Shown here piece after piece: positions 1 to 64,000 of a stretch of 64,000 nt of DNA. How positions within the stretch are numbered: the first letter of the stretch is position 1; every line of letters begins with the position of its first letter. The notes beneath the pieces are model-generated. The model was not told the DNA's origin and did no database searches. It was given only the letters and a program-made list of their open reading frames with translations. The stretch covers positions 352,001 to 416,000 of the forward strand of contig CAVYRH010000019.1 of the NCBI GenBank assembly GCA_963770835.1, in the 5' to 3' direction. Made by a program: the position numbers and the translations under genes. This DNA is from an uncultured Pseudomonadota bacterium. GTDB lineage: Bacteria > Oederibacteriota > Muellerivitia > Muellerivitales > Muellerivitaceae.

Positions 1-480
1 GTCCCCCTCCATGAAATCGGGGGCTTCCAGGCGAAAGTCCTTGGTCCATCGGATGGCTGTGGACAGGTCGACCTTTAGGTCTTTCTCAGCCTCCGCGGTG
101 AGGGTCTGGGACCCGCTGTCCGCGCTGAGGCCTTTACCCGGGAGATTCTTAGCGTGGAGGTGCACATGGGCGGTAAGGCTGTTACCGTTGAATTCCCATT
201 CCATGGGGTCCCACCAAACTGTGGCGCCCAAGCTCTTGGCCATGGATTTTTCCGCCTTGGCCAAATCTGTTTTAACCGCTTCCGCCAGGTGTTTCTCCAT
301 ATCAGAAAATTTTGGAAGGGGAATGACGACCGGGATGCGCAGCCGCGCGGCGGGAAGAGTGTTCAGACTGTGGTTGGGGGAGGGGCGGATCGGCACCCTC
401 AAAGAGGACGTCGTCACGCAACCGCCAACCAGGAGGGCCAGGGGCGTCATCAACAAAAGAAGGCGTTTTGGGAAAATCAT
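1..480 (-). CDS. Putative lipoprotein, partial (runs off window start); possibly DUF4403-like
   Basis: Not in the ORF track. Manual translation from ATG at 480 gives MIFPKRLLLLMTPLALLVGGC-VTTSSLRVP..., with a lipobox (LVGG-C), open to position 1; it starts 4 nt after the upstream stop. Confidence 0.7.
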   Translation of the reverse strand, partial: MIFPKRLLLLMTPLALLVGGCVTTSSLRVPIRPSPNHSLNTLPAARLRIPVVIPLPKFSDMEKHLAEAVKTDLAKAEKSMAKSLGATVWWDPMEWEFNGNSLTAHVHLHAKNLPGKGLSADSGSQTLTAEAEKDLKVDLSTAIRWTKDFRLEAPDFMEGD

Positions 481-484
481 GGGC

Positions 485-1021
485 TTATTTTACTTTCAAC
501 CCCGGCGGAGGGGCAATTTTCTTGGCTGTTTTGCCGAACCAGGTACTTCCCGGTTTACCCAGGTGTTTCATGACCTTCTCCACGTTCCGCTGAAGGGCTT
601 CAGCCCCCTTCAAGTGATTCAGGTAGCGGTTGAATTCCTTCCGGTGGGAAGGACCGAGCCTTTCGAAGACGGCCCTGGCCTTTGGGTCTTTTTTGAGCCG
701 CCGGGCCAGGGCCGAATTCATCGGCTCCACCCGGGGTGTGGTATCCAGCCTTAACTCGATCCGCACCCGGTCGCCCGTGTCCTTCCCAATGGCCTTGCGC
801 ATGATGCCGTGCAGGTAGAGCCGGTGATGCTGTCCTGGGGCGGCTTGGGTACGTTTGGCACCCAAGGGCATTAGGTTGGCCCGGAAGGGTTTCCCGTCGA
901 GGAGCACTTCCACCGGGATGACGCCCTTTTTCCCAAGCTTCATCCCTGTGCCCAGCGGCGGGTCCACGTAGGGATTGACGCCTTCCTTGCGAATGACGGC
1001 CGAAAAGGAGACCCGCTTCAT
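485..1021 (-). CDS. DUF1905 / YdeI-OmpD-associated family protein
   Basis: Motifs GVNPYVDPP...IPVEVLLDGKPFRANLMP...IGKDTGDRVRIEL and a C-terminal ARAVFERLGPSHRKEFNRYL; likely start MKRVSF at 1021 overlaps the upstream stop (ATGA). Confidence 0.75.
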   Translation of the reverse strand: MKRVSFSAVIRKEGVNPYVDPPLGTGMKLGKKGVIPVEVLLDGKPFRANLMPLGAKRTQAAPGQHHRLYLHGIMRKAIGKDTGDRVRIELRLDTTPRVEPMNSALARRLKKDPKARAVFERLGPSHRKEFNRYLNHLKGAEALQRNVEKVMKHLGKPGSTWFGKTAKKIAPPPGLKVK

Positions 1022-1566
1022 TTTCCTCGGATTTTCCATTCCGCGTAGCGCCGGCCCATCTGGGCCAAATGGCCGTCCAGGTGCGAAATGTTGTATGCCA
1101 TCATGAATCCAAAAGTAAGCATTCCCCATTCCGAATGCTTCACCTTATTGGTCCAAACTTTGGACGGCAGTCGTTTCACCAGGTCAGCGTTGGCTTTTCG
1201 CAAGAGCAATATCAAGGCCTTGGCTTGGTGGGGATCGAACTTTTTGTATAAAAGCCCCGTGCTCCACTTTTCCTGGTCATAGGCCGCTGCGACTTTTCCT
1301 GGTTCGGCCGCGGCCCGACGCAAGCGTACGTAAAGGTTCGCTTCCTGGTCCGCCAAGTGCCAGAGGACTTCCTTGATACACCAGTTCTTCGGAGTGGTGG
1401 TGAACCCCCACATTTTGATGGGATATTTCTCCAGGGCCTTTTCCAGGCGGTCCCCACCTTGCGCAAAGACCGCGATTTGCCGTTGCCGGCTCCAGCCCAT
1501 AACCATCTCTTTCGTGTAACCCGGCCCTTTCAGGGCCCATCCGGGAAGCATTGAACTTTTTTTCAT
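1018..1566 (-). CDS. DinB family protein
   Basis: WCIKEVLWHLAD, AYDQEKW and C-terminal HLDGHLAQ (DinB His triad). Confidence 0.8.
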   Translation of the reverse strand: MKKSSMLPGWALKGPGYTKEMVMGWSRQRQIAVFAQGGDRLEKALEKYPIKMWGFTTTPKNWCIKEVLWHLADQEANLYVRLRRAAAEPGKVAAAYDQEKWSTGLLYKKFDPHQAKALILLLRKANADLVKRLPSKVWTNKVKHSEWGMLTFGFMMAYNISHLDGHLAQMGRRYAEWKIRGK

Positions 1567-1606
1567 GGTTTTCCTTTCCCCAAGAATTCGGAAAGCAGTT
1601 TAAACG

Positions 1607-1636
1607 AAAAAAGGCGGGCCTTTAAGCCCGCCTTTT
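1607..1636. terminator. Intrinsic terminator, bidirectional-type hairpin
   Basis: AAAAGGCGGGC-CTTTAA-GCCCGCCTTTT; on the minus strand the stem is followed by a T6 run, downstream of the NmrA-like gene. Confidence 0.8.
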
Positions 1637-1661
1637 AAAAAATCCCAAGGGATGGGACGCC

Positions 1662-2561
1662 TTACCCCTGGCTGTAAACTCCTGCGAAACCCTTCGCGAA
1701 TTCCTCGATCGTGGTCTTACCCCGGTGGTCGGTGGTGAACTCCTGCGTCGGGTGGATTTTTCCCTCGTTACCAGCCCGGTACATTTCCAGCATCAGGTCC
1801 GTCATTTGAAGCGTCATGCCACTTTGCAGAATCCCTTTTTTCACTTCCTCGTAAGAAAACCGGACGTATTTAAGTTCGGGCTTTCCGATAGCCTTCCCCA
1901 GCGCGGCGGTGACCTCAATGAGAGTGTATTCCCGGGGGCCTGTGAACTCGAAAATCGAATGGCCTTTGAAGTTTCCCTGATCCAGGAATTCAGCCGCCTT
2001 GGCGCCGATATCCTGGGTAGCGACTATAGGCATGGCGTAGTCCCCCGGAAATGCCGAACCGTTGACCGCCATGGATTTGATCACGGGAATGGAAAAGAAC
2101 TGGTTTTCCATGAAGGACGTCGGGCGCAGGTGAAGGATGTTGGCGCCGGAAAGCTTGTTCAAGCGCTGTTCTTGGCGGTAGAGGCCGGTGATGGGGCCCG
2201 TGCCCTGGGGTTCGCTGGCACCCACAGAGCTGAGGTCCACGACCAATTTCACTCCCGCCTCCAACAGGGCCTTGACCGTGGCTTCCCCGCATTGGTCCTG
2301 GTGGGCTGGAAAATCGGGCGCCCCGTAGTTGGGCGGGATGAGGGTGAAAACCCCCTCCGCGCCCTGGAAGGCCAAAGCCAGGGCCTTTGCGTCATCGAAG
2401 GCCAGCGAAAGGGTCTCGGCGCCCTTCGCCTTCAATGCCGAAAGCTTTTTCGCGTCCCGGCCAATGGCCCGCACCGTGTGGCCTTTCTCCAAAAGTTTTT
2501 CCGTCAGGACATGGCCGATGTTGCCGGTGGCTCCCATGATGGCGTAGGTTTTCTTCGACAT
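1662..2561 (-). CDS. NmrA-family NAD(P)H-binding protein
   Basis: N-terminal GATGNIG Rossmann motif, LRPTSFMEN, IATQDIG; GGAGG RBS upstream. Confidence 0.85.
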   Translation of the reverse strand: MSKKTYAIMGATGNIGHVLTEKLLEKGHTVRAIGRDAKKLSALKAKGAETLSLAFDDAKALALAFQGAEGVFTLIPPNYGAPDFPAHQDQCGEATVKALLEAGVKLVVDLSSVGASEPQGTGPITGLYRQEQRLNKLSGANILHLRPTSFMENQFFSIPVIKSMAVNGSAFPGDYAMPIVATQDIGAKAAEFLDQGNFKGHSIFEFTGPREYTLIEVTAALGKAIGKPELKYVRFSYEEVKKGILQSGMTLQMTDLMLEMYRAGNEGKIHPTQEFTTDHRGKTTIEEFAKGFAGVYSQG

Positions 2562-2713
2562 AAATACCTCCTGGATTTGATCAGACCACTGTGAGGGGGA
2601 GAGGGGGATATATCAAGACGGGTTGGAAATAAGCGCGTTACTATCCAGTAACCGAGGGATGTAGAAACAAAAAAGACAGACCTTGACGGGCCCGCCTTGT
2701 CGTTAACAAAAGA

Positions 2714-4518
2714 TTAATCCAAATAACCCTTCAGTTTCCGGCTGCGCGAAGGATGGCGCAGTTTCCGAAGGGCCTTTGCCTCGATTTGTCGCACGCGCTC
2801 GCGGGTAACCTTGAAGGTGTTGCCCACTTCTTCCAGGGTATGCGGGTAGCCGTCATTCAGGCCGAAGCGCAGTCGTAGGACCTCCGCCTCCCTTTCCTTG
2901 AGGGTCCCCAAAACCTTGGAGATTTGCTCCTGGAGCAGCACGAAAGCCGCTGCGTTGGCGGGTGAGATAACGTCCTTGTCCTCGATGAAATCGCCCAAAT
3001 GGCTATCTTTTTCCTCACCGATGGGGGTTTCCAACGAGATGGGCTCCTGGGCGATCTTGAGGATGGCCCGGACCTTCTCCACCGGCATTTCCAGCCGCTC
3101 AGCGATCTCGTCCGCCATGGGCTCACGTCCCAGCTCCTGCACGAGGTCGCGGGAGACCTTGATGGACTTGTTGATGGTCTCGATCATGTGCACCGGGATG
3201 CGGATAGTGCGGGCCTGGTCCGCGATGGCGCGGGTGATGGCCTGCCGAATCCACCAGGTGGCGTAGGTGGAAAACTTGTAGCCCCGGCGGTACTCGAATT
3301 TCTCAACCGCCCGCATGAGGCCGATGTTGCCTTCCTGGATCAGGTCGAGGAATGGCAGGCCGCGGTTAGTGTACTTCTTGGCGATGGAAATGACGAGCCG
3401 CAGGTTGGCTTCCACCAGTTCCATGCGGGCCTGGTAGGCCTCGCGCTCGCCCACGCGGATGTTGCGCATGAGGACCTTCATGTGGTCCCGCCCGGCCATG
3501 GTGTCTTTTTCCAGCTTCTTGATGTTGCGGCGCGCCTCATCCCACAAACGGGTGGCTTTCTGGAAATCCTCGCCCTTCAAGACGCTTCTCTTTTCCAGGG
3601 GTTTCAGGTCGACATGGCCGCCGTGTTTCAGCAGGCTGGGCAGCTTGATATAGGCCTCGGGGGTGAGCTTTATCTGTTTTTCCTGCACGTGCATCACGTG
3701 CTCCTGCTCCTCAATGTTTTCGCCCTGCTCCCGCAGGCGTCCAATGAGCCGTTCCTTCACTTTTTTCTGGAACTGGCAGTCCTTCACCAGCCAGATGAGG
3801 TCGATCAGTTTGCCGTCCAAGATTTCGGCCAATTGCTTGCGCTTTTCCAGGGGCACCGACCTCAAGCCCACCTTGTGTTGCAGGGCTTTGATCTGTCGCT
3901 CCATCACCTTGAGCTTGGCGTGGTTCTTCCGGATTTTGGTGTAGATTTGCTTTTCAGGAACGCCGCCGGGCAGGTCCGCGTAGGGGTCCAGGTCGATGGT
4001 TTCCTGGAGGGTCTTCTTTTTCTTCAGGATGTTGGTAAAAAGGTCGTGCAGCAACTGGAATCCCAGGGCGCTTCCCAGGACGGCTTTTTCTACCTTGAAC
4101 TCGCCCGCCTCGATGCGCTTGGCGATGGAGATCTCTTCCTCGCGGGTCAGCAATGGGATGCGGCCCATCTCGTGCAGGTACATCTTGACCGGGTCGCCCA
4201 TGCGGGTTTCCACGCCTGCGGTCTCGAAGGTCTTCTCGAACTCCTCGCTCTCGTCCTCTTCGTCGTCCTTGACGATGGCGCCGGGAGCCTCGCCCCCGCT
4301 TCCTTGTCCTCATCCGGGATGGTGGCGGCCTTTTCTTCCTGGTCCACGATCTTGATGTCGTTTTCGCCCAGCATCAGGAGGATGTCGTCGATCTCCTCGG
4401 AGGACACAACCTCTTCGGGCAGGATGTCGTTCACCTGTTTGTAGGTGATGTAGCCTTTTTCCTTGCCCACCTCGAGGATCTTGGTGACGTGTTCCTTGGC
4501 TTTGGTTGCTGGCTTCAT
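2714..4518 (-). CDS. rpoD: RNA polymerase primary sigma factor RpoD (split by a 1-nt frameshift at the C5 run 4293-4297)
   Basis: ORF 4147-4518 encodes region 1.1 ([17 protein letters not shown]); ORF 2714-4213 encodes regions 1.2-4 ([37 protein letters not shown]). Adding one base joins them through an acidic linker into about 601 aa. Confidence 0.95.
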
Positions 4519-6311
4519 TTGGTTTCCACCTCTTGTGAGTATTGCCGCTTCAGCAGGACCATCTGCTGGGCCAACGACAGGGCCTGTTCGACCTCACCGG
4601 CTTTCTCGGCTTCCGATTGCCGGGCCTTGATTTCCGCCAATTGGTTCCTCAAGTGGCGTTTTTTGAGCGCCGAGGCCAGGTCGATCAACATGGCCTCGCG
4701 GTGCTTCTTTTCCGTTTGGTTCTCGATGCGGAGGAAGGATGGTTCCAATTCGGGAACCTGGTTCAACTCCTCCGCCTTCATCTCCCCCGCGCTGAGGCGC
4801 TCGAACAGTCGCCGGAAGTCTTCCTTCTGGAAAACCTCGGGTGACAGTTCGTTGACCGCCCAGGGGATAAATTCCCCCTTTTCCTCCACCAGGAGGGCCA
4901 AAAAATCCGCCTCCATCTGCAAATCGTTGGCATTTTCCTTCTTTGTCGCCGGCAATACTGGGCCACCGGAAGGAGCCCCTTCGCCACCCGTCACAGAAGG
5001 TCTTCGTACGCCCTTTTTGCGCTCCGCGTTCACGATTCCAATCAAATCCCGGGCCGTCAACCCAAGTTCCGATTCCACGGTGGCGCAGGCTGTCTGCACC
5101 GAAATTTCGTTCGGTATCTGTAAAATCATGGGCACAAAACCCTGCAACGACTTCAGTCTCTCCTCAATCGGCGCGCCCTGGAACCTTCTCTTTACCGATT
5201 GCGCCCACCACCGGAAAAAATCCGGGGATTTTTGAATCAACGCCTCGAAATCGTCCTTCGAGTGCTTCGTTAAATACTCGTCCGGATCCTTGGCGTCCGG
5301 CATGACGAGCACGCGGATGTTCAACCCGGCCTGGATCAGCGGTTCAAAGCCCCTCAAGACCGCAGCCTGGCCCGCCGTATCGGCGTCGTAGGAAAAAACC
5401 ACTTCCTTCGTATAACGGGACAAGACCCTTCCATGTTGGGACGTCAACGCCGTTCCTAAAGTAGCGACGGTATTCTCAAAGCCGAAATGATGGAGAGCCA
5501 AGGCGTCGAAGTAACCTTCCACCACTAGCACATAATTGCGCTGCCGGATGGCCTCCCGGGCCATATCCAGCAGGTAAAGACATTCGCTTTTCTTGAAAAG
5601 TAGGGTTTCTGGCGAGTTGAGGTATTTGGGTCCTGATTCGTCGCTTAATGTCCTGCCGCCAAAGGCGATGATTTTATCATAGTTATTTTTAACGGGAAAG
5701 ATCAGGCGGTTCCTAAATTTATCGTAATAACTGTTTTTTTCCTCGTTGTGGACAACGAGTCCGGCGGCCAGGAGTTCCTCCTGGGAAAAACCTGCTTTTT
5801 GAACCGCGTTTTTTAGGAAATCCCAGCCTGCCGGGGCGAAGCCGATCTGGTACTTTACGGCGTCTTCCTTGGCGAACCCCCGGCCCTTGAAATATTCCCG
5901 GGCGGCTTGGCCTTCGGCCGAGAGCAGCCTTTCGTGAAAGAACTTTCCGGCGAACTCGTTTAATTCCTGCATCCGCTCCCGAACCCGGTCGGTTTCCTGA
6001 TCCCTTTGGTTTTCCTGGGGTTTGGGAAGAACAATCCCCGCCTTGTCCGCCAAGAGACGGAGGGCTTCAGGGAAGGGCATTTTCTCCATTTCCATGATGA
6101 AGGTGATGACGTTGCCGCCCTTGCCGCAGCCGAAGCAGTGGAAGCCGTTTCGGGTGGGCGACACCATGAAGCTGGGGGATTTTTCGTTGTGGAAGGGGCA
6201 GATGCCCTTGTAGCTGGACCCGGCTTTTTTAAGGGGTACATATTCGCCGATGACTGACACGATGTCGGTGGCGTCCTTGACCCGCTGGATAATTTCGTCG
6301 CTATATTTCAT
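4515..6311 (-). CDS. dnaG: DNA primase
   Basis: CHC2 zinc finger (CPFHNEKSPSF...CFGC), PKYLNSPET, TOPRIM VEGYFD and YDADTAG. Confidence 0.97.
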   Translation of the reverse strand: MKYSDEIIQRVKDATDIVSVIGEYVPLKKAGSSYKGICPFHNEKSPSFMVSPTRNGFHCFGCGKGGNVITFIMEMEKMPFPEALRLLADKAGIVLPKPQENQRDQETDRVRERMQELNEFAGKFFHERLLSAEGQAAREYFKGRGFAKEDAVKYQIGFAPAGWDFLKNAVQKAGFSQEELLAAGLVVHNEEKNSYYDKFRNRLIFPVKNNYDKIIAFGGRTLSDESGPKYLNSPETLLFKKSECLYLLDMAREAIRQRNYVLVVEGYFDALALHHFGFENTVATLGTALTSQHGRVLSRYTKEVVFSYDADTAGQAAVLRGFEPLIQAGLNIRVLVMPDAKDPDEYLTKHSKDDFEALIQKSPDFFRWWAQSVKRRFQGAPIEERLKSLQGFVPMILQIPNEISVQTACATVESELGLTARDLIGIVNAERKKGVRRPSVTGGEGAPSGGPVLPATKKENANDLQMEADFLALLVEEKGEFIPWAVNELSPEVFQKEDFRRLFERLSAGEMKAEELNQVPELEPSFLRIENQTEKKHREAMLIDLASALKKRHLRNQLAEIKARQSEAEKAGEVEQALSLAQQMVLLKRQYSQEVETK

Positions 6312-6336
6312 AAAGCCCCGAAGTTAAACTGAACGG

Positions 6337-8727
6337 CTATTTCTTGAATTTTATCACCGTCGCACCGGCCCCGCCCTGGGCCTGCTCGGCCAGCGCGAAT
6401 TCCACGCCCGGATGGCTGGCGGGCAGGTGTTTATGAATGGCTTCTTTCAATGCTCCCGTGCCTTTCCCGTGAATAATACGCACAAAAGGCAGGTTGACCA
6501 GGAGGGCATCATCTAGGAATTTGTCCAACATCTGCAAGGCCTGGTCCACCATTTTGCCCCTTAAATCCAGCTCCAGCTTCCCCATTTCATCCAAAGACTT
6601 GGCGCTTAAAACACCGGTGGTTTGCGGCCGGGCAACCGGCTTGGGGGCCGCCGTCACCCGCCCCAAATCGGAATATTTGCAGGAAAGTTTCATCCCGTTT
6701 TCCATGAGGATCACCGCTTCGCCCTTTTCCTCGTCAGCGGAAAGGATTTTTACGTCGCATTGGCCGGTCTTGAAGAAAACCGAATCTCCCTCCTTTAAGT
6801 CTTGGACCTCGACGATAACCCGGGCCGGGGCCGGCTTGATGTTCCGGAGTTTTTGGTTCACTTCCTGCCGGGCGGCGTTGATTTTTTGGGGATTGATGAC
6901 TTTACCGCTCGGCGTCTCGACCCCCTGGATCAGGTGTTCCATCTTGCGGCGGGTGTTTTTCAGAAGGCCTTCGGCCTCGACCTGGGCTTCTTTTTTAATG
7001 CGGCGGGCTTCATCCTTCATCTGGCGCCGGGCGGCCAAAAGTTCCTGCTCCAGCTTTTTCGTGTTTTCGCGGATTTTTTCCGCTTCCTGCCGGGCCGTTT
7101 CCGCCGCCTGCTTCTCCTGGCCCAACTTAGCGAGCATTTCGGACAAGTCGGCCTCGCCCTGGGGCAGGTGCGCCTTCGCTTTTTCCAATATCTCCTCGCT
7201 GAACCCGAACTGCCGGGCCAGGGTCAGGGCATAGGACTGGCCCGGAATGCCCGAAACCATCTGGAAGGTGGGCTTACCTGTTTTTTCGTCGAACAGCATA
7301 GCCGCGTTGGCCATCCCCTTTTCCTCCTGCGTCAGGAGTTTTAAAAGCGGCTGATGGGTGTTCGCCAAAACCAGCGCTCCCTTTTCCCGGAAGGTTTCCA
7401 GGCAGGCGATGCCCAGGGCCCCGCCTTCGCGGGGGTCTGTGCCCGCACCCAGTTCGTCCAAAAGGAAAAGGGTTTCGGGGCCGCAATGGTCCATCATGCG
7501 CTTCAAGGCCTTTAGTTTGGCCGCGTAGGTGCTCAAGTGGTCGGCGAGGCTTTGGCCGTCCTCCAAGTCGGAGTCGAAATGGGAAAGCCGGGGAACGATG
7601 CTTTCTCCCCGCGCCAAAACCGGAAGACCGGCCTGGGCCATGGCGCAAGAGAGCCCCAGGGTCTTCAGGGCCACGGTTTTTCCGCCCGCGTTGGGCCCGG
7701 ACACCAGGATGACCTTGACCCCTTCCTTGAATTCGACGTCCAGGGGAATCACCTTTTCGCGAAAATGATCCCGGTTTTCCAGGGCCAGGAGGGGATGCCG
7801 GGCGCCCTTCAGGGACAGCGCGGGGCCCTCTTGGGGTTGAAGAAATTGGCCGTCGTAACGGGAAGCGAAAACCGCCAGTACCCCATGGGCGTCCACCTCG
7901 GCGCAAGCGATGAAGAGGGCCTCGAGCGAATCACCCGAGGCCAAGATGGTTTGCGTGGTTTCCCGGAGAATCCTCCGGATTTCCTCGTCTTCCCGTAGGA
8001 GAGCTTCCTTGACCCGGTTGTTGCTCTCGACGATCTCGTTGGGCTCCACAAAAAGGGTCGATCCCGAAGACGACATCCCGTGGACAAAACCCGGAACCTG
8101 GCTTTGGCGGTCCCGCTTGACGGGAACCACAAGCCGCCCTTCCCTTTCCGTCACGATTTTTTCCTGGAGCGCTTCGGTCGAGGCCTCTTTTTGAAGGAAG
8201 GACTGGTAAAAATCCTGGACCTCGGTCCGAAGGGCCTTGATTTGTTCCCGGGCGCTTTTGAGTTCGGGAGAAGCCGAATCCAACAACTCGCCTTTATCGG
8301 AAACGATGGATTTCAGCGTTTCCAGTAGTTCCGGAAGGGCGTGAAGGCGCCCCAACCATTCCTGGAAAACCACCGGGATTTCCCCTTCGGGCGTCAGGTA
8401 TTGGCGCAAACGGACGACGGCCGAAAGGAATTGGGCCAAGGAAGCCAGCTCCCCGGCCGAAAAGGCTTCCCCTTTGGAGCGGGCCGACTCGAAGGCGTCA
8501 ATGAAGAACTGGGAATCGGGAATCACAGGGTCCCCGACTTTTAAAAGGTGTTTTTCCAGTTCACGGGTCTTGGAAAGCCGGTTTTCGATGAGGGCGGGGT
8601 CTACCAGGGGTTCAAGGGCTTTCAGGTAATCCCGCCCGGCGGGAGTCTGGCAATGGCTGGCCAGCTCCGCCAAGAGTTTTGGATACTCGACAGCCCGGAG
8701 GAAATTTTCAATGATTTCGTTGTTCAA
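6337..8727 (-). CDS. mutS2: Endonuclease MutS2
   Basis: Walker A GPNAGGKT, LLDELGAGTDP, coiled coil, C-terminal Smr domain (LDLRGK...IIHGKGTGAL). Confidence 0.95.
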   Translation of the reverse strand: MNNEIIENFLRAVEYPKLLAELASHCQTPAGRDYLKALEPLVDPALIENRLSKTRELEKHLLKVGDPVIPDSQFFIDAFESARSKGEAFSAGELASLAQFLSAVVRLRQYLTPEGEIPVVFQEWLGRLHALPELLETLKSIVSDKGELLDSASPELKSAREQIKALRTEVQDFYQSFLQKEASTEALQEKIVTEREGRLVVPVKRDRQSQVPGFVHGMSSSGSTLFVEPNEIVESNNRVKEALLREDEEIRRILRETTQTILASGDSLEALFIACAEVDAHGVLAVFASRYDGQFLQPQEGPALSLKGARHPLLALENRDHFREKVIPLDVEFKEGVKVILVSGPNAGGKTVALKTLGLSCAMAQAGLPVLARGESIVPRLSHFDSDLEDGQSLADHLSTYAAKLKALKRMMDHCGPETLFLLDELGAGTDPREGGALGIACLETFREKGALVLANTHQPLLKLLTQEEKGMANAAMLFDEKTGKPTFQMVSGIPGQSYALTLARQFGFSEEILEKAKAHLPQGEADLSEMLAKLGQEKQAAETARQEAEKIRENTKKLEQELLAARRQMKDEARRIKKEAQVEAEGLLKNTRRKMEHLIQGVETPSGKVINPQKINAARQEVNQKLRNIKPAPARVIVEVQDLKEGDSVFFKTGQCDVKILSADEEKGEAVILMENGMKLSCKYSDLGRVTAAPKPVARPQTTGVLSAKSLDEMGKLELDLRGKMVDQALQMLDKFLDDALLVNLPFVRIIHGKGTGALKEAIHKHLPASHPGVEFALAEQAQGGAGATVIKFKK

Positions 8728-9355
8728 GTAAAACCCCTTTAAGTTTTTTTTTCATTCCCGGCGAGGGCCGGTCCGCGCCGGGTTTCACCGAAAGATAAGG
8801 ATTCCCCTTGAGGTAAAACCTCAGCGGCAGCTCCGAACCTTCCGTGATGCCGATACGCGTGGTGACTCCAACCGGTTCTTTTCGTTTTGCAGTTTCCAGA
8901 TAAACCGGCTTTTTCCAAAGCGGAATACAGTTATGTTGTTGGATAATCCCCAGGGCCTGCACCAACTTACCGGGGCCGTTGGTGAGCCTCAGGTCTCCCG
9001 CCTTGAAGGGGCCCCGGCGTTCAGCCATGAGCCCGGAGCCTTCCACCGGTTCCAGGGCCCGTATCAAAACCGCGCCCGGAGTTCCGTCTTTCTCGGTGAC
9101 GACGTTGAACAGGTAATGGTTGCCGTAGCAAAAATAAACGTAGGCATGGCCGGGGGGACCGAATATCACCTGGTTGCGGGGGGTCATTCCCCGGGCGGCG
9201 TGGCAGCCCGGGTCGTTTTTGGGAAGATAAGCCTCAACTTCAACGATGCGGCCGGAGGCGGCGCCTTGGGGAGTTTGGTGGACCAGGATTTGGCCTAAAA
9301 GGTCCCTGGCGACTTGGCGGGTAGGACGGGAATAAAAAGATTGTTGAAGGATCAT
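8708..9355 (-). CDS. mpg: DNA-3-methyladenine glycosylase (MPG/AAG family)
   Basis: GRIVEVEAY, GHAYVYFCYG, AVLIRALEP, NGPGKL, TTRIGI; likely start MILQQSFY. Confidence 0.92.
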   Translation of the reverse strand: MILQQSFYSRPTRQVARDLLGQILVHQTPQGAASGRIVEVEAYLPKNDPGCHAARGMTPRNQVIFGPPGHAYVYFCYGNHYLFNVVTEKDGTPGAVLIRALEPVEGSGLMAERRGPFKAGDLRLTNGPGKLVQALGIIQQHNCIPLWKKPVYLETAKRKEPVGVTTRIGITEGSELPLRFYLKGNPYLSVKPGADRPSPGMKKKLKGVLLEQRNH

Positions 9356-9435
9356 CAATTCTCTCGATGGGACGGTCTTATCCAGAACCAACCCGGTGTT
9401 ATCTCCGCGGGAGTACCGCGAATTTCAGCTCTTCC

Positions 9436-9888
9436 TCAGCCCAGTTTGGCCTTCACCAGTCCACTGACCTTGCCCATGTCGGCCCGGCCTTTGATTTTCG
9501 GCGTCAAGGCACCCATCACCTTGCCCATATCCTTGGGGCCCGCCGCGCCGGTGGACTTGATGGCTTCCTCGATCAGGTTTGTCAGTTCCTCGTCGCCCAG
9601 GGAGGCGGGAAGGTATCCCTCGATCAGGGCCAGTTCGGCCTTTTCCTTGGCCGCCATTTCCGCCCGGTTTCCCTTTTCAAACCCATCGATGGATTCCTTG
9701 CGTTGTTTGGCCTGCTTGGAAAGCACTTCGACGACTTCCTCGTCCTTGATCTCGCGCTTCAAGTCTACTTCCTTGTATTTGATGGCGGACTTCAACATGC
9801 GGAGGGCGGACGTGGCGGCCTCATTCTTGGCTTTCATGGCCGAAATCATGTCGGCGTTGATCTTGTCGAAAAGGGGGGATGCGCTCAT
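9436..9888 (-). CDS. yqeY: GatB/YqeY domain protein
   Basis: AMKAK...LRMLKSAI...KQRKESI...YLP...KDMGKVMG; immediately downstream of rpsU. Confidence 0.92.
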   Translation of the reverse strand: MSASPLFDKINADMISAMKAKNEAATSALRMLKSAIKYKEVDLKREIKDEEVVEVLSKQAKQRKESIDGFEKGNRAEMAAKEKAELALIEGYLPASLGDEELTNLIEEAIKSTGAAGPKDMGKVMGALTPKIKGRADMGKVSGLVKAKLG

Positions 9889-9927
9889 GGTTCCTCCGGG
9901 GTTCGAAGTAAGGCGGAAAGGGGACGG

Positions 9928-9965
9928 AAAACAAAAGAAGCCCGCGCTTAAAGGCCGCGGGCTCC
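9928..9965 (-). terminator. Intrinsic terminator after rpsU
   Basis: Minus strand GGAGCCCGCGGCCTTTAAGCGCGGGCTTC followed by TTTTGTTTT. Confidence 0.75.
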
Positions 9966-9978
9966 CAGTGGTTTAAAA

Positions 9979-10188
9979 CTATTCTCGGCTGAACTTCATT
10001 TGGCGGCGGCGCGCCTTTTTGCGGGCGGCGGCCTCGCGCTTTTTACGGCGCTCGCTGGGCTTCTCGTAAAATTCGCGTTTCTTCATTTCCGAGATCAGCC
10101 CCGAGTTCTGGACAACCTTCTTGAAACGCTTGAGGGCGTTTTCAATCGGTTCATTTTCTTCCAATCGGACTTCGACCACTGTGGTCAC
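9979..10188 (-). CDS. rpsU: 30S ribosomal protein S21
   Basis: ENEPIENALKRFKK...KKREFYEKPSERRKKR. Confidence 0.97.
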   Translation of the reverse strand: MTTVVEVRLEENEPIENALKRFKKVVQNSGLISEMKKREFYEKPSERRKKREAAARKKARRRQMKFSRE

Positions 10189-10365
10189 TCTCCCCTCTAT
10201 GGGTGGAATGGAAACTCCCCGAGGCCCGAAGGCACCAGGGAGGAGGAGTTTAATGCTTGGAGCGGTCCGCCGTCAAGCAATGGGGAAACCATATTTAGAA
10301 GCTCTTAAAGGAGTAATCCCATGATTTAGGCGGTTTTGGATGGAAGATGTTGCGATGGAACCTTT

Positions 10366-10707
10366 TCAGCCCGGGGGCCAGGTCATGAACCGGCCGCCAA
10401 GGAGATGAAGGTGCAGATGGTAAACGGTTTGGCCGCCGTTGTCCCCGTTGTTAATGACGAGGCGGTAACCTTCCCGAAGGTTCAACTGTTTCGCCACCAG
10501 GATGGCCCGCTCAGTCAGGATAGAAACCAAGTGGTCGCCGGAAGGGATATCCTCGATAGTCTCGATGTGGGCTTTGGGGACGATCAGCACATGGGTGGGC
10601 GCGGCGGGGTGGATGTCGTAAAACGCAAGGACCTGGTCGTCCTCATAAACTTTATTGGAAGGAATCTCCCCGCGAGTGATCTTGCAGAAAACGCAGTGGT
10701 CGCCCAT
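10366..10707 (-). CDS. hinT: Histidine triad nucleotide-binding protein (HINT)
   Basis: CVFCKI, GQTVYHLHLHLLGGR, C-terminal WPPG. Confidence 0.93.
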   Translation of the reverse strand: MGDHCVFCKITRGEIPSNKVYEDDQVLAFYDIHPAAPTHVLIVPKAHIETIEDIPSGDHLVSILTERAILVAKQLNLREGYRLVINNGDNGGQTVYHLHLHLLGGRFMTWPPG

Positions 10708-10801
10708 GAGCCGCCCCCAATTCGCTTGTCAGGTTTTTCCGCCGCCCTTAATATACAACGCTGGCGCCGGATTTTCCGTTTTAAAATCCAGGATAGAAAA
10801 A

Positions 10802-11473
10802 ATGTTTGTCTTAAAAGTCTTGGGGTTCTTCGCGACCAGCTTGTTGGGAGCCTTCTTTTTCGCAGCGCCCAATGCCGGGGCTGAGGGCTTTTCCGTGGAG
10901 GTGATGACCGGCACTGCCTATAACTTCCCCACCCCCCTCACGGTCCATCAGGCCGGTTATCCGGACATCCAGCTGACCGCCCACTATGATACAGAGCCCT
11001 TCGGACCCTACACCCCCTATTACGTTTTTCGGCTGTCGCTTTGGGACCACGACCAGGCCTGGGAGTTCGAACAAGTTCACCACCGGCTTTTCCTGACCAA
11101 TCTCCCACCCGAGATCCAGGATTTTTCCATCCACTACGGCTACACTTATTTCCTCCTGGGCCATGCGTGGAAGATGGGGGATTACATCCTGCATCTGGAC
11201 GCGGGAGCCGTTGTCTCCAGCCCGGAAAACATCGTAAGGGGCCAGCCCTTCCAAACCTACAACAGGGGCCTCTTGGACTCGGGCTATTATCTTTCGGGCC
11301 TGGGGGCCCAAGTCGCGGTCAGTCGCAACTTCGAGGTCTGGAAATCCGTTTTTGTCCTGGCGGACGTAGGTTTGATCGGGGGCTGGGCTTGGTGGGTGCC
11401 CATTTCCAACGGTTCAGCGGATGTCCCCACCTTGGGGCTCCACTTCCACTTCGGGACGGGCATTGGCTTTTAA
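10802..11473 (+). CDS. Hypothetical outer-membrane beta-barrel protein
   Basis: Signal peptide (MFVLKVLGFF...NAGA), alternating beta-strand pattern, C-terminal GTGIGF aromatic signal. Confidence 0.65.
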   Translation: MFVLKVLGFFATSLLGAFFFAAPNAGAEGFSVEVMTGTAYNFPTPLTVHQAGYPDIQLTAHYDTEPFGPYTPYYVFRLSLWDHDQAWEFEQVHHRLFLTNLPPEIQDFSIHYGYTYFLLGHAWKMGDYILHLDAGAVVSSPENIVRGQPFQTYNRGLLDSGYYLSGLGAQVAVSRNFEVWKSVFVLADVGLIGGWAWWVPISNGSADVPTLGLHFHFGTGIGF

Positions 11474-12087
11474 TCTTTGAACAGGTAAACCGCCATGTCT
11501 TCGGCCAGGTAACCCGTCACGATTTTGTATTTTCCACCGGACCAGTGCCCCGCTTTGCGCTCCAGTTCCTCGGGAGTCGTGTAAAAAAGGTCGCTGTCCA
11601 GCCATCCGGTTTCACGGTTGAGCATGGTAAAGGCCATGCCTTTCCGGGCACAGGAGAAAGCCCGCGCCACCATGTTTTCGATCCAGGCCCAGTTGTCCTT
11701 GATCTTGTGGTTGAAAACACCGTTCACGAAAACATAGTCCCATTTTTCCGACGGCTGGGTTTGAAGGACATCGCGTTTTTCAAACCGGGCTTCGGGAAAC
11801 CGGGCGCGGGCGCCTTTCACCATGAAATCAAGGATATCGAACCCGGTATATTCCCCCCGCCATCCTTTCCCCTTGAGGTAACCGTAGAGGCAGCCCAAGC
11901 CACAGCCCAGGTCGAGGATGCTCTTGTCTTGAAGGTCACCAATTCCCGCTAAAGCCTGGAACCGCAGTTCCTGGTTCCGCCGGGACCTCCAGCCTGCCTT
12001 GTTTTCGGGGAGGTCGTAATTTCGCGAGCGCAGCCAGTAGAAGAGGTAGATATAAAGTTTATCGTAAAGGCTGGGGGAACCGGCCAA
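11470..12087 (-). CDS. Class I SAM-dependent methyltransferase
   Basis: ILDLGCGLG motif I; YTGFDI; WDYVFVNGVFN. Confidence 0.85.
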   Translation of the reverse strand: MAGSPSLYDKLYIYLFYWLRSRNYDLPENKAGWRSRRNQELRFQALAGIGDLQDKSILDLGCGLGCLYGYLKGKGWRGEYTGFDILDFMVKGARARFPEARFEKRDVLQTQPSEKWDYVFVNGVFNHKIKDNWAWIENMVARAFSCARKGMAFTMLNRETGWLDSDLFYTTPEELERKAGHWSGGKYKIVTGYLAEDMAVYLFKD

Positions 12088-12090
12088 GGG

Positions 12091-13404
12091 CTAAACCCAC
12101 TCGGCCAAGGCGGCATCTTGCCGGACGCCCGTGACTTCGACATGGGCTTCCTTGCCGAGCCAGCCTTCCCTCTGGGGGAAAACCACCCGTAAACCCTCGT
12201 CACTCAACCCGGCCTGTTGGCCGACGCTATGCCGTTCTACGATAACCCGGAATTTCAACCCCTGGGCCCTTTGGGCGGAGCGAACCAGGCATTCTTTTTT
12301 CAAATACCGCAACCGGTCCATGCGCTGCCGGATAATGAAGGGATGAACCTTGGGGATTATTTTTTCGCCCGGGGTATTGGGGCGGTCTGAGTAAGGGAAG
12401 GGATGGAAGTCCACAAAACCAAATTCACGGATCCTGTCGATCGTGTTTTCGAAAGCCTCATCCGTCTCACCCGGGAAGCCGGCGATGATATCGGAAGTCA
12501 GGCCGACCTGAGGCGCCGCTTTTCGGATCTTTTCAACCGTTTCGCGATAATGACCCAAGGTATAGGGCCGCCGCATGGCTTTCAATACTCCTTCGTCCCC
12601 GCTTTGAAGGGGCAGGTGCAGGTGCGCGCAAAGCCCCGACCCCGCCTGCCAAAGGGGTAAAAGCGCGTCCTCAAAATCCGCCACGGCGTAGGACGACAGG
12701 CGCACCCGCCGGATGCCGGGGACAACCAACAGCTTCTCGATCACCGGTGCCAGCCGGGGTTCGCCGGCTTTGAGTCCCCAATCCCTTCCATAGGAAGAAA
12801 GCTGGATCCCGGCCAAAACCAGTTCCTTGACCCCGTTTTGGGCGAGCCTTTTACCTTCCGCCACGATTTCCAACCCAGGCCGCGAAACCATTTCACCCCG
12901 TACCCGCGGGATGAGGCAAAAGGAACAGCCGAAGTTGCAGCCGTCTTGGACCTTGATCGTCGCCCTTTGGTGGCCGTCAAACCGGGAAATGCCGCCGCCC
13001 CAAGGGCCGGCGGATTCCAGCAAGTCCTCGGTGACGGGGCCCAAGGGTTCATATTGAGAAAAGATCTTTTTTAAAAGGAGGGATTTTTCGGTGTTGCCGA
13101 CCACCAAATTTACGCCCGGTAAACCCGCTACTTCCTCCGGTCGGTCCTGGGCCAGGCAGCCCGTCACCACGACAAAGGAATCGGGGTTCTTGGCCTTGGC
13201 CCGCCTCACCAGCATCTTGCCTTCGGCGTCCGCGGCGGAAGTCACGGTGCAGGTGTTGATCACGTAAATATCCGCTGGTTCCTCGAAAGGAACGGCTTGG
13301 AGGGAGGCCTTTTCCACCTGTTCCTTCATGGCCTGGGTGTCATATTGGTTGACCCGGCATCCCAACGTCGTGAAAGCGATGCGAGTCTTGGTTTCGGGCT
13401 TCAT
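12091..13404 (-). CDS. mtaB: tRNA t6A37 methylthiotransferase MtaB
   Basis: TLGCRVNQYDT, INTCTVT, radical SAM CNFGCSFC, HPFPYSDRPNT; synteny with hit-rpsU. Confidence 0.92.
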   Translation of the reverse strand: MKPETKTRIAFTTLGCRVNQYDTQAMKEQVEKASLQAVPFEEPADIYVINTCTVTSAADAEGKMLVRRAKAKNPDSFVVVTGCLAQDRPEEVAGLPGVNLVVGNTEKSLLLKKIFSQYEPLGPVTEDLLESAGPWGGGISRFDGHQRATIKVQDGCNFGCSFCLIPRVRGEMVSRPGLEIVAEGKRLAQNGVKELVLAGIQLSSYGRDWGLKAGEPRLAPVIEKLLVVPGIRRVRLSSYAVADFEDALLPLWQAGSGLCAHLHLPLQSGDEGVLKAMRRPYTLGHYRETVEKIRKAAPQVGLTSDIIAGFPGETDEAFENTIDRIREFGFVDFHPFPYSDRPNTPGEKIIPKVHPFIIRQRMDRLRYLKKECLVRSAQRAQGLKFRVIVERHSVGQQAGLSDEGLRVVFPQREGWLGKEAHVEVTGVRQDAALAEWV

Positions 13405-13414
13405 TTAGGAAAAC

Positions 13415-14539
13415 TCAATTCAACCCATCCTTCGGGGAAGCGGTTTGTTTGCGCTGGAGATCCACCCCCACATCGAAAGGCACGTAGGCCTCGATGCGGA
13501 AGGAATTGGCCCAGGAGGAATCGATCCAATGGGAGCGCAGCTCGAAGTCGAAGGTGACACCGTTCTCGATTTCGACGAACCGGCGGAACCCCAGCTCCTC
13601 GTAAGTGCGGTTGGGCTCGTAATAAACCCCGTCCGTGCCCAGGGAATTATAGTTGGAATCCCCTTCCTCCGACATGTAGTCCCAGCCGAACCAGGAAATG
13701 CCGAAAAGTTGCCAACCATCAATGGGCGTAACGATGAGCTTGGAGTAAACGCCTTCGCCGTAGGTAGGCCCCGGATAATCGGGTCGGTTGGTGTCTTTGC
13801 TTCCCAGTCCCAACAGCTCCAGGGAACTGGAACCTAGAACTGGAAGGTGGGGTTTGAAGGCTAGCCCCAAACCCGCCACTAGGTTGTTGCGCACAATGCC
13901 GTCGTAGGCGGCCCCCCCCACGTGGTAGCCGTGGTATTGGCCTTCCACGATAAGGTCAGGAACCAGCGGCAACTGGCCCGAGCCCCCGTAGTCGAAGATT
14001 TCCCGGTCCGCCGCCGTTAACAACTGCTGCCAATTCAGGAATGTATCAAATTGGATGGGATCATCCTTTTCCACCCACTCCAGGCCGTATTCAATGGGGC
14101 GGTTTAGTTCCAGGGTGGTGACCTCCATAGGTTCGATCAACCCGTGCCGGTAAACCGGCTGAAGCGTGCCGAAGATAAACTGGGAACCGCCCGAGTGGTA
14201 CACGAAGGAAAGAACGGGCTGGATGCCGGTGGTCACGGCTTGGGCGGCCCGGTGGTCGGCGAAAACCCCCGCCCAAAGGTCCGCGTGTTCCCCGGCCGAG
14301 GCGTCCAGGTAGCTCTCGAATTGCTGCCCGAGGATGGTCTCCCGCACACGGAAGGGCTCGAAAAATTCGGTGTTATCCCCGTAAAAAGTGAATTGGTTTT
14401 TCCAAACGGTTTCGCCCTTCCCCACCGTGGGTGCCAGAGCCGTATGGCACATCCAATCCGGATCTTCTTGGGCCAAAACCGCAGTGCAAACCGCCCATAC
14501 CGCCAAAACCGGCCAAATGGTCCGAAATTTATTTTTCAC
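13415..14539 (-). CDS. Hypothetical outer-membrane protein (paralogue A)
   Basis: Likely GTG start at 14539 with a signal peptide; shares many motifs with the adjacent gene (TFYGD, RHGxxEPxEV, FLNWQQ, QYHGYH, NRTY). Confidence 0.7.
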   Translation of the reverse strand: MKNKFRTIWPVLAVWAVCTAVLAQEDPDWMCHTALAPTVGKGETVWKNQFTFYGDNTEFFEPFRVRETILGQQFESYLDASAGEHADLWAGVFADHRAAQAVTTGIQPVLSFVYHSGGSQFIFGTLQPVYRHGLIEPMEVTTLELNRPIEYGLEWVEKDDPIQFDTFLNWQQLLTAADREIFDYGGSGQLPLVPDLIVEGQYHGYHVGGAAYDGIVRNNLVAGLGLAFKPHLPVLGSSSLELLGLGSKDTNRPDYPGPTYGEGVYSKLIVTPIDGWQLFGISWFGWDYMSEEGDSNYNSLGTDGVYYEPNRTYEELGFRRFVEIENGVTFDFELRSHWIDSSWANSFRIEAYVPFDVGVDLQRKQTASPKDGLN

Positions 14540-15596
14540 TGGAGACCTTTCTTTGAACCGGGACTTCAACACCAAAGGAAGCCCTCGCTAAAATCCTGCC
14601 GGAGTAATCCCATTGGCCGTCAACACAACTGGCCCGGATTTCCGCCTCCAGGTTCGTATTGTTGTCGCCCGCCATGACCTTTCGTAGGCCGATTTCCCCA
14701 TAAGTCCGGTTGGACTGGTAAAAGTTAGGGTCGAGTCCCTGGGAATTATAATTGCCGTCCCCTTCCCAGGAATAAAAGTCCTGAGCGAACCAGAGGATTC
14801 CATACAACTGGGCGATATTCCAGGGGGTGACCGAACCCTTGAGGTAAAGCCCCTCCCCCCATTGGGACTGCGTGACCTGGAGGAAAGGACCCTGCAAATT
14901 GCCGCTCATGACCCCGAAGGCCGAAAGCGCGCTGTCCCCCAGGAAATCAAGCAGGGCATGAAACCGGATCCCCAGGGCCGGGACGTAGTTATTAACCACC
15001 CCAACGTAGAAAAGCTTTCCACCCTGGTGGTATCCGTGGTACTGCAATTCCGCATCCACCGATTCTCCGAGGGAAACCCGGGAAACACCCCCGTAGTCGA
15101 AAATTTCCGGGTTGCCCGGCGTATTGATCTGCTGCCAGTTGAGGAATAAGTCCGAAGTGAACCAGCCGTCCGCCTCTTCCCATTGCAGGCCGTATTCGAT
15201 AGGCCGGGTGATTTCCAGCGTTTCCACCTCCAGGGGTTCTAGGAACCCATGACGGTCTCGGGTTTCCAAAGTGCCGAAAATCATTCGGGTGGTGGGGGTG
15301 AAATATTTGAAGGAGAGGACCGGCAGGACGTTCACCACCATACCGTTCACTGCGCTGGGGTGGTCGAAAAAGACCCCCGCCTCCAGGCTCGTGCGGCCGC
15401 CAGTGGGGGCTTCGAAGGCGCTTTGAAACTGCTGGCCGAAAAGAGTTTGCTCCGAACGGTAAGAACCGTCAAATCCCTCTTCATCGCCGTAGAAGGTGAG
15501 TTGGGTTTGAAGGACCACTGGTTCAGCCCAGGCCAGGGCTCCCGCAAGCAACCCTGCGGCTGTCAAAAGGATTAATTTAACGAAACAAGAACGCAT
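14529..15596 (-). CDS. Hypothetical outer-membrane protein (paralogue B)
   Basis: Signal peptide ending AWA; aromatic-rich beta pattern; paralogous to 13415-14539. Confidence 0.7.
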   Translation of the reverse strand: MRSCFVKLILLTAAGLLAGALAWAEPVVLQTQLTFYGDEEGFDGSYRSEQTLFGQQFQSAFEAPTGGRTSLEAGVFFDHPSAVNGMVVNVLPVLSFKYFTPTTRMIFGTLETRDRHGFLEPLEVETLEITRPIEYGLQWEEADGWFTSDLFLNWQQINTPGNPEIFDYGGVSRVSLGESVDAELQYHGYHQGGKLFYVGVVNNYVPALGIRFHALLDFLGDSALSAFGVMSGNLQGPFLQVTQSQWGEGLYLKGSVTPWNIAQLYGILWFAQDFYSWEGDGNYNSQGLDPNFYQSNRTYGEIGLRKVMAGDNNTNLEAEIRASCVDGQWDYSGRILARASFGVEVPVQRKVSSEK

Positions 15597-15610
15597 GGCC
15601 GGCCTGGATC

Positions 15611-15641
15611 AAAAATAAAAACGGGCCCGAAGGGGCCCGTT
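15611..15641 (-). terminator. Intrinsic terminator
   Basis: Minus strand AACGGGCCCC-TTCG-GGCCCGTT followed by a T-rich tail (UUCG loop). Confidence 0.85.
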
Positions 15642-15666
15642 GGGTAAGTTCAAGCAATGAGGTGTT

Positions 15667-17169
15667 TTAGAACGCGAAGGTCAGGTTAAACCCACCCTCC
15701 AACCCGCTGAAATCCAGGGTCAAAGGCGTCGTGGAAGCGCCGTTTGGAATATTCGTATAAGGCGTGCCGCCAATCATGACATTTTCCCCCGGTATTCCAA
15801 CAGCTCCATTCTTCGTATTGATCTGCAAGGTGCTCCCGCCACTTTGGAAGTTTGTTGCGCTTAAATAACGGTAACCAATATAAGGCCCAAATGCGATACC
15901 TTTGCCCAGGGAGAAATCGGCGCCCAAAATAGCCTGTCCGTTAAAAGCCACGGTGCTGTAACTTCCAGTACTGGGATCGGTTCCCAACACATTAGTTCCT
16001 GCGGAATCATAGTAAATTTTCGAAAAAGAGATGCTGATGGGGGAAAGCCCACCGGCCAATCCAAGGTAACCTTTGGACTTGTCATCCCCAAAGAGAAGCT
16101 TGATCCCCAAGTCAGCCGTGATGATGGAGGTATTAAAAGTGTATTTCCAGACATCCGCACTCGCGAATTGGCCCGAACCATCAGGAACAGCATCGGTTTG
16201 GTTCAAGTCATAAGTCGTATAAGACAAATTCCCTACTGGGAAATAACCGATGGCCAGATTGATCTCGAAATTCTGTCCAAATTGCACGAAAGGCTCCAAC
16301 TCCGGAAAAGCAATTATATTGGGAGTCACTCCGTTCAAGGAAACGGCGCCGTTGCTATTTACATACTGTTTAATCTGGCTGGGGTCGGCGAAAATATACT
16401 CCATTCCGCCCATGACATGGAACCCGAAGGAAACGTCGTTTCCTTTTCCCTTTCCGCCAGTGCTGGCAAGGGCCATTCCGGTATATTTCGCGGCCTGATC
16501 GTCCACCCATTGTTGGTCGTCCGGGGATAGGGACGCCTTGAGACGGTCCGCGTAAGCTTTGATGGAGGCGTTTCCGGATTTTGACGCCGCGATTTCAAAA
16601 TAAAGGGCTCCATCCTTGTTGTCGCCGGCGGCGGCATAAGTGTAGCCTCCATAATAATAGCCTTTGTAACCACTGGGATCCTGCTGGATGGCCGCTTGGA
16701 AATACTTAAGTGCTTCCGCGTATTGTTTCCGTTGTAAGTAGGCGTTGCCATAAGCCAGGTAGGAAGAGGCCGGTGAGGTGGAAGCGGCCCCCACTCCAGG
16801 GGCTGCGCCGCCCCCGTTCACCTGGGCCTGGAGGTTTTGGACAAATTGGGCCAGCTGGGTGTTACCGGGTTGTAAAGCCGAAGACCTCTGGTAAAAAGAC
16901 AAGGCATCTTCTTTCCGTCCCAAAGCGTAATAACAATTCCCCAAGCCCTGGTAGGCGGCGGCGTTATTCGGGTTCACTTTAACGGCGGCGTTATAATACT
17001 GGGCGGCTTGGGCGTAATTGCGGGCGGCGTAATACTGGTTGCCCGCGGCGTAATACTGGTTGTCCGTGGTGCCTTGGGATTTCGCGGGAGCGGGGGCCAA
17101 AAAACTTAAGGCAGCCGCTAAAGTCAACAGCAATCCAACGGTTTTCATCCCTCGCATCGCCGCCTCCAA
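15667..17169 (-). CDS. TPR-repeat protein with C-terminal outer-membrane beta-barrel
   Basis: Signal peptide, two TPR clusters (AAQYYNAAVKVNPNNAAAYQGLGNCY; ALKYFQAAIQQDP), beta-rich C-terminal half ending FNLTFAF. Confidence 0.75.
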   Translation of the reverse strand: MEAAMRGMKTVGLLLTLAAALSFLAPAPAKSQGTTDNQYYAAGNQYYAARNYAQAAQYYNAAVKVNPNNAAAYQGLGNCYYALGRKEDALSFYQRSSALQPGNTQLAQFVQNLQAQVNGGGAAPGVGAASTSPASSYLAYGNAYLQRKQYAEALKYFQAAIQQDPSGYKGYYYGGYTYAAAGDNKDGALYFEIAASKSGNASIKAYADRLKASLSPDDQQWVDDQAAKYTGMALASTGGKGKGNDVSFGFHVMGGMEYIFADPSQIKQYVNSNGAVSLNGVTPNIIAFPELEPFVQFGQNFEINLAIGYFPVGNLSYTTYDLNQTDAVPDGSGQFASADVWKYTFNTSIITADLGIKLLFGDDKSKGYLGLAGGLSPISISFSKIYYDSAGTNVLGTDPSTGSYSTVAFNGQAILGADFSLGKGIAFGPYIGYRYLSATNFQSGGSTLQINTKNGAVGIPGENVMIGGTPYTNIPNGASTTPLTLDFSGLEGGFNLTFAF

Positions 17170-17334
17170 AAAATCTTAGGTTGATTCTGATTTTGAAACG
17201 TTTTAAAGCCGGTAAGCATCAGACATTATAAAGTTTTAAAAAAACCCGTCTAGAAAAATGATTCGGTTAAAACCCGGGTTCTTCGGAAGGTTTTTCCCGA
17301 ATTCAAGCGTTCAAACAGATCGCCGTGGCGGGAC

Positions 17335-18540
17335 TCAAGAAGACGCTGGGATCGAGACAACGGCCTCCACCTCCCGGGCCCCTTCCTGGGGTTCGTTAAC
17401 GTAAACTTGCGATGAAATATTGACTTGTTTTTTGTATTCTCCCCTCACGCGGTCCACGAAAGCCCCTGTTTCCGCCGCTTTCACCAGGCAAACCACCGAA
17501 CCGCCCCAGCCGATGCCCATCATGCGGGAACCCATGCAACCCGGCTGGCCCCGGACCACGCGGGTCAGGATATCCACCTCTTGGCAGGTGGCCTTCAATT
17601 TGTCGGCCAACGAGTCGTGGGATTCGCTTAAAAGCCGCCCGAAGCCCTCGTAGTCTCCTTTCACGAGCAGGTCCTTGGCCTTTTTCACGCGCTGGTTCTC
17701 GTACACGACATGGTCCAGCCGCTTACGGAGGATGATGTCGATGTTCTTACGGGCCGTCTCATAGGCTTCGCCGCCCACATCCCGGAGCGAAATAACCTTG
17801 GGGACATATTTCCGGATTTCCGTTAAAAGCTGGGCGAAAAGATCCAACCGTTTTTTGAATTCCTCCTCCCGCTCCTTTTTGCGGACGCCGCTGTCCACCG
17901 TCACCAGTTTGTAATTTTGGGAATCGAAAGGCATGTAGTCGGGCTTGAAGGTACGGGCATCGAAGATGACCAGCTGGTCCTTTTTGGCGAACTTGGCGGC
18001 ATAGGGGGAAAAATGGTCGCCCCGCAGGGACATGAATTGACTTTCCACGCGCTGGCAGAGTTTGACCAGCGTCGCGTCGTCCAGTGGATGGGTGCCCAGG
18101 ATATTGCAGGCCGCCGCCGTGGCCGCCGTAATGGCCGCCGAAGTTCCCAACCCCACCCCCTCGGGCATATCGCCGGCCACCACCATCTGGACACCCTCCA
18201 ACTTGCGGCCCGTGCGTTCGTAAAAATAAAGGACGCCCTTGGGATAGTTGGCCCATCCATCGGCTCGGTCGAACTTCAAGGTGGTCAGGGAAACTTTTAT
18301 TTTCTCGTCATAAGTCAGGGAATGGATGAAGGCCATCTTGTCGCTCCGCCTTTGGGCCGCCACCACCACCGAGTGGTTTCCACCCGCCAAAAGGCTGAAG
18401 CCATCCACCGCTTCGGTATATTCGCCCCCCAAAAGGGTCAGGCGGCTAGGCGCCACTACGAAGGTGATTTTCCGCCCTGAATCCCCAAACTGGTGGATAT
18501 AAGTCGCGTGGGCTTTTTTGATGAGATCCTCAAGTGGCAT
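17335..18540 (-). CDS. Galactokinase-like GHMP kinase with divergent active site
   Basis: WANYPKGV, PEGVGLGTSAA, HVVYENQRV, FGRLLSESHDSL, GSRMMGIGWGG; start MPLEDL at 18540 with a GGAGG RBS. Confidence 0.8.
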   Translation of the reverse strand: MPLEDLIKKAHATYIHQFGDSGRKITFVVAPSRLTLLGGEYTEAVDGFSLLAGGNHSVVVAAQRRSDKMAFIHSLTYDEKIKVSLTTLKFDRADGWANYPKGVLYFYERTGRKLEGVQMVVAGDMPEGVGLGTSAAITAATAAACNILGTHPLDDATLVKLCQRVESQFMSLRGDHFSPYAAKFAKKDQLVIFDARTFKPDYMPFDSQNYKLVTVDSGVRKKEREEEFKKRLDLFAQLLTEIRKYVPKVISLRDVGGEAYETARKNIDIILRKRLDHVVYENQRVKKAKDLLVKGDYEGFGRLLSESHDSLADKLKATCQEVDILTRVVRGQPGCMGSRMMGIGWGGSVVCLVKAAETGAFVDRVRGEYKKQVNISSQVYVNEPQEGAREVEAVVSIPASS

Positions 18541-18554
18541 AAATCCTCCGGGTG

Positions 18555-19376
18555 TTATTTCTGGTCCAACAAAAAGAGGTGGTAAAGGTAATAAAACAAG
18601 ATGGGGGCGTTGAAGAGCAAGCTGTCGATCCGGTCGAACACCCCGCCGTGGCCCGGGAGCAGGGACCCTGAATCCTTGGCGGAAAGGCTGCGTTTGATGA
18701 TGGATTCTACCAGATCGCCCAGTTGGCCGAACAAGGAAAGAAGGGCCGAAAGCGCCAGGACGTCCACCGGGGAAAATTCCTGGGCGAAAAACGGAACCGT
18801 CTTCCACAGCAGGAAAAGACTTGCAACAACCAGCGTAAACCCGCCGATACAGCCTTCCACGGATTTTTTGGGGGAAGCGAGCGGCGCGAAGTGGTGCCGG
18901 CCCCACCAGCGGCCCGCGAAGTAACCGCCCGTGTCATAAGCCCAGGTGGCGGTATAAAGCCAAATCAAAGGCCAGTAACCCTGGGGCAAGTCCCGGAGGC
19001 GGAAGAAGTAGCTTCCCAAGACCCCGAAATAGGCCACCCCAAAAAAAGTGGCGCTGACGGAAATCACCATTTCCTTCAAGGGGCGCTGGGACCAGAGAAA
19101 AGAGAGGGTTAAAAGGAAGAGTCCAATCAGGAAAGCATCCTGTCCGGCCCAAAGCAGGGGTTGGACGATCCAGGGCAAAAGCAGGAGGGCGAGGGCCACG
19201 AAGCCTTCCACCCTCAGGACATTCAACTTGTGGGCATCCGCCAGGTTGAAATACTCCCACAAGGCCAATCCCAGTCCGGCAGCAACGGTCAGCTTGAAAG
19301 GCAGGGTCCAACTCCAAAAGGTAATAGCCAGGAGCAATACCATGGCCGGGACGGCGAACAGGACCCTTTTAGTCAT
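18555..19376 (-). CDS. cdsA: Phosphatidate cytidylyltransferase
   Basis: DTGGYFAG, SPKKSVEG, GDLVESIIKR...KDSGSLLPGHGGVFDRIDS; ATGA overlap with uppS. Confidence 0.95.
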   Translation of the reverse strand: MTKRVLFAVPAMVLLLAITFWSWTLPFKLTVAAGLGLALWEYFNLADAHKLNVLRVEGFVALALLLLPWIVQPLLWAGQDAFLIGLFLLTLSFLWSQRPLKEMVISVSATFFGVAYFGVLGSYFFRLRDLPQGYWPLIWLYTATWAYDTGGYFAGRWWGRHHFAPLASPKKSVEGCIGGFTLVVASLFLLWKTVPFFAQEFSPVDVLALSALLSLFGQLGDLVESIIKRSLSAKDSGSLLPGHGGVFDRIDSLLFNAPILFYYLYHLFLLDQK

Positions 19377-20155
19377 TGAACCCATGAGGCCACGCTCCCC
19401 ACGATGCTTTCCACGCCCCCGAACCGCCTTTGGCGGGTCTGGAAGTCCCTCAACGCAGCGATAAAGTGCGGAGTCCGGAAATCCGGCCAAAGGGTCGGGG
19501 TGATGTGAATCTCGGAATAAGCCAGTTCCCAGAGGAGGAAATTGGAAATCCGCATCTCCCCGCTAGTGCGAATGAGGAAATCCACTTCGGGGAAGTTCGC
19601 AGTGGAGAGGAATTGGGTCATGGTTTTTTCCGTGATGGCCGAAGGTTTCAATCGGCCGCCTTTCACTTTTTTCGCGATCTCTCTTGCGGCGCGGGTGATG
19701 TCGGCGCGGCCGCTATAGGACAAGGCCAGGACTAGTTTCAATCCCGTGCAATGGGCCGTCGCTTGGATAGATTTTTTAAGTTCCTCTTGGATCTCACCCG
19801 GTAAATCCACCGTGTTGCCGATGGTCCTCAGTTGGACATTGTTCTCCAAAAGCTCCGCCACTTCGTTTCGAAGGTATTGCTTGAGGAGCTGCATCAGGAG
19901 GGTCACTTCCCGGGGCGGCCGTTTCCAATTTTCGGTGGAAAAGGCATAGAGAGTCAGGGCCTCGATTCCTAATTCCCCGGAAAGCCTCACGATTTCCCGG
20001 ATCGAATGGGCCCCGGCCCGGTGCCCGGCGATACGCGGTAAATGGCGTTTTTTCGCCCAGCGACCGTTGCCGTCCATGATGATGGCGACGTGGCGGGGCA
20101 GGTGGGGTTTCAGCCGGTGACGCTTAAGGAGAGCGGCTTGTTTCGGTGTATCCAA
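19373..20155 (-). CDS. uppS: Undecaprenyl diphosphate synthase
   Basis: HVAIIMDGNGRWA, YAFSTENWKRP, IRTSGEMRISNFLLW. Confidence 0.97.
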   Translation of the reverse strand: MDTPKQAALLKRHRLKPHLPRHVAIIMDGNGRWAKKRHLPRIAGHRAGAHSIREIVRLSGELGIEALTLYAFSTENWKRPPREVTLLMQLLKQYLRNEVAELLENNVQLRTIGNTVDLPGEIQEELKKSIQATAHCTGLKLVLALSYSGRADITRAAREIAKKVKGGRLKPSAITEKTMTQFLSTANFPEVDFLIRTSGEMRISNFLLWELAYSEIHITPTLWPDFRTPHFIAALRDFQTRQRRFGGVESIVGSVASWVQ

Positions 20156-20163
20156 CTCTTTGG

Positions 20164-20721
20164 TCAGATCTCCATGATTTCTTTTTCTTTGTGCTCGCTG
20201 AGTTTGCCGATTTCCTGGGTGTAGAGGTCTGTCATCTTCTGGATGTGGTCGTGGTGTTTCTTGAACTCGTCCTCGGCGATTTCCTTTTTCATGTGGTCCA
20301 GGGCCTTGTTGGCGTCCTGGCGGATGCCGCGGATGGCTACTCGGCCGCCCTCGGCGTATTTGTGGACCATCTTCACAAATTCCTTCCGCCGTTCTTCGGT
20401 CAAGGGGGGCATGGAAAGGCGGATCACCTTGCCGTCGTTGTTGGGGGCTATCCCCAAGTCGCTCTTCTGGAGGGCTTTCTCAATTTCCCCCAGCGCCTGG
20501 GGGTCCCAGGGCTTCATTTCAAGGGTGCGGGAGTCGGGGACGGAGATATTGGCGACCTGGTTGATGGGGACCGGCGAGCCGTAATATTCCACCTTGATGT
20601 GTTCCACTAGGGCCGCCGAGGCGCGGCCGGTCCGCACCGAGGCGAATTCTCGTTTGGTGGCTTCCACGGCTTTTTTCATCTTGGATTCGGCGTCGTTCAG
20701 GATGGAGTTCGCGTCGGCCAT
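20164..20721 (-). CDS. frr: Ribosome recycling factor
   Basis: VRTGRAS, PPLTEERRKE, KEKEIMEI. Confidence 0.97.
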   Translation of the reverse strand: MADANSILNDAESKMKKAVEATKREFASVRTGRASAALVEHIKVEYYGSPVPINQVANISVPDSRTLEMKPWDPQALGEIEKALQKSDLGIAPNNDGKVIRLSMPPLTEERRKEFVKMVHKYAEGGRVAIRGIRQDANKALDHMKKEIAEDEFKKHHDHIQKMTDLYTQEIGKLSEHKEKEIMEI

Positions 20722-20828
20722 TTTTTCCTCGTATGCACTTGAAGGTGAATAACGCTTTCTTCGAAAGCGGTGAAATATTCCTTTTAAAAGCGGTTCGCCG
20801 ATGGTGTCCGGCTAACAGCCGAATGCCA

Positions 20829-21572
20829 TCAATTCTTTACAAGCGTCCCGATCGGTTCGCCCCACACGGCCCGGCGGATGTTTCCCGGCTGGTGCAGGCT
20901 GAAGACCACGATCGGCAGTTTGTTTTCCATGCAAAGGGTCAGGGCGGTGGTGTCCATCACCTTCAGGCGGCGGTTGATGGCGTCGATATAGGTGAGGTTC
21001 TTGAACTTCTTGGCCTTGGGGTCCTTTTTGGGGTCGGCGCTGTAGATGCCGTCCACGTTGGTGGCCTTCAAAATGGCGTCCGCGCCGATCTCGATGGCCC
21101 TCAAGGCCGCGGCCGTGTCGGTGGTGAAGTAAGGATTGCCCGTGCCGCCCGCGAAAATCACGATGCGGCCCTTTTCTATGTGCCGCAAGGCCCTTCGCCG
21201 GATGTAGGGTTCGGCCACCTTGGACATCTCAATGGCACTTTGGACCCGCGTGTGGGCCCCCTGCTTTTCCAGGGCGTTCTGCAGGGCCAGGGCGTTGATG
21301 AGGGTGGCCAGCATGCCCATATAGTCGGAGGAAACCCGGTCCATCCCCATGCGCTCGCCGTCCGCGCCGCGGTAGATGTTGCCGCCCCCGATGACGAGGG
21401 CGATCTCGACCCCGGATTTTTGAACCTCGAAAACGGCCTTCGCGATGGCCTGGACGACTTTTTCATCGATGCGGTGTTCGTTGTCTCCGGCCAGGGCTTC
21501 GCCGGAAAGCTTCAATAAAACACGCCGGTAGAGGGGGCTGGACTTTGAACCTTTGGAGGAAGCTGGAGCCAT
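20829..21572 (-). CDS. pyrH: UMP kinase
   Basis: [36 protein letters not shown]. Confidence 0.97.
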
Positions 21573-21626
21573 TCGCTCATTCCCTTAACGTTTTCACCGC
21601 CGAGACCTAGAGAACAGCAAAAATGA

Positions 21627-22217
21627 TTATTCGCCGAGCTGCAACCTGGCGAAGCGGCGGACCACCACGTTCTCACCCAGCTTGGCGGCCACCTCGGTGA
21701 CATAGTCCTTCACGTTTTTCTTGGGTTCGCGGATATAGGGCTGATCCAACAGGCATACCTGCTTATAGTAGCTCTCGATCTTCCCCTCGGCGATCTTTTG
21801 CTGGACCGCTTCCAGCTTTCCCGATTGCTTGGCTTCGTTCAGGTAGATGGACTTTTCCTGTTCCAGCTCGGCGGCCGGAACTTCCTCGCGGCTGACGTAT
21901 TTGGGCGAGGAAGCGGCTACTTGCATCGCCAGTTCCTTGGCCAAATTTTGGAAATCATCGGTCTTGGCCACGAAATCCGTCTCGCAATTGACTTCCACCA
22001 GCACGCCAACCTTGCCGCCGTGGATATAGCTGCCGATAACGCCTTGGTTGGCGCTGCGGCCAGAGCGCTTGGCCACTTGGGACATTCCTTTTTCCCTGAG
22101 CCAAACGACGGCCTTTTCGAAGTCCCCTTTGGTTTCCGAGAGGGCCTTTTTGCAATCCATCATTCCCGCGCCTGTTTTTTCACGCAGGTCTTTTACCGCG
22201 TTTGCCGTGATTTCCAT
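21627..22217 (-). CDS. tsf: Elongation factor Ts (short, 196 aa form)
   Basis: [29 protein letters not shown]; start MEITAN at 22217. Confidence 0.96.
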
Positions 22218-22269
22218 TTTGAAAACTCCTCTGTTTTCATCCTTGAAAGCCGTGCCGGTTAGGGCACGC

Positions 22270-23250
22270 TTACTTTTGGGGCTTGTCCTCGCGAACCCGC
22301 TTGGTGCGGATACGCTCGACTTTTTCATTGGCCAGCTCATCGGCGATGACCGCCACGGTTTTGGCGTCGCCGGCTAGGGTCTCCACGCTGCCCACCAGGA
22401 GCTCGGCCTCTTCCTTTTTATCCTCGGGGGTTTCGGCTTCCGCGGCGGCTTCCGCCGTGGTTTCTCCTTCGGAAGGGGTGGCGGTTTCTTGTTCAGCCGC
22501 CGCCAGCATTTCTTCGCCCACTTCGGTGGGCCCCACTGCGGCATCGGGTGACACTTCCTTGCCTTCCAGTTCCTTGGAACGCCCTTCCAGGACAGCCGAG
22601 GCCATGACCGAGGTCATGAGCTTGACCGCGCGAATGGCATCGTCGTTTCCGGGGACAACGACGTCCACTTCACTCGGGTCGCAATTGGTGTCCACCACCG
22701 CCACCACGGGAATGCCCAGTTTGCGGGCTTCCTGGACGGCGATATGTTCCTTCTTGGTGTCGATGACGAAAATGGCGCCCGGCAGTTTCGGGAGATTCTT
22801 GATGCCGCCAAGGGATCGTTCCAGCTTTAGCTTGTCCTTGTTCAACCCGGCTTGTTCCTTCTTGGAACGGGCGGCCATTTCCTGTTCGGAAATGCTTTCC
22901 AGTTCCTTCAGGTAGCTGATGGACTTTTTAATAGTGGTGAAATTGGTGAGCATACCGCCCAGCCACCGGTAGTTGACGTAGGGCATGCCGCAGCGGTCGG
23001 CCTCTTCCTTGATGGCGTCCTGGGCCTGCTTCTTGGTGCCGACAAAAACGATGGTTTCGCCCGAAGCGGCCAAGTCCTTGACGAACTGGTAGGCTTCCTT
23101 GAGTTTTTTGACGGTTTTTTGGAGGTCGATAATGTGAATCCCGTTGCGCTCACCGAATATATAGATGGCCATCTTGGGATTCCAACGGCGGGTCTGGTGG
23201 CCGAAATGCACACCAGCTTCCAACAACTGCTTCATCGAAACGGACATCAT
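22270..23250 (-). CDS. rpsB: 30S ribosomal protein S2 with acidic C-terminal extension
   Basis: [38 protein letters not shown]. Confidence 0.98.
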
Positions 23251-23261
23251 GGTACAGCTCC

Positions 23262-23360
23262 TTTAAGTTTTTCCACCGCTTTTTCTTTCCGCGCTCGGCG
23301 GGTTCCTTTCCAACCCAGGGGGCCACTGAAAGGAACATCGAAAAAGCGTGAGAGATAGGC
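23262..23360 (-). ncRNA. rpsB 5' leader, probable S2 autoregulatory (t44-like) structure
   Basis: Nested stems on the minus strand: CACGCTTTTTC/GAAAAAGCGGTG and GTTCCTTTC/GAAAGGAAC, directly upstream of the rpsB RBS; an extended -10 (TGCTATAAC) lies near 23415-23423. Confidence 0.6.
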
Positions 23361-23506
23361 CGACGGCGGACCGTCGTGCCTGCTTGGTAGGCAACCCCCG
23401 CCAAAGCCCGACGGTTATAGCATGAATAAGCCCGGAATCACAAGGCCTTATTGCCGGACCGTTTTTCCCGGGGTTCGGAACTAGCCTACCTAAAACCTTT
23501 TTTTAA

Positions 23507-25723
23507 TCAGCGTTTCGGCTGGCTTCCCATCTTGAACACGATGGTCTTGCCGTAAATCAGCGTGTCATGGTTGATGAAATCTTTCTTATAATCCACGCCG
23601 TCCACCTGGATGGACTGGATATAAAGGTTTTTATCGGAATTATTGATGGTCTTCAAGGTCAACAGCCCGGCGGGGTAAATCATCTTGTTCAAATGGGCGT
23701 CCACCTGTTGGAACAGGGGGCTCCCAATTTGATAAGTGTTGCTGCCGGGGCAAACGGGATAAAAGCCGATCGCGGAAAAGACGTACCAAGCCGACATGAC
23801 GCCGCAATCGTCGTTGCCGGGAATCCCATCGGGGGTGTTCTTGTAATACTTATCCATGATCTCCCGCACTTCCTGCTGGGACCGCCAGGCTTCCTTCGGC
23901 ACATAATCGAAAAGATAGGGCCATGCGATATCCGGTTCGTTGGTGGCGTCATAGTGCCCCCCCTCGAAACATTCCTTCAGGCGGTCCACGAACATCTGGT
24001 CGCCGCCCAAAAGCATCTTCAGCCCGTCCATGTCGTGGGGAACGAAGAACAGATATTGCCAGGCGCTACCTTCCACGTAACCGGGTCCACCGTTGTCCGG
24101 CCAGCTTTGGTCGCAGCAGGTGGCCAAGGGGTTGAAAGGTGTCATAAAAGAGCCGTCGCGGTTCTTTGCCCTTAGAAAGCCAGTGGAGGGGTCGTAAAAA
24201 TTCCGGTAAACACCCGAAAGATGGATGTATTTCTCGTAGTCATCCTTTTTCTTTAAGTCTTTGGCCATTTGGGCCAGGCACCAGAAGTCATAGGAATATT
24301 CCAGGCTGGTGGAAACTGATCCCCAAAGGTAATCCCCGCTGTCGTCGTCCTTGGGAATATAGCCGTATTGTAAGAGGGACTTAAGACCCCCGTAGGTCTT
24401 GTTATCCTTGGGATTCAGGCTCTTGACCATGGCCTCGTAAGCGGAGTCAACGTCAAAATCCTTCAGGCCCTGGCGGTAGGTGTCCAGAATCACCGGAACC
24501 GCGGGGCATCCCACCATAACGCTTGTTTCATTTCCTCCCAGTTCCCACTTGGGCAGCCAGCCGCTTTCCTTGGCCATCTCCACGAGGGTCTTGGTCATGT
24601 CCAAATCCCGTTCCGGGTAAAAGAGCCCCAAGAGGGGATGCAGGTTTCGATAGGTGTCCCATAAGGAGTACACGTGGTATCGGGTGTAGTCCTTGGCGGT
24701 CTCCACTCCCTTGTGGCCCATTTCCTGGTACTCATTGTTCACGTCGGAAAAAACGCTGGGGTGGATCAGGGCGTGGTAAAGGGCGGTATAAAAAATGGTT
24801 TTTTGGTCGCCGGTTCCGCCGGTCACCTGGAGGCGGGACAGGGCGTCGTCCCAGGCCTTGCTGGCGGAGGCCCGGAGGGTCTCAAAATCCCATCCCGTTA
24901 TTTCTGTTTTTAAATTCAGCCTGGCGTTTTCGATGCTGACATAAGAAATTCCCACCCTGGCCATAATGGGCTCCTGCCCTGCCGTGGAAAAACGGAAAAA
25001 GGCCCCGATGCCCTTACCCTTTTGTTCCCGGTCATCCGACGCGGAGTCTCCTCTCCACGTTCCGGTGCGGACCGCGTGTTTGCTGAACTGGATCACGAAA
25101 TAGGTTGTTTGCTTGTTACCGGCATAAGGGCTGCAAAAGTCGCCGCTCTCGGCGTAACCCTCCGCTTCGTTTTTGGAGACGATCTTTACGTAAGACTCGA
25201 AAGAGGGGGATTTCAAAGTGACGGGGTCAGTGGTCAAGCGGCGCCCTAAATCGAGGAGGATGTTGGCATCCCCTTTCCGCGCCGGGAAGAAATACTGACT
25301 TAAACCGGCGTGGGTGGTGGCCGTCATCTCGGCCTGGATGTCGTAGGTTTTCAGGTGGACGGAATAATAACCCGGAGTGGCCTTTTCCAGGTCATATCCC
25401 GATTCCCATTTTTCCGGGTCGGATTCGACATTCCCGGTTGTAGGCATCAAAACAACGCTTCCCAGGTCGGGGCATCCCGTGCCGCTCAAGTGAACATGCC
25501 CGAAACCGTAAATCGCGGGACTGCTATAGGTATAACCCGAGGGGGACCTGAAGTCGTTATGGGGTGAAACCGACACCATGCCCCAAGGCACCAGCGCGCC
25601 CGGAAAGGTGTTGCCTCCATGAGCCGTTCCAATGAAGGGGTTCACCCAATCCACCGGGCCGGCCCAGGAGATGCCCACCAGCCAGAAGAGGGCGAAAGAA
25701 ATTCCAGATTTACGGTTAAACAA
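23507..25723 (-). CDS. GH92 alpha-1,2-mannosidase, secreted
   Basis: VNPFIGT...GNTFPGA, HLSGTGC, SLWDTYR, YVEGSAWQY, NEPD, PGNDDCGVMSAWYVF. Confidence 0.93.
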   Translation of the reverse strand: MFNRKSGISFALFWLVGISWAGPVDWVNPFIGTAHGGNTFPGALVPWGMVSVSPHNDFRSPSGYTYSSPAIYGFGHVHLSGTGCPDLGSVVLMPTTGNVESDPEKWESGYDLEKATPGYYSVHLKTYDIQAEMTATTHAGLSQYFFPARKGDANILLDLGRRLTTDPVTLKSPSFESYVKIVSKNEAEGYAESGDFCSPYAGNKQTTYFVIQFSKHAVRTGTWRGDSASDDREQKGKGIGAFFRFSTAGQEPIMARVGISYVSIENARLNLKTEITGWDFETLRASASKAWDDALSRLQVTGGTGDQKTIFYTALYHALIHPSVFSDVNNEYQEMGHKGVETAKDYTRYHVYSLWDTYRNLHPLLGLFYPERDLDMTKTLVEMAKESGWLPKWELGGNETSVMVGCPAVPVILDTYRQGLKDFDVDSAYEAMVKSLNPKDNKTYGGLKSLLQYGYIPKDDDSGDYLWGSVSTSLEYSYDFWCLAQMAKDLKKKDDYEKYIHLSGVYRNFYDPSTGFLRAKNRDGSFMTPFNPLATCCDQSWPDNGGPGYVEGSAWQYLFFVPHDMDGLKMLLGGDQMFVDRLKECFEGGHYDATNEPDIAWPYLFDYVPKEAWRSQQEVREIMDKYYKNTPDGIPGNDDCGVMSAWYVFSAIGFYPVCPGSNTYQIGSPLFQQVDAHLNKMIYPAGLLTLKTINNSDKNLYIQSIQVDGVDYKKDFINHDTLIYGKTIVFKMGSQPKR

Positions 25724-25809
25724 ACGGTCCTCCGTTTTTGTTTTTAAAAGGGCTCGCTAGGCCCTAAAATGAATTCGCCTTCCGGGATACCACTCAACGG
25801 GAGATTTTC

Positions 25810-26829
25810 TTGCACCTTCGGCCCCAATTATCCTCGATCCGCGCCCGCTTTGGATATCCTTATCACCAGTGGATGACCCAGGAATTCGACGAACCTGGCT
25901 GGAACCTGGTCCAGAAAAGCATCCTTCAAAAGCGTGCCCATGACGTCACGATGTTGATCGAGGGGCCGGACGGCCGCTTCGCCCTCATGAGCAAGCACAG
26001 TTACCCTCCCGGCATTTTCCGGTCCCCTTCCGGCGGCGTCAAACCCGGGGAGGACCTGGTCGCGGGCGCCCTCCGGGAAGCCAAGGAGGAAACCGGCCTG
26101 GATATTAATTTAAAACGGTTTCTTCTCGACATCACCCTGGACATCAGCCACGCCGGCGAGTTGGTTACCTGGGATTCCTATATTTTTTACGCTACGACCC
26201 AGGACACCAAGTTGAGGCCCACCGACCTCAAGGAAGTCAAAGACACGGTATGGGCTGGCCGGGAACACCTGCAAGCCATGGCGCTAAAATTGAAGGAAAC
26301 GGGGAACGGCGGGTTGATGTACCGGGGGGATTTAACCGCCGCCTCCCTCTGGGCGCTGGACAACGAGCTGGTCATGCGGGAAGCAACCTCCCGGGACAAG
26401 GCCGGCATCACCCATTCGCTCCTGGCCAATAAACTCCTGGTCCAAAAGCCGGAGCAGACGCTTTGGTGGATCCCGGAGGTCCACGGTTTTTCCTCGGGCA
26501 CCGTCGGCATCACCCTCCATAACGACTGCGCGGAGCTGACGGGGCTGACGGTGGACCCTCTTTTCCGCGGCCGGGGCCTGGGCCATGCCATGGTGGAATA
26601 CGTCTGTGACCAATGGGCGAACCCGGCCAAGCGCAAGCGGCTTTCGGACCGGTTGAAAACGCCCATCTTGAGCGACAAGCTGTGGCTGACGACGGCGATG
26701 CCGGGCTATTTCTTGCCCGTTAATTTCATCATCACCGATTTGGGGCTCCTGCCCAAGAGCCTCAAGGAACAGCTTTCGGGCCTTCGTGCCAAGTGGCAGG
26801 GCATGCGTTACCAATATTACAATCTTTAA
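25810..26829 (+). CDS. NUDIX hydrolase fused to a GNAT acetyltransferase domain
   Basis: Nudix box GGVKPGEDLVAGALREAKEETG; C-terminal acetyl-CoA motif VDPLFRGRGLGHAM. Start uncertain. Confidence 0.8.
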   Translation: MHLRPQLSSIRARFGYPYHQWMTQEFDEPGWNLVQKSILQKRAHDVTMLIEGPDGRFALMSKHSYPPGIFRSPSGGVKPGEDLVAGALREAKEETGLDINLKRFLLDITLDISHAGELVTWDSYIFYATTQDTKLRPTDLKEVKDTVWAGREHLQAMALKLKETGNGGLMYRGDLTAASLWALDNELVMREATSRDKAGITHSLLANKLLVQKPEQTLWWIPEVHGFSSGTVGITLHNDCAELTGLTVDPLFRGRGLGHAMVEYVCDQWANPAKRKRLSDRLKTPILSDKLWLTTAMPGYFLPVNFIITDLGLLPKSLKEQLSGLRAKWQGMRYQYYNL

Positions 26830-26872
26830 AAAATCTTAAAGCCAAAGATTGACGCCAAAGGTTTTGCACCCC

Positions 26873-27256
26873 ATGAATCCCATTTTGAAAAAATTGCTTT
26901 TCAAAGCCCAAAACCCCCTTTTGCTCCTGGGAGCGCCCAAGGAATTCCAAAAAACCGCCGGGGCTTTCGGCGTGACGGTGCATTCCACACCCAAGGGCTC
27001 TTACGACTTTATCCTGGCCTTCGCCTATTCCCTGGCCGATGCGAAAAAAATTGCCGGAACAGTCTCAAAAGCCCTATCGGAAAAGGGGATTTTTTGGATG
27101 GCTTACCCGAAGGGAACGTCCAAGAAATACAAAGCGGATATCAACCGGGACAGCGGTCACACGCTTACGGAAAAATTGGGATTTTTGGGAGTATCCCTGG
27201 TGGCCATCGATGAGGATTGGTCCGCGATGCGATACAAAAGGGCAGTCCACAGTTAA
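26873..27256 (+). CDS. Hypothetical protein (DUF3052-like)
   Basis: FWMAYPKGTSKKYKADINRD and VSLVAIDEDWSAMR; likely start MNPILKKL. Confidence 0.7.
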   Translation: MNPILKKLLFKAQNPLLLLGAPKEFQKTAGAFGVTVHSTPKGSYDFILAFAYSLADAKKIAGTVSKALSEKGIFWMAYPKGTSKKYKADINRDSGHTLTEKLGFLGVSLVAIDEDWSAMRYKRAVHS

Positions 27257-27346
27257 CAGTTCGCTGTCGACAGCTCACAAGGAAGGCTTAAAACCGCAAA
27301 TTCGGAGTCTTGCTGCCGGCTGTGGACTGTCGGCTGTTGACTGCCG
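27241..27346. repeat. Inverted pair of tandem heptamer arrays
   Basis: Left CAGTCCA CAGTTAA CAGTTCG CTGTCGA CAGCTCA; right CTGCCGG CTGTGGA CTGTCGG CTGTTGA CTGCC; lies between convergent stop codons. Confidence 0.7.
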
Positions 27347-28054
27347 TTACTTCGCCAGAGGTTTTCGTTTCCAGGAACAAAGCCAGCGGTACCCCAGCCA
27401 GCCTATCAGCCAGGAATAAGCCAGAACCGGTAGGAAATGCTCCAGGCAGATATGCGTTAAATTGTGGCTGCCACAATGGAGGGTAACCACTTCCAGTCCC
27501 ACTAAGAAGGCTGACAGACCGGCCCAAACCGCCACCCGGCGCGCGTTCAAGGGCGCGTTGTGGCGGATCAACAAGCCCAGCCCCAGCCAGGAAAGCAATC
27601 CCACCAGCAGGACCACCACAAAACACGAGGAAAAGAAGGGGTGGTGCGGGTAGTTTTCGGCGGCATCCCAGGGAAGGAAAAGGACGAAGAGCAGAAAAGC
27701 CAGCCCATATAAAAGAACTGCCACCCAAGTCTTCCATTTCCCTTGGGATTCCCCCGCCGGAATGCTGGCTTCAATGGCCCCCCAAGCCGCCAGGGCGGCA
27801 CCCACGAAGATCAGGACGGTCATTAATTGAAAGGATAAATGGGCCCAATTATCCGCAAAGTCCCCCCGGAACGAAACGCGGATTAAAAAGAGACCGACTA
27901 GCAAAGAAATCCCGGCGACCCAGCACAGCCACTGGCCCCAAACGGGCATGGGGGATTTTACCGGCTTAAGGCCATGGGTCAGTCTTTCCACCGCCTCACA
28001 GTGGATGGACGGCATGCCTTTTTCAACCTTGTGTTTTGAGTTTTTCCGTTTCAT
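27347..28054 (-). CDS. nrsF: NrsF-family (DUF1109) membrane anti-sigma factor
   Basis: About 6 TM segments, LKPVK, two Cys (SSCF, TLHCGSH), HFLP; translationally coupled to the ECF sigma. Confidence 0.75.
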   Translation of the reverse strand: MKRKNSKHKVEKGMPSIHCEAVERLTHGLKPVKSPMPVWGQWLCWVAGISLLVGLFLIRVSFRGDFADNWAHLSFQLMTVLIFVGAALAAWGAIEASIPAGESQGKWKTWVAVLLYGLAFLLFVLFLPWDAAENYPHHPFFSSCFVVVLLVGLLSWLGLGLLIRHNAPLNARRVAVWAGLSAFLVGLEVVTLHCGSHNLTHICLEHFLPVLAYSWLIGWLGYRWLCSWKRKPLAK

Positions 28055-28614
28055 TTCTTAGCGCGATTCTCCAATAAAATCTTTTTAAGCCGAGCATAGC
28101 CCCGGTGGGCCCGCACCTTGAGGGCGCTCCCCGAGATGCCCAACTTTAAGGCGGATTCCTCCACGGTCAACCCCTCAATCTTGAGCATTTCCACCGGCCG
28201 TCGCAAACTCTCCGGTAGTTTTAACAGGGCCTGGTGCAGTTCGTCGCTAAGGCTTCCATCCCTCTTATCCAGGGGGGCTGACTCGGGCAGGACCTCCACC
28301 GGCACTTCCCTTTCGGCGAACTTACGGTTCCGGCCGATAGCATCCAGGAAGGCGTTGTGGGCGATCGTGAAAAGCCAGGGGGCGAAGGGGCGGTTGGCCA
28401 TATAGCTGTGCCGGGCCCGGTGGAGGGTGAAAAGAACCTCCTGGTAGACGTCGTCCACCAGGGACTTGTTGAAAACCCGGCGGCGGACGTAGGCGTAGAG
28501 AAGCGGCCCCACTTCATTCAGAAGAGTGCGGTAGGTTTCTTCATCCCCTTCCTGGACCCGCTTCATCATATGGGACCAGGACTGCCATTGTGACGGGCTG
28601 GCTTTCAATAACAC
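28051..28614 (-). CDS. ECF sigma-70 factor (ECF16/SigF-like)
   Basis: DDVYQEVLFTLHRARHSY...RPFAPWLFTIAHN and ALKVRAHRGYARL; the start may be TTG at 28608. Confidence 0.88.
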   Translation of the reverse strand: MLLKASPSQWQSWSHMMKRVQEGDEETYRTLLNEVGPLLYAYVRRRVFNKSLVDDVYQEVLFTLHRARHSYMANRPFAPWLFTIAHNAFLDAIGRNRKFAEREVPVEVLPESAPLDKRDGSLSDELHQALLKLPESLRRPVEMLKIEGLTVEESALKLGISGSALKVRAHRGYARLKKILLENRAKK

Positions 28615-28624
28615 TCCTTTGGGG

Positions 28625-28652
28625 TTACGGTCGGGGGCACGGAAAAGGTTAC
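28625..28652 (-). promoter_or_regulatory. Candidate autoregulatory ECF promoter GTAACC-N17-CGTAA
   Basis: Resembles the ECF16 (Caulobacter SigF) consensus GTAACC-N16-CGAA and sits immediately upstream of the sigma RBS. Confidence 0.55.
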
Positions 28653-28653
28653 C

Positions 28654-29352
28654 TTATCCTAATAAATCCAGGGCTTCCTTGAGTTCCATGATACGGCAGG
28701 TGTAGATGGGCGTGTCGCGAACCGTATATTTGGAGCCCTCGGTTTCCCGCAGGGCCATGACCAGGTCCAGGAAATCCTGGGGCGTATCTGTCTCGAAGGC
28801 CACCACGAAGTCCTGGTCATCCAGGCCGAAGGAATAGGTGGTGTTCAGTTTCACCGAGGGATAGAGGTTGCCCACGCGGATATGCTCATCCATGACCTTC
28901 TGGCGGGATTCCTTGGAAAGAAGGTACCATTCGCGGGTCTTCACGAAAGGATAGATGAAGATGTACTTGAACCGTCCGGGATAAATGTTGGTGCGGGATT
29001 CCTCGCTCCCGCCCACATGCTGGTGCTTGTCGATATAGGTGCTGCGCTTGGTCATGGAAAGATAGGAAGCGGGCCGGTTGAGGTAAGGCCCCAGGGTGGA
29101 CTTTAGGATAACCGAGCCCAGTTTTTGGATGGCGTCCAGGTCGTAACTGATGCTCCACAGCAACAAGTCAACGTCGGCTTTGAAGCCCACAGTGGAATAG
29201 GAAAGCAGGATGCCTTCTTTTTTGAAGCTTTCGACGGCCTCAACGAAGGACTTTTTGGCCTTCTCCCGTTCGGCCGCCGGCAGGCCGCGGAACTCCTCGG
29301 AAATCTTGTAGAAAGCGAAACTGACGTACTGGCGTTTGGCTGGATCGGCCAT
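28654..29352 (-). CDS. Chlorite dismutase superfamily heme protein, probably coproheme decarboxylase (ChdC/HemQ)
   Basis: YPFVKTREWYLL, proximal His in MDEHIRVG, SFGLDDQDFVVAFE, RDTPIY; no distal Arg. Confidence 0.8.
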   Translation of the reverse strand: MADPAKRQYVSFAFYKISEEFRGLPAAEREKAKKSFVEAVESFKKEGILLSYSTVGFKADVDLLLWSISYDLDAIQKLGSVILKSTLGPYLNRPASYLSMTKRSTYIDKHQHVGGSEESRTNIYPGRFKYIFIYPFVKTREWYLLSKESRQKVMDEHIRVGNLYPSVKLNTTYSFGLDDQDFVVAFETDTPQDFLDLVMALRETEGSKYTVRDTPIYTCRIMELKEALDLLG

Positions 29353-29501
29353 TTTTTACCCCTGACGGAAATGGATTTTGGAGGGCGTATTCTATGCCGC
29401 GGCCCCTAAAAAATCAAAGCAACCTCTTTGGACGCAAATGATCACCGTTCACAAAAAGGAAAAATCCAAAATTTTAAATTTATTATCTGCGCAAATTCGC
29501 G

Positions 29502-31649
29502 TCAATTTGCGGCCTGTATTTCAATTTGCGCCACGGGCACAAAGCGCGGGTCGGCGATGGGATACTGGCTTTTCGTGACGGGCCATAAGGCGCTCCTCCA
29601 GGAATCCAACCCTCCCGCTGAAAACTGCACCACCGCATCGCTTTCCCCCCGTCCCATGAACTTGTCCAGGTTCTGGTAGCCGTTGCGCTCATAGAACTCG
29701 CGGCTGAAGGGCTCTTGGCCTTTCTCGCGCGGCGATTCCTGTTTTTGGAGCCCCACGGCCAGGGCATAATTCCCTGGAGGGAAATCGGAGGGGACAAAAA
29801 GAATCCGGTGATCCTGATAGAGGAAGCCCGGTTTCATTGAGGAGGAGGAGCCATAGGGAAATTCATGGATGTCGTGCAGCAAAAAAACCCCGTTTCGGGT
29901 CCAATAACTTCCGTGGGAATCGATGAAAAGCCCCACCACGAGGTCGGAAGCATCCTGGGCACTGGCCTTTCGCCGGGCCCAATGGTAAGTCACCTGCAGG
30001 ATTCCCCCCGCCTTCACCTGGGGGGGATTTATCTCCACGCCCATCAGTTCCAGCCCTCCCCAAGCCGCCAGGGGTTTTTCCTTGGGAGCAGTTTCAGGAT
30101 TTTTGGCAATACCCCCCGGAACCACTTGTAGCAAGGGCCCCCACAACCGGTAAACCCAGCCCGGCGGCAGGTCCCACTTACGGGTCACGTAAAGGGGGCG
30201 TCCTTGGATTAAGGCCTCCCGGATCTGGGGCCCAACGGTTTGGGGGTCGTTCCCGGGTTCCATCGCTCCGACGTCCTTACGGAGCCCAAAGGATTGCTGG
30301 TACCCAACCACGGGAAAATACTCATTTTCCTCGGCGGGCATATAAAGAGCCTTGGGCCCCATGATGGTTAAAAGGTTCCGGGCGTAATCCTCCGCGCCCC
30401 TTTCCTTCTTGCGGTCCCAAAGATGTCCCACGGAGGAAATTTGGGCCAGGACAAAAGCCGCCAGCAGGATGCTCGCGACTCCTGGCCCGGCAACGCCTTT
30501 GCGGAAGCTCTTTTCCAGGAAAGCCAGGGGAAGGGCCGCCAGCAAACCGCTGTAAGCCCACCCCAAAAGAACCTGGTGGGGCTCAAAAGTTGGGAAAGGG
30601 ATGGTGAAGACGAAAAGTGCCTCGAAGAGGCCCCATCCCAGGGCAACCCAGAGGAAGGAGGGAATCTTTCTTCTTTTTTGATAAAGGATGGTGGTTCCCC
30701 AAGCCAGCAAACCAATCCCGAAGGGGGTTAAATCCGTCCAAAGGCGCGCGGCCATCATCTCGGCCACATGGAGTATGTTGTGCAGGGAGTTTGCTCCCAC
30801 GGAGCTGGAGAATTTCAAGGCCAGCACGTGCCGGATGAGGGCCATCGGATGGGTCAGGTCCGCATAGGCAATCGCCGGGTGCAGGGCCGACCTAAGGGGA
30901 AGGTACAGTGCGGTGCTCCTCCCCAAAGCAAAACAAACAATCAAAAGAATTATATTTTTGATGTTTTCTTTTAATCCGACAGCTTTTCTTGGCGTCTTGG
31001 CGTCTCGCGATTTTTGCAGCCCTTGGTCGAAGGCCAATGGGTGGCGGTAGATGTGGTGTAAGTATGCCAACCCCACGAAAGGCAGGGCAAAAAACTGGGT
31101 CGGGCGAAAGATGGTAGCGGCCCCCAAGATGAAAAAAGCCAGGAACCACTTGCCGGGCTTGTCGAGGCTTAAGGCCCATAAAATGAAAAGCCCCAGCAAA
31201 AGATGCAGGGCATAAACCAGGGGCGTGAGCGAATAGACCCACCAAGGCTGGCTAAGGCTCCAGGCAAGGGTCAAAAGGGCCAGCCATAACTTCAAGGTGG
31301 TGGAAAGGGCCTTACCCGCAGGCTCCCCAACCGTTGCCGCCAGGCGGCAGGCTAAAACCCAGAACAACACCGAAGCCAGGGCCGAGCAGGCCGCCGACAT
31401 CAGGCCCAGCCTTTCGGCGGGCGTGGACCAGGGAATCAGGAGGAAAATCTTCCCTAAAAGGTGGAACAAGACCTGGCCCGAAGGGTGGGAAATACCGAGG
31501 CAGGCGGTGGCCCCCACCATTTCGCCCGAATCGTACCAGCCAAGGAAAGGGGAGACGAGGGAGGCGTTCAAGGCGAAGAGCCCTAAAAAGAGGGCCGCCG
31601 GGATTTTCCATCCGATTATAGCGGGAAGGGATTTGCGCGGTTTCACCAT
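29502..31649 (-). CDS. DUF2723 (TMEM260-like) GT-C membrane glycosyltransferase
   Basis: WYDSGEM...LGISHPSG motif, many TM helices, YLPLRS, periplasmic C-terminal domain. Confidence 0.8.
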   Translation of the reverse strand: MVKPRKSLPAIIGWKIPAALFLGLFALNASLVSPFLGWYDSGEMVGATACLGISHPSGQVLFHLLGKIFLLIPWSTPAERLGLMSAACSALASVLFWVLACRLAATVGEPAGKALSTTLKLWLALLTLAWSLSQPWWVYSLTPLVYALHLLLGLFILWALSLDKPGKWFLAFFILGAATIFRPTQFFALPFVGLAYLHHIYRHPLAFDQGLQKSRDAKTPRKAVGLKENIKNIILLIVCFALGRSTALYLPLRSALHPAIAYADLTHPMALIRHVLALKFSSSVGANSLHNILHVAEMMAARLWTDLTPFGIGLLAWGTTILYQKRRKIPSFLWVALGWGLFEALFVFTIPFPTFEPHQVLLGWAYSGLLAALPLAFLEKSFRKGVAGPGVASILLAAFVLAQISSVGHLWDRKKERGAEDYARNLLTIMGPKALYMPAEENEYFPVVGYQQSFGLRKDVGAMEPGNDPQTVGPQIREALIQGRPLYVTRKWDLPPGWVYRLWGPLLQVVPGGIAKNPETAPKEKPLAAWGGLELMGVEINPPQVKAGGILQVTYHWARRKASAQDASDLVVGLFIDSHGSYWTRNGVFLLHDIHEFPYGSSSSMKPGFLYQDHRILFVPSDFPPGNYALAVGLQKQESPREKGQEPFSREFYERNGYQNLDKFMGRGESDAVVQFSAGGLDSWRSALWPVTKSQYPIADPRFVPVAQIEIQAAN

Positions 31650-31652
31650 TCG

Positions 31653-33638
31653 TTAAGGCTGGCCCTGGAGCTTCCGGATGTGGGCGTCGATCTCGGCCAT
31701 CCGATCCGCGTATTCGGGATTGTTGACCTGCTTCAGGATGTCCTCGATGGTCTTGTAAACCTTCACGGCGTCGTTTTTCTTGCCGAGAATTTCCATGGCC
31801 CTCGCCTTCCGAAGATAGCTGGGAATGTAAGCGTAATCCAGGTCGATAGCCTTCTGGGCTGAAACGATGGCTTCTTGGATGCGACCCATGGCCAATAGGA
31901 TGTCGCACTGATCGACGTACACCTGCGGATTTTGGGGGGCCTTTCCAATCAACTCGTTTTGGAGATCCAAAGCCTCGTCTAGGCGTCCTTGTATCATCAT
32001 GAGACGCACTTGGTCTTTCATGGGACCGGGGGAGTAGGGGGACAATTGAGTCGCTTTTTCGAAATATTGTTCAGCCAATGCAAAATGTTTTCTTTTCTCG
32101 GATGGTTTTAAAGCCGCGACCCCCCGTTTAGCCTCAACAGCGCCCAATAAATCCCAAGAGTCCGTGCAATCTTGGCGGAAGCCAATGCTCTTTTTGATGA
32201 AATATTCGGCCGAGTCCAAGTCGCCTTGTTCGTTATTGTAAGAAGCGTTGAAGTTATAAATTCTGGCCATGAAATCCTTATAGCCGCCAAGCCCCAAAGC
32301 CCAAACCACGAAAAGCACGAGAATCACCGTCCCCGCCAGGTAAACCCTTCGGGAAAGGCCCAGGGAAACCTCCACGTCTCCAGTCAACTTTTTCCGGGAA
32401 ATGGCGAAGGTGGCGAAGCCCAGGATCACTAGCCGGTGGCACCATTCATGGAAGGTAAAATCCACCGCGTTATGGACGGCCTCCAAAAGTACCAGGTAAA
32501 AGGCATATTCCAAAACCAAGTCGTCCTTGGGAACTTCCTTGAAGACCGGAGTCTTCAATGTGCGGCTTCCTGTTTCCCCCAGGATGTACCAAAGAAAAAG
32601 GAGGGTCAGCAAAAGCGCCGGCAGTCCGCATTCAATGGCCGCCTGGAGATATTCGTTGTGGGTGGCGGGTACGAATGTGTTCCAAAAGGCCGCGGGCTGG
32701 TAAGCAGGAAAGACGTCCGGAAAGGTCCCGGGTCCGAAGCCCAACAGGGGCTGGCTCATGGCCATGTCAAAACCGCTTTGGAAAAGCTCCCAGCGATTGT
32801 TGGCCCGTGGATCCACCTCAAGGGCGTTGAATAGTTTCCAAATGGTGAAGGAAGTACAGCCGATCACCAAAACCACGCCCAGACCGAAAAAAATCCACTC
32901 CCGGGTTTGCCAGCCCGAAAGCCTTTTCTCCACTTCCTTCATATGCAAAAACAGGTAAAGAAGCACTACCGCCACCATGGCGACGAAGGCGCCGCGGCTT
33001 TGGGTGAGGGCCCAAGCCAGGAAGAGGAGGCCCAGGCCCCATCCCGACATGGCCTGCTGGTGCAGTTTCCTTAGGAGCCCCCACAACAGGGCCATGCCCA
33101 GGAAACCGGCGCCGATATTTTCATTGAGGAAAAAACCCTTGCGTTCGATGAACATTTTGAAAAAAGGGATTCCCAGGGTCCGCCCGGCCATATAAAAGCA
33201 AAGCCAGGCCGCGGAAATATAAGCGGCCCAAAGAAAAACTTTTTCAAACACCGGATAAACCCCAGGCCAGCGTTGCCAAACGATTCTTAAGGAGAACCAC
33301 CAAAGGACCAGGGCCATGAAACCCCGGAATGCGTAAAAGCTTTCGAAAGCCTCCTTGGAATTCTTGACCGACAAAAGGACCCAGGCGCCGAGGAGCAATA
33401 AGAGGATGTTTGGAAAATCCAGCCGAAGGGTCCGGGGGCCGGACAGGGGGCGCAGGGAGACCGCCAGGCAAATCAGGAAAACAGCCGCTGAGGTCCATCT
33501 TAAAACCAGGTCCTGGGTCAGGGAAACCGGCACGGTGGCATAGGGGATGAGGGTGACCAGGGGGATCAGGATCAGAAAGAGGGCGCCCACGACCCGCCCG
33601 GTGATGTCGGCGGGGAACTTCAATTCCGTTGATTTCAT
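31653..33638 (-). CDS. O-antigen ligase/oligosaccharyltransferase-family protein with C-terminal TPRs
   Basis: LTQSRGAFVA, PLLGFGPGTF, THNEYLQ (Wzy_C signature), TPR helices at the C-terminus. Confidence 0.85.
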   Translation of the reverse strand: MKSTELKFPADITGRVVGALFLILIPLVTLIPYATVPVSLTQDLVLRWTSAAVFLICLAVSLRPLSGPRTLRLDFPNILLLLLGAWVLLSVKNSKEAFESFYAFRGFMALVLWWFSLRIVWQRWPGVYPVFEKVFLWAAYISAAWLCFYMAGRTLGIPFFKMFIERKGFFLNENIGAGFLGMALLWGLLRKLHQQAMSGWGLGLLFLAWALTQSRGAFVAMVAVVLLYLFLHMKEVEKRLSGWQTREWIFFGLGVVLVIGCTSFTIWKLFNALEVDPRANNRWELFQSGFDMAMSQPLLGFGPGTFPDVFPAYQPAAFWNTFVPATHNEYLQAAIECGLPALLLTLLFLWYILGETGSRTLKTPVFKEVPKDDLVLEYAFYLVLLEAVHNAVDFTFHEWCHRLVILGFATFAISRKKLTGDVEVSLGLSRRVYLAGTVILVLFVVWALGLGGYKDFMARIYNFNASYNNEQGDLDSAEYFIKKSIGFRQDCTDSWDLLGAVEAKRGVAALKPSEKRKHFALAEQYFEKATQLSPYSPGPMKDQVRLMMIQGRLDEALDLQNELIGKAPQNPQVYVDQCDILLAMGRIQEAIVSAQKAIDLDYAYIPSYLRKARAMEILGKKNDAVKVYKTIEDILKQVNNPEYADRMAEIDAHIRKLQGQP

Positions 33639-33713
33639 GCGCTTATTCTACCGGTTTTAAAAGCCCAATTCACCGCTAAAGGGCTGGCCAGAGATGTTAT
33701 TTGGAAGATTTAA

Positions 33714-33853
33714 CAGGGTGCTGAAAAAATGCATTTACACCCTGTCGACAGCCATGGGCCAGAAGCGAATCGCTTTAAGCCCCTTGGTTTTCAAGGGGTG
33801 ATTCGCGACGAAGATACGAAAAAGTCTGATGTTTAGACTTTTTCATCACCCTG
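33714..33853. mobile_element. 140-bp MITE-like element, copy 1
   Basis: 15-bp terminal inverted repeats CAGGGTGCTGAAAAA / TTTTTCATCACCCTG (14/15), flanked by TTAA and TCAA; homologous to 61508-61668. Confidence 0.85.
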
Positions 33854-36800
33854 TCAAAACCCGACTTTCACGCCTCCGCCGAATTCGTTGGAGTTCAAGT
33901 TGGTACGCCCGAACTCCCCTTGGTAATTCAGGGACAAGCTTAAGCTTTTCGCAAAGTTGATTTCTACCCCCGCCCCCGCCATGATCCCATCCTGCCCCAC
34001 CTGCGGCCCAGCCACCGTAAAGCTGTCCCCCGTCCCGAACCCCGCCTGGTAGGTACCGCCCTGGTAGTTGTATTCATGCTCCCATGCCAATTGGAGCATT
34101 GGGTTCAAGGTTGTGTCATTGCCCAGGGACCATTGGCTGTTCGCCCTCGCCCCCAAGCGGCTCAACAGCGAGTTCTCCGATTGGTTTGGAATCGTCAGGG
34201 GCGCCTGCGACCCTTGTTCCGTAAAGCTATTCATGCTGACATCGCTGTATTGGACCGACCCCATCGGGCCAATCTTCATTTGGCCCGACTTAAATTGATA
34301 ACCCATCTCCAAGGCCCCGTCATACTGGTTCCCCTGAGTCTTGCCCGTGGCCGTGCCGTTGTAGCCTGTTCTTGTGGTTCCGTAGGAGTTGATTCCCCCT
34401 TCCACCAGGGCGCTGGTATAGAACCCTTCCGAGTAAAACAATCCATAGAGTCCTAATTGCCCCCCGTCGGCGGTAAGGGTCCCCCCTGTCCCCAGGATCA
34501 CATCCGTGTGGCCATATCCCACCATCAGGCCTGCCACCATCTCCCTCGATAGGCGGTAGTCCGCCCCTGCTCCCGTCAGCCCGTAAGTCGTGACCTTGTA
34601 CCCCGCCGCGTTGGAATCCGAGGAAACGTTGAAGAAACCCCCGTTGCCCGAGACAAAACCTCCCCAAGGGCTGGTCTGGGACGGGGCCATGGCAGCTTCC
34701 TTGGAAGCCGGCATATTGCCCGCAAACCAGAGCGTTCCAGTACTGGAGAACCCCGGCAGCCAAGCGGTGTTGTCCACGTCGTTCATCAGCTGGGACATTC
34801 TTTGATCCACCAAGGCGGTCCGGGCCAAAGCCCCCTCGAAACCTGCTTGGTACAAAGCCGTGAAATCTTCCGGCGACAACTGTCCCTCAGCCGCCTGCAG
34901 GGAGGTATTGGAAAGAACGCCGATGGAGGCCATGAAACCGTCCACTTTGGGATTCAAGGCGATAGTGTCCAAATCTGCTCCAATGGACTTTTGGTTGGGG
35001 GTCGTTCCCGATCCTTGGAACGAGGGATTGATCGATTCCAGCTCCACCGCATTTGAAAAATAAAGGGGAAGGAGGCGGATACCGGTTAAGCCTTCGTCCA
35101 CCTGTTGAAAAATCCCGGAGACGGATTTGGCGTCCAGGATGGTCATTTTGCTGCCTAAAGTAGGGGCCGTAAGGCCGGAACCCGGCAAAAGGTTGAGGGT
35201 TCCATTGAGGATTGCGAACCCGGTAACGTTCACGCGATCTTGGGAGGAGGCTCCCGCGCCTCCTAGGCCCAGTTGAAGGGTTCCACCTGAAGCTTGGTAA
35301 TAATTGCCGTCGACTTGGAAAGTTAAAGGTGCCCCGGCGGTCGCGAGAATGCCGCCGTTGACCACCACCGAACCCACTGTTCCCAAGGCCTGGGAATTTC
35401 CTACTGCCAAGGTTCCCCCATCAATAGCGGTTCCTCCCGTGAAGGTATTAGCCCCCATTAGGCTCAAAGTCCCCGTTCCCACCTTGGTCAAGGAAGCCCC
35501 TGTGCCGCCATTTTGTCCCCCATCCGTGATCAATCCCGAAACAGTCGTAGAAAGGTTGTTTGTGCCTGTCACGAGGTTGCAATAACCAAGGTAATAAGTA
35601 CCCGTCCCAGCGATGGAACCCACGGTCATAGCCCCTCCTGCCACAGTGGAGGCGTTGTCGTAGCTGAAATCCACCAGGCACCCGTTGTCGTTGATGAGTT
35701 GGGCGGTGCCCCCACTTGAGTTGTTTTGAAAGTAAATTTTGCTTCCGGAAAAATTATTGGTGATGGTTGCCGACCCGGCGCTGGAATTGTCGATGAAATT
35801 TAGGGTTCCATCGTTGACAATGTTGGAATTCCCCGCTGTCGAGTTGTTGATGAAATCCAGTGTTGAAAGGTTGACGACTTGGCCGGTGCCGAAGGTTCCA
35901 TTTGTATCCATTGCCAATAAGCCCAAGGTCACAAAGGTTTTTCCCGTATAGCTATTGGCCCCCCCAAGGGTCAGGGCGCCGGACCCTATCTTTTGGAGGT
36001 TTTCATCCCCTAGAAGGTTGCCCGAAAAATTCCCAGACGAAACCATCAGTTGGGTGTTGGACTCATTCCCATAGACACTGACTCCGCCGCCCCCTTCCAA
36101 GTCCACAATCGAGACGGAAGCATCCCCTTGTACCCCGTTGGTGCCCTGGGTTGCCCCTGAACCCCCGGCGCCTCCCACGCCGCCGGTGATGCTCAAGAAG
36201 TTTCCCGATAAAAGAGTGACCGCTCCAATGGACAGATAAGTGCCCCCGCCGTTCCCACCCGCCCCGCCGGTGCCTCCGGTGGAGTTTCCGCCGTTTCCGC
36301 CGATGTCGCCCGCGAGAGTCAACCCTGACCCCGCGCCTAACGTGAGCGTTCCTATAGTAACGCCCAAGTTTCCGCCACCCCCGCCCGCCCCGCCTATCCC
36401 GGAGGCGGTGTTGTTTCCACCGTTGCCGCCCTGGCTTCCGCCCAAGATGATCTGATTAGAGCCCGTAATGGAAAAGGTCTCCAAGGACAGGCTAGTATTA
36501 CCTCCTTGGCCCCCGGCGCCGGACGTAGCCCCGGAGCTTCCCGCCCCCCCACTCCCCCCCGCCACCGTGACATAGGCATTGGAAGTGTCGGAGAAGGACC
36601 CGGTCAGCGAAAGGGTCGCACTGCCCCCGCTGCCGCCGTTGCCCGGTCCACCCAATACGGCTCCAGAACCGCCGGCGCCGCCGAGAACCTCAAAACTCAA
36701 ATTTCCCCCAAGGCTCACGCTTCCACCGATTACCGAAGCGTTCCCTCCATTCCCAGAGTTCCCTCCGTTCCCGCCTTCAATGGAAGTGAGCCCACCCTGG

Positions 36801-37822
36801 GAGGATAGCAATTGGGTCAAGGACCCAAACGTTACCATAGCGTTTCCGCCCGCGCCGCCGATTGAAACCCCGACCCCACCGTTGCCGCCTTGAACGGAAA
36901 ATTCGGCGGCCGCCGAAGCGGAACCCGTTAAAAGTGTTGCGCTGCCTCCGGCGCCGCCGGTCACTCCGGCGCCACCCTGACCGCCAGCCAAGAGAAGAGC
37001 CGAGAAAGACTCGACGGAGACGGAGCCGGCTTCCACAATAGCCGACCCACCCGCAGCGCCCATATTGGTTCCACCGGCTAGGTCAGTAACGCTCCCCCCC
37101 TGACCGCCCAAAAGTTGAAAATTGGTGCCCGATAGCGTAAAAGAACCAGCGGTTACGAAAGCCGAACCGCCCATACCGCCCAGGTCGCCGGTGCCGCCCG
37201 AAGCGGTTACACTGCCGCCAGAGCCTGCGAAAACTTGAACCGACTGGGTTAAGGTGGTCAAGGTGCCCACTGTGACTGAGGCGTTGCCCCCATTCTGTCC
37301 GACGAAACTTTGGTTTCCTATCTGGGTGGACGCACCCGACGCCGCGTTCAGTGTTGTATTAGCGGAAGAACCGATGGTCCAGGAAGCGGCGGTCACTGAG
37401 GCGTCCAACCCCGCTCCCAAAGCCCCGTTATTCGTCAATTGCAGATTATTGGACTGGGTGAAAGCCTGTTGGAAGAGGAGTTGGGCCTGGGCCTCATTTT
37501 GGCCGGTGAGATAGAGCCCCCCTCCCTCAAAGGTCACGCTTTGGGAAATCGGCGGTAAAGTCACCGTCAGGATGGGAGAAGTGTCGACTGTGAAAGTGAT
37601 GGCGCCTGCCGTGCCCGAGGCGTTCAACGTGGTGATGGCCCAGCCCAGGGAGCCGTTGCTTTCATCCGGGGCGCTATTGGTGACCGTTACCGCGTTTTGG
37701 GCGAAAAGCGGAAAGGCGGCCGGGAAAAAAAGAAAGGTCCAAATGAGGGTCTTCAGCCAAGCCGGGACATTTGAACGCATTTTTCGGAATGCTTGAAGCT
37801 TTTCGTTATTCCATTGAATCAT
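33854..37822 (-). CDS. Autotransporter 1 (Gly/Ser/Thr-rich passenger, PATR repeats, C-terminal barrel)
   Basis: Signal peptide (start probably 37780), GGxGGxGG repeats, LTKVGTGTLSLMGANTFTGGT repeat, barrel ending VKVGF. Confidence 0.9.
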   Translation of the reverse strand: MIQWNNEKLQAFRKMRSNVPAWLKTLIWTFLFFPAAFPLFAQNAVTVTNSAPDESNGSLGWAITTLNASGTAGAITFTVDTSPILTVTLPPISQSVTFEGGGLYLTGQNEAQAQLLFQQAFTQSNNLQLTNNGALGAGLDASVTAASWTIGSSANTTLNAASGASTQIGNQSFVGQNGGNASVTVGTLTTLTQSVQVFAGSGGSVTASGGTGDLGGMGGSAFVTAGSFTLSGTNFQLLGGQGGSVTDLAGGTNMGAAGGSAIVEAGSVSVESFSALLLAGGQGGAGVTGGAGGSATLLTGSASAAAEFSVQGGNGGVGVSIGGAGGNAMVTFGSLTQLLSSQGGLTSIEGGNGGNSGNGGNASVIGGSVSLGGNLSFEVLGGAGGSGAVLGGPGNGGSGGSATLSLTGSFSDTSNAYVTVAGGSGGAGSSGATSGAGGQGGNTSLSLETFSITGSNQIILGGSQGGNGGNNTASGIGGAGGGGGNLGVTIGTLTLGAGSGLTLAGDIGGNGGNSTGGTGGAGGNGGGTYLSIGAVTLLSGNFLSITGGVGGAGGSGATQGTNGVQGDASVSIVDLEGGGGVSVYGNESNTQLMVSSGNFSGNLLGDENLQKIGSGALTLGGANSYTGKTFVTLGLLAMDTNGTFGTGQVVNLSTLDFINNSTAGNSNIVNDGTLNFIDNSSAGSATITNNFSGSKIYFQNNSSGGTAQLINDNGCLVDFSYDNASTVAGGAMTVGSIAGTGTYYLGYCNLVTGTNNLSTTVSGLITDGGQNGGTGASLTKVGTGTLSLMGANTFTGGTAIDGGTLAVGNSQALGTVGSVVVNGGILATAGAPLTFQVDGNYYQASGGTLQLGLGGAGASSQDRVNVTGFAILNGTLNLLPGSGLTAPTLGSKMTILDAKSVSGIFQQVDEGLTGIRLLPLYFSNAVELESINPSFQGSGTTPNQKSIGADLDTIALNPKVDGFMASIGVLSNTSLQAAEGQLSPEDFTALYQAGFEGALARTALVDQRMSQLMNDVDNTAWLPGFSSTGTLWFAGNMPASKEAAMAPSQTSPWGGFVSGNGGFFNVSSDSNAAGYKVTTYGLTGAGADYRLSREMVAGLMVGYGHTDVILGTGGTLTADGGQLGLYGLFYSEGFYTSALVEGGINSYGTTRTGYNGTATGKTQGNQYDGALEMGYQFKSGQMKIGPMGSVQYSDVSMNSFTEQGSQAPLTIPNQSENSLLSRLGARANSQWSLGNDTTLNPMLQLAWEHEYNYQGGTYQAGFGTGDSFTVAGPQVGQDGIMAGAGVEINFAKSLSLSLNYQGEFGRTNLNSNEFGGGVKVGF
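33966..35626. repeat. Direct repeat copy A (1661 bp, offset 4076)
   Basis: Apparently identical to 38042-39702; alternative-frame ORF translations in the track match exactly. Confidence 0.9.
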
Positions 37823-37929
37823 TTGATTTGAATCTCCCGGGACAATGGTAAATACAGACGAGTGTCAGTAAAAAACGCGAAGGTTAATAATTCATAAAAA
37901 TCTGTGTCTCAATGCTTTGATTCCAACTA

Positions 37930-40900
37930 TCAAAACCCGACTTTCACACCGCCGCCGAATTGATTGGAGTTCAAGTTGGTCCGCCCGAACTCCCCCTCGT
38001 AGTCCAAGGATACGGTCAGGCTCTTCGCGAAGGACAGTCCCACCCCCGCCCCCGCCATGATCCCATCCTGCCCCACCTGCGGCCCAGCCACCGTAAAGCT
38101 GTCCCCCGTCCCGAACCCCGCCTGGTAGGTACCGCCCTGGTAGTTGTATTCATGCTCCCATGCCAATTGGAGCATTGGGTTCAAGGTTGTGTCATTGCCC
38201 AGGGACCATTGGCTGTTCGCCCTCGCCCCCAAGCGGCTCAACAGCGAGTTCTCCGATTGGTTTGGAATCGTCAGGGGCGCCTGCGACCCTTGTTCCGTAA
38301 AGCTATTCATGCTGACATCGCTGTATTGGACCGACCCCATCGGGCCAATCTTCATTTGGCCCGACTTAAATTGATAACCCATCTCCAAGGCCCCGTCATA
38401 CTGGTTCCCCTGAGTCTTGCCCGTGGCCGTGCCGTTGTAGCCTGTTCTTGTGGTTCCGTAGGAGTTGATTCCCCCTTCCACCAGGGCGCTGGTATAGAAC
38501 CCTTCCGAGTAAAACAATCCATAGAGTCCTAATTGCCCCCCGTCGGCGGTAAGGGTCCCCCCTGTCCCCAGGATCACATCCGTGTGGCCATATCCCACCA
38601 TCAGGCCTGCCACCATCTCCCTCGATAGGCGGTAGTCCGCCCCTGCTCCCGTCAGCCCGTAAGTCGTGACCTTGTACCCCGCCGCGTTGGAATCCGAGGA
38701 AACGTTGAAGAAACCCCCGTTGCCCGAGACAAAACCTCCCCAAGGGCTGGTCTGGGACGGGGCCATGGCAGCTTCCTTGGAAGCCGGCATATTGCCCGCA
38801 AACCAGAGCGTTCCAGTACTGGAGAACCCCGGCAGCCAAGCGGTGTTGTCCACGTCGTTCATCAGCTGGGACATTCTTTGATCCACCAAGGCGGTCCGGG
38901 CCAAAGCCCCCTCGAAACCTGCTTGGTACAAAGCCGTGAAATCTTCCGGCGACAACTGTCCCTCAGCCGCCTGCAGGGAGGTATTGGAAAGAACGCCGAT
39001 GGAGGCCATGAAACCGTCCACTTTGGGATTCAAGGCGATAGTGTCCAAATCTGCTCCAATGGACTTTTGGTTGGGGGTCGTTCCCGATCCTTGGAACGAG
39101 GGATTGATCGATTCCAGCTCCACCGCATTTGAAAAATAAAGGGGAAGGAGGCGGATACCGGTTAAGCCTTCGTCCACCTGTTGAAAAATCCCGGAGACGG
39201 ATTTGGCGTCCAGGATGGTCATTTTGCTGCCTAAAGTAGGGGCCGTAAGGCCGGAACCCGGCAAAAGGTTGAGGGTTCCATTGAGGATTGCGAACCCGGT
39301 AACGTTCACGCGATCTTGGGAGGAGGCTCCCGCGCCTCCTAGGCCCAGTTGAAGGGTTCCACCTGAAGCTTGGTAATAATTGCCGTCGACTTGGAAAGTT
39401 AAAGGTGCCCCGGCGGTCGCGAGAATGCCGCCGTTGACCACCACCGAACCCACTGTTCCCAAGGCCTGGGAATTTCCTACTGCCAAGGTTCCCCCATCAA
39501 TAGCGGTTCCTCCCGTGAAGGTATTAGCCCCCATTAGGCTCAAAGTCCCCGTTCCCACCTTGGTCAAGGAAGCCCCTGTGCCGCCATTTTGTCCCCCATC
39601 CGTGATCAATCCCGAAACAGTCGTAGAAAGGTTGTTTGTGCCTGTCACGAGGTTGCAATAACCAAGGTAATAAGTACCCGTCCCAGCGATGGAACCCACG
39701 GTAACGGGGCCTGAAAAGGCATTCGCATCATAACTAAAGTCCGTGAAACCGGTCCCATTTGTGATTAATTGTGCCGTTCCCCCTCCACCTGCCGTACCAG
39801 GTCCTTGTTCAAAAAAAAGTTTTCCTCCGCTCACCGTTGTTATCACAGCGTCCCCTGCGGTCGAAGAACCAGTGAAAGATATCAAACCACTGTTGAGAAT
39901 GGTTGCTGATCCACTTGATGACGAATCGTTAAAATTCAACATATTGTCATTGGTAATAAAAGCATTTGAAGCGGTGGAAGAATTAAAGAACTCCACCCAC
40001 CCAACTGCGTTGTTGTTCAAAATTGTTGCGCCTGATGCCGTCGCAGAATTAATGTAATAAATAAGAGAGCTGTTTGTTATTAATCCACTCCCCAACGTCC
40101 CCCCTGTGTTCACGCACAATAAGCCTCCCACTACCGACGTCCCCCCACCGTAGGAGTTGGGACCAAAAAGGGTTAGGGCCGCCGAACCTATTTTTTCCAG
40201 GGTTCCACCGGTGCCGTTGATCTGGCCGCCGAAGCTACCGGAGGCGATTTGAAGAAGGGAGTTGCTATTGGGCAACTGGATCAAACCTTGGCCCTCTAAA
40301 TCGCCGATGGAAACCGAATCCTGTCCCGCGGCCCCCGCGGTCCCCGGGGATATCCCCGAACCTGCGATACCACCCGTGCCGCCGCTGGCGGCCAGTTCAT
40401 TGCCCGCGCCCATGGTCACAGCGCCGATGGCCAGGGAAACATTGCCGCCCGCCCCGCCGTTGCCGCCGGTTCCTCCCGAGGAACCACCCCCTGCCGCTCC
40501 AGCCCCGCCGTCCAAGAAGAGATTGGAACCCGTCCCCAGGGTCAAGGTCCCCAGGGTCACGCCCAAGTTCCCCCCAGCCCCACCTGCCCCGCCCGCCGCA
40601 ACGCCAATGGAACTTCCCCCGCCGCCGCCGTTGCCACTGGAAAGGGAGATGGTGGTGGAAACCCCCACTGAAAAAGTACCGAGGGAGAAGGTTGTGTTCC
40701 CTGCCGCTCCACCGGCCCCCGGGGTGGCTCCCGAGGCCCCGATCCCACCGTTCCCGCTAATGACGCTCATAGTGGTGTCCGAGATAATCGAAAGGTTGGA
40801 CAAGGACATACTGACGTTTCCGCCATTTCCACCTGCCGCTGGCGCTGTGGAGGAGAAGGCATTGCCCCCGTTGCCGCCATTGACCAGGAATATGGAATAA

Positions 40901-42012
40901 CCCGAACCGGACCCTTGGAGGGTGGCACTTCCACCAGAAACCAGGGCATTTCCACCCGCCGCGGCAAATGAGGAGCTTCCCCCGCTTCCCCCCGCGACTT
41001 GGAAGGAGGCCCCGCTTAGGCCCGAATAAGACCCGAAAGAAACCGCCGCGTCCCCGCCCCGCCCGCTGGCCGAGATCCCGCCTCGGCCCGTCCCGCCTTG
41101 GACATTGAATTGAGCGTTGGAAATGAGCGATCCCGCCGTAAAGGAGGCCGCCCCGCCCGCCCCCCCAGTAACCGCATAGCCACCCTCACCACCATCGATG
41201 ATGATATTTCCATAAGTTCCGATAGATACTGCGGCAAAGGATACCGAAGCCGCCCCGCCTTGCCCGCCCACGCTGGTAGTGGTGCTGCCCAGGTCGGTCA
41301 CGTTCCCGCCGATGCCCCCACTATTGTTGTAATTCACCTCGAAATAACTGGGGCCGAGCAAAGTAAGGTTCGTTCCTGATAGAGAAACAGAACCACCCAC
41401 ACCTCCGACATCCCCTGAGCCATTGGTATCGTTCACATTCCCGCCGTTTCCCGAATTAAAGGTTTCAGAACCACCAATTGTCCAATTACCCACTTCAGCC
41501 GAGACGTTTCCGCCATTTCCGACTGTGATATTGACTCCACTGGTGGTTGTGGTGTCGGGAGCACTTGCCGCAACAATACTTCCGGTACTGTTGGACCCCA
41601 TGATCCAGGAGGCGGCGGTCACCGATACGTCCAGACCCAAGCCCAGGATGCCGTTGTTCTGAAAGGAAAGATTGTTTTGCTGGTTGAGCGTCCCCTGGAA
41701 AAGGAACTGGGATTGGGACTCGTTTTGTCCGATGACCTGCTGGTCGCCGCCGGCGAAAGTGACGCTCTGGGTGAGGCTAGGAAGGACTTGGGAAAGGGTA
41801 ACGGCATAATTGCTTTGGAAGGTGACCGTGCCGCCGCCCGTGTCGTTATTCAGGGCGGTAACGGCCCAACCGAGGGACCCCACGCTTTCGTCCCCCGCGC
41901 CGGTGGTGACCGCCACTGCGTTTTGGGCGGACGAATGGCCGGCAAGGAGAAACAGGAACAACGCGGCGGATAGGAAGGATAAGGGAACGGACATCCGGAA
42001 ACTTTTTTTCAC
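37930..42012 (-). CDS. Autotransporter 2 (paralogue of autotransporter 1)
   Basis: Same architecture: AQNAV...DESxGSLGWA N-terminus, Gly-rich passenger, PATR, barrel ending VKVGF. Confidence 0.9.
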   Translation of the reverse strand: MKKSFRMSVPLSFLSAALFLFLLAGHSSAQNAVAVTTGAGDESVGSLGWAVTALNNDTGGGTVTFQSNYAVTLSQVLPSLTQSVTFAGGDQQVIGQNESQSQFLFQGTLNQQNNLSFQNNGILGLGLDVSVTAASWIMGSNSTGSIVAASAPDTTTTSGVNITVGNGGNVSAEVGNWTIGGSETFNSGNGGNVNDTNGSGDVGGVGGSVSLSGTNLTLLGPSYFEVNYNNSGGIGGNVTDLGSTTTSVGGQGGAASVSFAAVSIGTYGNIIIDGGEGGYAVTGGAGGAASFTAGSLISNAQFNVQGGTGRGGISASGRGGDAAVSFGSYSGLSGASFQVAGGSGGSSSFAAAGGNALVSGGSATLQGSGSGYSIFLVNGGNGGNAFSSTAPAAGGNGGNVSMSLSNLSIISDTTMSVISGNGGIGASGATPGAGGAAGNTTFSLGTFSVGVSTTISLSSGNGGGGGSSIGVAAGGAGGAGGNLGVTLGTLTLGTGSNLFLDGGAGAAGGGSSGGTGGNGGAGGNVSLAIGAVTMGAGNELAASGGTGGIAGSGISPGTAGAAGQDSVSIGDLEGQGLIQLPNSNSLLQIASGSFGGQINGTGGTLEKIGSAALTLFGPNSYGGGTSVVGGLLCVNTGGTLGSGLITNSSLIYYINSATASGATILNNNAVGWVEFFNSSTASNAFITNDNMLNFNDSSSSGSATILNSGLISFTGSSTAGDAVITTVSGGKLFFEQGPGTAGGGGTAQLITNGTGFTDFSYDANAFSGPVTVGSIAGTGTYYLGYCNLVTGTNNLSTTVSGLITDGGQNGGTGASLTKVGTGTLSLMGANTFTGGTAIDGGTLAVGNSQALGTVGSVVVNGGILATAGAPLTFQVDGNYYQASGGTLQLGLGGAGASSQDRVNVTGFAILNGTLNLLPGSGLTAPTLGSKMTILDAKSVSGIFQQVDEGLTGIRLLPLYFSNAVELESINPSFQGSGTTPNQKSIGADLDTIALNPKVDGFMASIGVLSNTSLQAAEGQLSPEDFTALYQAGFEGALARTALVDQRMSQLMNDVDNTAWLPGFSSTGTLWFAGNMPASKEAAMAPSQTSPWGGFVSGNGGFFNVSSDSNAAGYKVTTYGLTGAGADYRLSREMVAGLMVGYGHTDVILGTGGTLTADGGQLGLYGLFYSEGFYTSALVEGGINSYGTTRTGYNGTATGKTQGNQYDGALEMGYQFKSGQMKIGPMGSVQYSDVSMNSFTEQGSQAPLTIPNQSENSLLSRLGARANSQWSLGNDTTLNPMLQLAWEHEYNYQGGTYQAGFGTGDSFTVAGPQVGQDGIMAGAGVGLSFAKSLTVSLDYEGEFGRTNLNSNQFGGGVKVGF
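38042..39702. repeat. Direct repeat copy B (1661 bp)
   Basis: See copy A. Confidence 0.9.
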
Positions 42013-42095
42013 GAAGAGTCCTTTGGAGTGGTTTGGAAAAGCCTCGTTATTCTACCGCTTTCCTCACGTGTTCCAAAAAATCCGGATCAAATTTT

Positions 42096-43265
42096 TTATG
42101 GATCTTTTGAAGGTTTAACCAAGGCCTTTTCATAGGTTCGTTCGATCTGGCGGAGCATTTCATCGATGAGAAAGGTTCCCTGGAGGACTTCACGGCCCGC
42201 TTTGCCCATCTTCCGGCCCAAACGGGGATTGGAAAGGATGGTGGAAAGGCTTTCCGCCATAGCCGCCGTATCGTGGGGTTGGTGCAGGAACCCCGTCACC
42301 CCGTCCTTCACCGCTTCGGGGGTGCCGGAAACCGCCGTGGCCACCACGGGCTTTTCCGCCGCCATGGCCTGTAAAACCACCCGGGGCAGGCCCTCGTGGA
42401 GGGAAGTCAAAAGAAGCGCGTCACTGGCCGCCAGCAGTTCGGCAACGTCCTCCCGCCAACCCAAAAGGAGGAAATGCCTTTCCAATCCGCGGGCTTTAAT
42501 CACGCTTTCCACTTTTCCAAAGAGGGGGCCGTCGCCCGCCCAAAGGAAAAGCGCGTAAGGAACCTTGCTGCGGAGGGCGTCGGCCACTTCGATCACATCC
42601 AACGGGGATTTCTGCTGCTTGAAATTGGCAAGCACCAAAACGCAAGGTAGGCCTTTGGATTTCAATTTGGCCCGTGCCCGGCGGGCTTGTAAGAAAGAAA
42701 GCCGGTATTGTTTCGGGTCGATGCCGCTATGGATGATTTTGTATTGTTCTTCCCGGCCGATACCGGCCGCCAACCCCGCCTGTTTGTTTTCATCGCTCAC
42801 GGTGATGAGCACGTCCGTAAAGCCGGCCGCCCAGCGTTCCAATACCTGGTAAAGCCATCGGATAAGGAAAAATTGGCCTAGATGAAAGCCCCAACCATGG
42901 ACTGTGTGGACGATGCAGGGCACTCCCGCTTTTTTGGCGGCAAGGCGCCCCAGGATGCCCGCCTTGGAACTGTGGGTGTGGACCAGGTTCACCCCTTCAT
43001 CCTTCAGGATTTGGGTGAGGCGGCCAAGGGCTTTGAAGTCCCACCAGGGATGGACTTGGTGTTTTAATTCGGGAAGGAAATAGGTCTTGCAGTCGGGGAT
43101 TTCTTTGGCTTTTTCATCCAGGTAGCCGCCGACCCCGGAAATCAGGAGGACATCATATTTTTTCCGGTCATGGTGCTCGCAGCAATAGAGGGTGTTCTGC
43201 TGGGCGCCACCCAGTTCCAGGCGGGTGATGATATGCGCGATTTTAATTTTCGGAGGGATGGCCAA
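42096..43265 (-). CDS. Glycosyltransferase family 4
   Basis: GGAQ, VHTHSSKAGILGR, HTVHG, SLHEGLPRVVLQAMAAEKPVV. Confidence 0.92.
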   Translation of the reverse strand: MAIPPKIKIAHIITRLELGGAQQNTLYCCEHHDRKKYDVLLISGVGGYLDEKAKEIPDCKTYFLPELKHQVHPWWDFKALGRLTQILKDEGVNLVHTHSSKAGILGRLAAKKAGVPCIVHTVHGWGFHLGQFFLIRWLYQVLERWAAGFTDVLITVSDENKQAGLAAGIGREEQYKIIHSGIDPKQYRLSFLQARRARAKLKSKGLPCVLVLANFKQQKSPLDVIEVADALRSKVPYALFLWAGDGPLFGKVESVIKARGLERHFLLLGWREDVAELLAASDALLLTSLHEGLPRVVLQAMAAEKPVVATAVSGTPEAVKDGVTGFLHQPHDTAAMAESLSTILSNPRLGRKMGKAGREVLQGTFLIDEMLRQIERTYEKALVKPSKDP

Positions 43266-43306
43266 GGGCTATGGAACCGGTGGTTTTTTCATATGGGGGG
43301 TCGAAC

Positions 43307-43738
43307 TCACTTATTTGCCCCCGCCACAATATCCGGTGACTGCCTTACCCGGAAAGGCCGGTACCCAATGGCATTGCCCGAAACCTCAGAAATCAAACGA
43401 AGGGTATATTTCCCGTAATTGGGAAAAACCAGCTGGCGCAGCTCAAACACCAAATCCACCATTTCCAAGGGGTCTTTGGAATTCAGCCGCCCCTGGATTT
43501 TAAGGATGGATTTTTCACCGTCCTGGCCGTCGTGGACGATTTCCAGATAAATGCCTTGTTCGCCATGGCATCCCGTCAAAACGACCGCCACATAGGTTTC
43601 AGGGCGGACCACCGGGACATTCTTGGCCCAAATCTCGTCAAAAACCCCCACGAAGGTTTTTTTGTTGGACCGGACATCCTGGATCACCTGGTCGCAAAGC
43701 AGGAAGGCCACTAATTGGGGGTCAACGGATATCGACAT
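43307..43738 (-). CDS. Hypothetical protein (DUF6941-like)
   Basis: LLCDQVIQD...KKTFVGVFD...FPNYGKY; start MSISVDP at 43738 with an upstream GAGG. Confidence 0.65.
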   Translation of the reverse strand: MSISVDPQLVAFLLCDQVIQDVRSNKKTFVGVFDEIWAKNVPVVRPETYVAVVLTGCHGEQGIYLEIVHDGQDGEKSILKIQGRLNSKDPLEMVDLVFELRQLVFPNYGKYTLRLISEVSGNAIGYRPFRVRQSPDIVAGANK

Positions 43739-43757
43739 GGGCTTCCCTCTCGGAACG

Positions 43758-44867
43758 TCAACTTTCCTTGGCTGGACTTTTACCCTTGGCTTTGCGGGCG
43801 GCCTTCTTCGTTGCCTTCTCGTCCGCCTTGGCCTCGGCGATCGCAGCTTCATCCACGCCCGTGATGGGCTGGACCTGGGCCTTAATGGCTTGTTCCTCGT
43901 CCTCGGCCTGGACGAATTTTTGCATCCATTCCCACTGGCGCGCCAGCCCTTCCCGCAAGGGGATCCCGGGCTTGGCACCGAAGATCTGCGCTAATTTGGC
44001 GGTATCGGCCCTTGTGGAAAAAACGTCGCCCTTCTGGTGCTCCAGGAAGGTTTTAGCGCAAGTTTTACCGCTGATTTCCTCCAGCAGGGTGACGGCTTCC
44101 AGGAGGGTGCAAGGCGAGCCCCCGCCCACGTTGACTACCTGGCCCACGGCCGCTTCCGAAGTTACGGAGGCCGCAATGATTTCCACAACATCGTCAATAT
44201 AAGTGAAGTCGCGTACTTGTTTGCCGTCGCCGTAAATGGTCAAGGCGGCATCGTGCAGGATATTGTGGCAGAAGCGATTGAAGGCCATGTCCGGCCTCTG
44301 GCCCGGCCCGTAAACCGAGAAGAACCTCAAGGAAACGGTCGGCATCTTGTATTCCTGGTGGTAAAGCTGTACCAGGTTTTCCGCGGCCAGCTTGGTCACG
44401 CCGTAGGGGCTGCGGGGTTTGCACACTATTTCCTCGTTGAGAACGGCGATTTCTCCGCCAGGTTGCTGGGGAATATCCCCGTAAACCGAGGATGAGGAGG
44501 CGTAAACAAACCGCTTCAGGTGGTTAGCCTTGGATTCTTCCAGCAATTTCTGGGTCACTTGGATGTTGTTGGTGAGGTAGCGGTGGAAGGAGGACCCCCA
44601 GGAACCCCTCACCCCCGGCTGGGCGGCCAGGTGCACGATGGCTTCGGTGCCCTTGACCACTTTGACCAGGGCCATGTCCGCCAGGTTGTCCTCCACCAGC
44701 TTGAACTTGGGGTGGAGCAGCACCGGCATGAGGTTTTTCTCCTTTTGGCTGCGGGAATAGTAGACGTCGAAGCTGTCCACGCCCATGACGTCGTGGCCCT
44801 CCTGGAGGAGCCGCGCCACCACGTGGGAACCGATGAACCCGGCCGCGCCGGTAACTAGGATTTTCAT
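43758..44867 (-). CDS. NAD-dependent nucleotide-sugar epimerase/dehydratase
   Basis: TGAAGFIGS, HLAAQPGVR, YASSSSVYG, YGVTK, YGPGQRPDMA. Confidence 0.92.
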   Translation of the reverse strand: MKILVTGAAGFIGSHVVARLLQEGHDVMGVDSFDVYYSRSQKEKNLMPVLLHPKFKLVEDNLADMALVKVVKGTEAIVHLAAQPGVRGSWGSSFHRYLTNNIQVTQKLLEESKANHLKRFVYASSSSVYGDIPQQPGGEIAVLNEEIVCKPRSPYGVTKLAAENLVQLYHQEYKMPTVSLRFFSVYGPGQRPDMAFNRFCHNILHDAALTIYGDGKQVRDFTYIDDVVEIIAASVTSEAAVGQVVNVGGGSPCTLLEAVTLLEEISGKTCAKTFLEHQKGDVFSTRADTAKLAQIFGAKPGIPLREGLARQWEWMQKFVQAEDEEQAIKAQVQPITGVDEAAIAEAKADEKATKKAARKAKGKSPAKES

Positions 44868-44887
44868 AAAAGCAAACCTCTTTTTGC

Positions 44888-44913
44888 CACAGATGAATGG
44901 GATGAACTCAGAT
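44888..44913. repeat. Inverted repeat, downstream flank of the GxxExxY gene
   Basis: CACAGATGAATGGGATGAACTCAGAT, 23/26 match to the reverse complement of 45360-45385. Confidence 0.85.
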
Positions 44914-44938
44914 ACATCTTTTAGATAAAAACGAAAAC

Positions 44939-45361
44939 TTAATTATTTTTTGCCCATTCTTTACGGGCCGAAATGCGCCTTATCTGAAGTTCCGGTTTTC
45001 CGAAGTTGAGAAGAAGACAAACTCCCAATCCGGTTGCCCTCAGATAATTCAAGCACTGGGCATAATGAATATCATCCAAACCTTGAGCAGCCCTCAATTC
45101 AACTAGAACGCTGCTTTCCACCAACAAATCAGCTATGTATTCACCAACCAAAACATCTTTATAGTAAATCTCGATGGGATTTTGTTGTACAACCTTGAGA
45201 CCCTTTAGTTGTAATTCACAACTCAATGCGTTCTCATAAACCTTCTCCAAAAAGCCGCATCCCAATGAATTGGAGACTGTATACGCACAACCAATAATCT
45301 TTTCGGTTATTTCAAACAGTTCCGTCGGCTGATTTAAATCTTCATTCTTTTCCAAATCCAT
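44939..45361 (-). CDS. GxxExxY protein (PD-(D/E)XK nuclease superfamily)
   Basis: LGCGFLEKVYENAL, YIADLLVE...VELRA, AQCLNYL...LLLNFG; visibly more AT-rich than its flanks. Confidence 0.92.
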   Translation of the reverse strand: MDLEKNEDLNQPTELFEITEKIIGCAYTVSNSLGCGFLEKVYENALSCELQLKGLKVVQQNPIEIYYKDVLVGEYIADLLVESSVLVELRAAQGLDDIHYAQCLNYLRATGLGVCLLLNFGKPELQIRRISARKEWAKNN

Positions 45362-45385
45362 CCGTGTTCATCCCATTCATCCGTG
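45360..45385. repeat. Inverted repeat, upstream flank of the GxxExxY gene (overlaps its ATG)
   Basis: ATCCGTGTTCATCCCATTCATCCGTG. Confidence 0.85.
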
Positions 45386-45436
45386 CTTCGAAGCTGGTTT
45401 GTAGCTTCAGGGCGCGTGGCGAAATTGCCTTTTGTT

Positions 45437-46645
45437 TTAGCCGTTAATTTCCGTTAAAACAAGAACCCTCAAGTACTCCGTCTCGGGTATCGAAAGATTG
45501 ATTGGATGGTCCTGGGGCTGGATCATGCGTTCCACAAGCCTGAAGGAACGGCCCGATTCCTCCACCGCCTCCCGGGTTACGCCTTCCAGGATGGTCCAAG
45601 GAAAATGGTGGGAACAAGTGGCGACCACCAGGAAACCTCCGGGGTTCAGCATGTCAAATGAATGGCCGAGGAGGCTTTTCAAGGCCGTCTTTGCCGCAGG
45701 CAAATCGTGGACGCTTTTCGCCATGGGCGGCGGGTCCAGGAGGATGCCGTCGAACATTTTGCCACCCTTCTTGAATCCTTTCAGGGCGTGAAAACTATCC
45801 CCTTTTTCAAAATGGATTTTTCCCTCCACGCCGTTCAACCGGGCGTTTTCCTGGGCTTCATCCAGGGCGCCTTGCGAGGAATCCATGGCCAAAACATCCA
45901 CGGCCCCGCCTAAAACCGCTTGGATGGAAGCGGCACCCGCGTAACAAAAGGCGTCCAGGACCACCTTGCCATTGCTTAATTCTCCGATGCGGCGGCGTGC
46001 CTCGCGGAAGTCCAAGTAAAAGCCGGTCTTTTGCCCCTGGTCGGGACGGGACCTGAACTTCGCTTTTCCTTCGGCGAAAACCATGGGTAGGGATCCCGGC
46101 TCCGTGAGCCAGCCCTGGAATTCCGCCATCCCCTCCTTTTGGCAAATCTCTCCCACACTTTTCTCGTAAATATACTTATAGCCGTTTTCTTGAAGGGTCT
46201 TGGAAATAACCGGAAGGAAAGGCTTGAGTCCCGCGCTGAAACAGGACAAGACGGCGTTTTCCCCCCCAAAAGCGTCGGCGATGATGCCCGGCAGGCCGTC
46301 CCCCTCGCCGAACAGGAGGCGCAGTCCGTCGGTTTGGTATTTTTCCCCCAGTCCCTCGCGGATTTTGAGCGCCTCCCTCACACGGCCGGCGATCAGGGCC
46401 TCATCCACTTCCCGGTCGAAACCCCGGGTCAGCAGGCGCACGAGGATCTTGGAGGCGGGGCTGGCCACCCCTCGTCCCACCGGCTGTCCCTTGGAGGTGA
46501 CCACTTCCACCAACCCCCCGGGCGAAAGGCTCTTGGGGAACTTATCGATCTCATTGGAGAAAACCCAAGGATGGCCCGCCAAAAGGCGGTCCTCCTCTTT
46601 GGGCTTTAATTTGACGCGGATGTAACTGGGCATTAGTGGCCTCAT
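45437..46645 (-). CDS. RlmI-family SAM-dependent rRNA methyltransferase
   Basis: PUA domain GHPWVFSNEI, EGDGLPG, GQKTGFYLD, LDPP, PETEYL. Confidence 0.88.
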   Translation of the reverse strand: MRPLMPSYIRVKLKPKEEDRLLAGHPWVFSNEIDKFPKSLSPGGLVEVVTSKGQPVGRGVASPASKILVRLLTRGFDREVDEALIAGRVREALKIREGLGEKYQTDGLRLLFGEGDGLPGIIADAFGGENAVLSCFSAGLKPFLPVISKTLQENGYKYIYEKSVGEICQKEGMAEFQGWLTEPGSLPMVFAEGKAKFRSRPDQGQKTGFYLDFREARRRIGELSNGKVVLDAFCYAGAASIQAVLGGAVDVLAMDSSQGALDEAQENARLNGVEGKIHFEKGDSFHALKGFKKGGKMFDGILLDPPPMAKSVHDLPAAKTALKSLLGHSFDMLNPGGFLVVATCSHHFPWTILEGVTREAVEESGRSFRLVERMIQPQDHPINLSIPETEYLRVLVLTEING

Positions 46646-46723
46646 GGAACAGATTTTGGCGGCACAATCAAGCTAAAAGAGATTTCTTAAAAACCGGAAA
46701 TATCGAAAACGAAAAGGAGGAAC

Positions 46724-47293
46724 TTAAAAACGAAGCGAGAAGGACGCCTGTGGAGGAGGCATGGCCCGCGCGATCTGAAGCCGGATCGGGTCTTGCAGCC
46801 AGGCTTCCTTTTGTTTGAGAAATTCCGTTTGGGTCACTTGGTCCACGTTGTAATCCCCCGGCATGATCAGAGCCCCGATACCGATGCCCACGCCCAACCC
46901 CACCGCGCCGCCGATGAACATATTGGAGGATAGATTGTCGTTGGGCCCGCTGAATTCGTAGGAAAGAAGGAGCCCCGCGCCCAATCCCACGATCCCGGAG
47001 GCTACCAATTCCAACGACCGGGCGCCGTTATTGACCTCGGGTCCGCGGTCATGGTTGTCCATCTGTTGGTATTGCTTCTTCTTGGCGTCCTTGTCCAAGT
47101 CCCCCGTCCAGTCGAAGAGGCTGAAGTGGTCGGGCCGGTGTTTGACTTCGTCAGGGCTGTTGTCGTCGTCCCCCTCGTCTTCCCAGTAAAGGGCATGGGC
47201 CTTGGGGATGAAAAGGGGGCAGGTAAACCCTATCAAATTGAGGGTGAGTAACGATAAAAATGTCCGTTGAAGAAAAGAATGGTTCGGGGTCAT
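46724..47293 (-). CDS. Hypothetical exported/membrane protein
   Basis: Signal peptide ending AHA, acidic segment, two Gly-rich hydrophobic helices. Confidence 0.6.
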   Translation of the reverse strand: MTPNHSFLQRTFLSLLTLNLIGFTCPLFIPKAHALYWEDEGDDDNSPDEVKHRPDHFSLFDWTGDLDKDAKKKQYQQMDNHDRGPEVNNGARSLELVASGIVGLGAGLLLSYEFSGPNDNLSSNMFIGGAVGLGVGIGIGALIMPGDYNVDQVTQTEFLKQKEAWLQDPIRLQIARAMPPPQASFSLRF

Positions 47294-47348
47294 GGAGCCG
47301 ATTATACCTTTTTAGGGCCGCTTGAAAAAACTAAAAAAGGGGGAATGG

Positions 47349-48335
47349 CTAGGGGCCAAAAACCTGGATGAGGTCGTTATTATAATCGGCCACGTAAATA
47401 TCCGGGTTCAGGCCTGGGCTCGATAGGGCCACTCCGTCGGGCCCGAAGAGGTAAGAACCCGCCAAACTGCCCCAAACGGCAAGGACGTGTCCGTTGGCGT
47501 CGTATTCCTCCATCAGGCCGTTACCGTTTTGAAATGTCCCGTCCCCGTAATCCGCGGCGTACACATTGCCGCTTCCATCCACCGCGATCCCGAACAGGTC
47601 CGCGTAGTTGACGGCTTTCCAGGAAGTGATGAGGGTGGTGCCCCCGGAAGCGAATTCCAAAACCCTCTCATTACCCGCATCCGCCACATAAACGGTGGTT
47701 CCGGAACAAGCCACGGCGCTGGGTTGGAAGAAATTCACGCCCCCGCCCGAATTCCATTGGTGCATTATGGTTCCAGTGGAAGCGAACTCATCAACTTCAT
47801 TATTACCCGTGTCGGCCACATAGATGTTCCCCGCCGAATCGGCGCAAATGCCTTCCGGCGCGTTGAAGGGCTGGCTGCCATAACCCGTCCAAGAAGCCAC
47901 GGTGGCCCCCGCCGAGGTGAATTCATAAACGGCATTGTTCAAGTTATCCGACACGTAAATATCATTGTTGTTGGTGTTAAAGGCCACTCCCCCAGGCCAT
48001 CCAAAGCTGACAGAGCCGTAGGCCGTCCACTGACTCAGGGGCGAGGAAGGGCTGGAGGAGTTGAAAACCTCCACCATGGCCACGTTGTTATCAGCCTCTG
48101 CCACGTAAACCGTGGCGCCCATCCCGAAAGCCAGGGCATTGGGCCCCCCGGCAGTGCCCCAGCTGGTTTTGTAGGCCGGCGTAGGAACCGCGTATGTGGG
48201 GTTGGCCACGGGGGTGGAAGGAGGACGGTATTGCCCGCCTTGGGAAGGCCCGTAGGGCAAATTGGGATAATTACAGGCCAGTGGCAGAAGGGAAACGGAA
48301 GCTAAACAAAAAAGGGAAACGAATGTTTTTTTCAT
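47349..48335 (-). CDS. NHL-repeat beta-propeller lipoprotein
   Basis: Lipobox PLA-C; repeats such as FNAPEGICADSAGNIYVADTGNNEV. Confidence 0.85.
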   Translation of the reverse strand: MKKTFVSLFCLASVSLLPLACNYPNLPYGPSQGGQYRPPSTPVANPTYAVPTPAYKTSWGTAGGPNALAFGMGATVYVAEADNNVAMVEVFNSSSPSSPLSQWTAYGSVSFGWPGGVAFNTNNNDIYVSDNLNNAVYEFTSAGATVASWTGYGSQPFNAPEGICADSAGNIYVADTGNNEVDEFASTGTIMHQWNSGGGVNFFQPSAVACSGTTVYVADAGNERVLEFASGGTTLITSWKAVNYADLFGIAVDGSGNVYAADYGDGTFQNGNGLMEEYDANGHVLAVWGSLAGSYLFGPDGVALSSPGLNPDIYVADYNNDLIQVFGP

Positions 48336-48467
48336 CTTTTTCCTCCGCGTAAAGAAGATGACGGTAAGTTTACCGCTTCTTTTTAGACGAAAGCCAGCCT
48401 CTGCTTGTTTCGGCGGCGCTTGAGATTAATGGGCTTTCCCGGCTAACCCGGTGGGAAAAAACGAAAT

Positions 48468-49574
48468 TCAGGAAGGTTTTTGGATGATCCCACCGCCGAC
48501 TACGATGTCGCCGTCGTAAAAGACCGTGGATTGGCCGGGCGTGACCGCCCGGGCCGGGTCTTTGAGGACAACCTTGACCTGTTTCGGCCCTTCGGGATAA
48601 ATCACCGCAGGTTGTTCCAACGAGCGGTAGCGGATTTTTGCCAGCACTTCTTTCGGTTCAGTCATGGGCTCCCATGCCACCCAATTCATCTCGGCAACTT
48701 CGAATTCCTTGACGAAAGTATCCTTGTCCCGGCCTACGACCACCGTGGCTGTATCGGGTTGAAGTTCCACGACAAAGTAAGGCCCACCGGACAAACCCAT
48801 GCCCTTGCGCTGGCCGATGGTGTAACCGGCAATTCCCTCGTGCCGGCCCAAAACATTGCCTTCCACATCCATGATGTTGCCGGGCACAAAAGCCCGGGGC
48901 CGGTGCATTTTCACGAAATCCCGGTAGCTCTTTTGGGTGACGAAACAGATTTCCATACTTTCCGGCTTCTCGGCGGTGTTGAGCCCTAAGGCCCTTGCCT
49001 TTTCCCGCACCTGGGGCTTGGTGATTTCCCCCAACGGGAAAAGCAGGTGGGCCAGGAGTTTTTGAGTGAGTTTATAGAGAACGTAACTCTGGTCCTTATC
49101 CGGGTCCGCAGCCTTGCGGATGCGAAAACGGCCCGTCACAGGGTCCTGGTCCAGCCGCGCATAATGGCCGGTGGCCAGCTTCTCGCACCCCAGGGTCAAG
49201 GCTTGCTGGAGCAAAAGGGGGAGCTTGGCGAAGCGGTTGCACTCCACGCAAGGGTTGGGGGTTAAACCTTGTTCGTATTCGTCGAGGAACCGGTCCACCA
49301 CATTGGCGCGGAACACGTCCAGGCCTTCGTTGACGTAATGCGGCGCGCCCAGCTTCAGGGCTACGTCCCGGGCGTCTTGGATGTCCTCCACCGAACAGCA
49401 ACGCTGTCCCTTGGGCTCGACGGCCTTAACTGAAACCGCGCCGTTTTCCCCTGGCGTGATCTCGCAAGGTAATATTTTGAGGGTCAACCCGACCACATCA
49501 TGGCCCTGCTCTTTCAACAGACCCAAGACGGTGGATGAATCCACCCCTCCACTCATCGCGACGCCGATCTTCAT
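48468..49574 (-). CDS. mnmA: tRNA 2-thiouridylase MnmA
   Basis: AMSGGVDS, TPNPCVECN, ATGHYA, KDQSY, TIGQRKG, VTPGQ. Confidence 0.97.
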   Translation of the reverse strand: MKIGVAMSGGVDSSTVLGLLKEQGHDVVGLTLKILPCEITPGENGAVSVKAVEPKGQRCCSVEDIQDARDVALKLGAPHYVNEGLDVFRANVVDRFLDEYEQGLTPNPCVECNRFAKLPLLLQQALTLGCEKLATGHYARLDQDPVTGRFRIRKAADPDKDQSYVLYKLTQKLLAHLLFPLGEITKPQVREKARALGLNTAEKPESMEICFVTQKSYRDFVKMHRPRAFVPGNIMDVEGNVLGRHEGIAGYTIGQRKGMGLSGGPYFVVELQPDTATVVVGRDKDTFVKEFEVAEMNWVAWEPMTEPKEVLAKIRYRSLEQPAVIYPEGPKQVKVVLKDPARAVTPGQSTVFYDGDIVVGGGIIQKPS

Positions 49575-50749
49575 CTCTTAGCCATCTCTTTCAGGGCCTT
49601 AACGGCTTTTTCGATTTCAACGGGCTTGTTGTAATATCCAAAACTAAACCTCACGGTGCCGATGGGATGAGTCCCGATGGTACGGTGGGCCAGGGGCGCG
49701 CAATGGAGCCCGACCCGCGTCATGATTCCATATTTCTCATCTAATTCAAACCCCACCTCGGAAGGGTCCCTGCCCTCGATATTCAGCGAAACAACCCCCA
49801 CCCTTTCCTTTTCGGCGCCCGCGGGAAGTCCGTAAATCTTGACACCCTTGATCTTTTCAACTTCCTTGAGGAAAGGGCCGGTCAAAGCTTCTTCCTTGCG
49901 CCGAACCGCCTGGACACTCGTCTTTAATAGAAAGTCCACCGCGGCTTTCAATCCCGCCAAACCCCAGTAATTCTGGGTTCCGCTCTCGAACTTATCCGGC
50001 CATTGGGAGGGCTGTTCTTCCTTGTCACTGTTGGAGCCCGTGCCCCCCTCAATAAAGGAATCCAGGTTCCACTTGGGTGAAACCGCCAGCCCGCCGGTGC
50101 CAGGCGGGCCCATCAGGCCCTTGTGGCCCGTAAAACAAAGAAAGTCGATATTCATGGTCTTCATATCAATGGGCACAACACCCGCGGTTTGGGCCGCATC
50201 CACCAGGAAGGCCACTTCCTTTTTGGCGCAAATCGCCCCTACTTCCTCCACGGGATTCAGGTTGCCGGTCACGTTGGAGGCATGGACCAGGCATACCAGC
50301 TTGGTATTGGGTTTGAGGGCCTTTTCGAAGTCGTAAGGATTCAGCCGCCCCAGGCTGTTGGCCGGGACGATGGTGTATTCAATCCCCCGGTTGGCCTTGA
50401 GCTTGTTCAGGGGCCGGATGACCGCGTTGTGCTCCATGCTGGAAAGCGCCACGTGATCCCCGCTTTTCAGGAACCCCTTCAAGGCAATATTGACGGCCTC
50501 GGTAACGTTCTTCGTGTAAAGAATGCGGTCGAGACGCGGAACATTAAAAAGCTTCCCCAAAGCCTGGCGGGTTTCAAAGACCAGTTCGTTCGCGTGGATG
50601 CCCGCTTCATAAGTCCCGCGGCCATGGGAAACACCCACTTCCGTGGCATACTTCACGACAGCCTTGAGCACCTGCGGGGGCTTCTGCCGTGTTGTGGCCG
50701 CGCAATCCAGGTAAATTTCGTTTCTTTTTTTCTTCTTCGTGTTCTTCAT
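49571..50749 (-). CDS. Cysteine desulfurase-family PLP enzyme (aminotransferase class V)
   Basis: YLDCAATT, HASNVTG, DAAQTAG, FTGHKGL, RVGLHCAP. Confidence 0.9.
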   Translation of the reverse strand: MKNTKKKKRNEIYLDCAATTRQKPPQVLKAVVKYATEVGVSHGRGTYEAGIHANELVFETRQALGKLFNVPRLDRILYTKNVTEAVNIALKGFLKSGDHVALSSMEHNAVIRPLNKLKANRGIEYTIVPANSLGRLNPYDFEKALKPNTKLVCLVHASNVTGNLNPVEEVGAICAKKEVAFLVDAAQTAGVVPIDMKTMNIDFLCFTGHKGLMGPPGTGGLAVSPKWNLDSFIEGGTGSNSDKEEQPSQWPDKFESGTQNYWGLAGLKAAVDFLLKTSVQAVRRKEEALTGPFLKEVEKIKGVKIYGLPAGAEKERVGVVSLNIEGRDPSEVGFELDEKYGIMTRVGLHCAPLAHRTIGTHPIGTVRFSFGYYNKPVEIEKAVKALKEMAKR

Positions 50750-50829
50750 AGGAGGGTGATTCTAACATCAAAGCTGTACTTTTTCAGGGGACGGTGTTTA
50801 AACAACACAGGGGCTTTTCAGCCCTTTAA

Positions 50830-50864
50830 CTGCGAGCTGCGGACTGTCGACCATGAACTGCCGT
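50830..50864. repeat. Tandem heptamer array
   Basis: CTGCGAG CTGCGGA CTGTCGA CCATGAA CTGCCGT, abutting the bactofilin stop codon; same family as 27313-27346. Confidence 0.65.
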
Positions 50865-51257
50865 TCAACTTTCCCGGGCCTTTTGGATATCCACCACCTT
50901 GGCCGCATCTTCCATTTGGCAGTTGCCCTCGAAAACGGCGCCTTCCTCAAGGATGAGATTGGGGGCCGAGAGGTCTCCCTCGATTTGGGCCGAGGCTTGC
51001 AGTTCCAGGCGTTGGGTGGCGGTGATGTTTCCCTTCACTTTCCCGCCGATCAGGATGGACCGGCCCGTCAAATTTCCCCGCACCATGCCCTTATCGCCCA
51101 CAATGATGCCGTCTTCGCTGGTGACGTTGCCGTAAATCTCCCCATCAATCCGGATGCTGTGCTTGGAATTGCAGCTTCCGCGTAGGGAGGTTTCCTGGCC
51201 GATGACCGTATCCACTTGCCCCATGGCCTTGGAATCGCCGAACCCAAAGAATCCCAT
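50865..51257 (-). CDS. Bactofilin (polymer-forming cytoskeletal protein)
   Basis: TVIGQETSLRG...IRIDGEIYGNV...IEGDLSAPNLILEEGAVFEGNCQM. Confidence 0.93.
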   Translation of the reverse strand: MGFFGFGDSKAMGQVDTVIGQETSLRGSCNSKHSIRIDGEIYGNVTSEDGIIVGDKGMVRGNLTGRSILIGGKVKGNITATQRLELQASAQIEGDLSAPNLILEEGAVFEGNCQMEDAAKVVDIQKARES

Positions 51258-51305
51258 TTACCGCTCCTGCATCGCAAATTCTAATGGTGAATCAGGGATT
51301 ATCTT

Positions 51306-52226
51306 TTAGTCGGTTTTGGGAAGGTATTTTTCGGGGTCCACAGGCATCCCGTGGATACGGACCTCGTAGTGGACATGGCTGCCCGTGCTGCGGCCGGTGG
51401 AACCCATGTAGGCGATGATTTGCCCCCGCTTGACTTCCTCCCCCACCTTGACCTCGATTCGGGCGCAATGTCCGTAGCGGGTGCTGTAGCCGTAGCCGTG
51501 CTCGACGACCACCAAGCGTCCATAACCCGACTCCCAACCCGAGTAGGTCACAATACCGTCTGCCGTGACACGGATAGGTGTATCCACCTCGTTGGCGATG
51601 TCCACGCCCATGTGCCGGCCCGGTTCCCCGGTCAAGGGCGAAGCCCTTGCGCCGAAACCGGAGGTAATCCAACCCTTGACCGGCCAAATGGAGGGGGTAG
51701 CCGACAGGATGGAGCGCTGTTTGTCCAAGAATACGCTGATCTCCTTAAAGCTGGCCTCCTGTTGGGTCGCCTGTTGGTTGGTGAGTTTGAGGTTGGCGTT
51801 CACCTTATCCATCAATTGGTCGTTCTTTTCCTGCAGCAGGGCGGAAAAGCGGGCCGAATCTTCCTCCGTGGGACCGCCCATGCCGTTGAACTCGGAAAGA
51901 ACTTCCTTGCGGTTGCCCAGCTTCAGGAGCTTGCGGAATTGAGAATCCATGGCCGACATGCGGGATAGGAGTGCGCGGTTGGTTTCCAGTTCGCTCATGA
52001 TCTCCTGCATATTGCTTTTGAACCGCTGTTCGGTCAGTTGGGCTAATTGGTAGTTCACGTCCTTGGCCACCACCAAACCGGCCCAGATTAAAAGCCCCCC
52101 CAATCCCAAAACGAGGGCGTGAACCATGAAAAGGTTGGTTTTGATTTGAACGGGTTTGCCGCCGTCATGGGGAACGACCATGAAGGTCATCTTTTTTTTG
52201 AGGTAAGAGCGTAGGAAATGCGGCAT
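51306..52226 (-). CDS. M23 family metallopeptidase with N-terminal TM and coiled coil
   Basis: TPSIWPVKGWITSGFG, HMGVD, STRYGH, GRSTGSHVHYEV. Confidence 0.93.
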   Translation of the reverse strand: MPHFLRSYLKKKMTFMVVPHDGGKPVQIKTNLFMVHALVLGLGGLLIWAGLVVAKDVNYQLAQLTEQRFKSNMQEIMSELETNRALLSRMSAMDSQFRKLLKLGNRKEVLSEFNGMGGPTEEDSARFSALLQEKNDQLMDKVNANLKLTNQQATQQEASFKEISVFLDKQRSILSATPSIWPVKGWITSGFGARASPLTGEPGRHMGVDIANEVDTPIRVTADGIVTYSGWESGYGRLVVVEHGYGYSTRYGHCARIEVKVGEEVKRGQIIAYMGSTGRSTGSHVHYEVRIHGMPVDPEKYLPKTD

Positions 52227-52355
52227 CCAATTGATCCTTAAAACGATAAAACGGTTGGTTTAACCATCACATTTAAAATAAAGGGGCCGCAAAATCCTGT
52301 CAATTGTTAATGAGGCTGCCGGGGTTAAAAGGTTTACTGAAGGGGGTAAAACCGC

Positions 52356-53093
52356 TTAATCCACCTTAAGACCGTTGCTTTGGATGAACTTGAAAACCTT
52401 TTCAAATACGGTCTGCTTATCGTAATCCATGGTCACGACGTGGTCCGAACGGTCCAGGTAAAGTAGGTGCTTGGAACCTGACCCTAGGGCTTGATAGACC
52501 AAATCACCGTTGGGCGGGGGCACCATGGAGTCCTTCCGGCCCTGGATGACTAGGGCGGGGGCAGTGATCCGGGGCAGTTCCCCCCGCACCACATCCATGA
52601 ATTTCTTCAGATCATAAAGGCTTTTAGTCATGACGTAAGGGTAAGTGAGATGGGGTGAAGAAGTTGGATCGAGAATGCCGCCCGTCAAACTGGTCGTCCA
52701 CCATTGGAGGAATCGGAAAAAGGCGATGCCGTTGAATCGAAAATCAAAAATGCGGACGGGAGCCGCCATGGGAATCACGCCCGCAACTGGGGCATCGGCA
52801 GCCAGGTGAAGGGCTTGATCGGCGCCCATGGACAACCCCCCTACGAAAACTTCGGAACAGCTTTGTTTGAGGTGATCGTAAGCCTCACGGGCGCTTTCCG
52901 CCCAATCCTGCCAGTTGGTTTTCGCCAAATCTCTTGGATTTGTGTCATGGCCCTTGAGCCAAGGCCCCAAGGTGGAAATGCCCCTTTCCGACAGGTAATT
53001 CCCCAGCGGTTCGACTTCCCCGGGGGTCCCGGTTAATCCGTGAAGGAGCAGGATGCCCGTATTCCCTTTTTTTGATTCAAACCCAATTTTCAT
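52356..53093 (-). CDS. Carboxylesterase (alpha/beta hydrolase)
   Basis: LLLHGLTG, GLSMG nucleophile elbow, D in GRKDSMV, H in SDHVV. Confidence 0.88.
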   Translation of the reverse strand: MKIGFESKKGNTGILLLHGLTGTPGEVEPLGNYLSERGISTLGPWLKGHDTNPRDLAKTNWQDWAESAREAYDHLKQSCSEVFVGGLSMGADQALHLAADAPVAGVIPMAAPVRIFDFRFNGIAFFRFLQWWTTSLTGGILDPTSSPHLTYPYVMTKSLYDLKKFMDVVRGELPRITAPALVIQGRKDSMVPPPNGDLVYQALGSGSKHLLYLDRSDHVVTMDYDKQTVFEKVFKFIQSNGLKVD

Positions 53094-53108
53094 AAAACCG
53101 CCATGTGG

Positions 53109-53723
53109 TTAGCTTTTATGGTTTGCCGCGTCAAGTTGCTGGATTCGATGAAGTGTAAAAAGAATTTCATTATCCGTGGGCCTGTCCGTGGGATCTTTCC
53201 CGATGTACTTGAAACGGATAATCTTGTTCGAGTCGATGATGAGGGTTGTCGGCCGGGCGATATCTTTACCATCATGCCCATTCGGATGGCGGGCCCCATA
53301 GGCGTCGATGACCTGGAGATTCGGATCGGACAAAAGGGGAAAGGGAAAACGCCATTGTTGGTTGAAGTCCGCGGAGTCCTGGACGGAATCCGCGCTGACC
53401 GCCGCGACGGTGGCGTTCTGGGCGAGAAACTTGGGATAATCCTCTTTTAAACCGGCCAATTGCCCCTGACAGGCGCTGCACCAGGCGCCACGGTAAAGAA
53501 TAAGGACCAGGTACCAGCCAGGCTTCAAGTCCGCCTGCTTCACAAGATGGCCCGTGCTGTCCATCAGGGAAAAATCATAGGCTTTGTCCCCAGGAACAAG
53601 GCCCCCGGGTTTGGAGGTGGCCGGTTGGGACGATTGGACACAACCCTGGAACAAACTCACCGTTCCAACCAAACCAAGGGTTACTAATAGGAAGAGTGAA
53701 ATTCTAATTTTCCTCAGTGCCAC
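53109..53723 (-). CDS. Exported peroxiredoxin-like AhpC/TSA protein
   Basis: YRGAWCSAC, FPLLSDP, ARPTTLIID; N-terminal signal with a possible lipobox (FQG-C). Confidence 0.8.
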   Translation of the reverse strand: MALRKIRISLFLLVTLGLVGTVSLFQGCVQSSQPATSKPGGLVPGDKAYDFSLMDSTGHLVKQADLKPGWYLVLILYRGAWCSACQGQLAGLKEDYPKFLAQNATVAAVSADSVQDSADFNQQWRFPFPLLSDPNLQVIDAYGARHPNGHDGKDIARPTTLIIDSNKIIRFKYIGKDPTDRPTDNEILFTLHRIQQLDAANHKS

Positions 53724-53767
53724 TTGGCCTTCTTTCTTTTTTGGGAATCAATTTCGAGGTTCATCCA

Positions 53768-53814
53768 ATAGTTTCCCAAAGGCGTTGACATTGTCAATTG
53801 CCATTCCCAATAAT
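53768..53814. promoter_or_regulatory. Back-to-back sigma70-type promoters around a TTGACA-T-TGTCAA palindrome
   Basis: Plus strand: TTGACA(53785)-N18-AATAAT. Minus strand: TTGACA(53797)-N18-AACTAT. Confidence 0.5.
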
Positions 53815-53840
53815 ACCCCACTAAGGAGCTTAAGCCGTTC

Positions 53841-54137
53841 ATGAATTTTTTCCGCAAAAACCTGTTCCCCTTCACGGCCTTTGCCTTCGCGACCTTCCTT
53901 TCGGTCCTGGCGATCGAGGGTTTTCACCATCACGATGACGGCCTTGAGGGGCACGACGATTGTTCCATCTGTAGTTGGCAGGTCAACGGTTCCCAGGCTC
54001 CCTCGACTCCTGCTCCCCCTCTTTTATTTCAAGCGCTTTTATTATTCATCGCTCTTTTCATCTTTACGCCTTCCCCTCCTTCTACTTTCGTTTCTTTTTC
54101 GACTTCCGGTAGGGCCCCGCCGTCCATCCTCCTGTAA
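53841..54137 (+). CDS. DUF2946-like (CruR/CutF-type) leader peptide 1 with His cluster, CxxC and RAPP motif
   Basis: TAAGGAG RBS; hydrophobic N-terminus, EGFHHHDD...HDDCSIC, C-terminal SGRAPPSILL; upstream of a TonB-dependent receptor. Confidence 0.85.
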   Translation: MNFFRKNLFPFTAFAFATFLSVLAIEGFHHHDDGLEGHDDCSICSWQVNGSQAPSTPAPPLLFQALLLFIALFIFTPSPPSTFVSFSTSGRAPPSILL

Positions 54138-54309
54138 CGAATCTTCGGCTTCCAAAAGTTGGAGGCCGCGCTCGCTTTTCAGGGGGATTTTTCTTTGAGT
54201 TCCGCTCAATCGTAAAACTCCCATAACAACCAATCCATTTAGTTTTCGTTCCGGCGTCGGCCCGCATTCTGGATCGACCGGGCGAAATTCCAAACACCAG
54301 GGGAGAAGA

Positions 54310-56772
54310 ATGACCACTTATAACAAGATGCTTTTACTGTTGTTGGCGCTTTTCAGTTTTTGTACAACAAGAGCCTTGGCCACCGTCAATGGCGCCCTTT
54401 CGGGCACCGTTTTGGACGACAAGGGCGTGGCCGTAGCGAATGCTAAGGTGACAATCACGGGAAATGGCATTGAAAAGGATTTAACCTCTTCGGCTACGGG
54501 GACTTTCCAGGCTTTCCCGCTGACAATCGGGGATTATGTGGTGTCTGTTACCGCCGATGGATTTGTTCCTTATAAGTCCACGGTGACGGTCGCGGCAAGC
54601 AATACGCCCCTGGAAGTGCGCTTATCGCCGGGGGAAATGCAAATGAAGGTAACCGCCAAACGCAACGAAATCACCTCCGCTCCCGACAGCAGCCGGTCCC
54701 TGGACCAAAGCGATATTGAGCAGCTTCCCCAGGGCAACACTCAGGATATCCGCCATTTGTTATATGACACGACACCCGGTTTTTGGGAGGGGCCTTTTGG
54801 CCAGGTCTTTACCCGCGGCAACCACGCCAATTTGCAGTACCAGGTCGACGGCATTCAATTGCCTGACTCGGTGGGCGGTTCCTTCGGGGAGGCCTTTACC
54901 CCGGTCAATATTGACCATATGGAAATTTTAACGGGCGGCCTCCAGCCGGAATTCGGCAACCGTTTGGCCGGCGTTATTAATATCGTCACAAAATCCGGCA
55001 GCACCGAACAAGGCGGGGAGATCGGGACCAGTTTCGGGTCTTATAACCAGACCCAGTCCTACGCCACCTACGGCGGTGCGGATGTTTCGGGCGCCTGGCA
55101 TTACCTTCTCTCGGTCAACGCCTCGTCGACCGGAAGGGGCTTGGACACGCCGGCGCCGGCGGACATCAACGCCGACCAGAACGGCGGAAGCGAGGATGTG
55201 GTCCACGACCAGGAATATAGTTCTGATGAATTCATGAAATTGGATTGGCAGGCCGACAACTTCAATAAATTCATCCTGTCCGCCTTCGTCGAGAACAAAT
55301 TCAACCAGATACCGGATTACGACAGTTCCTTCGACCCCGGCGGCCCTAATTTTGCCTATTTTAACGGAAATTTAGATCCCCTCGGGAACGGCCCCTTTAA
55401 TTACGTTCCTTCCACCACCAACGATACGCAGGCCGAAGCCAACAGGTATGTGGAGTTCTCATGGGTCCACACCTTTGACGACGAATCCTTCATTCAGATA
55501 TCGCCGTATTTCAAAGAGTCCAACCTGACCTTTAACGGCGATCCGGCGAATGACTTGGCTTTCGCTGGAAACCCCGCAAACAATTCAATCGCGGCCAATT
55601 GGCTCAACAATGACGGCGTCACCCTCCTCGATTCTTCCTATTCACAGGACCGCACCAGCGACAATTACGGGACCCAGGTGGATTACACCTGGCGGCCGGA
55701 TTCCAACAACCTGATCAAGGCGGGGACCCAGCTTCTTTTTACCCAGTCCTCCGGCCCGGTTTCCGTTCTTGAGGTTTCCAACACTGGATCCGGTCCGGTG
55801 ACATTACCCCCCGGCATCGACACTTCCATGGATCAGGGCTTTGAAGAAGGCGTTTATGTCCAGGACGAGCTGACTTTGGCCAAGTGGCTTGTCTTGAGCG
55901 GCGGCGTGCGGTTTGACGCCATTCAATACACGTTGAATATCGGGGGCGCCAGCGGCCAGGTTCAAGATGACGACAGCAATTGGGGGCCACGGATCGGATT
56001 GAGCATCCTGGCTTCGGACGACACTAAATTCCACTTGTTCTACGGCAAACAATTCATGCCGGCTCCCCCGGAAGACCTGAAGGATACTTTCGTTGCCTTA
56101 GGTGTGGGGCAAGCGCTGGTCCCTTATAACATCAAGGCCGAAAAGGACGATTACTTCGAGGCGGGTTGGGCCCAACAGATGGGCACACACCTTTTCACCC
56201 TGAACGGCTACTTGAAGCTAGCCACCAACATGCTGGACGAGTCCCAGCTGTTGAATACCGGCATTGACCAGCCCTTCAATTACGCGCAGGGTTATGCCCA
56301 AGGCATCGAAGTCTCCTTACGCGGCAAATTGGATAAGGATTGGTCTGACTTCGCCAACTATACTTATAGCCTCGCCGAAGGGGAGGGGATCAGCGGGGGG
56401 GATTTCGCCTTCACGCAGGCATTGCTCCCGCCTCAAGGGATCTATCAACCCCTGGACCATGCCGAAATTCATACGGTTAATTTCGGGCTGACCTATAACC
56501 CGGGGGACCTTTGGATCACGGGGACGGGTTATTTCGGCGGCGGCCTGAGCTCCGGGCCGGGCCTCGCCGAGAGGCTGCCGAGCCACTTCACGTATGACGC
56601 CACCATCGGTTACGCCTTTAAGAAAGGCACCGGCCTCAACGGCTTGAAGGCCAGCTTGGATGTGATCAACATCGGCAATTATCCCTATGTCATTTTTATC
56701 AATGACGGCTACAACGGCAATCATTATGAAAATGGCCGGGAATTCGTCTTCCGATTGGCCGAGCAAATCTAG
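54310..56772 (+). CDS. TonB-dependent receptor with N-terminal carboxypeptidase-regulatory-like domain
   Basis: Signal peptide, LSGTVLDDKGVAVANAKV, plug (RGNH...YQVDGI...GGLQPEFGNRLAGVINIVTKSG), barrel ending GREFVFRL. Confidence 0.92.
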   Translation: MTTYNKMLLLLLALFSFCTTRALATVNGALSGTVLDDKGVAVANAKVTITGNGIEKDLTSSATGTFQAFPLTIGDYVVSVTADGFVPYKSTVTVAASNTPLEVRLSPGEMQMKVTAKRNEITSAPDSSRSLDQSDIEQLPQGNTQDIRHLLYDTTPGFWEGPFGQVFTRGNHANLQYQVDGIQLPDSVGGSFGEAFTPVNIDHMEILTGGLQPEFGNRLAGVINIVTKSGSTEQGGEIGTSFGSYNQTQSYATYGGADVSGAWHYLLSVNASSTGRGLDTPAPADINADQNGGSEDVVHDQEYSSDEFMKLDWQADNFNKFILSAFVENKFNQIPDYDSSFDPGGPNFAYFNGNLDPLGNGPFNYVPSTTNDTQAEANRYVEFSWVHTFDDESFIQISPYFKESNLTFNGDPANDLAFAGNPANNSIAANWLNNDGVTLLDSSYSQDRTSDNYGTQVDYTWRPDSNNLIKAGTQLLFTQSSGPVSVLEVSNTGSGPVTLPPGIDTSMDQGFEEGVYVQDELTLAKWLVLSGGVRFDAIQYTLNIGGASGQVQDDDSNWGPRIGLSILASDDTKFHLFYGKQFMPAPPEDLKDTFVALGVGQALVPYNIKAEKDDYFEAGWAQQMGTHLFTLNGYLKLATNMLDESQLLNTGIDQPFNYAQGYAQGIEVSLRGKLDKDWSDFANYTYSLAEGEGISGGDFAFTQALLPPQGIYQPLDHAEIHTVNFGLTYNPGDLWITGTGYFGGGLSSGPGLAERLPSHFTYDATIGYAFKKGTGLNGLKASLDVINIGNYPYVIFINDGYNGNHYENGREFVFRLAEQI

Positions 56773-56783
56773 TAGAAAGGTGG

Positions 56784-56858
56784 GGCGCCGGAGGGTTTAA
56801 TCCCCCTACGGCGTCTTAACCCCAAAGGGTTCACGCCCGGACCCTTTAGGGTTAAGAC
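56784..56858. repeat. Two adjacent stem-loops between the receptor and exbB
   Basis: GGCGCCGGAGGG/CCCTACGGCGTC and a 20-bp stem GTCTTAACCCCAAAGGGTTC/GGACCCTTTAGGGTTAAGAC. Confidence 0.7.
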
Positions 56859-56887
56859 ACACTCAATTTTCAAAAAAGGAAAAAGAA

Positions 56888-57523
56888 ATGAACGGTTTAT
56901 GGGACGGTTTTAAATTTATTTTCCGGGGCGGGTTCATGATGATCCCCCTCCTGGCGTCTTCCTTGATCGCCTTGACGGTGATCGTCGACCGCTGGAAGGC
57001 GTATCACCAGCGGTATAAAACGCCCCCGGACTTCATCAACGGCGTTTTGGAAAAAGCGCGGGCGGGCAACCTCCCCGAGGCCATCCAAGCCTGTCAAGGG
57101 AAGGACATCCCCGTGGCCGCGGTCCTGAAGGCGGGGCTGGAGCACTTCAAGAATCCCACTGCGGAAATGGAGATCGCCATGAAGAATGAGGGCGAGAGCT
57201 GGGTGCCGGTATTGGAAAAACGGATACACGTTTTGGACACGACCATCACTATCGCGCCCCTGATGGGGCTTCTGGGAACCATTATCGGCATGATGGGTTC
57301 CTTTAAAGTGCTTACTCAAAGCGGTGTGGATGATCCCTATTCCATCACCGGAGGCATCGCCGAGGCCCTGATTGCCACGGCCACCGGTCTTGTCATCGCC
57401 CTGGTTTGCGTCATCGCCCACAACTACTTCAATACCCTCGTCAAGAATTCCATTTACGAGATGGAATCCGCCGCCTCGCGCCTGTTGGAAGCCCGGTTGG
57501 CTTCCGAAAGGAAGAAGGGCTGA
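56888..57523 (+). CDS. exbB: ExbB/MotA/TolQ proton channel
   Basis: GGFMMIPL, APLMGLLGTIIGM, GGIAEALIATATGL. Confidence 0.92.
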   Translation: MNGLWDGFKFIFRGGFMMIPLLASSLIALTVIVDRWKAYHQRYKTPPDFINGVLEKARAGNLPEAIQACQGKDIPVAAVLKAGLEHFKNPTAEMEIAMKNEGESWVPVLEKRIHVLDTTITIAPLMGLLGTIIGMMGSFKVLTQSGVDDPYSITGGIAEALIATATGLVIALVCVIAHNYFNTLVKNSIYEMESAASRLLEARLASERKKG

Positions 57524-57933
57524 TGCAAATCCGTCAAAGGCCCTTTAAGCGGGTCCGCATCGAAATCATCCCCATGATCGACGTTATCTTCTTTTTGCTG
57601 GTGTTCTTTATGGTAACGTCACTGGCCATGACCCGTATCAACAGCATCAAGGTGGTGCTGCCCAAGACGTCGGGTGCGGCTGAAACCATGAAGCAAAATA
57701 TCATCCTCACCATCAAGAAGGACGGTTCCATGCTGGTCAACAAAACGCCTGTCACCCTCGATACCCTGGGAAGCCGGCTGGTTTACGAGATGCAAGCCGA
57801 TCCACAAGGCGTAGTCATTGTGAACGCGGATGAGGACGCCGGTTATGGCGTGGTGGTGGCGGCCATGGCCAAGGCCAAGGAAGCCGGAGTGCGCAAGTTC
57901 GCCCTGGCCGCCGAAGCCGAAAAGGGAAAGTGA
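57523..57933 (+). CDS. exbD: ExbD/TolR biopolymer transporter
   Basis: IEIIPMIDVIFFLLVFFMV, VNADEDAGYG; ATG at 57523 overlaps the exbB stop. Confidence 0.92.
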   Translation: MQIRQRPFKRVRIEIIPMIDVIFFLLVFFMVTSLAMTRINSIKVVLPKTSGAAETMKQNIILTIKKDGSMLVNKTPVTLDTLGSRLVYEMQADPQGVVIVNADEDAGYGVVVAAMAKAKEAGVRKFALAAEAEKGK

Positions 57934-58535
57934 CCTTGTCGCCCTTTTACACGAACCCGGCCGAGGAACAAAAACGCCTTTATCGATCGGCGGGGATCGC
58001 TTTGGGATTGGAGCTGCTTTTCTTCCTAGCCCTTGGGATAAGCCATCTGCCGCTTTTCCATAACCCCTTTGATTCGGCCCAATATTTGGACGCCCAAATC
58101 CTGCAGTTACCTGAAAACTCCCATTTAACGGGGGCCCAGGCCACGACACCCGACGACGAAATCGTCTTTAACCCCCACCACAAGGTTCCCAAGAAGGTAA
58201 TCAAGAAAACTCCGCCTCCCCCGGCCCCAGAGCAAAACAAGGTTGAGGCCAGCCCCAGTTTGGGGCCCACCCATGGGCCCGTGGCGCTTTATTCTCCGTC
58301 ACCGGTCATCCCCAACTACCTAAGGGACCAGAATTTGAAAACCAGCGTGGTGATTGAGTTCCTCATCACGGCCCAGGGGCAGATGACACCCCGGCTGTTG
58401 GAATCCAGCGGCAACAACGAGTTGGATTCCATCGCCTTAAACACGGTTGCTAAATGGCAGTTCAAACCCGCGGCCCAGGACAACGTGCCGATCGACTCTA
58501 AAACCCGGCTCCGTATCCTTTTTGAGGTCTATTAA
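57930..58535 (+). CDS. tonB: TonB family energy transducer
   Basis: N-terminal TM, Pro/Lys-rich linker, ESSGNNELDSIALNTVAKWQFKPA. Confidence 0.88.
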   Translation: MTLSPFYTNPAEEQKRLYRSAGIALGLELLFFLALGISHLPLFHNPFDSAQYLDAQILQLPENSHLTGAQATTPDDEIVFNPHHKVPKKVIKKTPPPPAPEQNKVEASPSLGPTHGPVALYSPSPVIPNYLRDQNLKTSVVIEFLITAQGQMTPRLLESSGNNELDSIALNTVAKWQFKPAAQDNVPIDSKTRLRILFEVY

Positions 58536-58536
58536 G

Positions 58537-58875
58537 ATGCCTTTATACTCTTCGAATTCTTCCGGCAAAAAAATTGGGACATCCGATCCCAAGGATTGGA
58601 TGCTTCTCTTCGTCTTTCCCGTGGCGGTTTTTTTCATCCTGGCTGGCTCAGCCGAGGGATTTATCCATCATCACCATCACAGCCCCACCGAGGATTCGGA
58701 TTGTGCCTATTGCGGATTCCATAACGCCGTCACCCAGTCGGACTACACGGTCAATCTTCCTCAGATAGTTCCCTTCCTTCCCTTGGTTCTCATCTTCGCC
58801 TTCCCCTTCCTGCCCTTTCATTCTTCCCGTTTTTTCACCCATTCCGGCCTGTCCCCGCCGGCCCTTTTCCAATAA
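58537..58875 (+). CDS. DUF2946-like leader peptide 2 with His cluster, CxxC and LSPP variant motif
   Basis: EGFIHHHHH...DCAYC...SGLSPPALFQ aligns with leader 1; start at 58537 or at 58600 (AAGGA RBS). Confidence 0.8.
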   Translation: MPLYSSNSSGKKIGTSDPKDWMLLFVFPVAVFFILAGSAEGFIHHHHHSPTEDSDCAYCGFHNAVTQSDYTVNLPQIVPFLPLVLIFAFPFLPFHSSRFFTHSGLSPPALFQ

Positions 58876-59035
58876 AGGGAAGACGCGCCGAAAGAGTGGA
58901 ATTTATTCCAGCCCTGATCCTTTGAAGTACCGCCCAGGGTCCCATTCCTGAAAACCTTCGCCCATCCCGTTTTCCCGCAGGCCAATCGCCAATTCCGACA
59001 ACCTTTACATCTCTCAATTTAAGGAAGGAGCAAAA

Positions 59036-59725
59036 ATGAAAGTTCTTGAAGTCAAAAACTTGAAAAAGTCTTACCTAACACCCGAGGGTAATACTCACAG
59101 GGTCGTTGATATCGCCCATTTCTCCCTGGATTCGGGAGACCAAATGGCGCTGGCCGGGGAGAGTGGATCGGGCAAAACGACCTTCTTGCACCTCATTTCG
59201 GGTGTGCTAAAGCCCGACAGCGGCGAAATCAGCCTTGATGGAAAAAGGATGGACCTGCTTCCGGAAGCCGGACGGGATAGCCTGCGGTCCAGCCTGCTGG
59301 GTTATGTCTTTCAAAATTTCAACCTCCTGCAGGGAATGACTTCCCTGGAGAATGTTGAACTGGCCATGCGGTTCGGCATGGGAGTGGATAAGGAAAGGGC
59401 CGTTTCGCTTTTAAACCGGATGGGCCTTTCGGAGAGGCTCCACCACTATCCCCGCCAGCTTTCCATGGGGCAGCAGCAGCGGGTGGCCGTGGCACGGGCC
59501 CTGGCCAACCGCCCCAAATTGGTCTTAGCCGATGAGCCCACAGCCCACCTGGACCATGTCCGGGGCAAGGAAGCCGTCACCTTGATGCGGGAAGTCTGCC
59601 GGGAATTCGGCGCCGCCTTGTTGGTGGTAAGCCATGACCGGGAAGTATTGTCAAACTTCAAGCAGGTTGAGCGCTTTGACCGGCTGAACCGTGCGCTTCA
59701 CGCGCGCCAGGAGGCAAAATCATGA
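59036..59725 (+). CDS. ABC transporter ATP-binding protein (LolD/MacB-type)
   Basis: GESGSGKT, LSMGQQQRVAVARAL, LADEPT, VSHD. Confidence 0.93.
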   Translation: MKVLEVKNLKKSYLTPEGNTHRVVDIAHFSLDSGDQMALAGESGSGKTTFLHLISGVLKPDSGEISLDGKRMDLLPEAGRDSLRSSLLGYVFQNFNLLQGMTSLENVELAMRFGMGVDKERAVSLLNRMGLSERLHHYPRQLSMGQQQRVAVARALANRPKLVLADEPTAHLDHVRGKEAVTLMREVCREFGAALLVVSHDREVLSNFKQVERFDRLNRALHARQEAKS

Positions 59726-60978
59726 ATACACTGATTTTTTTGGCCCGGCACAGCTTGAGGCGCCACGCGGTCTCCACTTTGGTGACCGCCCTGTCGGCGG
59801 CCCTGGCGGTGGGCCTGACCTTGGCCGTCTTTGGCCTGGCCGCCCAAACCCGGGCCGCCTTCATGGGCGGGGCCGGTGGTTTTGACGCCGTCTTGGGCGC
59901 CAGAGGAAGCCAGCTCCAGCTGGTTTTGAACGCCGTTTTCCAGCTGGAAACCTCGCCGGGCAATATTCCCTGGAGCCTCTACGAGACGGTGAAAAACGAC
60001 CCCCGGGTCGCCGAGGCGGTGCCTTACGCCGTCGGGGACAATTACTACGGCTTCCGGATATTGGGGACAACCCTCGCGGTTCGGGATGAGCTCCGGAATT
60101 CCTCCGGCAAGCCCCTGGAACTGGAAGAGGGGGGGCGCTGGTTCAACGATGAGGACCGGGAAGCGGTGGTTGGATCGATCACGGCCCAGAGAAGCGGCCT
60201 CCAGGTCGGCAGCTCTTTCCGGCCCTACCACGGCCTGGCTTTCGACCCCAGCATGCAGCACGAGGAGGTCTACCAGGTGGTGGGCATTCTCAAGCCGTCC
60301 AATACGCCGATCGACCGGGTCCTCTTCATTCCCCTGGAGGGCTTCTACCGGATCAAGGGCCATGTTCTCCGGGGATCGGGTAAGGATTATGTACCGAAGG
60401 AAAACCAGCCCATTCCCGACGAGGACAAGGAGCTCAGCTCCGTCCTGCTGAAGCTCAAAAGCCCCCAGGCGGGTTTCAACATGGATTACACCATCAACAA
60501 ACAGGGCAAGGTGGCTACCTTGGCCTGGCCCATCGGGCGGGTTATGGCCGACCTTTTCAACCGGCTGGGTTGGATGAACCGAATCCTGGTCCTAGTGGCC
60601 TACTTGGTCATGGTCGTGGCCGCCTGCTCGATCCTGGCCGCCCTTCACAACACCATGCGGGAGAGGCGCAGGGAATTTGCCATCCTGCGGGCCTTGGGCG
60701 CGAAACGGCGCACCGTGTTCGCCTCGGTGGTGACCGAAGCCGCCTGCATCGCCGCCTTGGGCGCCTTGGGGGGCTATTTGGTTTACGGTCTTTTGTTTTT
60801 CCTGGCGGCGGGGCTGGTCCGGGCCCAGACAGGGGTGGTCGTGGACCTCTTCTTTTTCCATCCGGCCCTTATCGGCGTGCCCATCGGCATGACGGTTTTA
60901 GGCGCCTTAGCCGGTGTCTTGCCGGCTTATCAAGCCTATTCCACTGACGTGGCCGGGAATTTGGAACCCCATTCGTAA
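59722..60978 (+). CDS. ABC transporter permease (FtsX/MacB-type, ZrgC-like)
   Basis: GARGSQLQLVLNAVF, GDNYYGFRILGT, PYHG...HEE, ERRREFAILRALGA. Confidence 0.9.
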   Translation: MNTLIFLARHSLRRHAVSTLVTALSAALAVGLTLAVFGLAAQTRAAFMGGAGGFDAVLGARGSQLQLVLNAVFQLETSPGNIPWSLYETVKNDPRVAEAVPYAVGDNYYGFRILGTTLAVRDELRNSSGKPLELEEGGRWFNDEDREAVVGSITAQRSGLQVGSSFRPYHGLAFDPSMQHEEVYQVVGILKPSNTPIDRVLFIPLEGFYRIKGHVLRGSGKDYVPKENQPIPDEDKELSSVLLKLKSPQAGFNMDYTINKQGKVATLAWPIGRVMADLFNRLGWMNRILVLVAYLVMVVAACSILAALHNTMRERRREFAILRALGAKRRTVFASVVTEAACIAALGALGGYLVYGLLFFLAAGLVRAQTGVVVDLFFFHPALIGVPIGMTVLGALAGVLPAYQAYSTDVAGNLEPHS

Positions 60979-60990
60979 GGAGGAATCGAC

Positions 60991-61482
60991 ATGAGACTTT
61001 CATATTTGGTTTTCCTGGCTTGGATATTTTTATTCACCGGTCCCGCGATACGGGGTTATGGCGAAACTCCCCCAGACGGGAAAGCGCCGGTAACGGAATC
61101 CGCCAAGCCCGGTTTTGAACCCCAGGCCCCCCACGGGGGCCTGCTGGTGGACGCAGGGGATGATTTCGCCCACGTGGAAATGGTCTTTGATTCCGCGGAG
61201 GGGACACTATCGGCCTACATGCTGGACGGAGAGGCCGAAGAAGCAGTCCCCCTTAAGCAACCTGTCATTTTGGTTCGTTTAATGAAACCGGCTCGGACCT
61301 TAAAACTGAAGGCGGTGGTCAGCCCCTTAAGCGGGGAAAAACCCGGGGCCACCTCTTCTTATGCCTTGACAGACCCTTCGCTGAAGGGCCTTTCACAGTT
61401 GAAGGGCGTATTGGTATCGGTGGATTTTAACGGCTCGGTCTTTAAAAACCTTGCCTTCCAATTTCCGCAAAAAAAGGAATAG
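60991..61482 (+). CDS. Exported protein with PHGG...H motif (putative metal chaperone)
   Basis: AGGAGG RBS, signal peptide, APHGGLLVDAGDDFAHVEMV. Confidence 0.7.
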   Translation: MRLSYLVFLAWIFLFTGPAIRGYGETPPDGKAPVTESAKPGFEPQAPHGGLLVDAGDDFAHVEMVFDSAEGTLSAYMLDGEAEEAVPLKQPVILVRLMKPARTLKLKAVVSPLSGEKPGATSSYALTDPSLKGLSQLKGVLVSVDFNGSVFKNLAFQFPQKKE

Positions 61483-61490
61483 GATCACGA

Positions 61491-62324
61491 ATGAAAACCG
61501 GCTTTAACAGGATGATGAAAAAGTCCAAAGAGATGATGAAAAAGTCCAAAGAATGGACTTTTTCATATCTATGTCGCGAACCACCCCTTAAAAAACAGGG
61601 GGTTAAAAACGGTTCGCTCCTAGCCCGTGGCTGTAGACAGGGTGTAAAAACACTTTTTCAGCACCCTGTTAAAAAAGGAATGGTTTACGGGGCTGTCCTT
61701 GGTTTCTTTACCCTGGCCGCCGGAGCCCCGATTTTCGGCCAGAACTTCTGGAAATACCAGGCACCGGCCACCGATGTCCCGGCCGCCGAAGGATCCGGGG
61801 TGGCCAATGACGCCAAGCTCCAGGCCCTCAGCCAGATCAGGGATCCCGTCGTCCAAATCAACCCGGCAGACCTGGAGGGAAAACCCCTCGTGGATTTCAC
61901 CCGCTTGGCCTGTTTCAATTACGACTACCCGGATGAGGACGGGGGCGCGTTGGCCCCTAAAAAATCCAAAAGGAAAAAACCGGGAATCCCTGTTTCGGTT
62001 TCGGCCTTGAATGGGACAACCTTGGCCGTTCCCGGCTTCATGATCCCAATGGACCAGGATGCGGACGGGGACACCTGCACTTATTTCATCCTGGCCCGCA
62101 ACCAGATGACCTGCTGTTTCGGCGTGCCTCCGGGCCTGAACGAGTGGGTGAGCGTGCGGATGGAGAAGGGTAAAACCGCCAAGCTGGATATGGACCGCCC
62201 AGTTGTGGTGGTGGGGACCCTGGAAGTCGGGGAGATTTTCGACCCCGATTCGGGCTGGAGTTTCTACCGGATGAGGGGCGAGAAGGTCATCGTCGCAGGG
62301 AAAAAGAAAGTTTGGTTCCAATGA
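61491..62324 (+). CDS. DUF3299 protein 1 (N-terminus extended by an in-frame MITE)
   Basis: LNG...VPGFMIPMD...FILARNQMTCCFGVPPGLNEWV. Confidence 0.8.
   Translation: MKTGFNRMMKKSKEMMKKSKEWTFSYLCREPPLKKQGVKNGSLLARGCRQGVKTLFQHPVKKGMVYGAVLGFFTLAAGAPIFGQNFWKYQAPATDVPAAEGSGVANDAKLQALSQIRDPVVQINPADLEGKPLVDFTRLACFNYDYPDEDGGALAPKKSKRKKPGIPVSVSALNGTTLAVPGFMIPMDQDADGDTCTYFILARNQMTCCFGVPPGLNEWVSVRMEKGKTAKLDMDRPVVVVGTLEVGEIFDPDSGWSFYRMRGEKVIVAGKKKVWFQ
61508..61668. mobile_element. MITE-like element, copy 2 (inverted; 140 bp plus a 21-bp tandem duplication)
   Basis: Perfect TTAA direct repeats at 61504-61507 and 61669-61672; the reverse complement aligns end to end with 33714-33853. Confidence 0.88.
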
Positions 62325-62333
62325 GGGGGAGTC

Positions 62334-62966
62334 ATGAAAAAACAGCCTATTAAACTGAAATGGTCGGTGTTGCTGGTATCCCTTTTCCTGGCGGCCCTTC
62401 CCTTCCTGAACCTTACAGCCTTCGGACAAGGGGCCGCGCCCAGCGCCAATCCGGTGGTTCCCTACGCCACGGCCGTCCCGGCACCCATCGACCTCAATTC
62501 GGCGCCCATCACGGTTTACCCACTTGTGGACGACCATTCGCTGGTGACTTGGGACACCCTCTCCCATTTCGACTATGACTCCCCCAGCATCGACGAGGAG
62601 ATTGACTCGAAACTGCGCCTCAAGAAGAAAAAATACCCCATCCCCGGCTTCATCAAGCTGCTAAATGGCGCCCCCGTCGCAGTAGTGGGCTTCATGATCC
62701 CCCTAGACACGAACGAGGCGGGGGACAAGACGACCTCCTTCATCCTGGCCCGCAGTCAGGCCACTTGTTGCTACGGCATCACTCCCAAGATGAATGAGTG
62801 GATGTTCGTGCAAATGAAAAAGGGGAAACAGGCCGAGACGATGATGGACATGCCCGTGACGGCTTTCGGCACCCTGGCCGTGGGCGAGGAAAAAAAGTCC
62901 GATACGGGCTGGACCCTTTACCGGATGGTTTCGGATAAGGTCACCGTTCCCAAAGTCAATTGGTAA
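62334..62966 (+). CDS. DUF3299 protein 2
   Basis: Signal peptide; LNGAPVAVVGFMIPLD...FILARSQATCCYG...NEW. Confidence 0.8.
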   Translation: MKKQPIKLKWSVLLVSLFLAALPFLNLTAFGQGAAPSANPVVPYATAVPAPIDLNSAPITVYPLVDDHSLVTWDTLSHFDYDSPSIDEEIDSKLRLKKKKYPIPGFIKLLNGAPVAVVGFMIPLDTNEAGDKTTSFILARSQATCCYGITPKMNEWMFVQMKKGKQAETMMDMPVTAFGTLAVGEEKKSDTGWTLYRMVSDKVTVPKVNW

Positions 62967-63715
62967 GGATGAAGGAGGCTTCGATGGGTGGCATACACGG
63001 TCCAACGGTTAAGAAAAGCGGTAACGGGGAAAACCCTTCCGCTTCCCGCATCCCAACGCAGGATTTGAAATACTGGGCCATGATGGTCTTGAGCCTCTTC
63101 TGGTTCGTGTTCCTGACCTATTACCTGCTCAAGGCCAACAGCCGCCCCTCCGTCCTTCAATGGTGGCAAACGCAAAGCAAGGCGGAAGAAACGGTTCCAT
63201 CGGCGCCCCCCAAGGCAGACCCCGTTTCCGGCATTCCCTCAAAACCAGCCTTGAACATCCCCTACCCGAAAGAGGGAGATTATTACCGGCTCAATTTCGA
63301 CGTCCTGTCCGGGTTCCCCGCGGGGACGCCGGACATTTCGAATCCGGCGGTTGACCCCCGGAAGAGGGCCAAAATGGCCAGCTTCAATATCCCCGGCCCG
63401 GTGAAGGTCTTGAATGGGCAAAAAATATCCGTTGTTGGTTTCATGATCCCCATGACCATGGACAAGGAAAGTGTTTATAGTTTTATCCTGGCTCAAAGCC
63501 GGATGACCTGCTGTTACGGGATGGTTCCCCAACTCAACCAATGGATTTACGTCACCATGGACCCGGGGAAGCCAACGTCACAACTGATGGACGTTCCCAT
63601 CACCGTTTTTGGGACCCTGAGCGTGGGCATGAAGATCGACAAGGACAGCATGGGTTGGTGCCTTTACCGCATGACCTCCGGCAAGGTGGATATGCCCAAA
63701 CAATCCTGGTTTTAG
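62960..63715 (+). CDS. DUF3299 protein 3 (N-terminal TM anchor)
   Basis: LNGQKISVVGFMIPM...FILAQSRMTCCYG...NQW; start probably 62984, after AAGGAGG. Confidence 0.8.
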   Translation: MVRMKEASMGGIHGPTVKKSGNGENPSASRIPTQDLKYWAMMVLSLFWFVFLTYYLLKANSRPSVLQWWQTQSKAEETVPSAPPKADPVSGIPSKPALNIPYPKEGDYYRLNFDVLSGFPAGTPDISNPAVDPRKRAKMASFNIPGPVKVLNGQKISVVGFMIPMTMDKESVYSFILAQSRMTCCYGMVPQLNQWIYVTMDPGKPTSQLMDVPITVFGTLSVGMKIDKDSMGWCLYRMTSGKVDMPKQSWF

Positions 63716-63726
63716 GAGCGGCGGCG

Positions 63727-64000
63727 ATGAGGCCTCGAATGCCGAAACCTCTTTTGACCGGAAGCCTGGTTTTGTTTCTTTTTCCCTTCCGGGGCCTTGC
63801 CGCCTCCCCCTCCAATCTGGGCGGAAACTACAATCTCCAAATTCAAACCGAATACCCCGCCGACAGCCACCGGAAGCCTAAGCACACCCTCCTGTTACAA
63901 AAGGGTTGGAGGGAGTTGTGGAAAATACAGTCCGAAACGCCGTTTGAAAAAGCGGTCGTGTCCAACGAAACGGGAAGATGCTTCTGTGAGGTGGTTTATC
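63727..64000 (+). CDS. Hypothetical exported protein, partial
   Basis: AGGAG RBS; MRPRMPKPLLTGSLVLFLFPFRGLAA..., open to the window end. Confidence 0.55.
   Translation, partial: MRPRMPKPLLTGSLVLFLFPFRGLAASPSNLGGNYNLQIQTEYPADSHRKPKHTLLLQKGWRELWKIQSETPFEKAVVSNETGRCFCEVVY

Follow-up and report, generated by a model that had tools for sequence, protein, structure and literature searches.

Known leaders and zinc-starvation operons

CruR (Bp2923) of Bordetella pertussis is a DUF2946 (PF11162) peptide (PMC9426467) for which arrest has been reported in vitro (PMC12992588). Its CxxC lies 45 residues before the arrest motif, a distance conserved to one or two residues; it acts via Rho, its spacer is 162 nt long, and CruR-type genes are described as 'systematically' first in their operons (PMC9426467). 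The substitution R139A abolished arrest (PMC12992588). CruR shares with the locus described here an export signal, a CxxC that a C-terminal RAPP follows after about 45 residues, a TonB receptor downstream, a long spacer (172 and 160 nt here) and a C>G bubble located in the leader gene's 3' half, as in both leaders here. Our leaders differ in carrying clustered His residues ahead of the CxxC plus another hydrophobic segment, in having zinc-type rather than copper-type neighbours, in scoring below the Pfam cut-off, and in that a second copy, with LSPP, lies inside the operon.

CutF of Rhodobacter capsulatus, like CruR, is reported to sense copper through a CxxC (PMC9426467, PMC9973294). It is a short exported uORF with a Cys/His site and a Pro-rich end, as are our leaders, and a stem-loop hides the downstream Shine-Dalgarno (SD) sequence, as in the porin-type paralogues discussed below. 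CutF stalls copper-bound and turns on a detoxifying oxidase (PMC9973294, bioRxiv 2025.02.05.636593), whereas the genes here are importers, for which we infer the opposite polarity. His-rich CutF-like clusters precede nickel/cobalt genes (PMC9973294). A C-terminal R[AGS]PP is a further likeness, to ApcA, ApdA, ApdP, SecM and uA_LPPP (PMC12992588, PMC10987492), which differ in monitoring protein export. Every Arg substitution in ApcA, ApdA and ApdP weakened or abolished arrest (PMC12992588), and the LPPP motif of uA_LPPP requires its Leu (PMC10987492). LSPP is not among the arrest motifs in the available text of PMC12992588, which reports an enrichment of small RAPP/RGPP ORFs before TonB receptors.

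The genes of zrg operons belong to the zinc-starvation response (PMC9817125). Our locus has a MacB-type permease, an ATPase and DUF3299 in common with Vibrio ZrgABCDE and Pseudomonas PA4063-4066 (PMC9817125, PMC9820375). Vibrio zrgD, the first gene, encodes a 101-aa DUF2607 protein with a single TM segment, and the available text of the same two sources does not call it a leader; its knockout had no growth effect (PMC9820375). Our locus differs in having three DUF3299 copies and a module joined behind a TonB module, with no recognisable ZrgA (PF10986) and no Zur box found.

Organization of the operon

The window, the whole 64,000-nt stretch of DNA analyzed, comes from an uncultured soil bacterium of candidate division FCPU426. 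All features described lie on its forward (+) strand. A sigma70-type promoter (TTGACA-18-AATAAT, 53785..53814) matching 11/12 consensus positions heads the operon; the site also precedes most head leaders of the family and is present in L123, a second lineage that shares all 12 genes and their order. Leader 1 (98 aa, 53841..54137) is followed, with Pfam assignments, by a TonB-dependent receptor (TBDR, 54310..56772), exbB (56888..57523), exbD (57523..57933, start overlapping the exbB stop) and tonB (TonB_C, 57930..58535, start overlapping the exbD stop). The receptor yielded no OprC (TIGR01778) row and no sequence match in the PDB, each at E 1e-3. Leader 2 (112 aa, 58537..58875) begins one base past the tonB stop, a TAA-G-ATG junction that is the same in L123.

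Behind leader 2 lie an ABC ATPase (ABC_tran) of LolD/MacB type (ZrgC-like by domain searches, 59036..59725) and a MacB_PCD/FtsX-type permease (ZrgB-like, 59722..60978) whose identity with the zrg permease of Aeromonas is 31% over 328 aa (E 6e-45). An exported 163-aa PHGG protein (60991..61482) follows, then three DUF3299 proteins (61491..62324, 62334..62966 and 62969..63715), all scoring above the Pfam cut-off; the true start of the first is probably further downstream than 61491. The predicted gene order behind both leaders is thus confirmed by Pfam domains, with the exception of the PHGG protein, which has no Pfam match, PF10986 (ZrgA) included. Its model (pLDDT 79.8) is a beta-sandwich, and a fold search returned beta-sandwich matches that did not rise above background, led by H. 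pylori CrdA (Z 7.6, rmsd 3.1, 93 aligned).

Anatomy and conservation of the leaders

Leader 1 has hydrophobic residues 9-25, EGFHHH, C41xxC44, a second hydrophobic stretch (60-76) and SGRAPP, with Arg in first motif position, then four residues and the stop. Its CxxC (53961-53972) and RAPP (54111-54122) are 46 residues apart. The corresponding elements of leader 2 are hydrophobic residues 22-38, EGFIHHHHH, C56xxC59, hydrophobic residues 77-93 and SGLSPP, again four residues from the stop, with 45 residues between CxxC (58702-58713) and LSPP (58849-58860). A variable 21-residue extension precedes its first hydrophobic segment; judging by the starts of other leaders, an apparent relic of an older start remains at 58581. 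Hydropathy over 17 residues (2.0 in leader 1, 2.5 in leader 2) and a leader structure model (pTM 0.35, helix 2-27) predict an N-terminal export signal or TM segment in both.

Leader 1 matches Pfam DUF2946 as its sole family (E 4.7e-4, 21.3 bits) and leader 2 as its best (E 7.5e-3, 17.4 bits), both below the cut-off of 23.7. The two are only 32% identical over 91 residues. The pattern HH..CxxC-(43-47)-xxPP-(0-8)-stop has four matches in the 4.58 Mb genome, namely both leaders, a third paralogue and an incidental one in a PerR-like protein, and none in any of four triplet-shuffled genomes; the design is therefore not a chance occurrence. By sequence, the two ORFs are related to the DUF2946/CruR leader peptides, though divergent. 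The original prediction of two ORFs of about 100 aa with one design, spacers of 160-172 nt and DUF2946 kinship is upheld, the last also by relatives in other genomes.

The leader family was found in 27/30 family genomes and 49/99 phylum genomes. The CxxC is invariant in all 48 aligned family members, and DUF2946 is the best match of 35 of these at E 0.1. In all 75 full leaders the CxxC-to-motif spacing is 43-47 (searched range, 38-52 residues), and the motif is led by Arg in 70 (two rows given as SPPP and APPP are RSPP and RAPP). The next gene is a porin of a porin-ZnuA-ZnuB unit in 35 cases, a TBDR in 20, an ABC ATPase in 13 and another gene in 7. The conservation of motifs, spacing and position anticipated for the clade is therefore real. 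The combined synteny of leader-TBDR and leader-ABC-DUF3299 fared less uniformly: it is whole in L123, but the five closest ABC modules (G002, G004, G007, G020 and G022; permease 87-94% identical) lack a preceding leader, which makes the second tier optional. The earlier note knew of no description of such a leader on a Zrg-like module. It is not special to this clade: in Aeromonas, the zrg operon opens with a leader of this kind, at the position of zrgD in Vibrio.

Proposed mechanism

With moderate confidence we propose that two related His/CxxC leaders stand in series, each likely a cis-acting, CruR-like switch, with expression on when metal, probably zinc, is scarce. The proposal builds on the established anatomy, conservation, purifying selection and position of the leaders, one strong head promoter, C>G peaks and rho. 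With its His/Cys cluster metal-free, 46 residues upstream, leader 1 would stall the ribosome at RAPP. The stalled ribosome would keep Rho from terminating and hold a tail helix open, so that receptor, exbB, exbD and tonB are made; metal binding would free the stall, and expression would end in the spacer. Ribosomes ending tonB would start again on leader 2, where LSPP would produce a pause that is weaker or tuned differently; expression of the ABC-DUF3299 module would thus be checked a second time and depend on both conditions. We infer that stalling switches expression ON from two facts: the genes encode importers, and the tail of porin-type leaders pairs with the SD of the next gene.

Candidate rut stretches lie in the 3' halves of leader 1 (54001..54100, C>G skew up to 0.71 per 80 nt) and leader 2 (58751..58870, up to 0.70), and none of the operon's 12 top C>G windows lies outside the two leaders. 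The peaks are partly a consequence of Phe/Leu/Pro/Ser codons; at four-fold sites T, not C, replaces G (0.23 G in linkers versus 0.32-0.38 in genes, among kin that are not independent). A rho gene is present in the genome.

Spacer folding and the output of the switch

The leaders may instead act as proposed with SD occlusion as their only output, of SecM/CutF type or as an ermC-like 1:2, 2:3, 3:4 relay, rather than Rho termination. We consider this rather unlikely. Support, which the main proposal shares, comes from the porin-type paralogues, in which a clear tail:SD helix is 87.5% paired (48-66% when slid) and modelled stalling lowers the SD opening cost by >1 kcal/mol in 31/34 cases; such an effect is seen in only 9/16 TBDR-type and 8/13 ABC-type cases. 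TBDR-type spacers have a conserved tail helix; pairing reaches 90% in an alternative 2:3 helix and 87% in a possible 3:4 one, the latter not above shuffles (100 of 500). A nine-sequence consensus fold, constrained folds and pair counts of the leader 1 tail and its 172-nt spacer (54126..54309) indicate that 54126-54134 can pair with 54180-54188, and the latter alternatively with 54214-54222, with the receptor SD at about 54300-54305; covariation on the three proposed helices is little. In the 160-nt leader 2 spacer (58876..59035; constrained folds and comparison with L123), 58877-58885 can pair with the leader 2 tail or with 58968-58976, and the ABC ATPase SD is at about 59025-59030. This long-range helix has 88% of cells paired in eight sequences versus 30-67% when slid, and spacer and helix are kept. 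Modelled stalling lowers the opening cost from 13.1 to 6.1 for leader 2 of L123, but hardly changes SD access of the window's own leaders (5.8 to 5.6 and 5.0 to 6.1 kcal/mol for leader 1, without gain; 5.3 to 4.8 and 6.9 to 5.6 kcal/mol for leader 2), and the spacer lengths resemble that of CruR, a Rho user (PMC9426467).

The LSPP motif of leader 2

Leader 2 has no RAPP; the window and three orthologues have LSPP, without Arg in first motif position. Because Arg changes weaken or abolish arrest in ApcA, ApdA, ApdP and CruR, this LSPP may not stall. The leaders are therefore a homologous pair by design, as predicted, but not an equivalent one. Only leader 1 would then be a switch, with leader 2 kept as a tonB-ABC translational coupler or a small metal-binding membrane protein. 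We judge this unlikely, notwithstanding the Arg that is irreplaceable in three RAPP peptides (PMC12992588), the close relatives in which tonB leads straight into the ABC gene, and a long end branch of leader 2 (0.94 versus a median of 0.3). The non-standard motifs in the family's GTDB genomes (RDPP, KSPP and LSPP) are moreover all in internal leaders, as expected from relaxed selection. Against this, the last 11 residues of leader 2 (102-112) are under purifying selection (dN/dS 0.07 against L123; 0.03 for residues 22-65, 0.25 overall, and 0.12 for leader 1), SGLSPP is kept in 4/4 close orthologues at 62-72% identity while the linker drifts, and the CxxC-to-motif spacing is 45 in all four, more constancy than a free protein would require. 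The retained 160-nt spacer and helix likewise favour a leader function, and an arrest motif with an essential Leu is known in LPPP (PMC10987492). Leader 2 is not decaying, given the kept SGLSPP, its overall dN/dS and the preservation of the whole operon in the second lineage.

The LSPP Leu codon differs synonymously between the window and L123, and SGLSPP recurs in 3/150 distant representatives that are only 25-31% alike. Assembly error as the source of the LSPP codons was ruled out by contigs of runs X1, X2 and X4 (X4 from another study), which cover them with no differing letter; X1 may be the run from which the window itself derives.

The sensed metal and Zur

That the two leaders sense copper, nickel or cobalt rather than zinc seems less likely still. 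Copper is what CruR and CutF sense through CxxC, nickel/cobalt genes lie behind the His-rich CutF-like clusters (PMC9973294), and the PHGG model ranks CrdA and metal binders of P19/Tp34 type highest by fold, though at background Z. Because NicO, CbiM and NikR genes stand behind a few leaders, zinc is only the probable metal. The neighbours are nevertheless mostly ZnuA (best NCBIfam row AztC, below cut-off), ZnuB, ZIP, DUF3299 and MerC; 28 further neighbour proteins (24 chosen from 56 clusters) included no copper family, the receptor has no OprC row, and zinc starvation drives the zrg operons (PMC9817125). Across window genes, family neighbours and these 28 proteins, sequence annotation supports downstream genes of zinc type rather than copper-homeostasis type.

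It had been suggested that the leaders replace a Zur-type repressor. The host genome (96% complete) has only a Fur-like and a PerR-like gene; no Zur-like gene was found in it, and no conserved operator in 33 promoters. In G013 and G011, however, Zur-like genes are present alongside leaders, so replacement of Zur is not universal.

Serial arrangement

Leader 1 appears from the sequence to be the operon's first gene and leader 2 internal. Most head leaders score 10-11.5 for a promoter, and internal leaders 7.0-9.3, against a background median of 7.5 and 99th percentile of 9.5; leader 2 of the window, at 9.3, is near the top of background. Internal leaders without a promoter occur in six family genomes and two metagenome contigs. 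Two adjacent operons with separate promoters and leaders, and hence no serial gating, are very improbable here: the second leader does have a strong promoter of its own in G004, G006, G008, G016 and G073, but the weak 9/12-consensus site at 58522-58549 is of a kind found 4 times in 10.4 kb versus 4.4 expected, is not kept in L123 (score 8.3), and would start transcription downstream of the leader 2 start codon, which both lineages keep. Promoter scores and the L123 comparison thus support the predicted serial arrangement without a clear internal promoter. One RNA run searched for the locus matched generic ABC motifs only.

Implications

To our knowledge, metal-sensing arrest leaders have so far been shown for copper only, and as first genes only. 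We tentatively suggest that one mRNA here carries two serial nascent-chain zinc sensors, the second coupled to tonB and using a new motif, LSPP, for a graded response that needs no repressor, and that the unrecognised first gene of gammaproteobacterial zrg operons is such a leader (by anatomy in Aeromonas, and suspected for Vibrio zrgD/DUF2607). If so, metal-sensing arrest leaders would extend to zinc import and could be stacked into a two-step gate on a single transcript. A natural Arg-less motif, SGLSPP, which one clade retains and which reappears in three distant proteins, would then bear on the question of why RAPP arrest otherwise tolerates no replacement of its Arg. With the Aeromonas leader, the idea comes within reach of a cultured organism, and the orphan gene that opens zrg operons gains a suggested function.

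Two leaders and their family

Leader 1 (53841-54137, plus strand) is a 98-aa ORF ending with RAPP and is followed by a 172-nt spacer and the TonB-receptor module. Leader 2 (58537-58875, plus strand; 112 aa) ends with LSPP and is followed by a 160-nt spacer and the ABC-PHGG-3xDUF3299 module. The ORFs and spacers are as the original prediction had them, and Pfam confirms both modules. Kinship to DUF2946 (PF11162) was upheld in part: a Pfam search returned this family as the best match of both leaders, but at 21.3 and 17.4 bits, below the cut-off of 23.7. By sequence, the leaders are best described as divergent relatives of DUF2946, not members by score. Searched with the leader pattern, the genome gave four matches, of which three are leaders and one is incidental; four shuffled genomes gave none. 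The third paralogue, a RAPP leader with its own promoter (G000:C26:877573-877863; L001:13574-13864, minus strand), heads a porin-ZnuA-ZnuB unit; in the present assembly a frameshift appears to divide the znuB-like gene of that unit. Sequence of the organism is present in soil metagenomes.

Leader 1 as query found matches in all 24 family genomes searched, and a 48-sequence leader profile matched 27 of 30 family genomes, 49 of 99 genomes of the phylum and 1211 representatives (E 0.001); with the permease as query, the genome collection yielded six close relatives. We fetched 62 loci around leader or permease matches, which are not a random sample. They hold 78 leaders, three of them partial and excluded from the counts. 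The spacing from CxxC to the C-terminal motif is 43-47 in all 75 complete leaders, and Arg heads the motif in 70. Of the 75, 35 lie directly ahead of a porin gene that is followed by ZnuA-ZnuB, 20 ahead of a TonB receptor, 13 ahead of the ABC ATPase of a DUF3299 module and 7 ahead of another gene. Also encoded in these operons are, among others, ZIP, MerC, a cation-efflux protein and ArsP/DUF1980, with NicO, CbiM or NikR only rarely. Since the neighbours are mostly of zinc type, and no copper family was found among the 28 leader-operon proteins scanned (24 of these chosen from 56 clusters), gene context makes zinc the likeliest metal.

Two further genes of this genome are recorded here. A 117-aa Cys-rich exported ORF (G000:C26:396413-396766; L002:6414-6767) ends with RAPLSLRI, has no Pfam match and precedes genes for an outer-membrane factor, an adaptor and an ACR_tran efflux protein; it may be a different type of CutF-like leader. 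About 10 kb beyond the window end lies a reverse-transcriptase/maturase-like ORF with a YADD motif (G000:C19:425649-426944), which we take to be of the group II intron type.

Kinship with zrg operons

The window permease is 31% identical to the zrg permease of Aeromonas caviae. The first gene of that zrg operon (L128:1804-2118, in NZ_AP026896.1) is a 104-aa ORF whose hydrophobic start is followed by His, CxxC and, after 44 residues, RAPP; its product matches DUF2946 (E 8.4e-4), and the next gene is ZrgA. A leader on a Zrg module is therefore not special to the window's clade. Homologues of the Aeromonas leader keep CxxC-44-R[AG]PP around a variable linker in 23 of 29 cases, the other six being truncated or shifted; one scores above the DUF2946 cut-off, and one carries the UniRef label DUF2607 (PF10795), which our family scan did not reproduce. 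DUF2607 had no match in the window's genome or in the Aeromonas record. The tail of the Aeromonas leader is predicted to fold with the Shine-Dalgarno (SD) site and start codon of zrgA (-25 kcal/mol). A profile of the leaders of candidate division FCPU426, to which the window's clade belongs, gave no significant alignment with it (probability 0.6%); each reaches DUF2946 separately. In the accessible parts of PMC9817125 and PMC9820375, Vibrio zrgD is a DUF2607, 101-aa single-TM first gene, the knockout of which had no growth effect. The Aeromonas leader occupies this position in its zrg operon, and its only link to DUF2607 is the UniRef label of that one homologue. No such leader gene is annotated in the zrg-like loci of Pseudomonas and Phaeobacter.

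The PHGG protein (exported, 60991-61482) is not recognisably ZrgA, which was absent among the best 50 fold matches of its predicted model. The N-terminal HEHH/HEHK motif retained by other members has been lost from it in the window's clade (alignment A8).

Serial arrangement

Same-strand leaders are often 3-9 kb apart, and the order of modules varies between genomes. The serial arrangement of the original prediction is found again, with the same layout, in L123, a metagenome contig carrying a second lineage of the operon, in which the 12 genes are all present and the TAA-G-ATG junction is preserved. This is the only recurrence of the order receptor module-leader-ABC module; in the other GTDB genomes with serial leaders the ABC module comes first. 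No leader precedes the five closest ABC modules of GTDB relatives, so the second tier is optional. At the place of leader 2, between tonB and the ABC gene, two relatives carry a ZIP transporter gene (L047:416-1195 in G007, L049:6496-7248 in G022).

In G004, G006, G008, G016 and G073 a separate TTGACA-type promoter precedes the second leader; in G000, G011, G014 (two loci), G021, G023 and G024 (two loci) that leader closely follows the previous gene. Promoter scores of these close-following leaders (7.0-9.3) are within or at the top of the background (median 7.5, 99th percentile 9.5); the weight matrix was built after the head sites had been seen, and only this internal-versus-background comparison is a fair test. 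Two leaders in series are also found in another family (G033).

Several loci show other forms. In L125:101-890 an RGPP leader is directly followed by an SSPP leader and then a TonB receptor, as if an intervening ABC module had been lost and both leaders kept. A broken leader remnant in L068:3353-7750 (G001) is followed by a 3.6-kb opposite-strand insertion and an intact leader before a porin unit. L119:5909-7253 (G074) holds two identical inverted leaders, each before a receptor module, through recent duplication or an assembly artefact.

The LSPP motif of leader 2

A sequencing error in LSPP is ruled out, as contigs from two studies show identical codons. Our first reading was that leader 2 is a decaying pseudogene, on the grounds that LSPP is unique among the 75 motifs and that leader 2 has a long end branch; in ApcA, ApdA and ApdP the Arg is irreplaceable, according to the available part of PMC12992588. 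This reading was overturned by orthologue conservation and purifying selection. Three orthologues (62-72% identity, 109-112 aa) keep HSGLSPPxLFQ. Against L123, dN/dS is 0.25 overall, with 0.03 in the hydrophobic/His/CxxC part, 0.58 in the linker and 0.07 in the last 11 codons (NG86, one pair), and the Leu codon of LSPP has changed synonymously. SGLSPP recurs in 3 of 150 distant representatives (25-31% alike, spacing 43-44). Non-standard motifs in the GTDB genomes of the family (RDPP, KSPP, LSPP) are all in internal leaders, a confinement that would fit either retuning or relaxation. Runs X7, X8, X9 and X13 gave no related strain and no RNA coverage over leader 2.

In the window and L123, what looks like a relic of the usual ABC-type leader start is found 44 nt past the present one and in another frame, which suggests that leader 2 was re-wired to start directly behind tonB. 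As the stop and start codons of exbB, exbD and tonB overlap, leader 2 would be the last link of this coupled chain.

Promoters and Fur-family regulators

TTGACA-T-TGTCAA (53785-53797) was considered as an operator and rejected in favour of back-to-back -35 boxes. All seven cases have an ahpC-like gene divergent upstream, and the palindrome is absent in other loci with that gene. In the window this AhpC/TSA-like gene (53109-53723, minus strand) and an alpha/beta-hydrolase gene (52356-53093, minus strand) diverge from the head leader, as in many relatives, whichever module follows. In 33 strong promoters the -35 and -10 boxes are the only conserved positions. Four Zur/Fur-type patterns, one of them taken from sites in the available parts of PMC9817125 and PMC4176598, matched 1, 7, 4 and 5 of 59 upstream regions with up to three mismatches.

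The suggestion that the leaders replace a Zur-type repressor is plausible for the window's genome (96% complete), which has one Fur-like and one PerR-like protein, the PerR-like gene adjoining a peroxiredoxin. It does not hold generally, however: further Fur-family genes, with ZIP or MerC genes nearby, adjoin leader operons in G013 (L078:3701-4135) and G011 (L059:1590-2018), and by context this extra type is probably a Zur that coexists with the leader. The Fur-like gene of the window's genome (G000:C2:129587-129947) is frameshift-split in the assembly, possibly by assembly error, and intact in relatives.

Proposed output of the leaders

No Rfam family, riboswitch or other, reached gathering score in 53600-64000, and intrinsic terminators were not in excess (17 found, 17.0 expected).

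For the long spacers, Rho-dependent output would fit better than occlusion of the SD site, because the genome has a rho gene, C>G peaks lie in the leaders and the layout resembles CruR. Ranked by C>G skew, the operon's top 12 windows all fall in the 3' halves of leaders 1 and 2, a skew explained in part by codon content. As described in the accessible part of PMC9426467, CruR combines a C>G bubble with a 162-nt spacer and Rho-type output; the spacers here are 172 and 160 nt.

SD occlusion has its best case in the porin-type paralogues, in which the last codons of the leader pair with the SD site of the next gene (87.5% of cells paired, versus 48-66% when slid). With these codons masked, as a model of a stalled ribosome, opening the SD site becomes cheaper in 31 of 34 (the median cost falls from 11.1 to 5.5 kcal/mol), so that stalling would mean ON; RNAalifold on these sequences missed the tail:SD helix. 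The tail of receptor-type leaders pairs with a G-rich strand some 45 nt farther downstream. A second partner is available to that strand, and covariation in these helices is thin. For leader 1 of the window, modelled stalling gave no gain in SD access.

Leader 1 probably acts as a cis switch, and we incline slightly towards leader 2 being a working second switch. The whole two-leader model, with CruR-like working, is moderately probable in outline.

In the accessible text of earlier work (PMC9426467, PMC9973294, bioRxiv 2025.02.05.636593, PMC12992588, PMC10987492, PMC4176598, bioRxiv 072470, PMC9817125, PMC9820375, PMC6103462, PMC12914433), DUF2946-like genes are widespread before TonB receptors, are not all copper-specific and in one case head a Zur-activated zinc efflux operon. 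Our literature search, which covered few subscription papers, found no zinc-import arrest leader, no serial leaders and no ZrgD proposed as a leader. The leaders of this family are real and conserved, and what is new in them relative to known leaders is their metal context, their serial use and their motif.

Follow-up and report, generated by a model that had tools for sequence, protein, structure and literature searches.

A DUF2946-like leader of candidate division FCPU426 with leucine in place of the arginine of RAPP-type arrest motifs

Introduction

Can a leader peptide of the ribosome-arrest type regulate genes when the arginine (R) of its RAPP motif is replaced by leucine (L)? This question is raised by a stretch of DNA of 64,000 nucleotides (here called the window) with two similar small open reading frames (ORFs), of which leader 1 ends in a RAPP motif and leader 2 in LSPP. 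RAPP-type arrest is explained by an R side chain locked in a pocket of the 23S rRNA, and every laboratory substitution of this residue fails. The side chain stacks on Psi2504 and forms five hydrogen bonds to 23S rRNA (PMC10951233). According to section 7 of PMC12992588, all 19 substitutions of this R raise read-through in ApcA, ApdA and ApdP, and the same is reported for SecM; a change of the alanine (A) of the motif to serine (S) is partly permissive. The same source describes arrest of CruR in the PURE system with a toeprint, and its abolition by R139A. The importance of the R in RAPP-type arrest, which the original prediction for this locus had named, thus agrees with the mutagenesis of ApcA, ApdA, ApdP, SecM and CruR as given there. 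Natural leaders with L for R and with conserved tail, PP and spacing are a ready-made test of regulation without R: either proline pausing without R can regulate genes, or LSPP peptides have a second job.

Results

Two leaders in a putative metal-uptake operon

The window is part of contig C19 of a genome of 4.58 Mb (96% complete) of candidate division FCPU426, in which rho and efp genes are both present. A promoter-like site, leader 1, a TonB-dependent receptor gene, exbB, exbD, tonB, leader 2, a spacer and an ABC/DUF3299 gene set follow each other on the + strand (Table 1). The spacer after leader 1 has 172 nt. The promoter-like site ahead of leader 1 is likely the start of the entire transcription unit, and leader 2 is most likely an internal ORF of this long operon, since its ATG lies one base past the tonB stop (TAA G ATG), no terminator-like site was found between tonB and leader 2, and the promoter-like match over the leader 2 start is weak (9/12).

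Table 1. Positions of genes and sequence elements of the operon in the window
Feature	Position	Strand	Remarks
Promoter-like site	53785..53814	+	TTGACA-18-AATAAT, 11/12; consensus match alone
Leader 1	53841..54137	+	98 aa; HHH, C41xxC44, 46 residues, RAPP, 4 codons
TonB-dependent outer-membrane receptor	54310..56772	+	PF00593 4.6e-24, Plug, CarboxypepD_reg
exbB	56888..57523	+	PF01618 1.4e-31
exbD	57523..57933	+	PF02472 1.4e-30
tonB	57930..58535	+	PF03544 9.1e-12
Leader 2	58537..58875	+	112 aa ORF; PF11162 17.4 bits, E 0.0075
C-rich, G-poor stretch	58760..58839	+	GC skew -0.65, 3' half of leader 2
Hairpin across leader 2 stop codon	58845..58892	+	5' arm = last codons
Spacer from leader 2 to ABC ATPase	58876..59035	+	160 nt; 59035 is its last base
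ABC ATPase	59036..59725	+	start 59036
FtsX/MacB-type permease	59722..60978	+	
163-aa protein	60991..61482	+	no Pfam or NCBIfam match
Three DUF3299 proteins	61491..62324, 62334..62966, 62960..63715	+	

The genes behind leader 2 (59036..63715) look like a Zrg-like metal importer and probably encode one. ZrgABCDE is a Zur-regulated zinc importer of Vibrio, in which ZrgE is a DUF3299 protein, ZrgC the ATPase and ZrgB the permease (PMC9817125 Table 1). Zinc appears the likelier ligand of leader 2, with copper possible, because of its sensor of five histidines (H) and CxxC, the DUF3299 proteins, which are of the ZrgE family, and the ABC ATPase and permease, which correspond to ZrgC and ZrgB. The 163-aa protein is secreted-looking and syntenic between the permease and DUF3299 genes, with 85% identical aa in the metagenome contig L065 and 41% in L039 and L044; it may replace the metal-binding ZrgA.

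Leader 2 starts with basic residues (K11, K12, K19), an uncharged hydrophobic run (residues 22-39) follows, and a second hydrophobic segment lies between CxxC and tail, as read by eye from the translation. The H run HHHHH occupies residues 44-48 (58666-58680) and C56-A-Y-C59 forms the CxxC (58702-58713). L105-S-P-P108 is encoded by CTG TCC CCG CCG (58849-58860), at the place where relatives have R[ASGD]PP. The tail reads RFFTHSG-LSPP-ALFQ, the four codons for ALFQ being followed by TAA at 58873-58875. Leader 1, with 32% identical aa over 91 residues (E 2e-6), ends in TSG-RAPP-SILL, the R of its motif being R91. LSPP therefore replaces RAPP at the homologous position, as had been proposed; a script counted 45 residues from CxxC to the motif in leader 2 and 46 in leader 1, matching the earlier figures, and both translations have the described SG before the motif and exactly four codons after PP. 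A third paralogue on contig C26 of the same genome (L002:1486-1776, - strand) has 96 aa, ends in LG-RAPP-QNFL and lies 49 nt upstream of a gene for a 380-aa outer-membrane protein of no family. A fourth PF11162 match in this genome (L004) contains a stop and no ORF and was discarded as a chance match.

Relation to known arrest leaders

PF11162 (DUF2946) was the sole Pfam match of either leader. Leader 1 scored 21.3 bits (E 4.7e-4) and leader 2 as given in Table 1, both below the gathering cut-off of 23.7 bits. The alignment of leader 2 stops at position 108 of the 117 profile positions; in leader 1 and the C26 paralogue RAPP is aligned through position 117. Among 117 aligned relatives, 47 matched PF11162 at E <= 0.01 (best 4.4e-6), no other family was matched by more than one member, and both C columns of the CxxC are invariant. 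One of these relatives (alignment A6) weakly matches DUF2607 (E 0.0024), the ZrgD family of the Vibrio Zrg zinc operon; by sequence, ZrgD itself may be a leader of the CruR/CutF kind.

These matches support an assignment of both leaders as divergent members of the CruR/CutF (DUF2946-like) metal-sensing ribosome-arrest leaders. The DUF2946 prototype is CruR (Bp2923) of Bordetella pertussis, which, according to Roy et al. 2022 (PMC9426467), carries a CXXC, then 45 residues and a RAPP with three residues behind it, and is followed by a spacer of 162 nt. In the model of that paper, Rho cannot reach a C-rich rut region as long as a ribosome is arrested at RAPP; copper acting via the CXXC frees the stall, and transcription then stops before the gene of the TonB-dependent transporter. 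The double change R139A+A140S (read out on bfrG) or PP>AA abolishes downstream expression, and the family is described as mostly found in Proteobacteria (PMC9426467). CutF of Rhodobacter capsulatus ends in PEPEGPPPRL, by itself not a strong stall; its stalling is induced by copper and sensitive to EF-P, and it unfolds a stem-loop that covers the ribosome-binding site of the next gene (PMC8456105, PMC9973294, bioRxiv 10.1101/2025.02.05.636593). The arrest-leader reading of the original prediction is in line with the sub-threshold DUF2946 matches and with the CXXC-45-RAPP geometry of CruR. Its view of arrest-type metal-sensing leaders held, that of leader 2 as an independent leader did not, given the start next to the tonB stop within a longer operon. 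Since both leaders match this published family, the idea of two such leaders is a rediscovery: the switch itself has been described (PMC9426467, PMC9973294), and what is new here is the L.

Like that of CruR, the ORF of leader 2 is small and encodes a CXXC and, some 45 residues on, an xxPP motif shortly before the stop; its apparent N-terminal hydrophobic segment may correspond to the export or hydrophobic segment of CruR. Its spacer is of similar length (160 nt, 162 nt in CruR), C is frequent and G rare in its 3' half, and probable metal-uptake genes lie downstream, leader 1 even preceding a TonB-dependent receptor. It differs from CruR in having LSPP instead of RAPP, a Pfam score below the cut-off, the H run and the second hydrophobic segment, and a place inside an operon directly after tonB; moreover, it heads ABC/FtsX/DUF3299 genes, which point to zinc rather than copper, and its host belongs to candidate division FCPU426. 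CutF, which is likewise placed with DUF2946, shares with leader 2 a C-terminal proline motif without R two residues before PP (...EGPPPRL), and its weak, metal-conditional stall can be likened to the pause proposed below for leader 2. Leader 2 also passes the filters of the CutF-like list of PMC9973294 (<150 aa, PP in the last 15 residues, a same-strand gene within 1000 nt). In contrast to leader 2, however, CutF has a CxxxC and controls a multicopper oxidase via a stem-loop over the ribosome-binding site; behind leader 2 no pairing of spacer and ribosome-binding site beats shuffled sequences. The CutF stall turns on a detoxifying gene, whereas leader 2 heads an importer. ApdA, ApdP, ApcA and SecM resemble leader 2 as small exported or membrane proteins with a C-terminal motif upstream of a regulated gene (PMC7897499, PMC10951233, PMC12992588), but their R is irreplaceable and makes rRNA contacts where leader 2 has L, and leader 2 is without a link to Sec or YidC genes.

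Conservation of the leucine in orthologous leaders

Three database proteins with 62-72% identical aa to leader 2 (P0002, P0003, P0004) all end in HSGLSPPxLFQ, so that L is found in four of four members of this clade; P0005, the next relative (43% identical aa), has the tail HSGRAPPAVLS. The alignment of close orthologues, which the original prediction had named as a check, therefore showed conservation of LSPP and no reversion in the three. The metagenome contig L065 (15 kb) is fully syntenic with the window: leader 1 with RAPP, receptor, exbBD, tonB, leader 2 with LSPP, ABC ATPase, permease, the 163-aa protein and three DUF3299 genes. The L codon is CTG in the window and CTT in L065. Two Logan contigs from runs of another study (X3 and X5) read CTG, with zero differences across the codon; two more (X2 and X7) do not span it.

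For the tail (residues 98-112), comparison of window and L065 gave four synonymous and two non-synonymous differences (pS 0.35, pN 0.06). The H/CxxC part had a pN of 0.02 (pS 0.40) and the hydrophobic segment before the tail a pN of 0.27, all of these figures being small numbers from two sequences. The tail of leader 2 is under purifying selection. In the LSPP clade PP, the four codons behind it and the spacing of 45 residues are all conserved, and the genes downstream of leader 2 are intact in both LSPP genomes (window and L065).

An error of sequencing or assembly as the source of the L, or decay of the ORF to a pseudogene, has next to no probability: all that speaks for it is that CGG and CTG differ by one base, and the CTT codon of L065, the two identical runs of another study, the presence of L in all four clade members and the low pN/pS of metal-binding part and tail speak against it. 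Of the explanations that the original prediction had offered for the L, a read error is thus excluded, because the orthologue has a synonymous codon and the contigs of another study read CTG, and simple decay has become unlikely.

A second clade (P0070, P0071, P0115, P0116; 33-51% identical aa among themselves) ends in [HR]GLSPPxL, with the motif 43-44 residues after CxxC and with scores near the profile threshold. A search with L-type representatives added two proteins, both to the P0071 clade; it found no relatives of P0084 and P0095, and P0082 and P0085 stood outside this search. In a quick maximum-likelihood tree (117 rows x 95 columns) six changes were needed for L. The clade of the window is nested in a well-supported group with seven R-type proteins; since this L clade sits among R-type proteins, supported branches force at least two changes. 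A tree in which the 12 L rows form one clade was nevertheless not rejected by an AU test (p 0.61) and even had the higher score. An independent origin of L-type tails was therefore not upheld by the tree, and pairwise similarity is the sole argument for it.

Distribution of motif variants among related leaders

The search profile was built from the three paralogues and four database relatives; four of these seven sequences carry LS at the motif. It had matches in 31 of 61 related genomes, including 27 of 30 of the same family, the genome of the window being left out of the latter fraction. A re-scan of the fetched loci gave 63 distinct ORFs. Apart from one that is cut by a contig end and one that is degenerate, these (61 leaders) have xxPP 44-48 residues after CxxC; one ORF call that runs into the next gene was retained in this count. 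The motifs of the 61 leaders in 31 genomes were RSPP (34), RAPP (21), RGPP (2), and RDPP, KSPP, HDPP and LSPP (one each), where the HDPP leader is a weak match and the single LSPP leader is that of the window. R is hence found at the first position in 58 of 61 leaders from 31 candidate division FCPU426 genomes, L in the window's alone. As RSPP is the commonest motif, S at the second position is normal in this lineage and solely the L is odd. The spacing of CxxC and motif is 44-46 residues in 60 of the 61, and exactly four residues follow PP in 47. A further natural non-R residue, lysine (K), occurs in a receptor-type leader of genome G021 (L037:5543-5831), which ends in ...YTGKSPPIFS.

A search of 1.84 billion protein representatives with the same profile yielded 109 proteins, with RAPP in 54, RSPP in 33, LSPP in 6, RDPP in 4 and RGPP in 3; LGPP, HGPP, HAPP, TSPP, NAPP and PRPP were found once each, and three more R-type motifs lie further from the end. 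L is the commonest non-R residue among these representatives and is paired with S or G, never with A; all L-type matches are near threshold (E about 1e-4), where the LS in the query profile aids a match. The layout of H run, CxxC, 44-46 residues, xxPP and mostly four more residues recurs in the 61 ORFs and the 109 representatives and is thus not due to chance. No LSPP variant of such leaders was found among the listed matches of a text search of the ribosome literature, in the main text of PMC9973294 or in the supplementary text of this paper and of PMC9426467; the sequence logos in Fig. S6 of PMC9973294 may show one.

Avoidance of the motif variants was compared in 3567 ORFs of at least 120 aa, a crude set from the genome of the window that served as a proxy of its proteome. 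RAPP was observed 4 times (19 expected), RSPP 3 times (14), RGPP 4 times (19) and RDPP once (10), with ratios of 0.10-0.21, and KSPP 3 times (16; 0.19). RxPP is thus avoided in candidate division FCPU426 as well, as has been reported for other phyla. LSPP occurred 16 times with 29 expected, which is ordinary for xSPP. LSPP is therefore not specially avoided and unlikely to impede translation by itself. By analogy with the tested peptides, in which the R is irreplaceable and makes rRNA contacts, LSPP probably cannot use the RAPP mechanism.

Candidate RNA elements around leader 2

The C-rich stretch in leader 2 has one comparable skew minimum within 53600-59400, which lies in leader 1 (54000-54079, -0.68). 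It resembles the C>G rut region of cruR as described in PMC9426467; such a skew also follows from phenylalanine, leucine, proline and serine codons. The hairpin across the stop codon was predicted earlier with a 6-bp stem (CCCTTT 58862-58867 / TCCAAT / AAAGGG 58874-58879). This stem is present and spans the stop, but its exact register is not the one favoured by ViennaRNA, which instead pairs UUUUCC with GGAAGA, a few bases off, and adds an outer GC stem. The local fold of 52 nt has -15.6 kcal/mol (z = -1.96), and 3% of 200 mononucleotide shuffles fold equally well. L065 has a similar hairpin (-13.3 kcal/mol, z = -2.7), and nine aligned ABC-type leaders have a hairpin of weak energy at the same place, with one double change that preserves a pair. 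Over the 281 nt of 58780-59060 the fold does not exceed shuffles in stability (z = 0.29), no Rfam family matched within 53600-59200 at E <= 1, and the spacer 58876..59035 has no intrinsic terminator.

The spacer contains the box GGGAAGAC right after the stop (58876-58884) and its complement GTTTTCCC near 58970-58978. In eight ABC-type RAPP spacers (L041, L035, L036, L037, L039, L042, L043, L044) a post-stop box AACGGGAAAAC complements GTTTTCCCGTT about 100 nt downstream, and in all eight this pairing is stronger than in shuffled sequences (z -2.3 to -4.5). The two LSPP spacers retain 7-8 bp of it (GGGAAGAC / GTTTTCCC), which do not beat shuffles. Pairing of the spacer with the ribosome-binding site of the ABC gene never beats shuffles in 10 of 10 sequences (z -0.84 to +0.58). 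An attenuator-like relay, in which the last codons would pair with the post-stop box, this with the box about 100 nt on and that with the ribosome-binding site, was rejected, its last pairing being within the shuffle range.

A 10-pair inverted repeat, CATCCGATCC-CAA-GGATTGGATG, occupies 58580-58602, within the N-terminal part of leader 2 that is poorly conserved, and its end falls on an internal ATG (M22). L065 retains 8 of its pairs, one pair being altered on both sides.

Discussion

The account that we favour, with a chance somewhat short of even, is that leader 2 belongs, as a divergent member, to the CruR/CutF family and that its LSPP slows the ribosome weakly at the Pro-Pro, in a CutF-like and probably EF-P-sensitive way. 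With the ribosome on P107/P108, the CxxC/H segment would be just out of the exit tunnel and the second hydrophobic segment inside it. Binding of metal to the nascent chain, probably of zinc and possibly of copper, would alter the dwell time of the ribosome at this site. From the usual footprint, a paused ribosome would cover the last codons, which follow closely on the C-rich stretch and form the 5' side of the hairpin across the stop; the ABC genes would thereby be controlled either at transcription, by Rho as in the CruR model, or at translation. Leader 1 with its RAPP would gate the whole unit, and leader 2 would need to be just a low-gain second, internal gate; replacement of the R may be tolerated because leader 1 already gates the unit. 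The congener G002, a genome of the same genus, has no leader 2: its tonB stop is followed by 84 nt and the ABC ATPase start (L075:1732-1821, contig C72), and its ABC/DUF3299 genes appear simply to continue the receptor operon. The second gate therefore seems dispensable, which fits relaxed demands on leader 2. A precedent for a proline stall without R within the family is CutF. Against a weak pause stand the irreplaceable R of every tested RAPP-type peptide, the absence of leader 2 from G002, ribosome-binding-site pairings that never beat shuffles and an LSPP that is not specially avoided in the proteome.

The need for R in all tested cases and the undepleted LSPP would also fit a leader that has been disarmed, an explanation that we consider unlikely but worth serious weight. 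LSPP would no longer pause, R having changed to L after the ABC operon came behind tonB under leader 1; the ORF would persist either for its product, a small membrane protein that binds metal, or as a spacer for translational coupling, its tail being retained for a reason other than stalling. The absence of leader 2 from G002 and its start one base past the tonB stop agree with such a history. In both published models, however, loss of arrest switches the downstream genes off, and here these are intact and conserved; in addition, tail, PP, 45-residue spacing and four trailing codons are under purifying selection, and the distant second clade retains a GLSPP tail. That same conservation in two clades, together with the conserved H and G that precede the motif in both and the rank of L as commonest non-R residue of the 109 representatives, always with S or G, could also be read as a core of full strength, in which G-L-S-P-P arrests without R through other contacts in the tunnel or peptidyl-transferase centre and so forms a second class of cores. 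This we regard as very unlikely, as none of 19 replacements, L included, works in ApcA, ApdA and ApdP (PMC12992588, section 7), LSPP is tolerated 16 times in longer ORFs of the genome, and L and S at the motif columns of the search profile favoured the near-threshold matches.

A more general idea, rather doubtful at present, is that G-L-S-P-P is an R-independent stalling core which arose more than once in DUF2946-like leaders, and that L-type leaders are a separate regulatory class. If true, the 'irreplaceable' R of RAPP would be bypassed in nature, and L-type leaders might, for example, pause in a metal-induced instead of a metal-relieved manner or respond at another threshold.

The leaders described here extend the CruR/CutF family to an uncultured soil phylum, in which a genome can carry as many as six copies (G024), and to two leaders in series within one operon. 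Relatives with matching genes come from metagenomes of soil and peat. Putative ABC importers of the Zrg-like kind and an outer-membrane protein that resembles porins join the targets of the family. An ABC ATPase gene lies downstream of 9 of the 61 leaders with spacers of 151-191 nt, a TonB-dependent receptor gene downstream of 16 (21-304 nt) and the gene of the 380-aa outer-membrane protein downstream of 27, with spacers of 39-50 nt in 24 of these. In other genera of the family Muellerivitaceae (L035, L036, L039, L041, L042, L044) the operon order is reversed: a leader with ABC and DUF3299 genes comes first, then a leader with the receptor or outer-membrane protein. The short spacers of 39-50 nt before the 380-aa protein hint at a different read-out, e.g. 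translational coupling.
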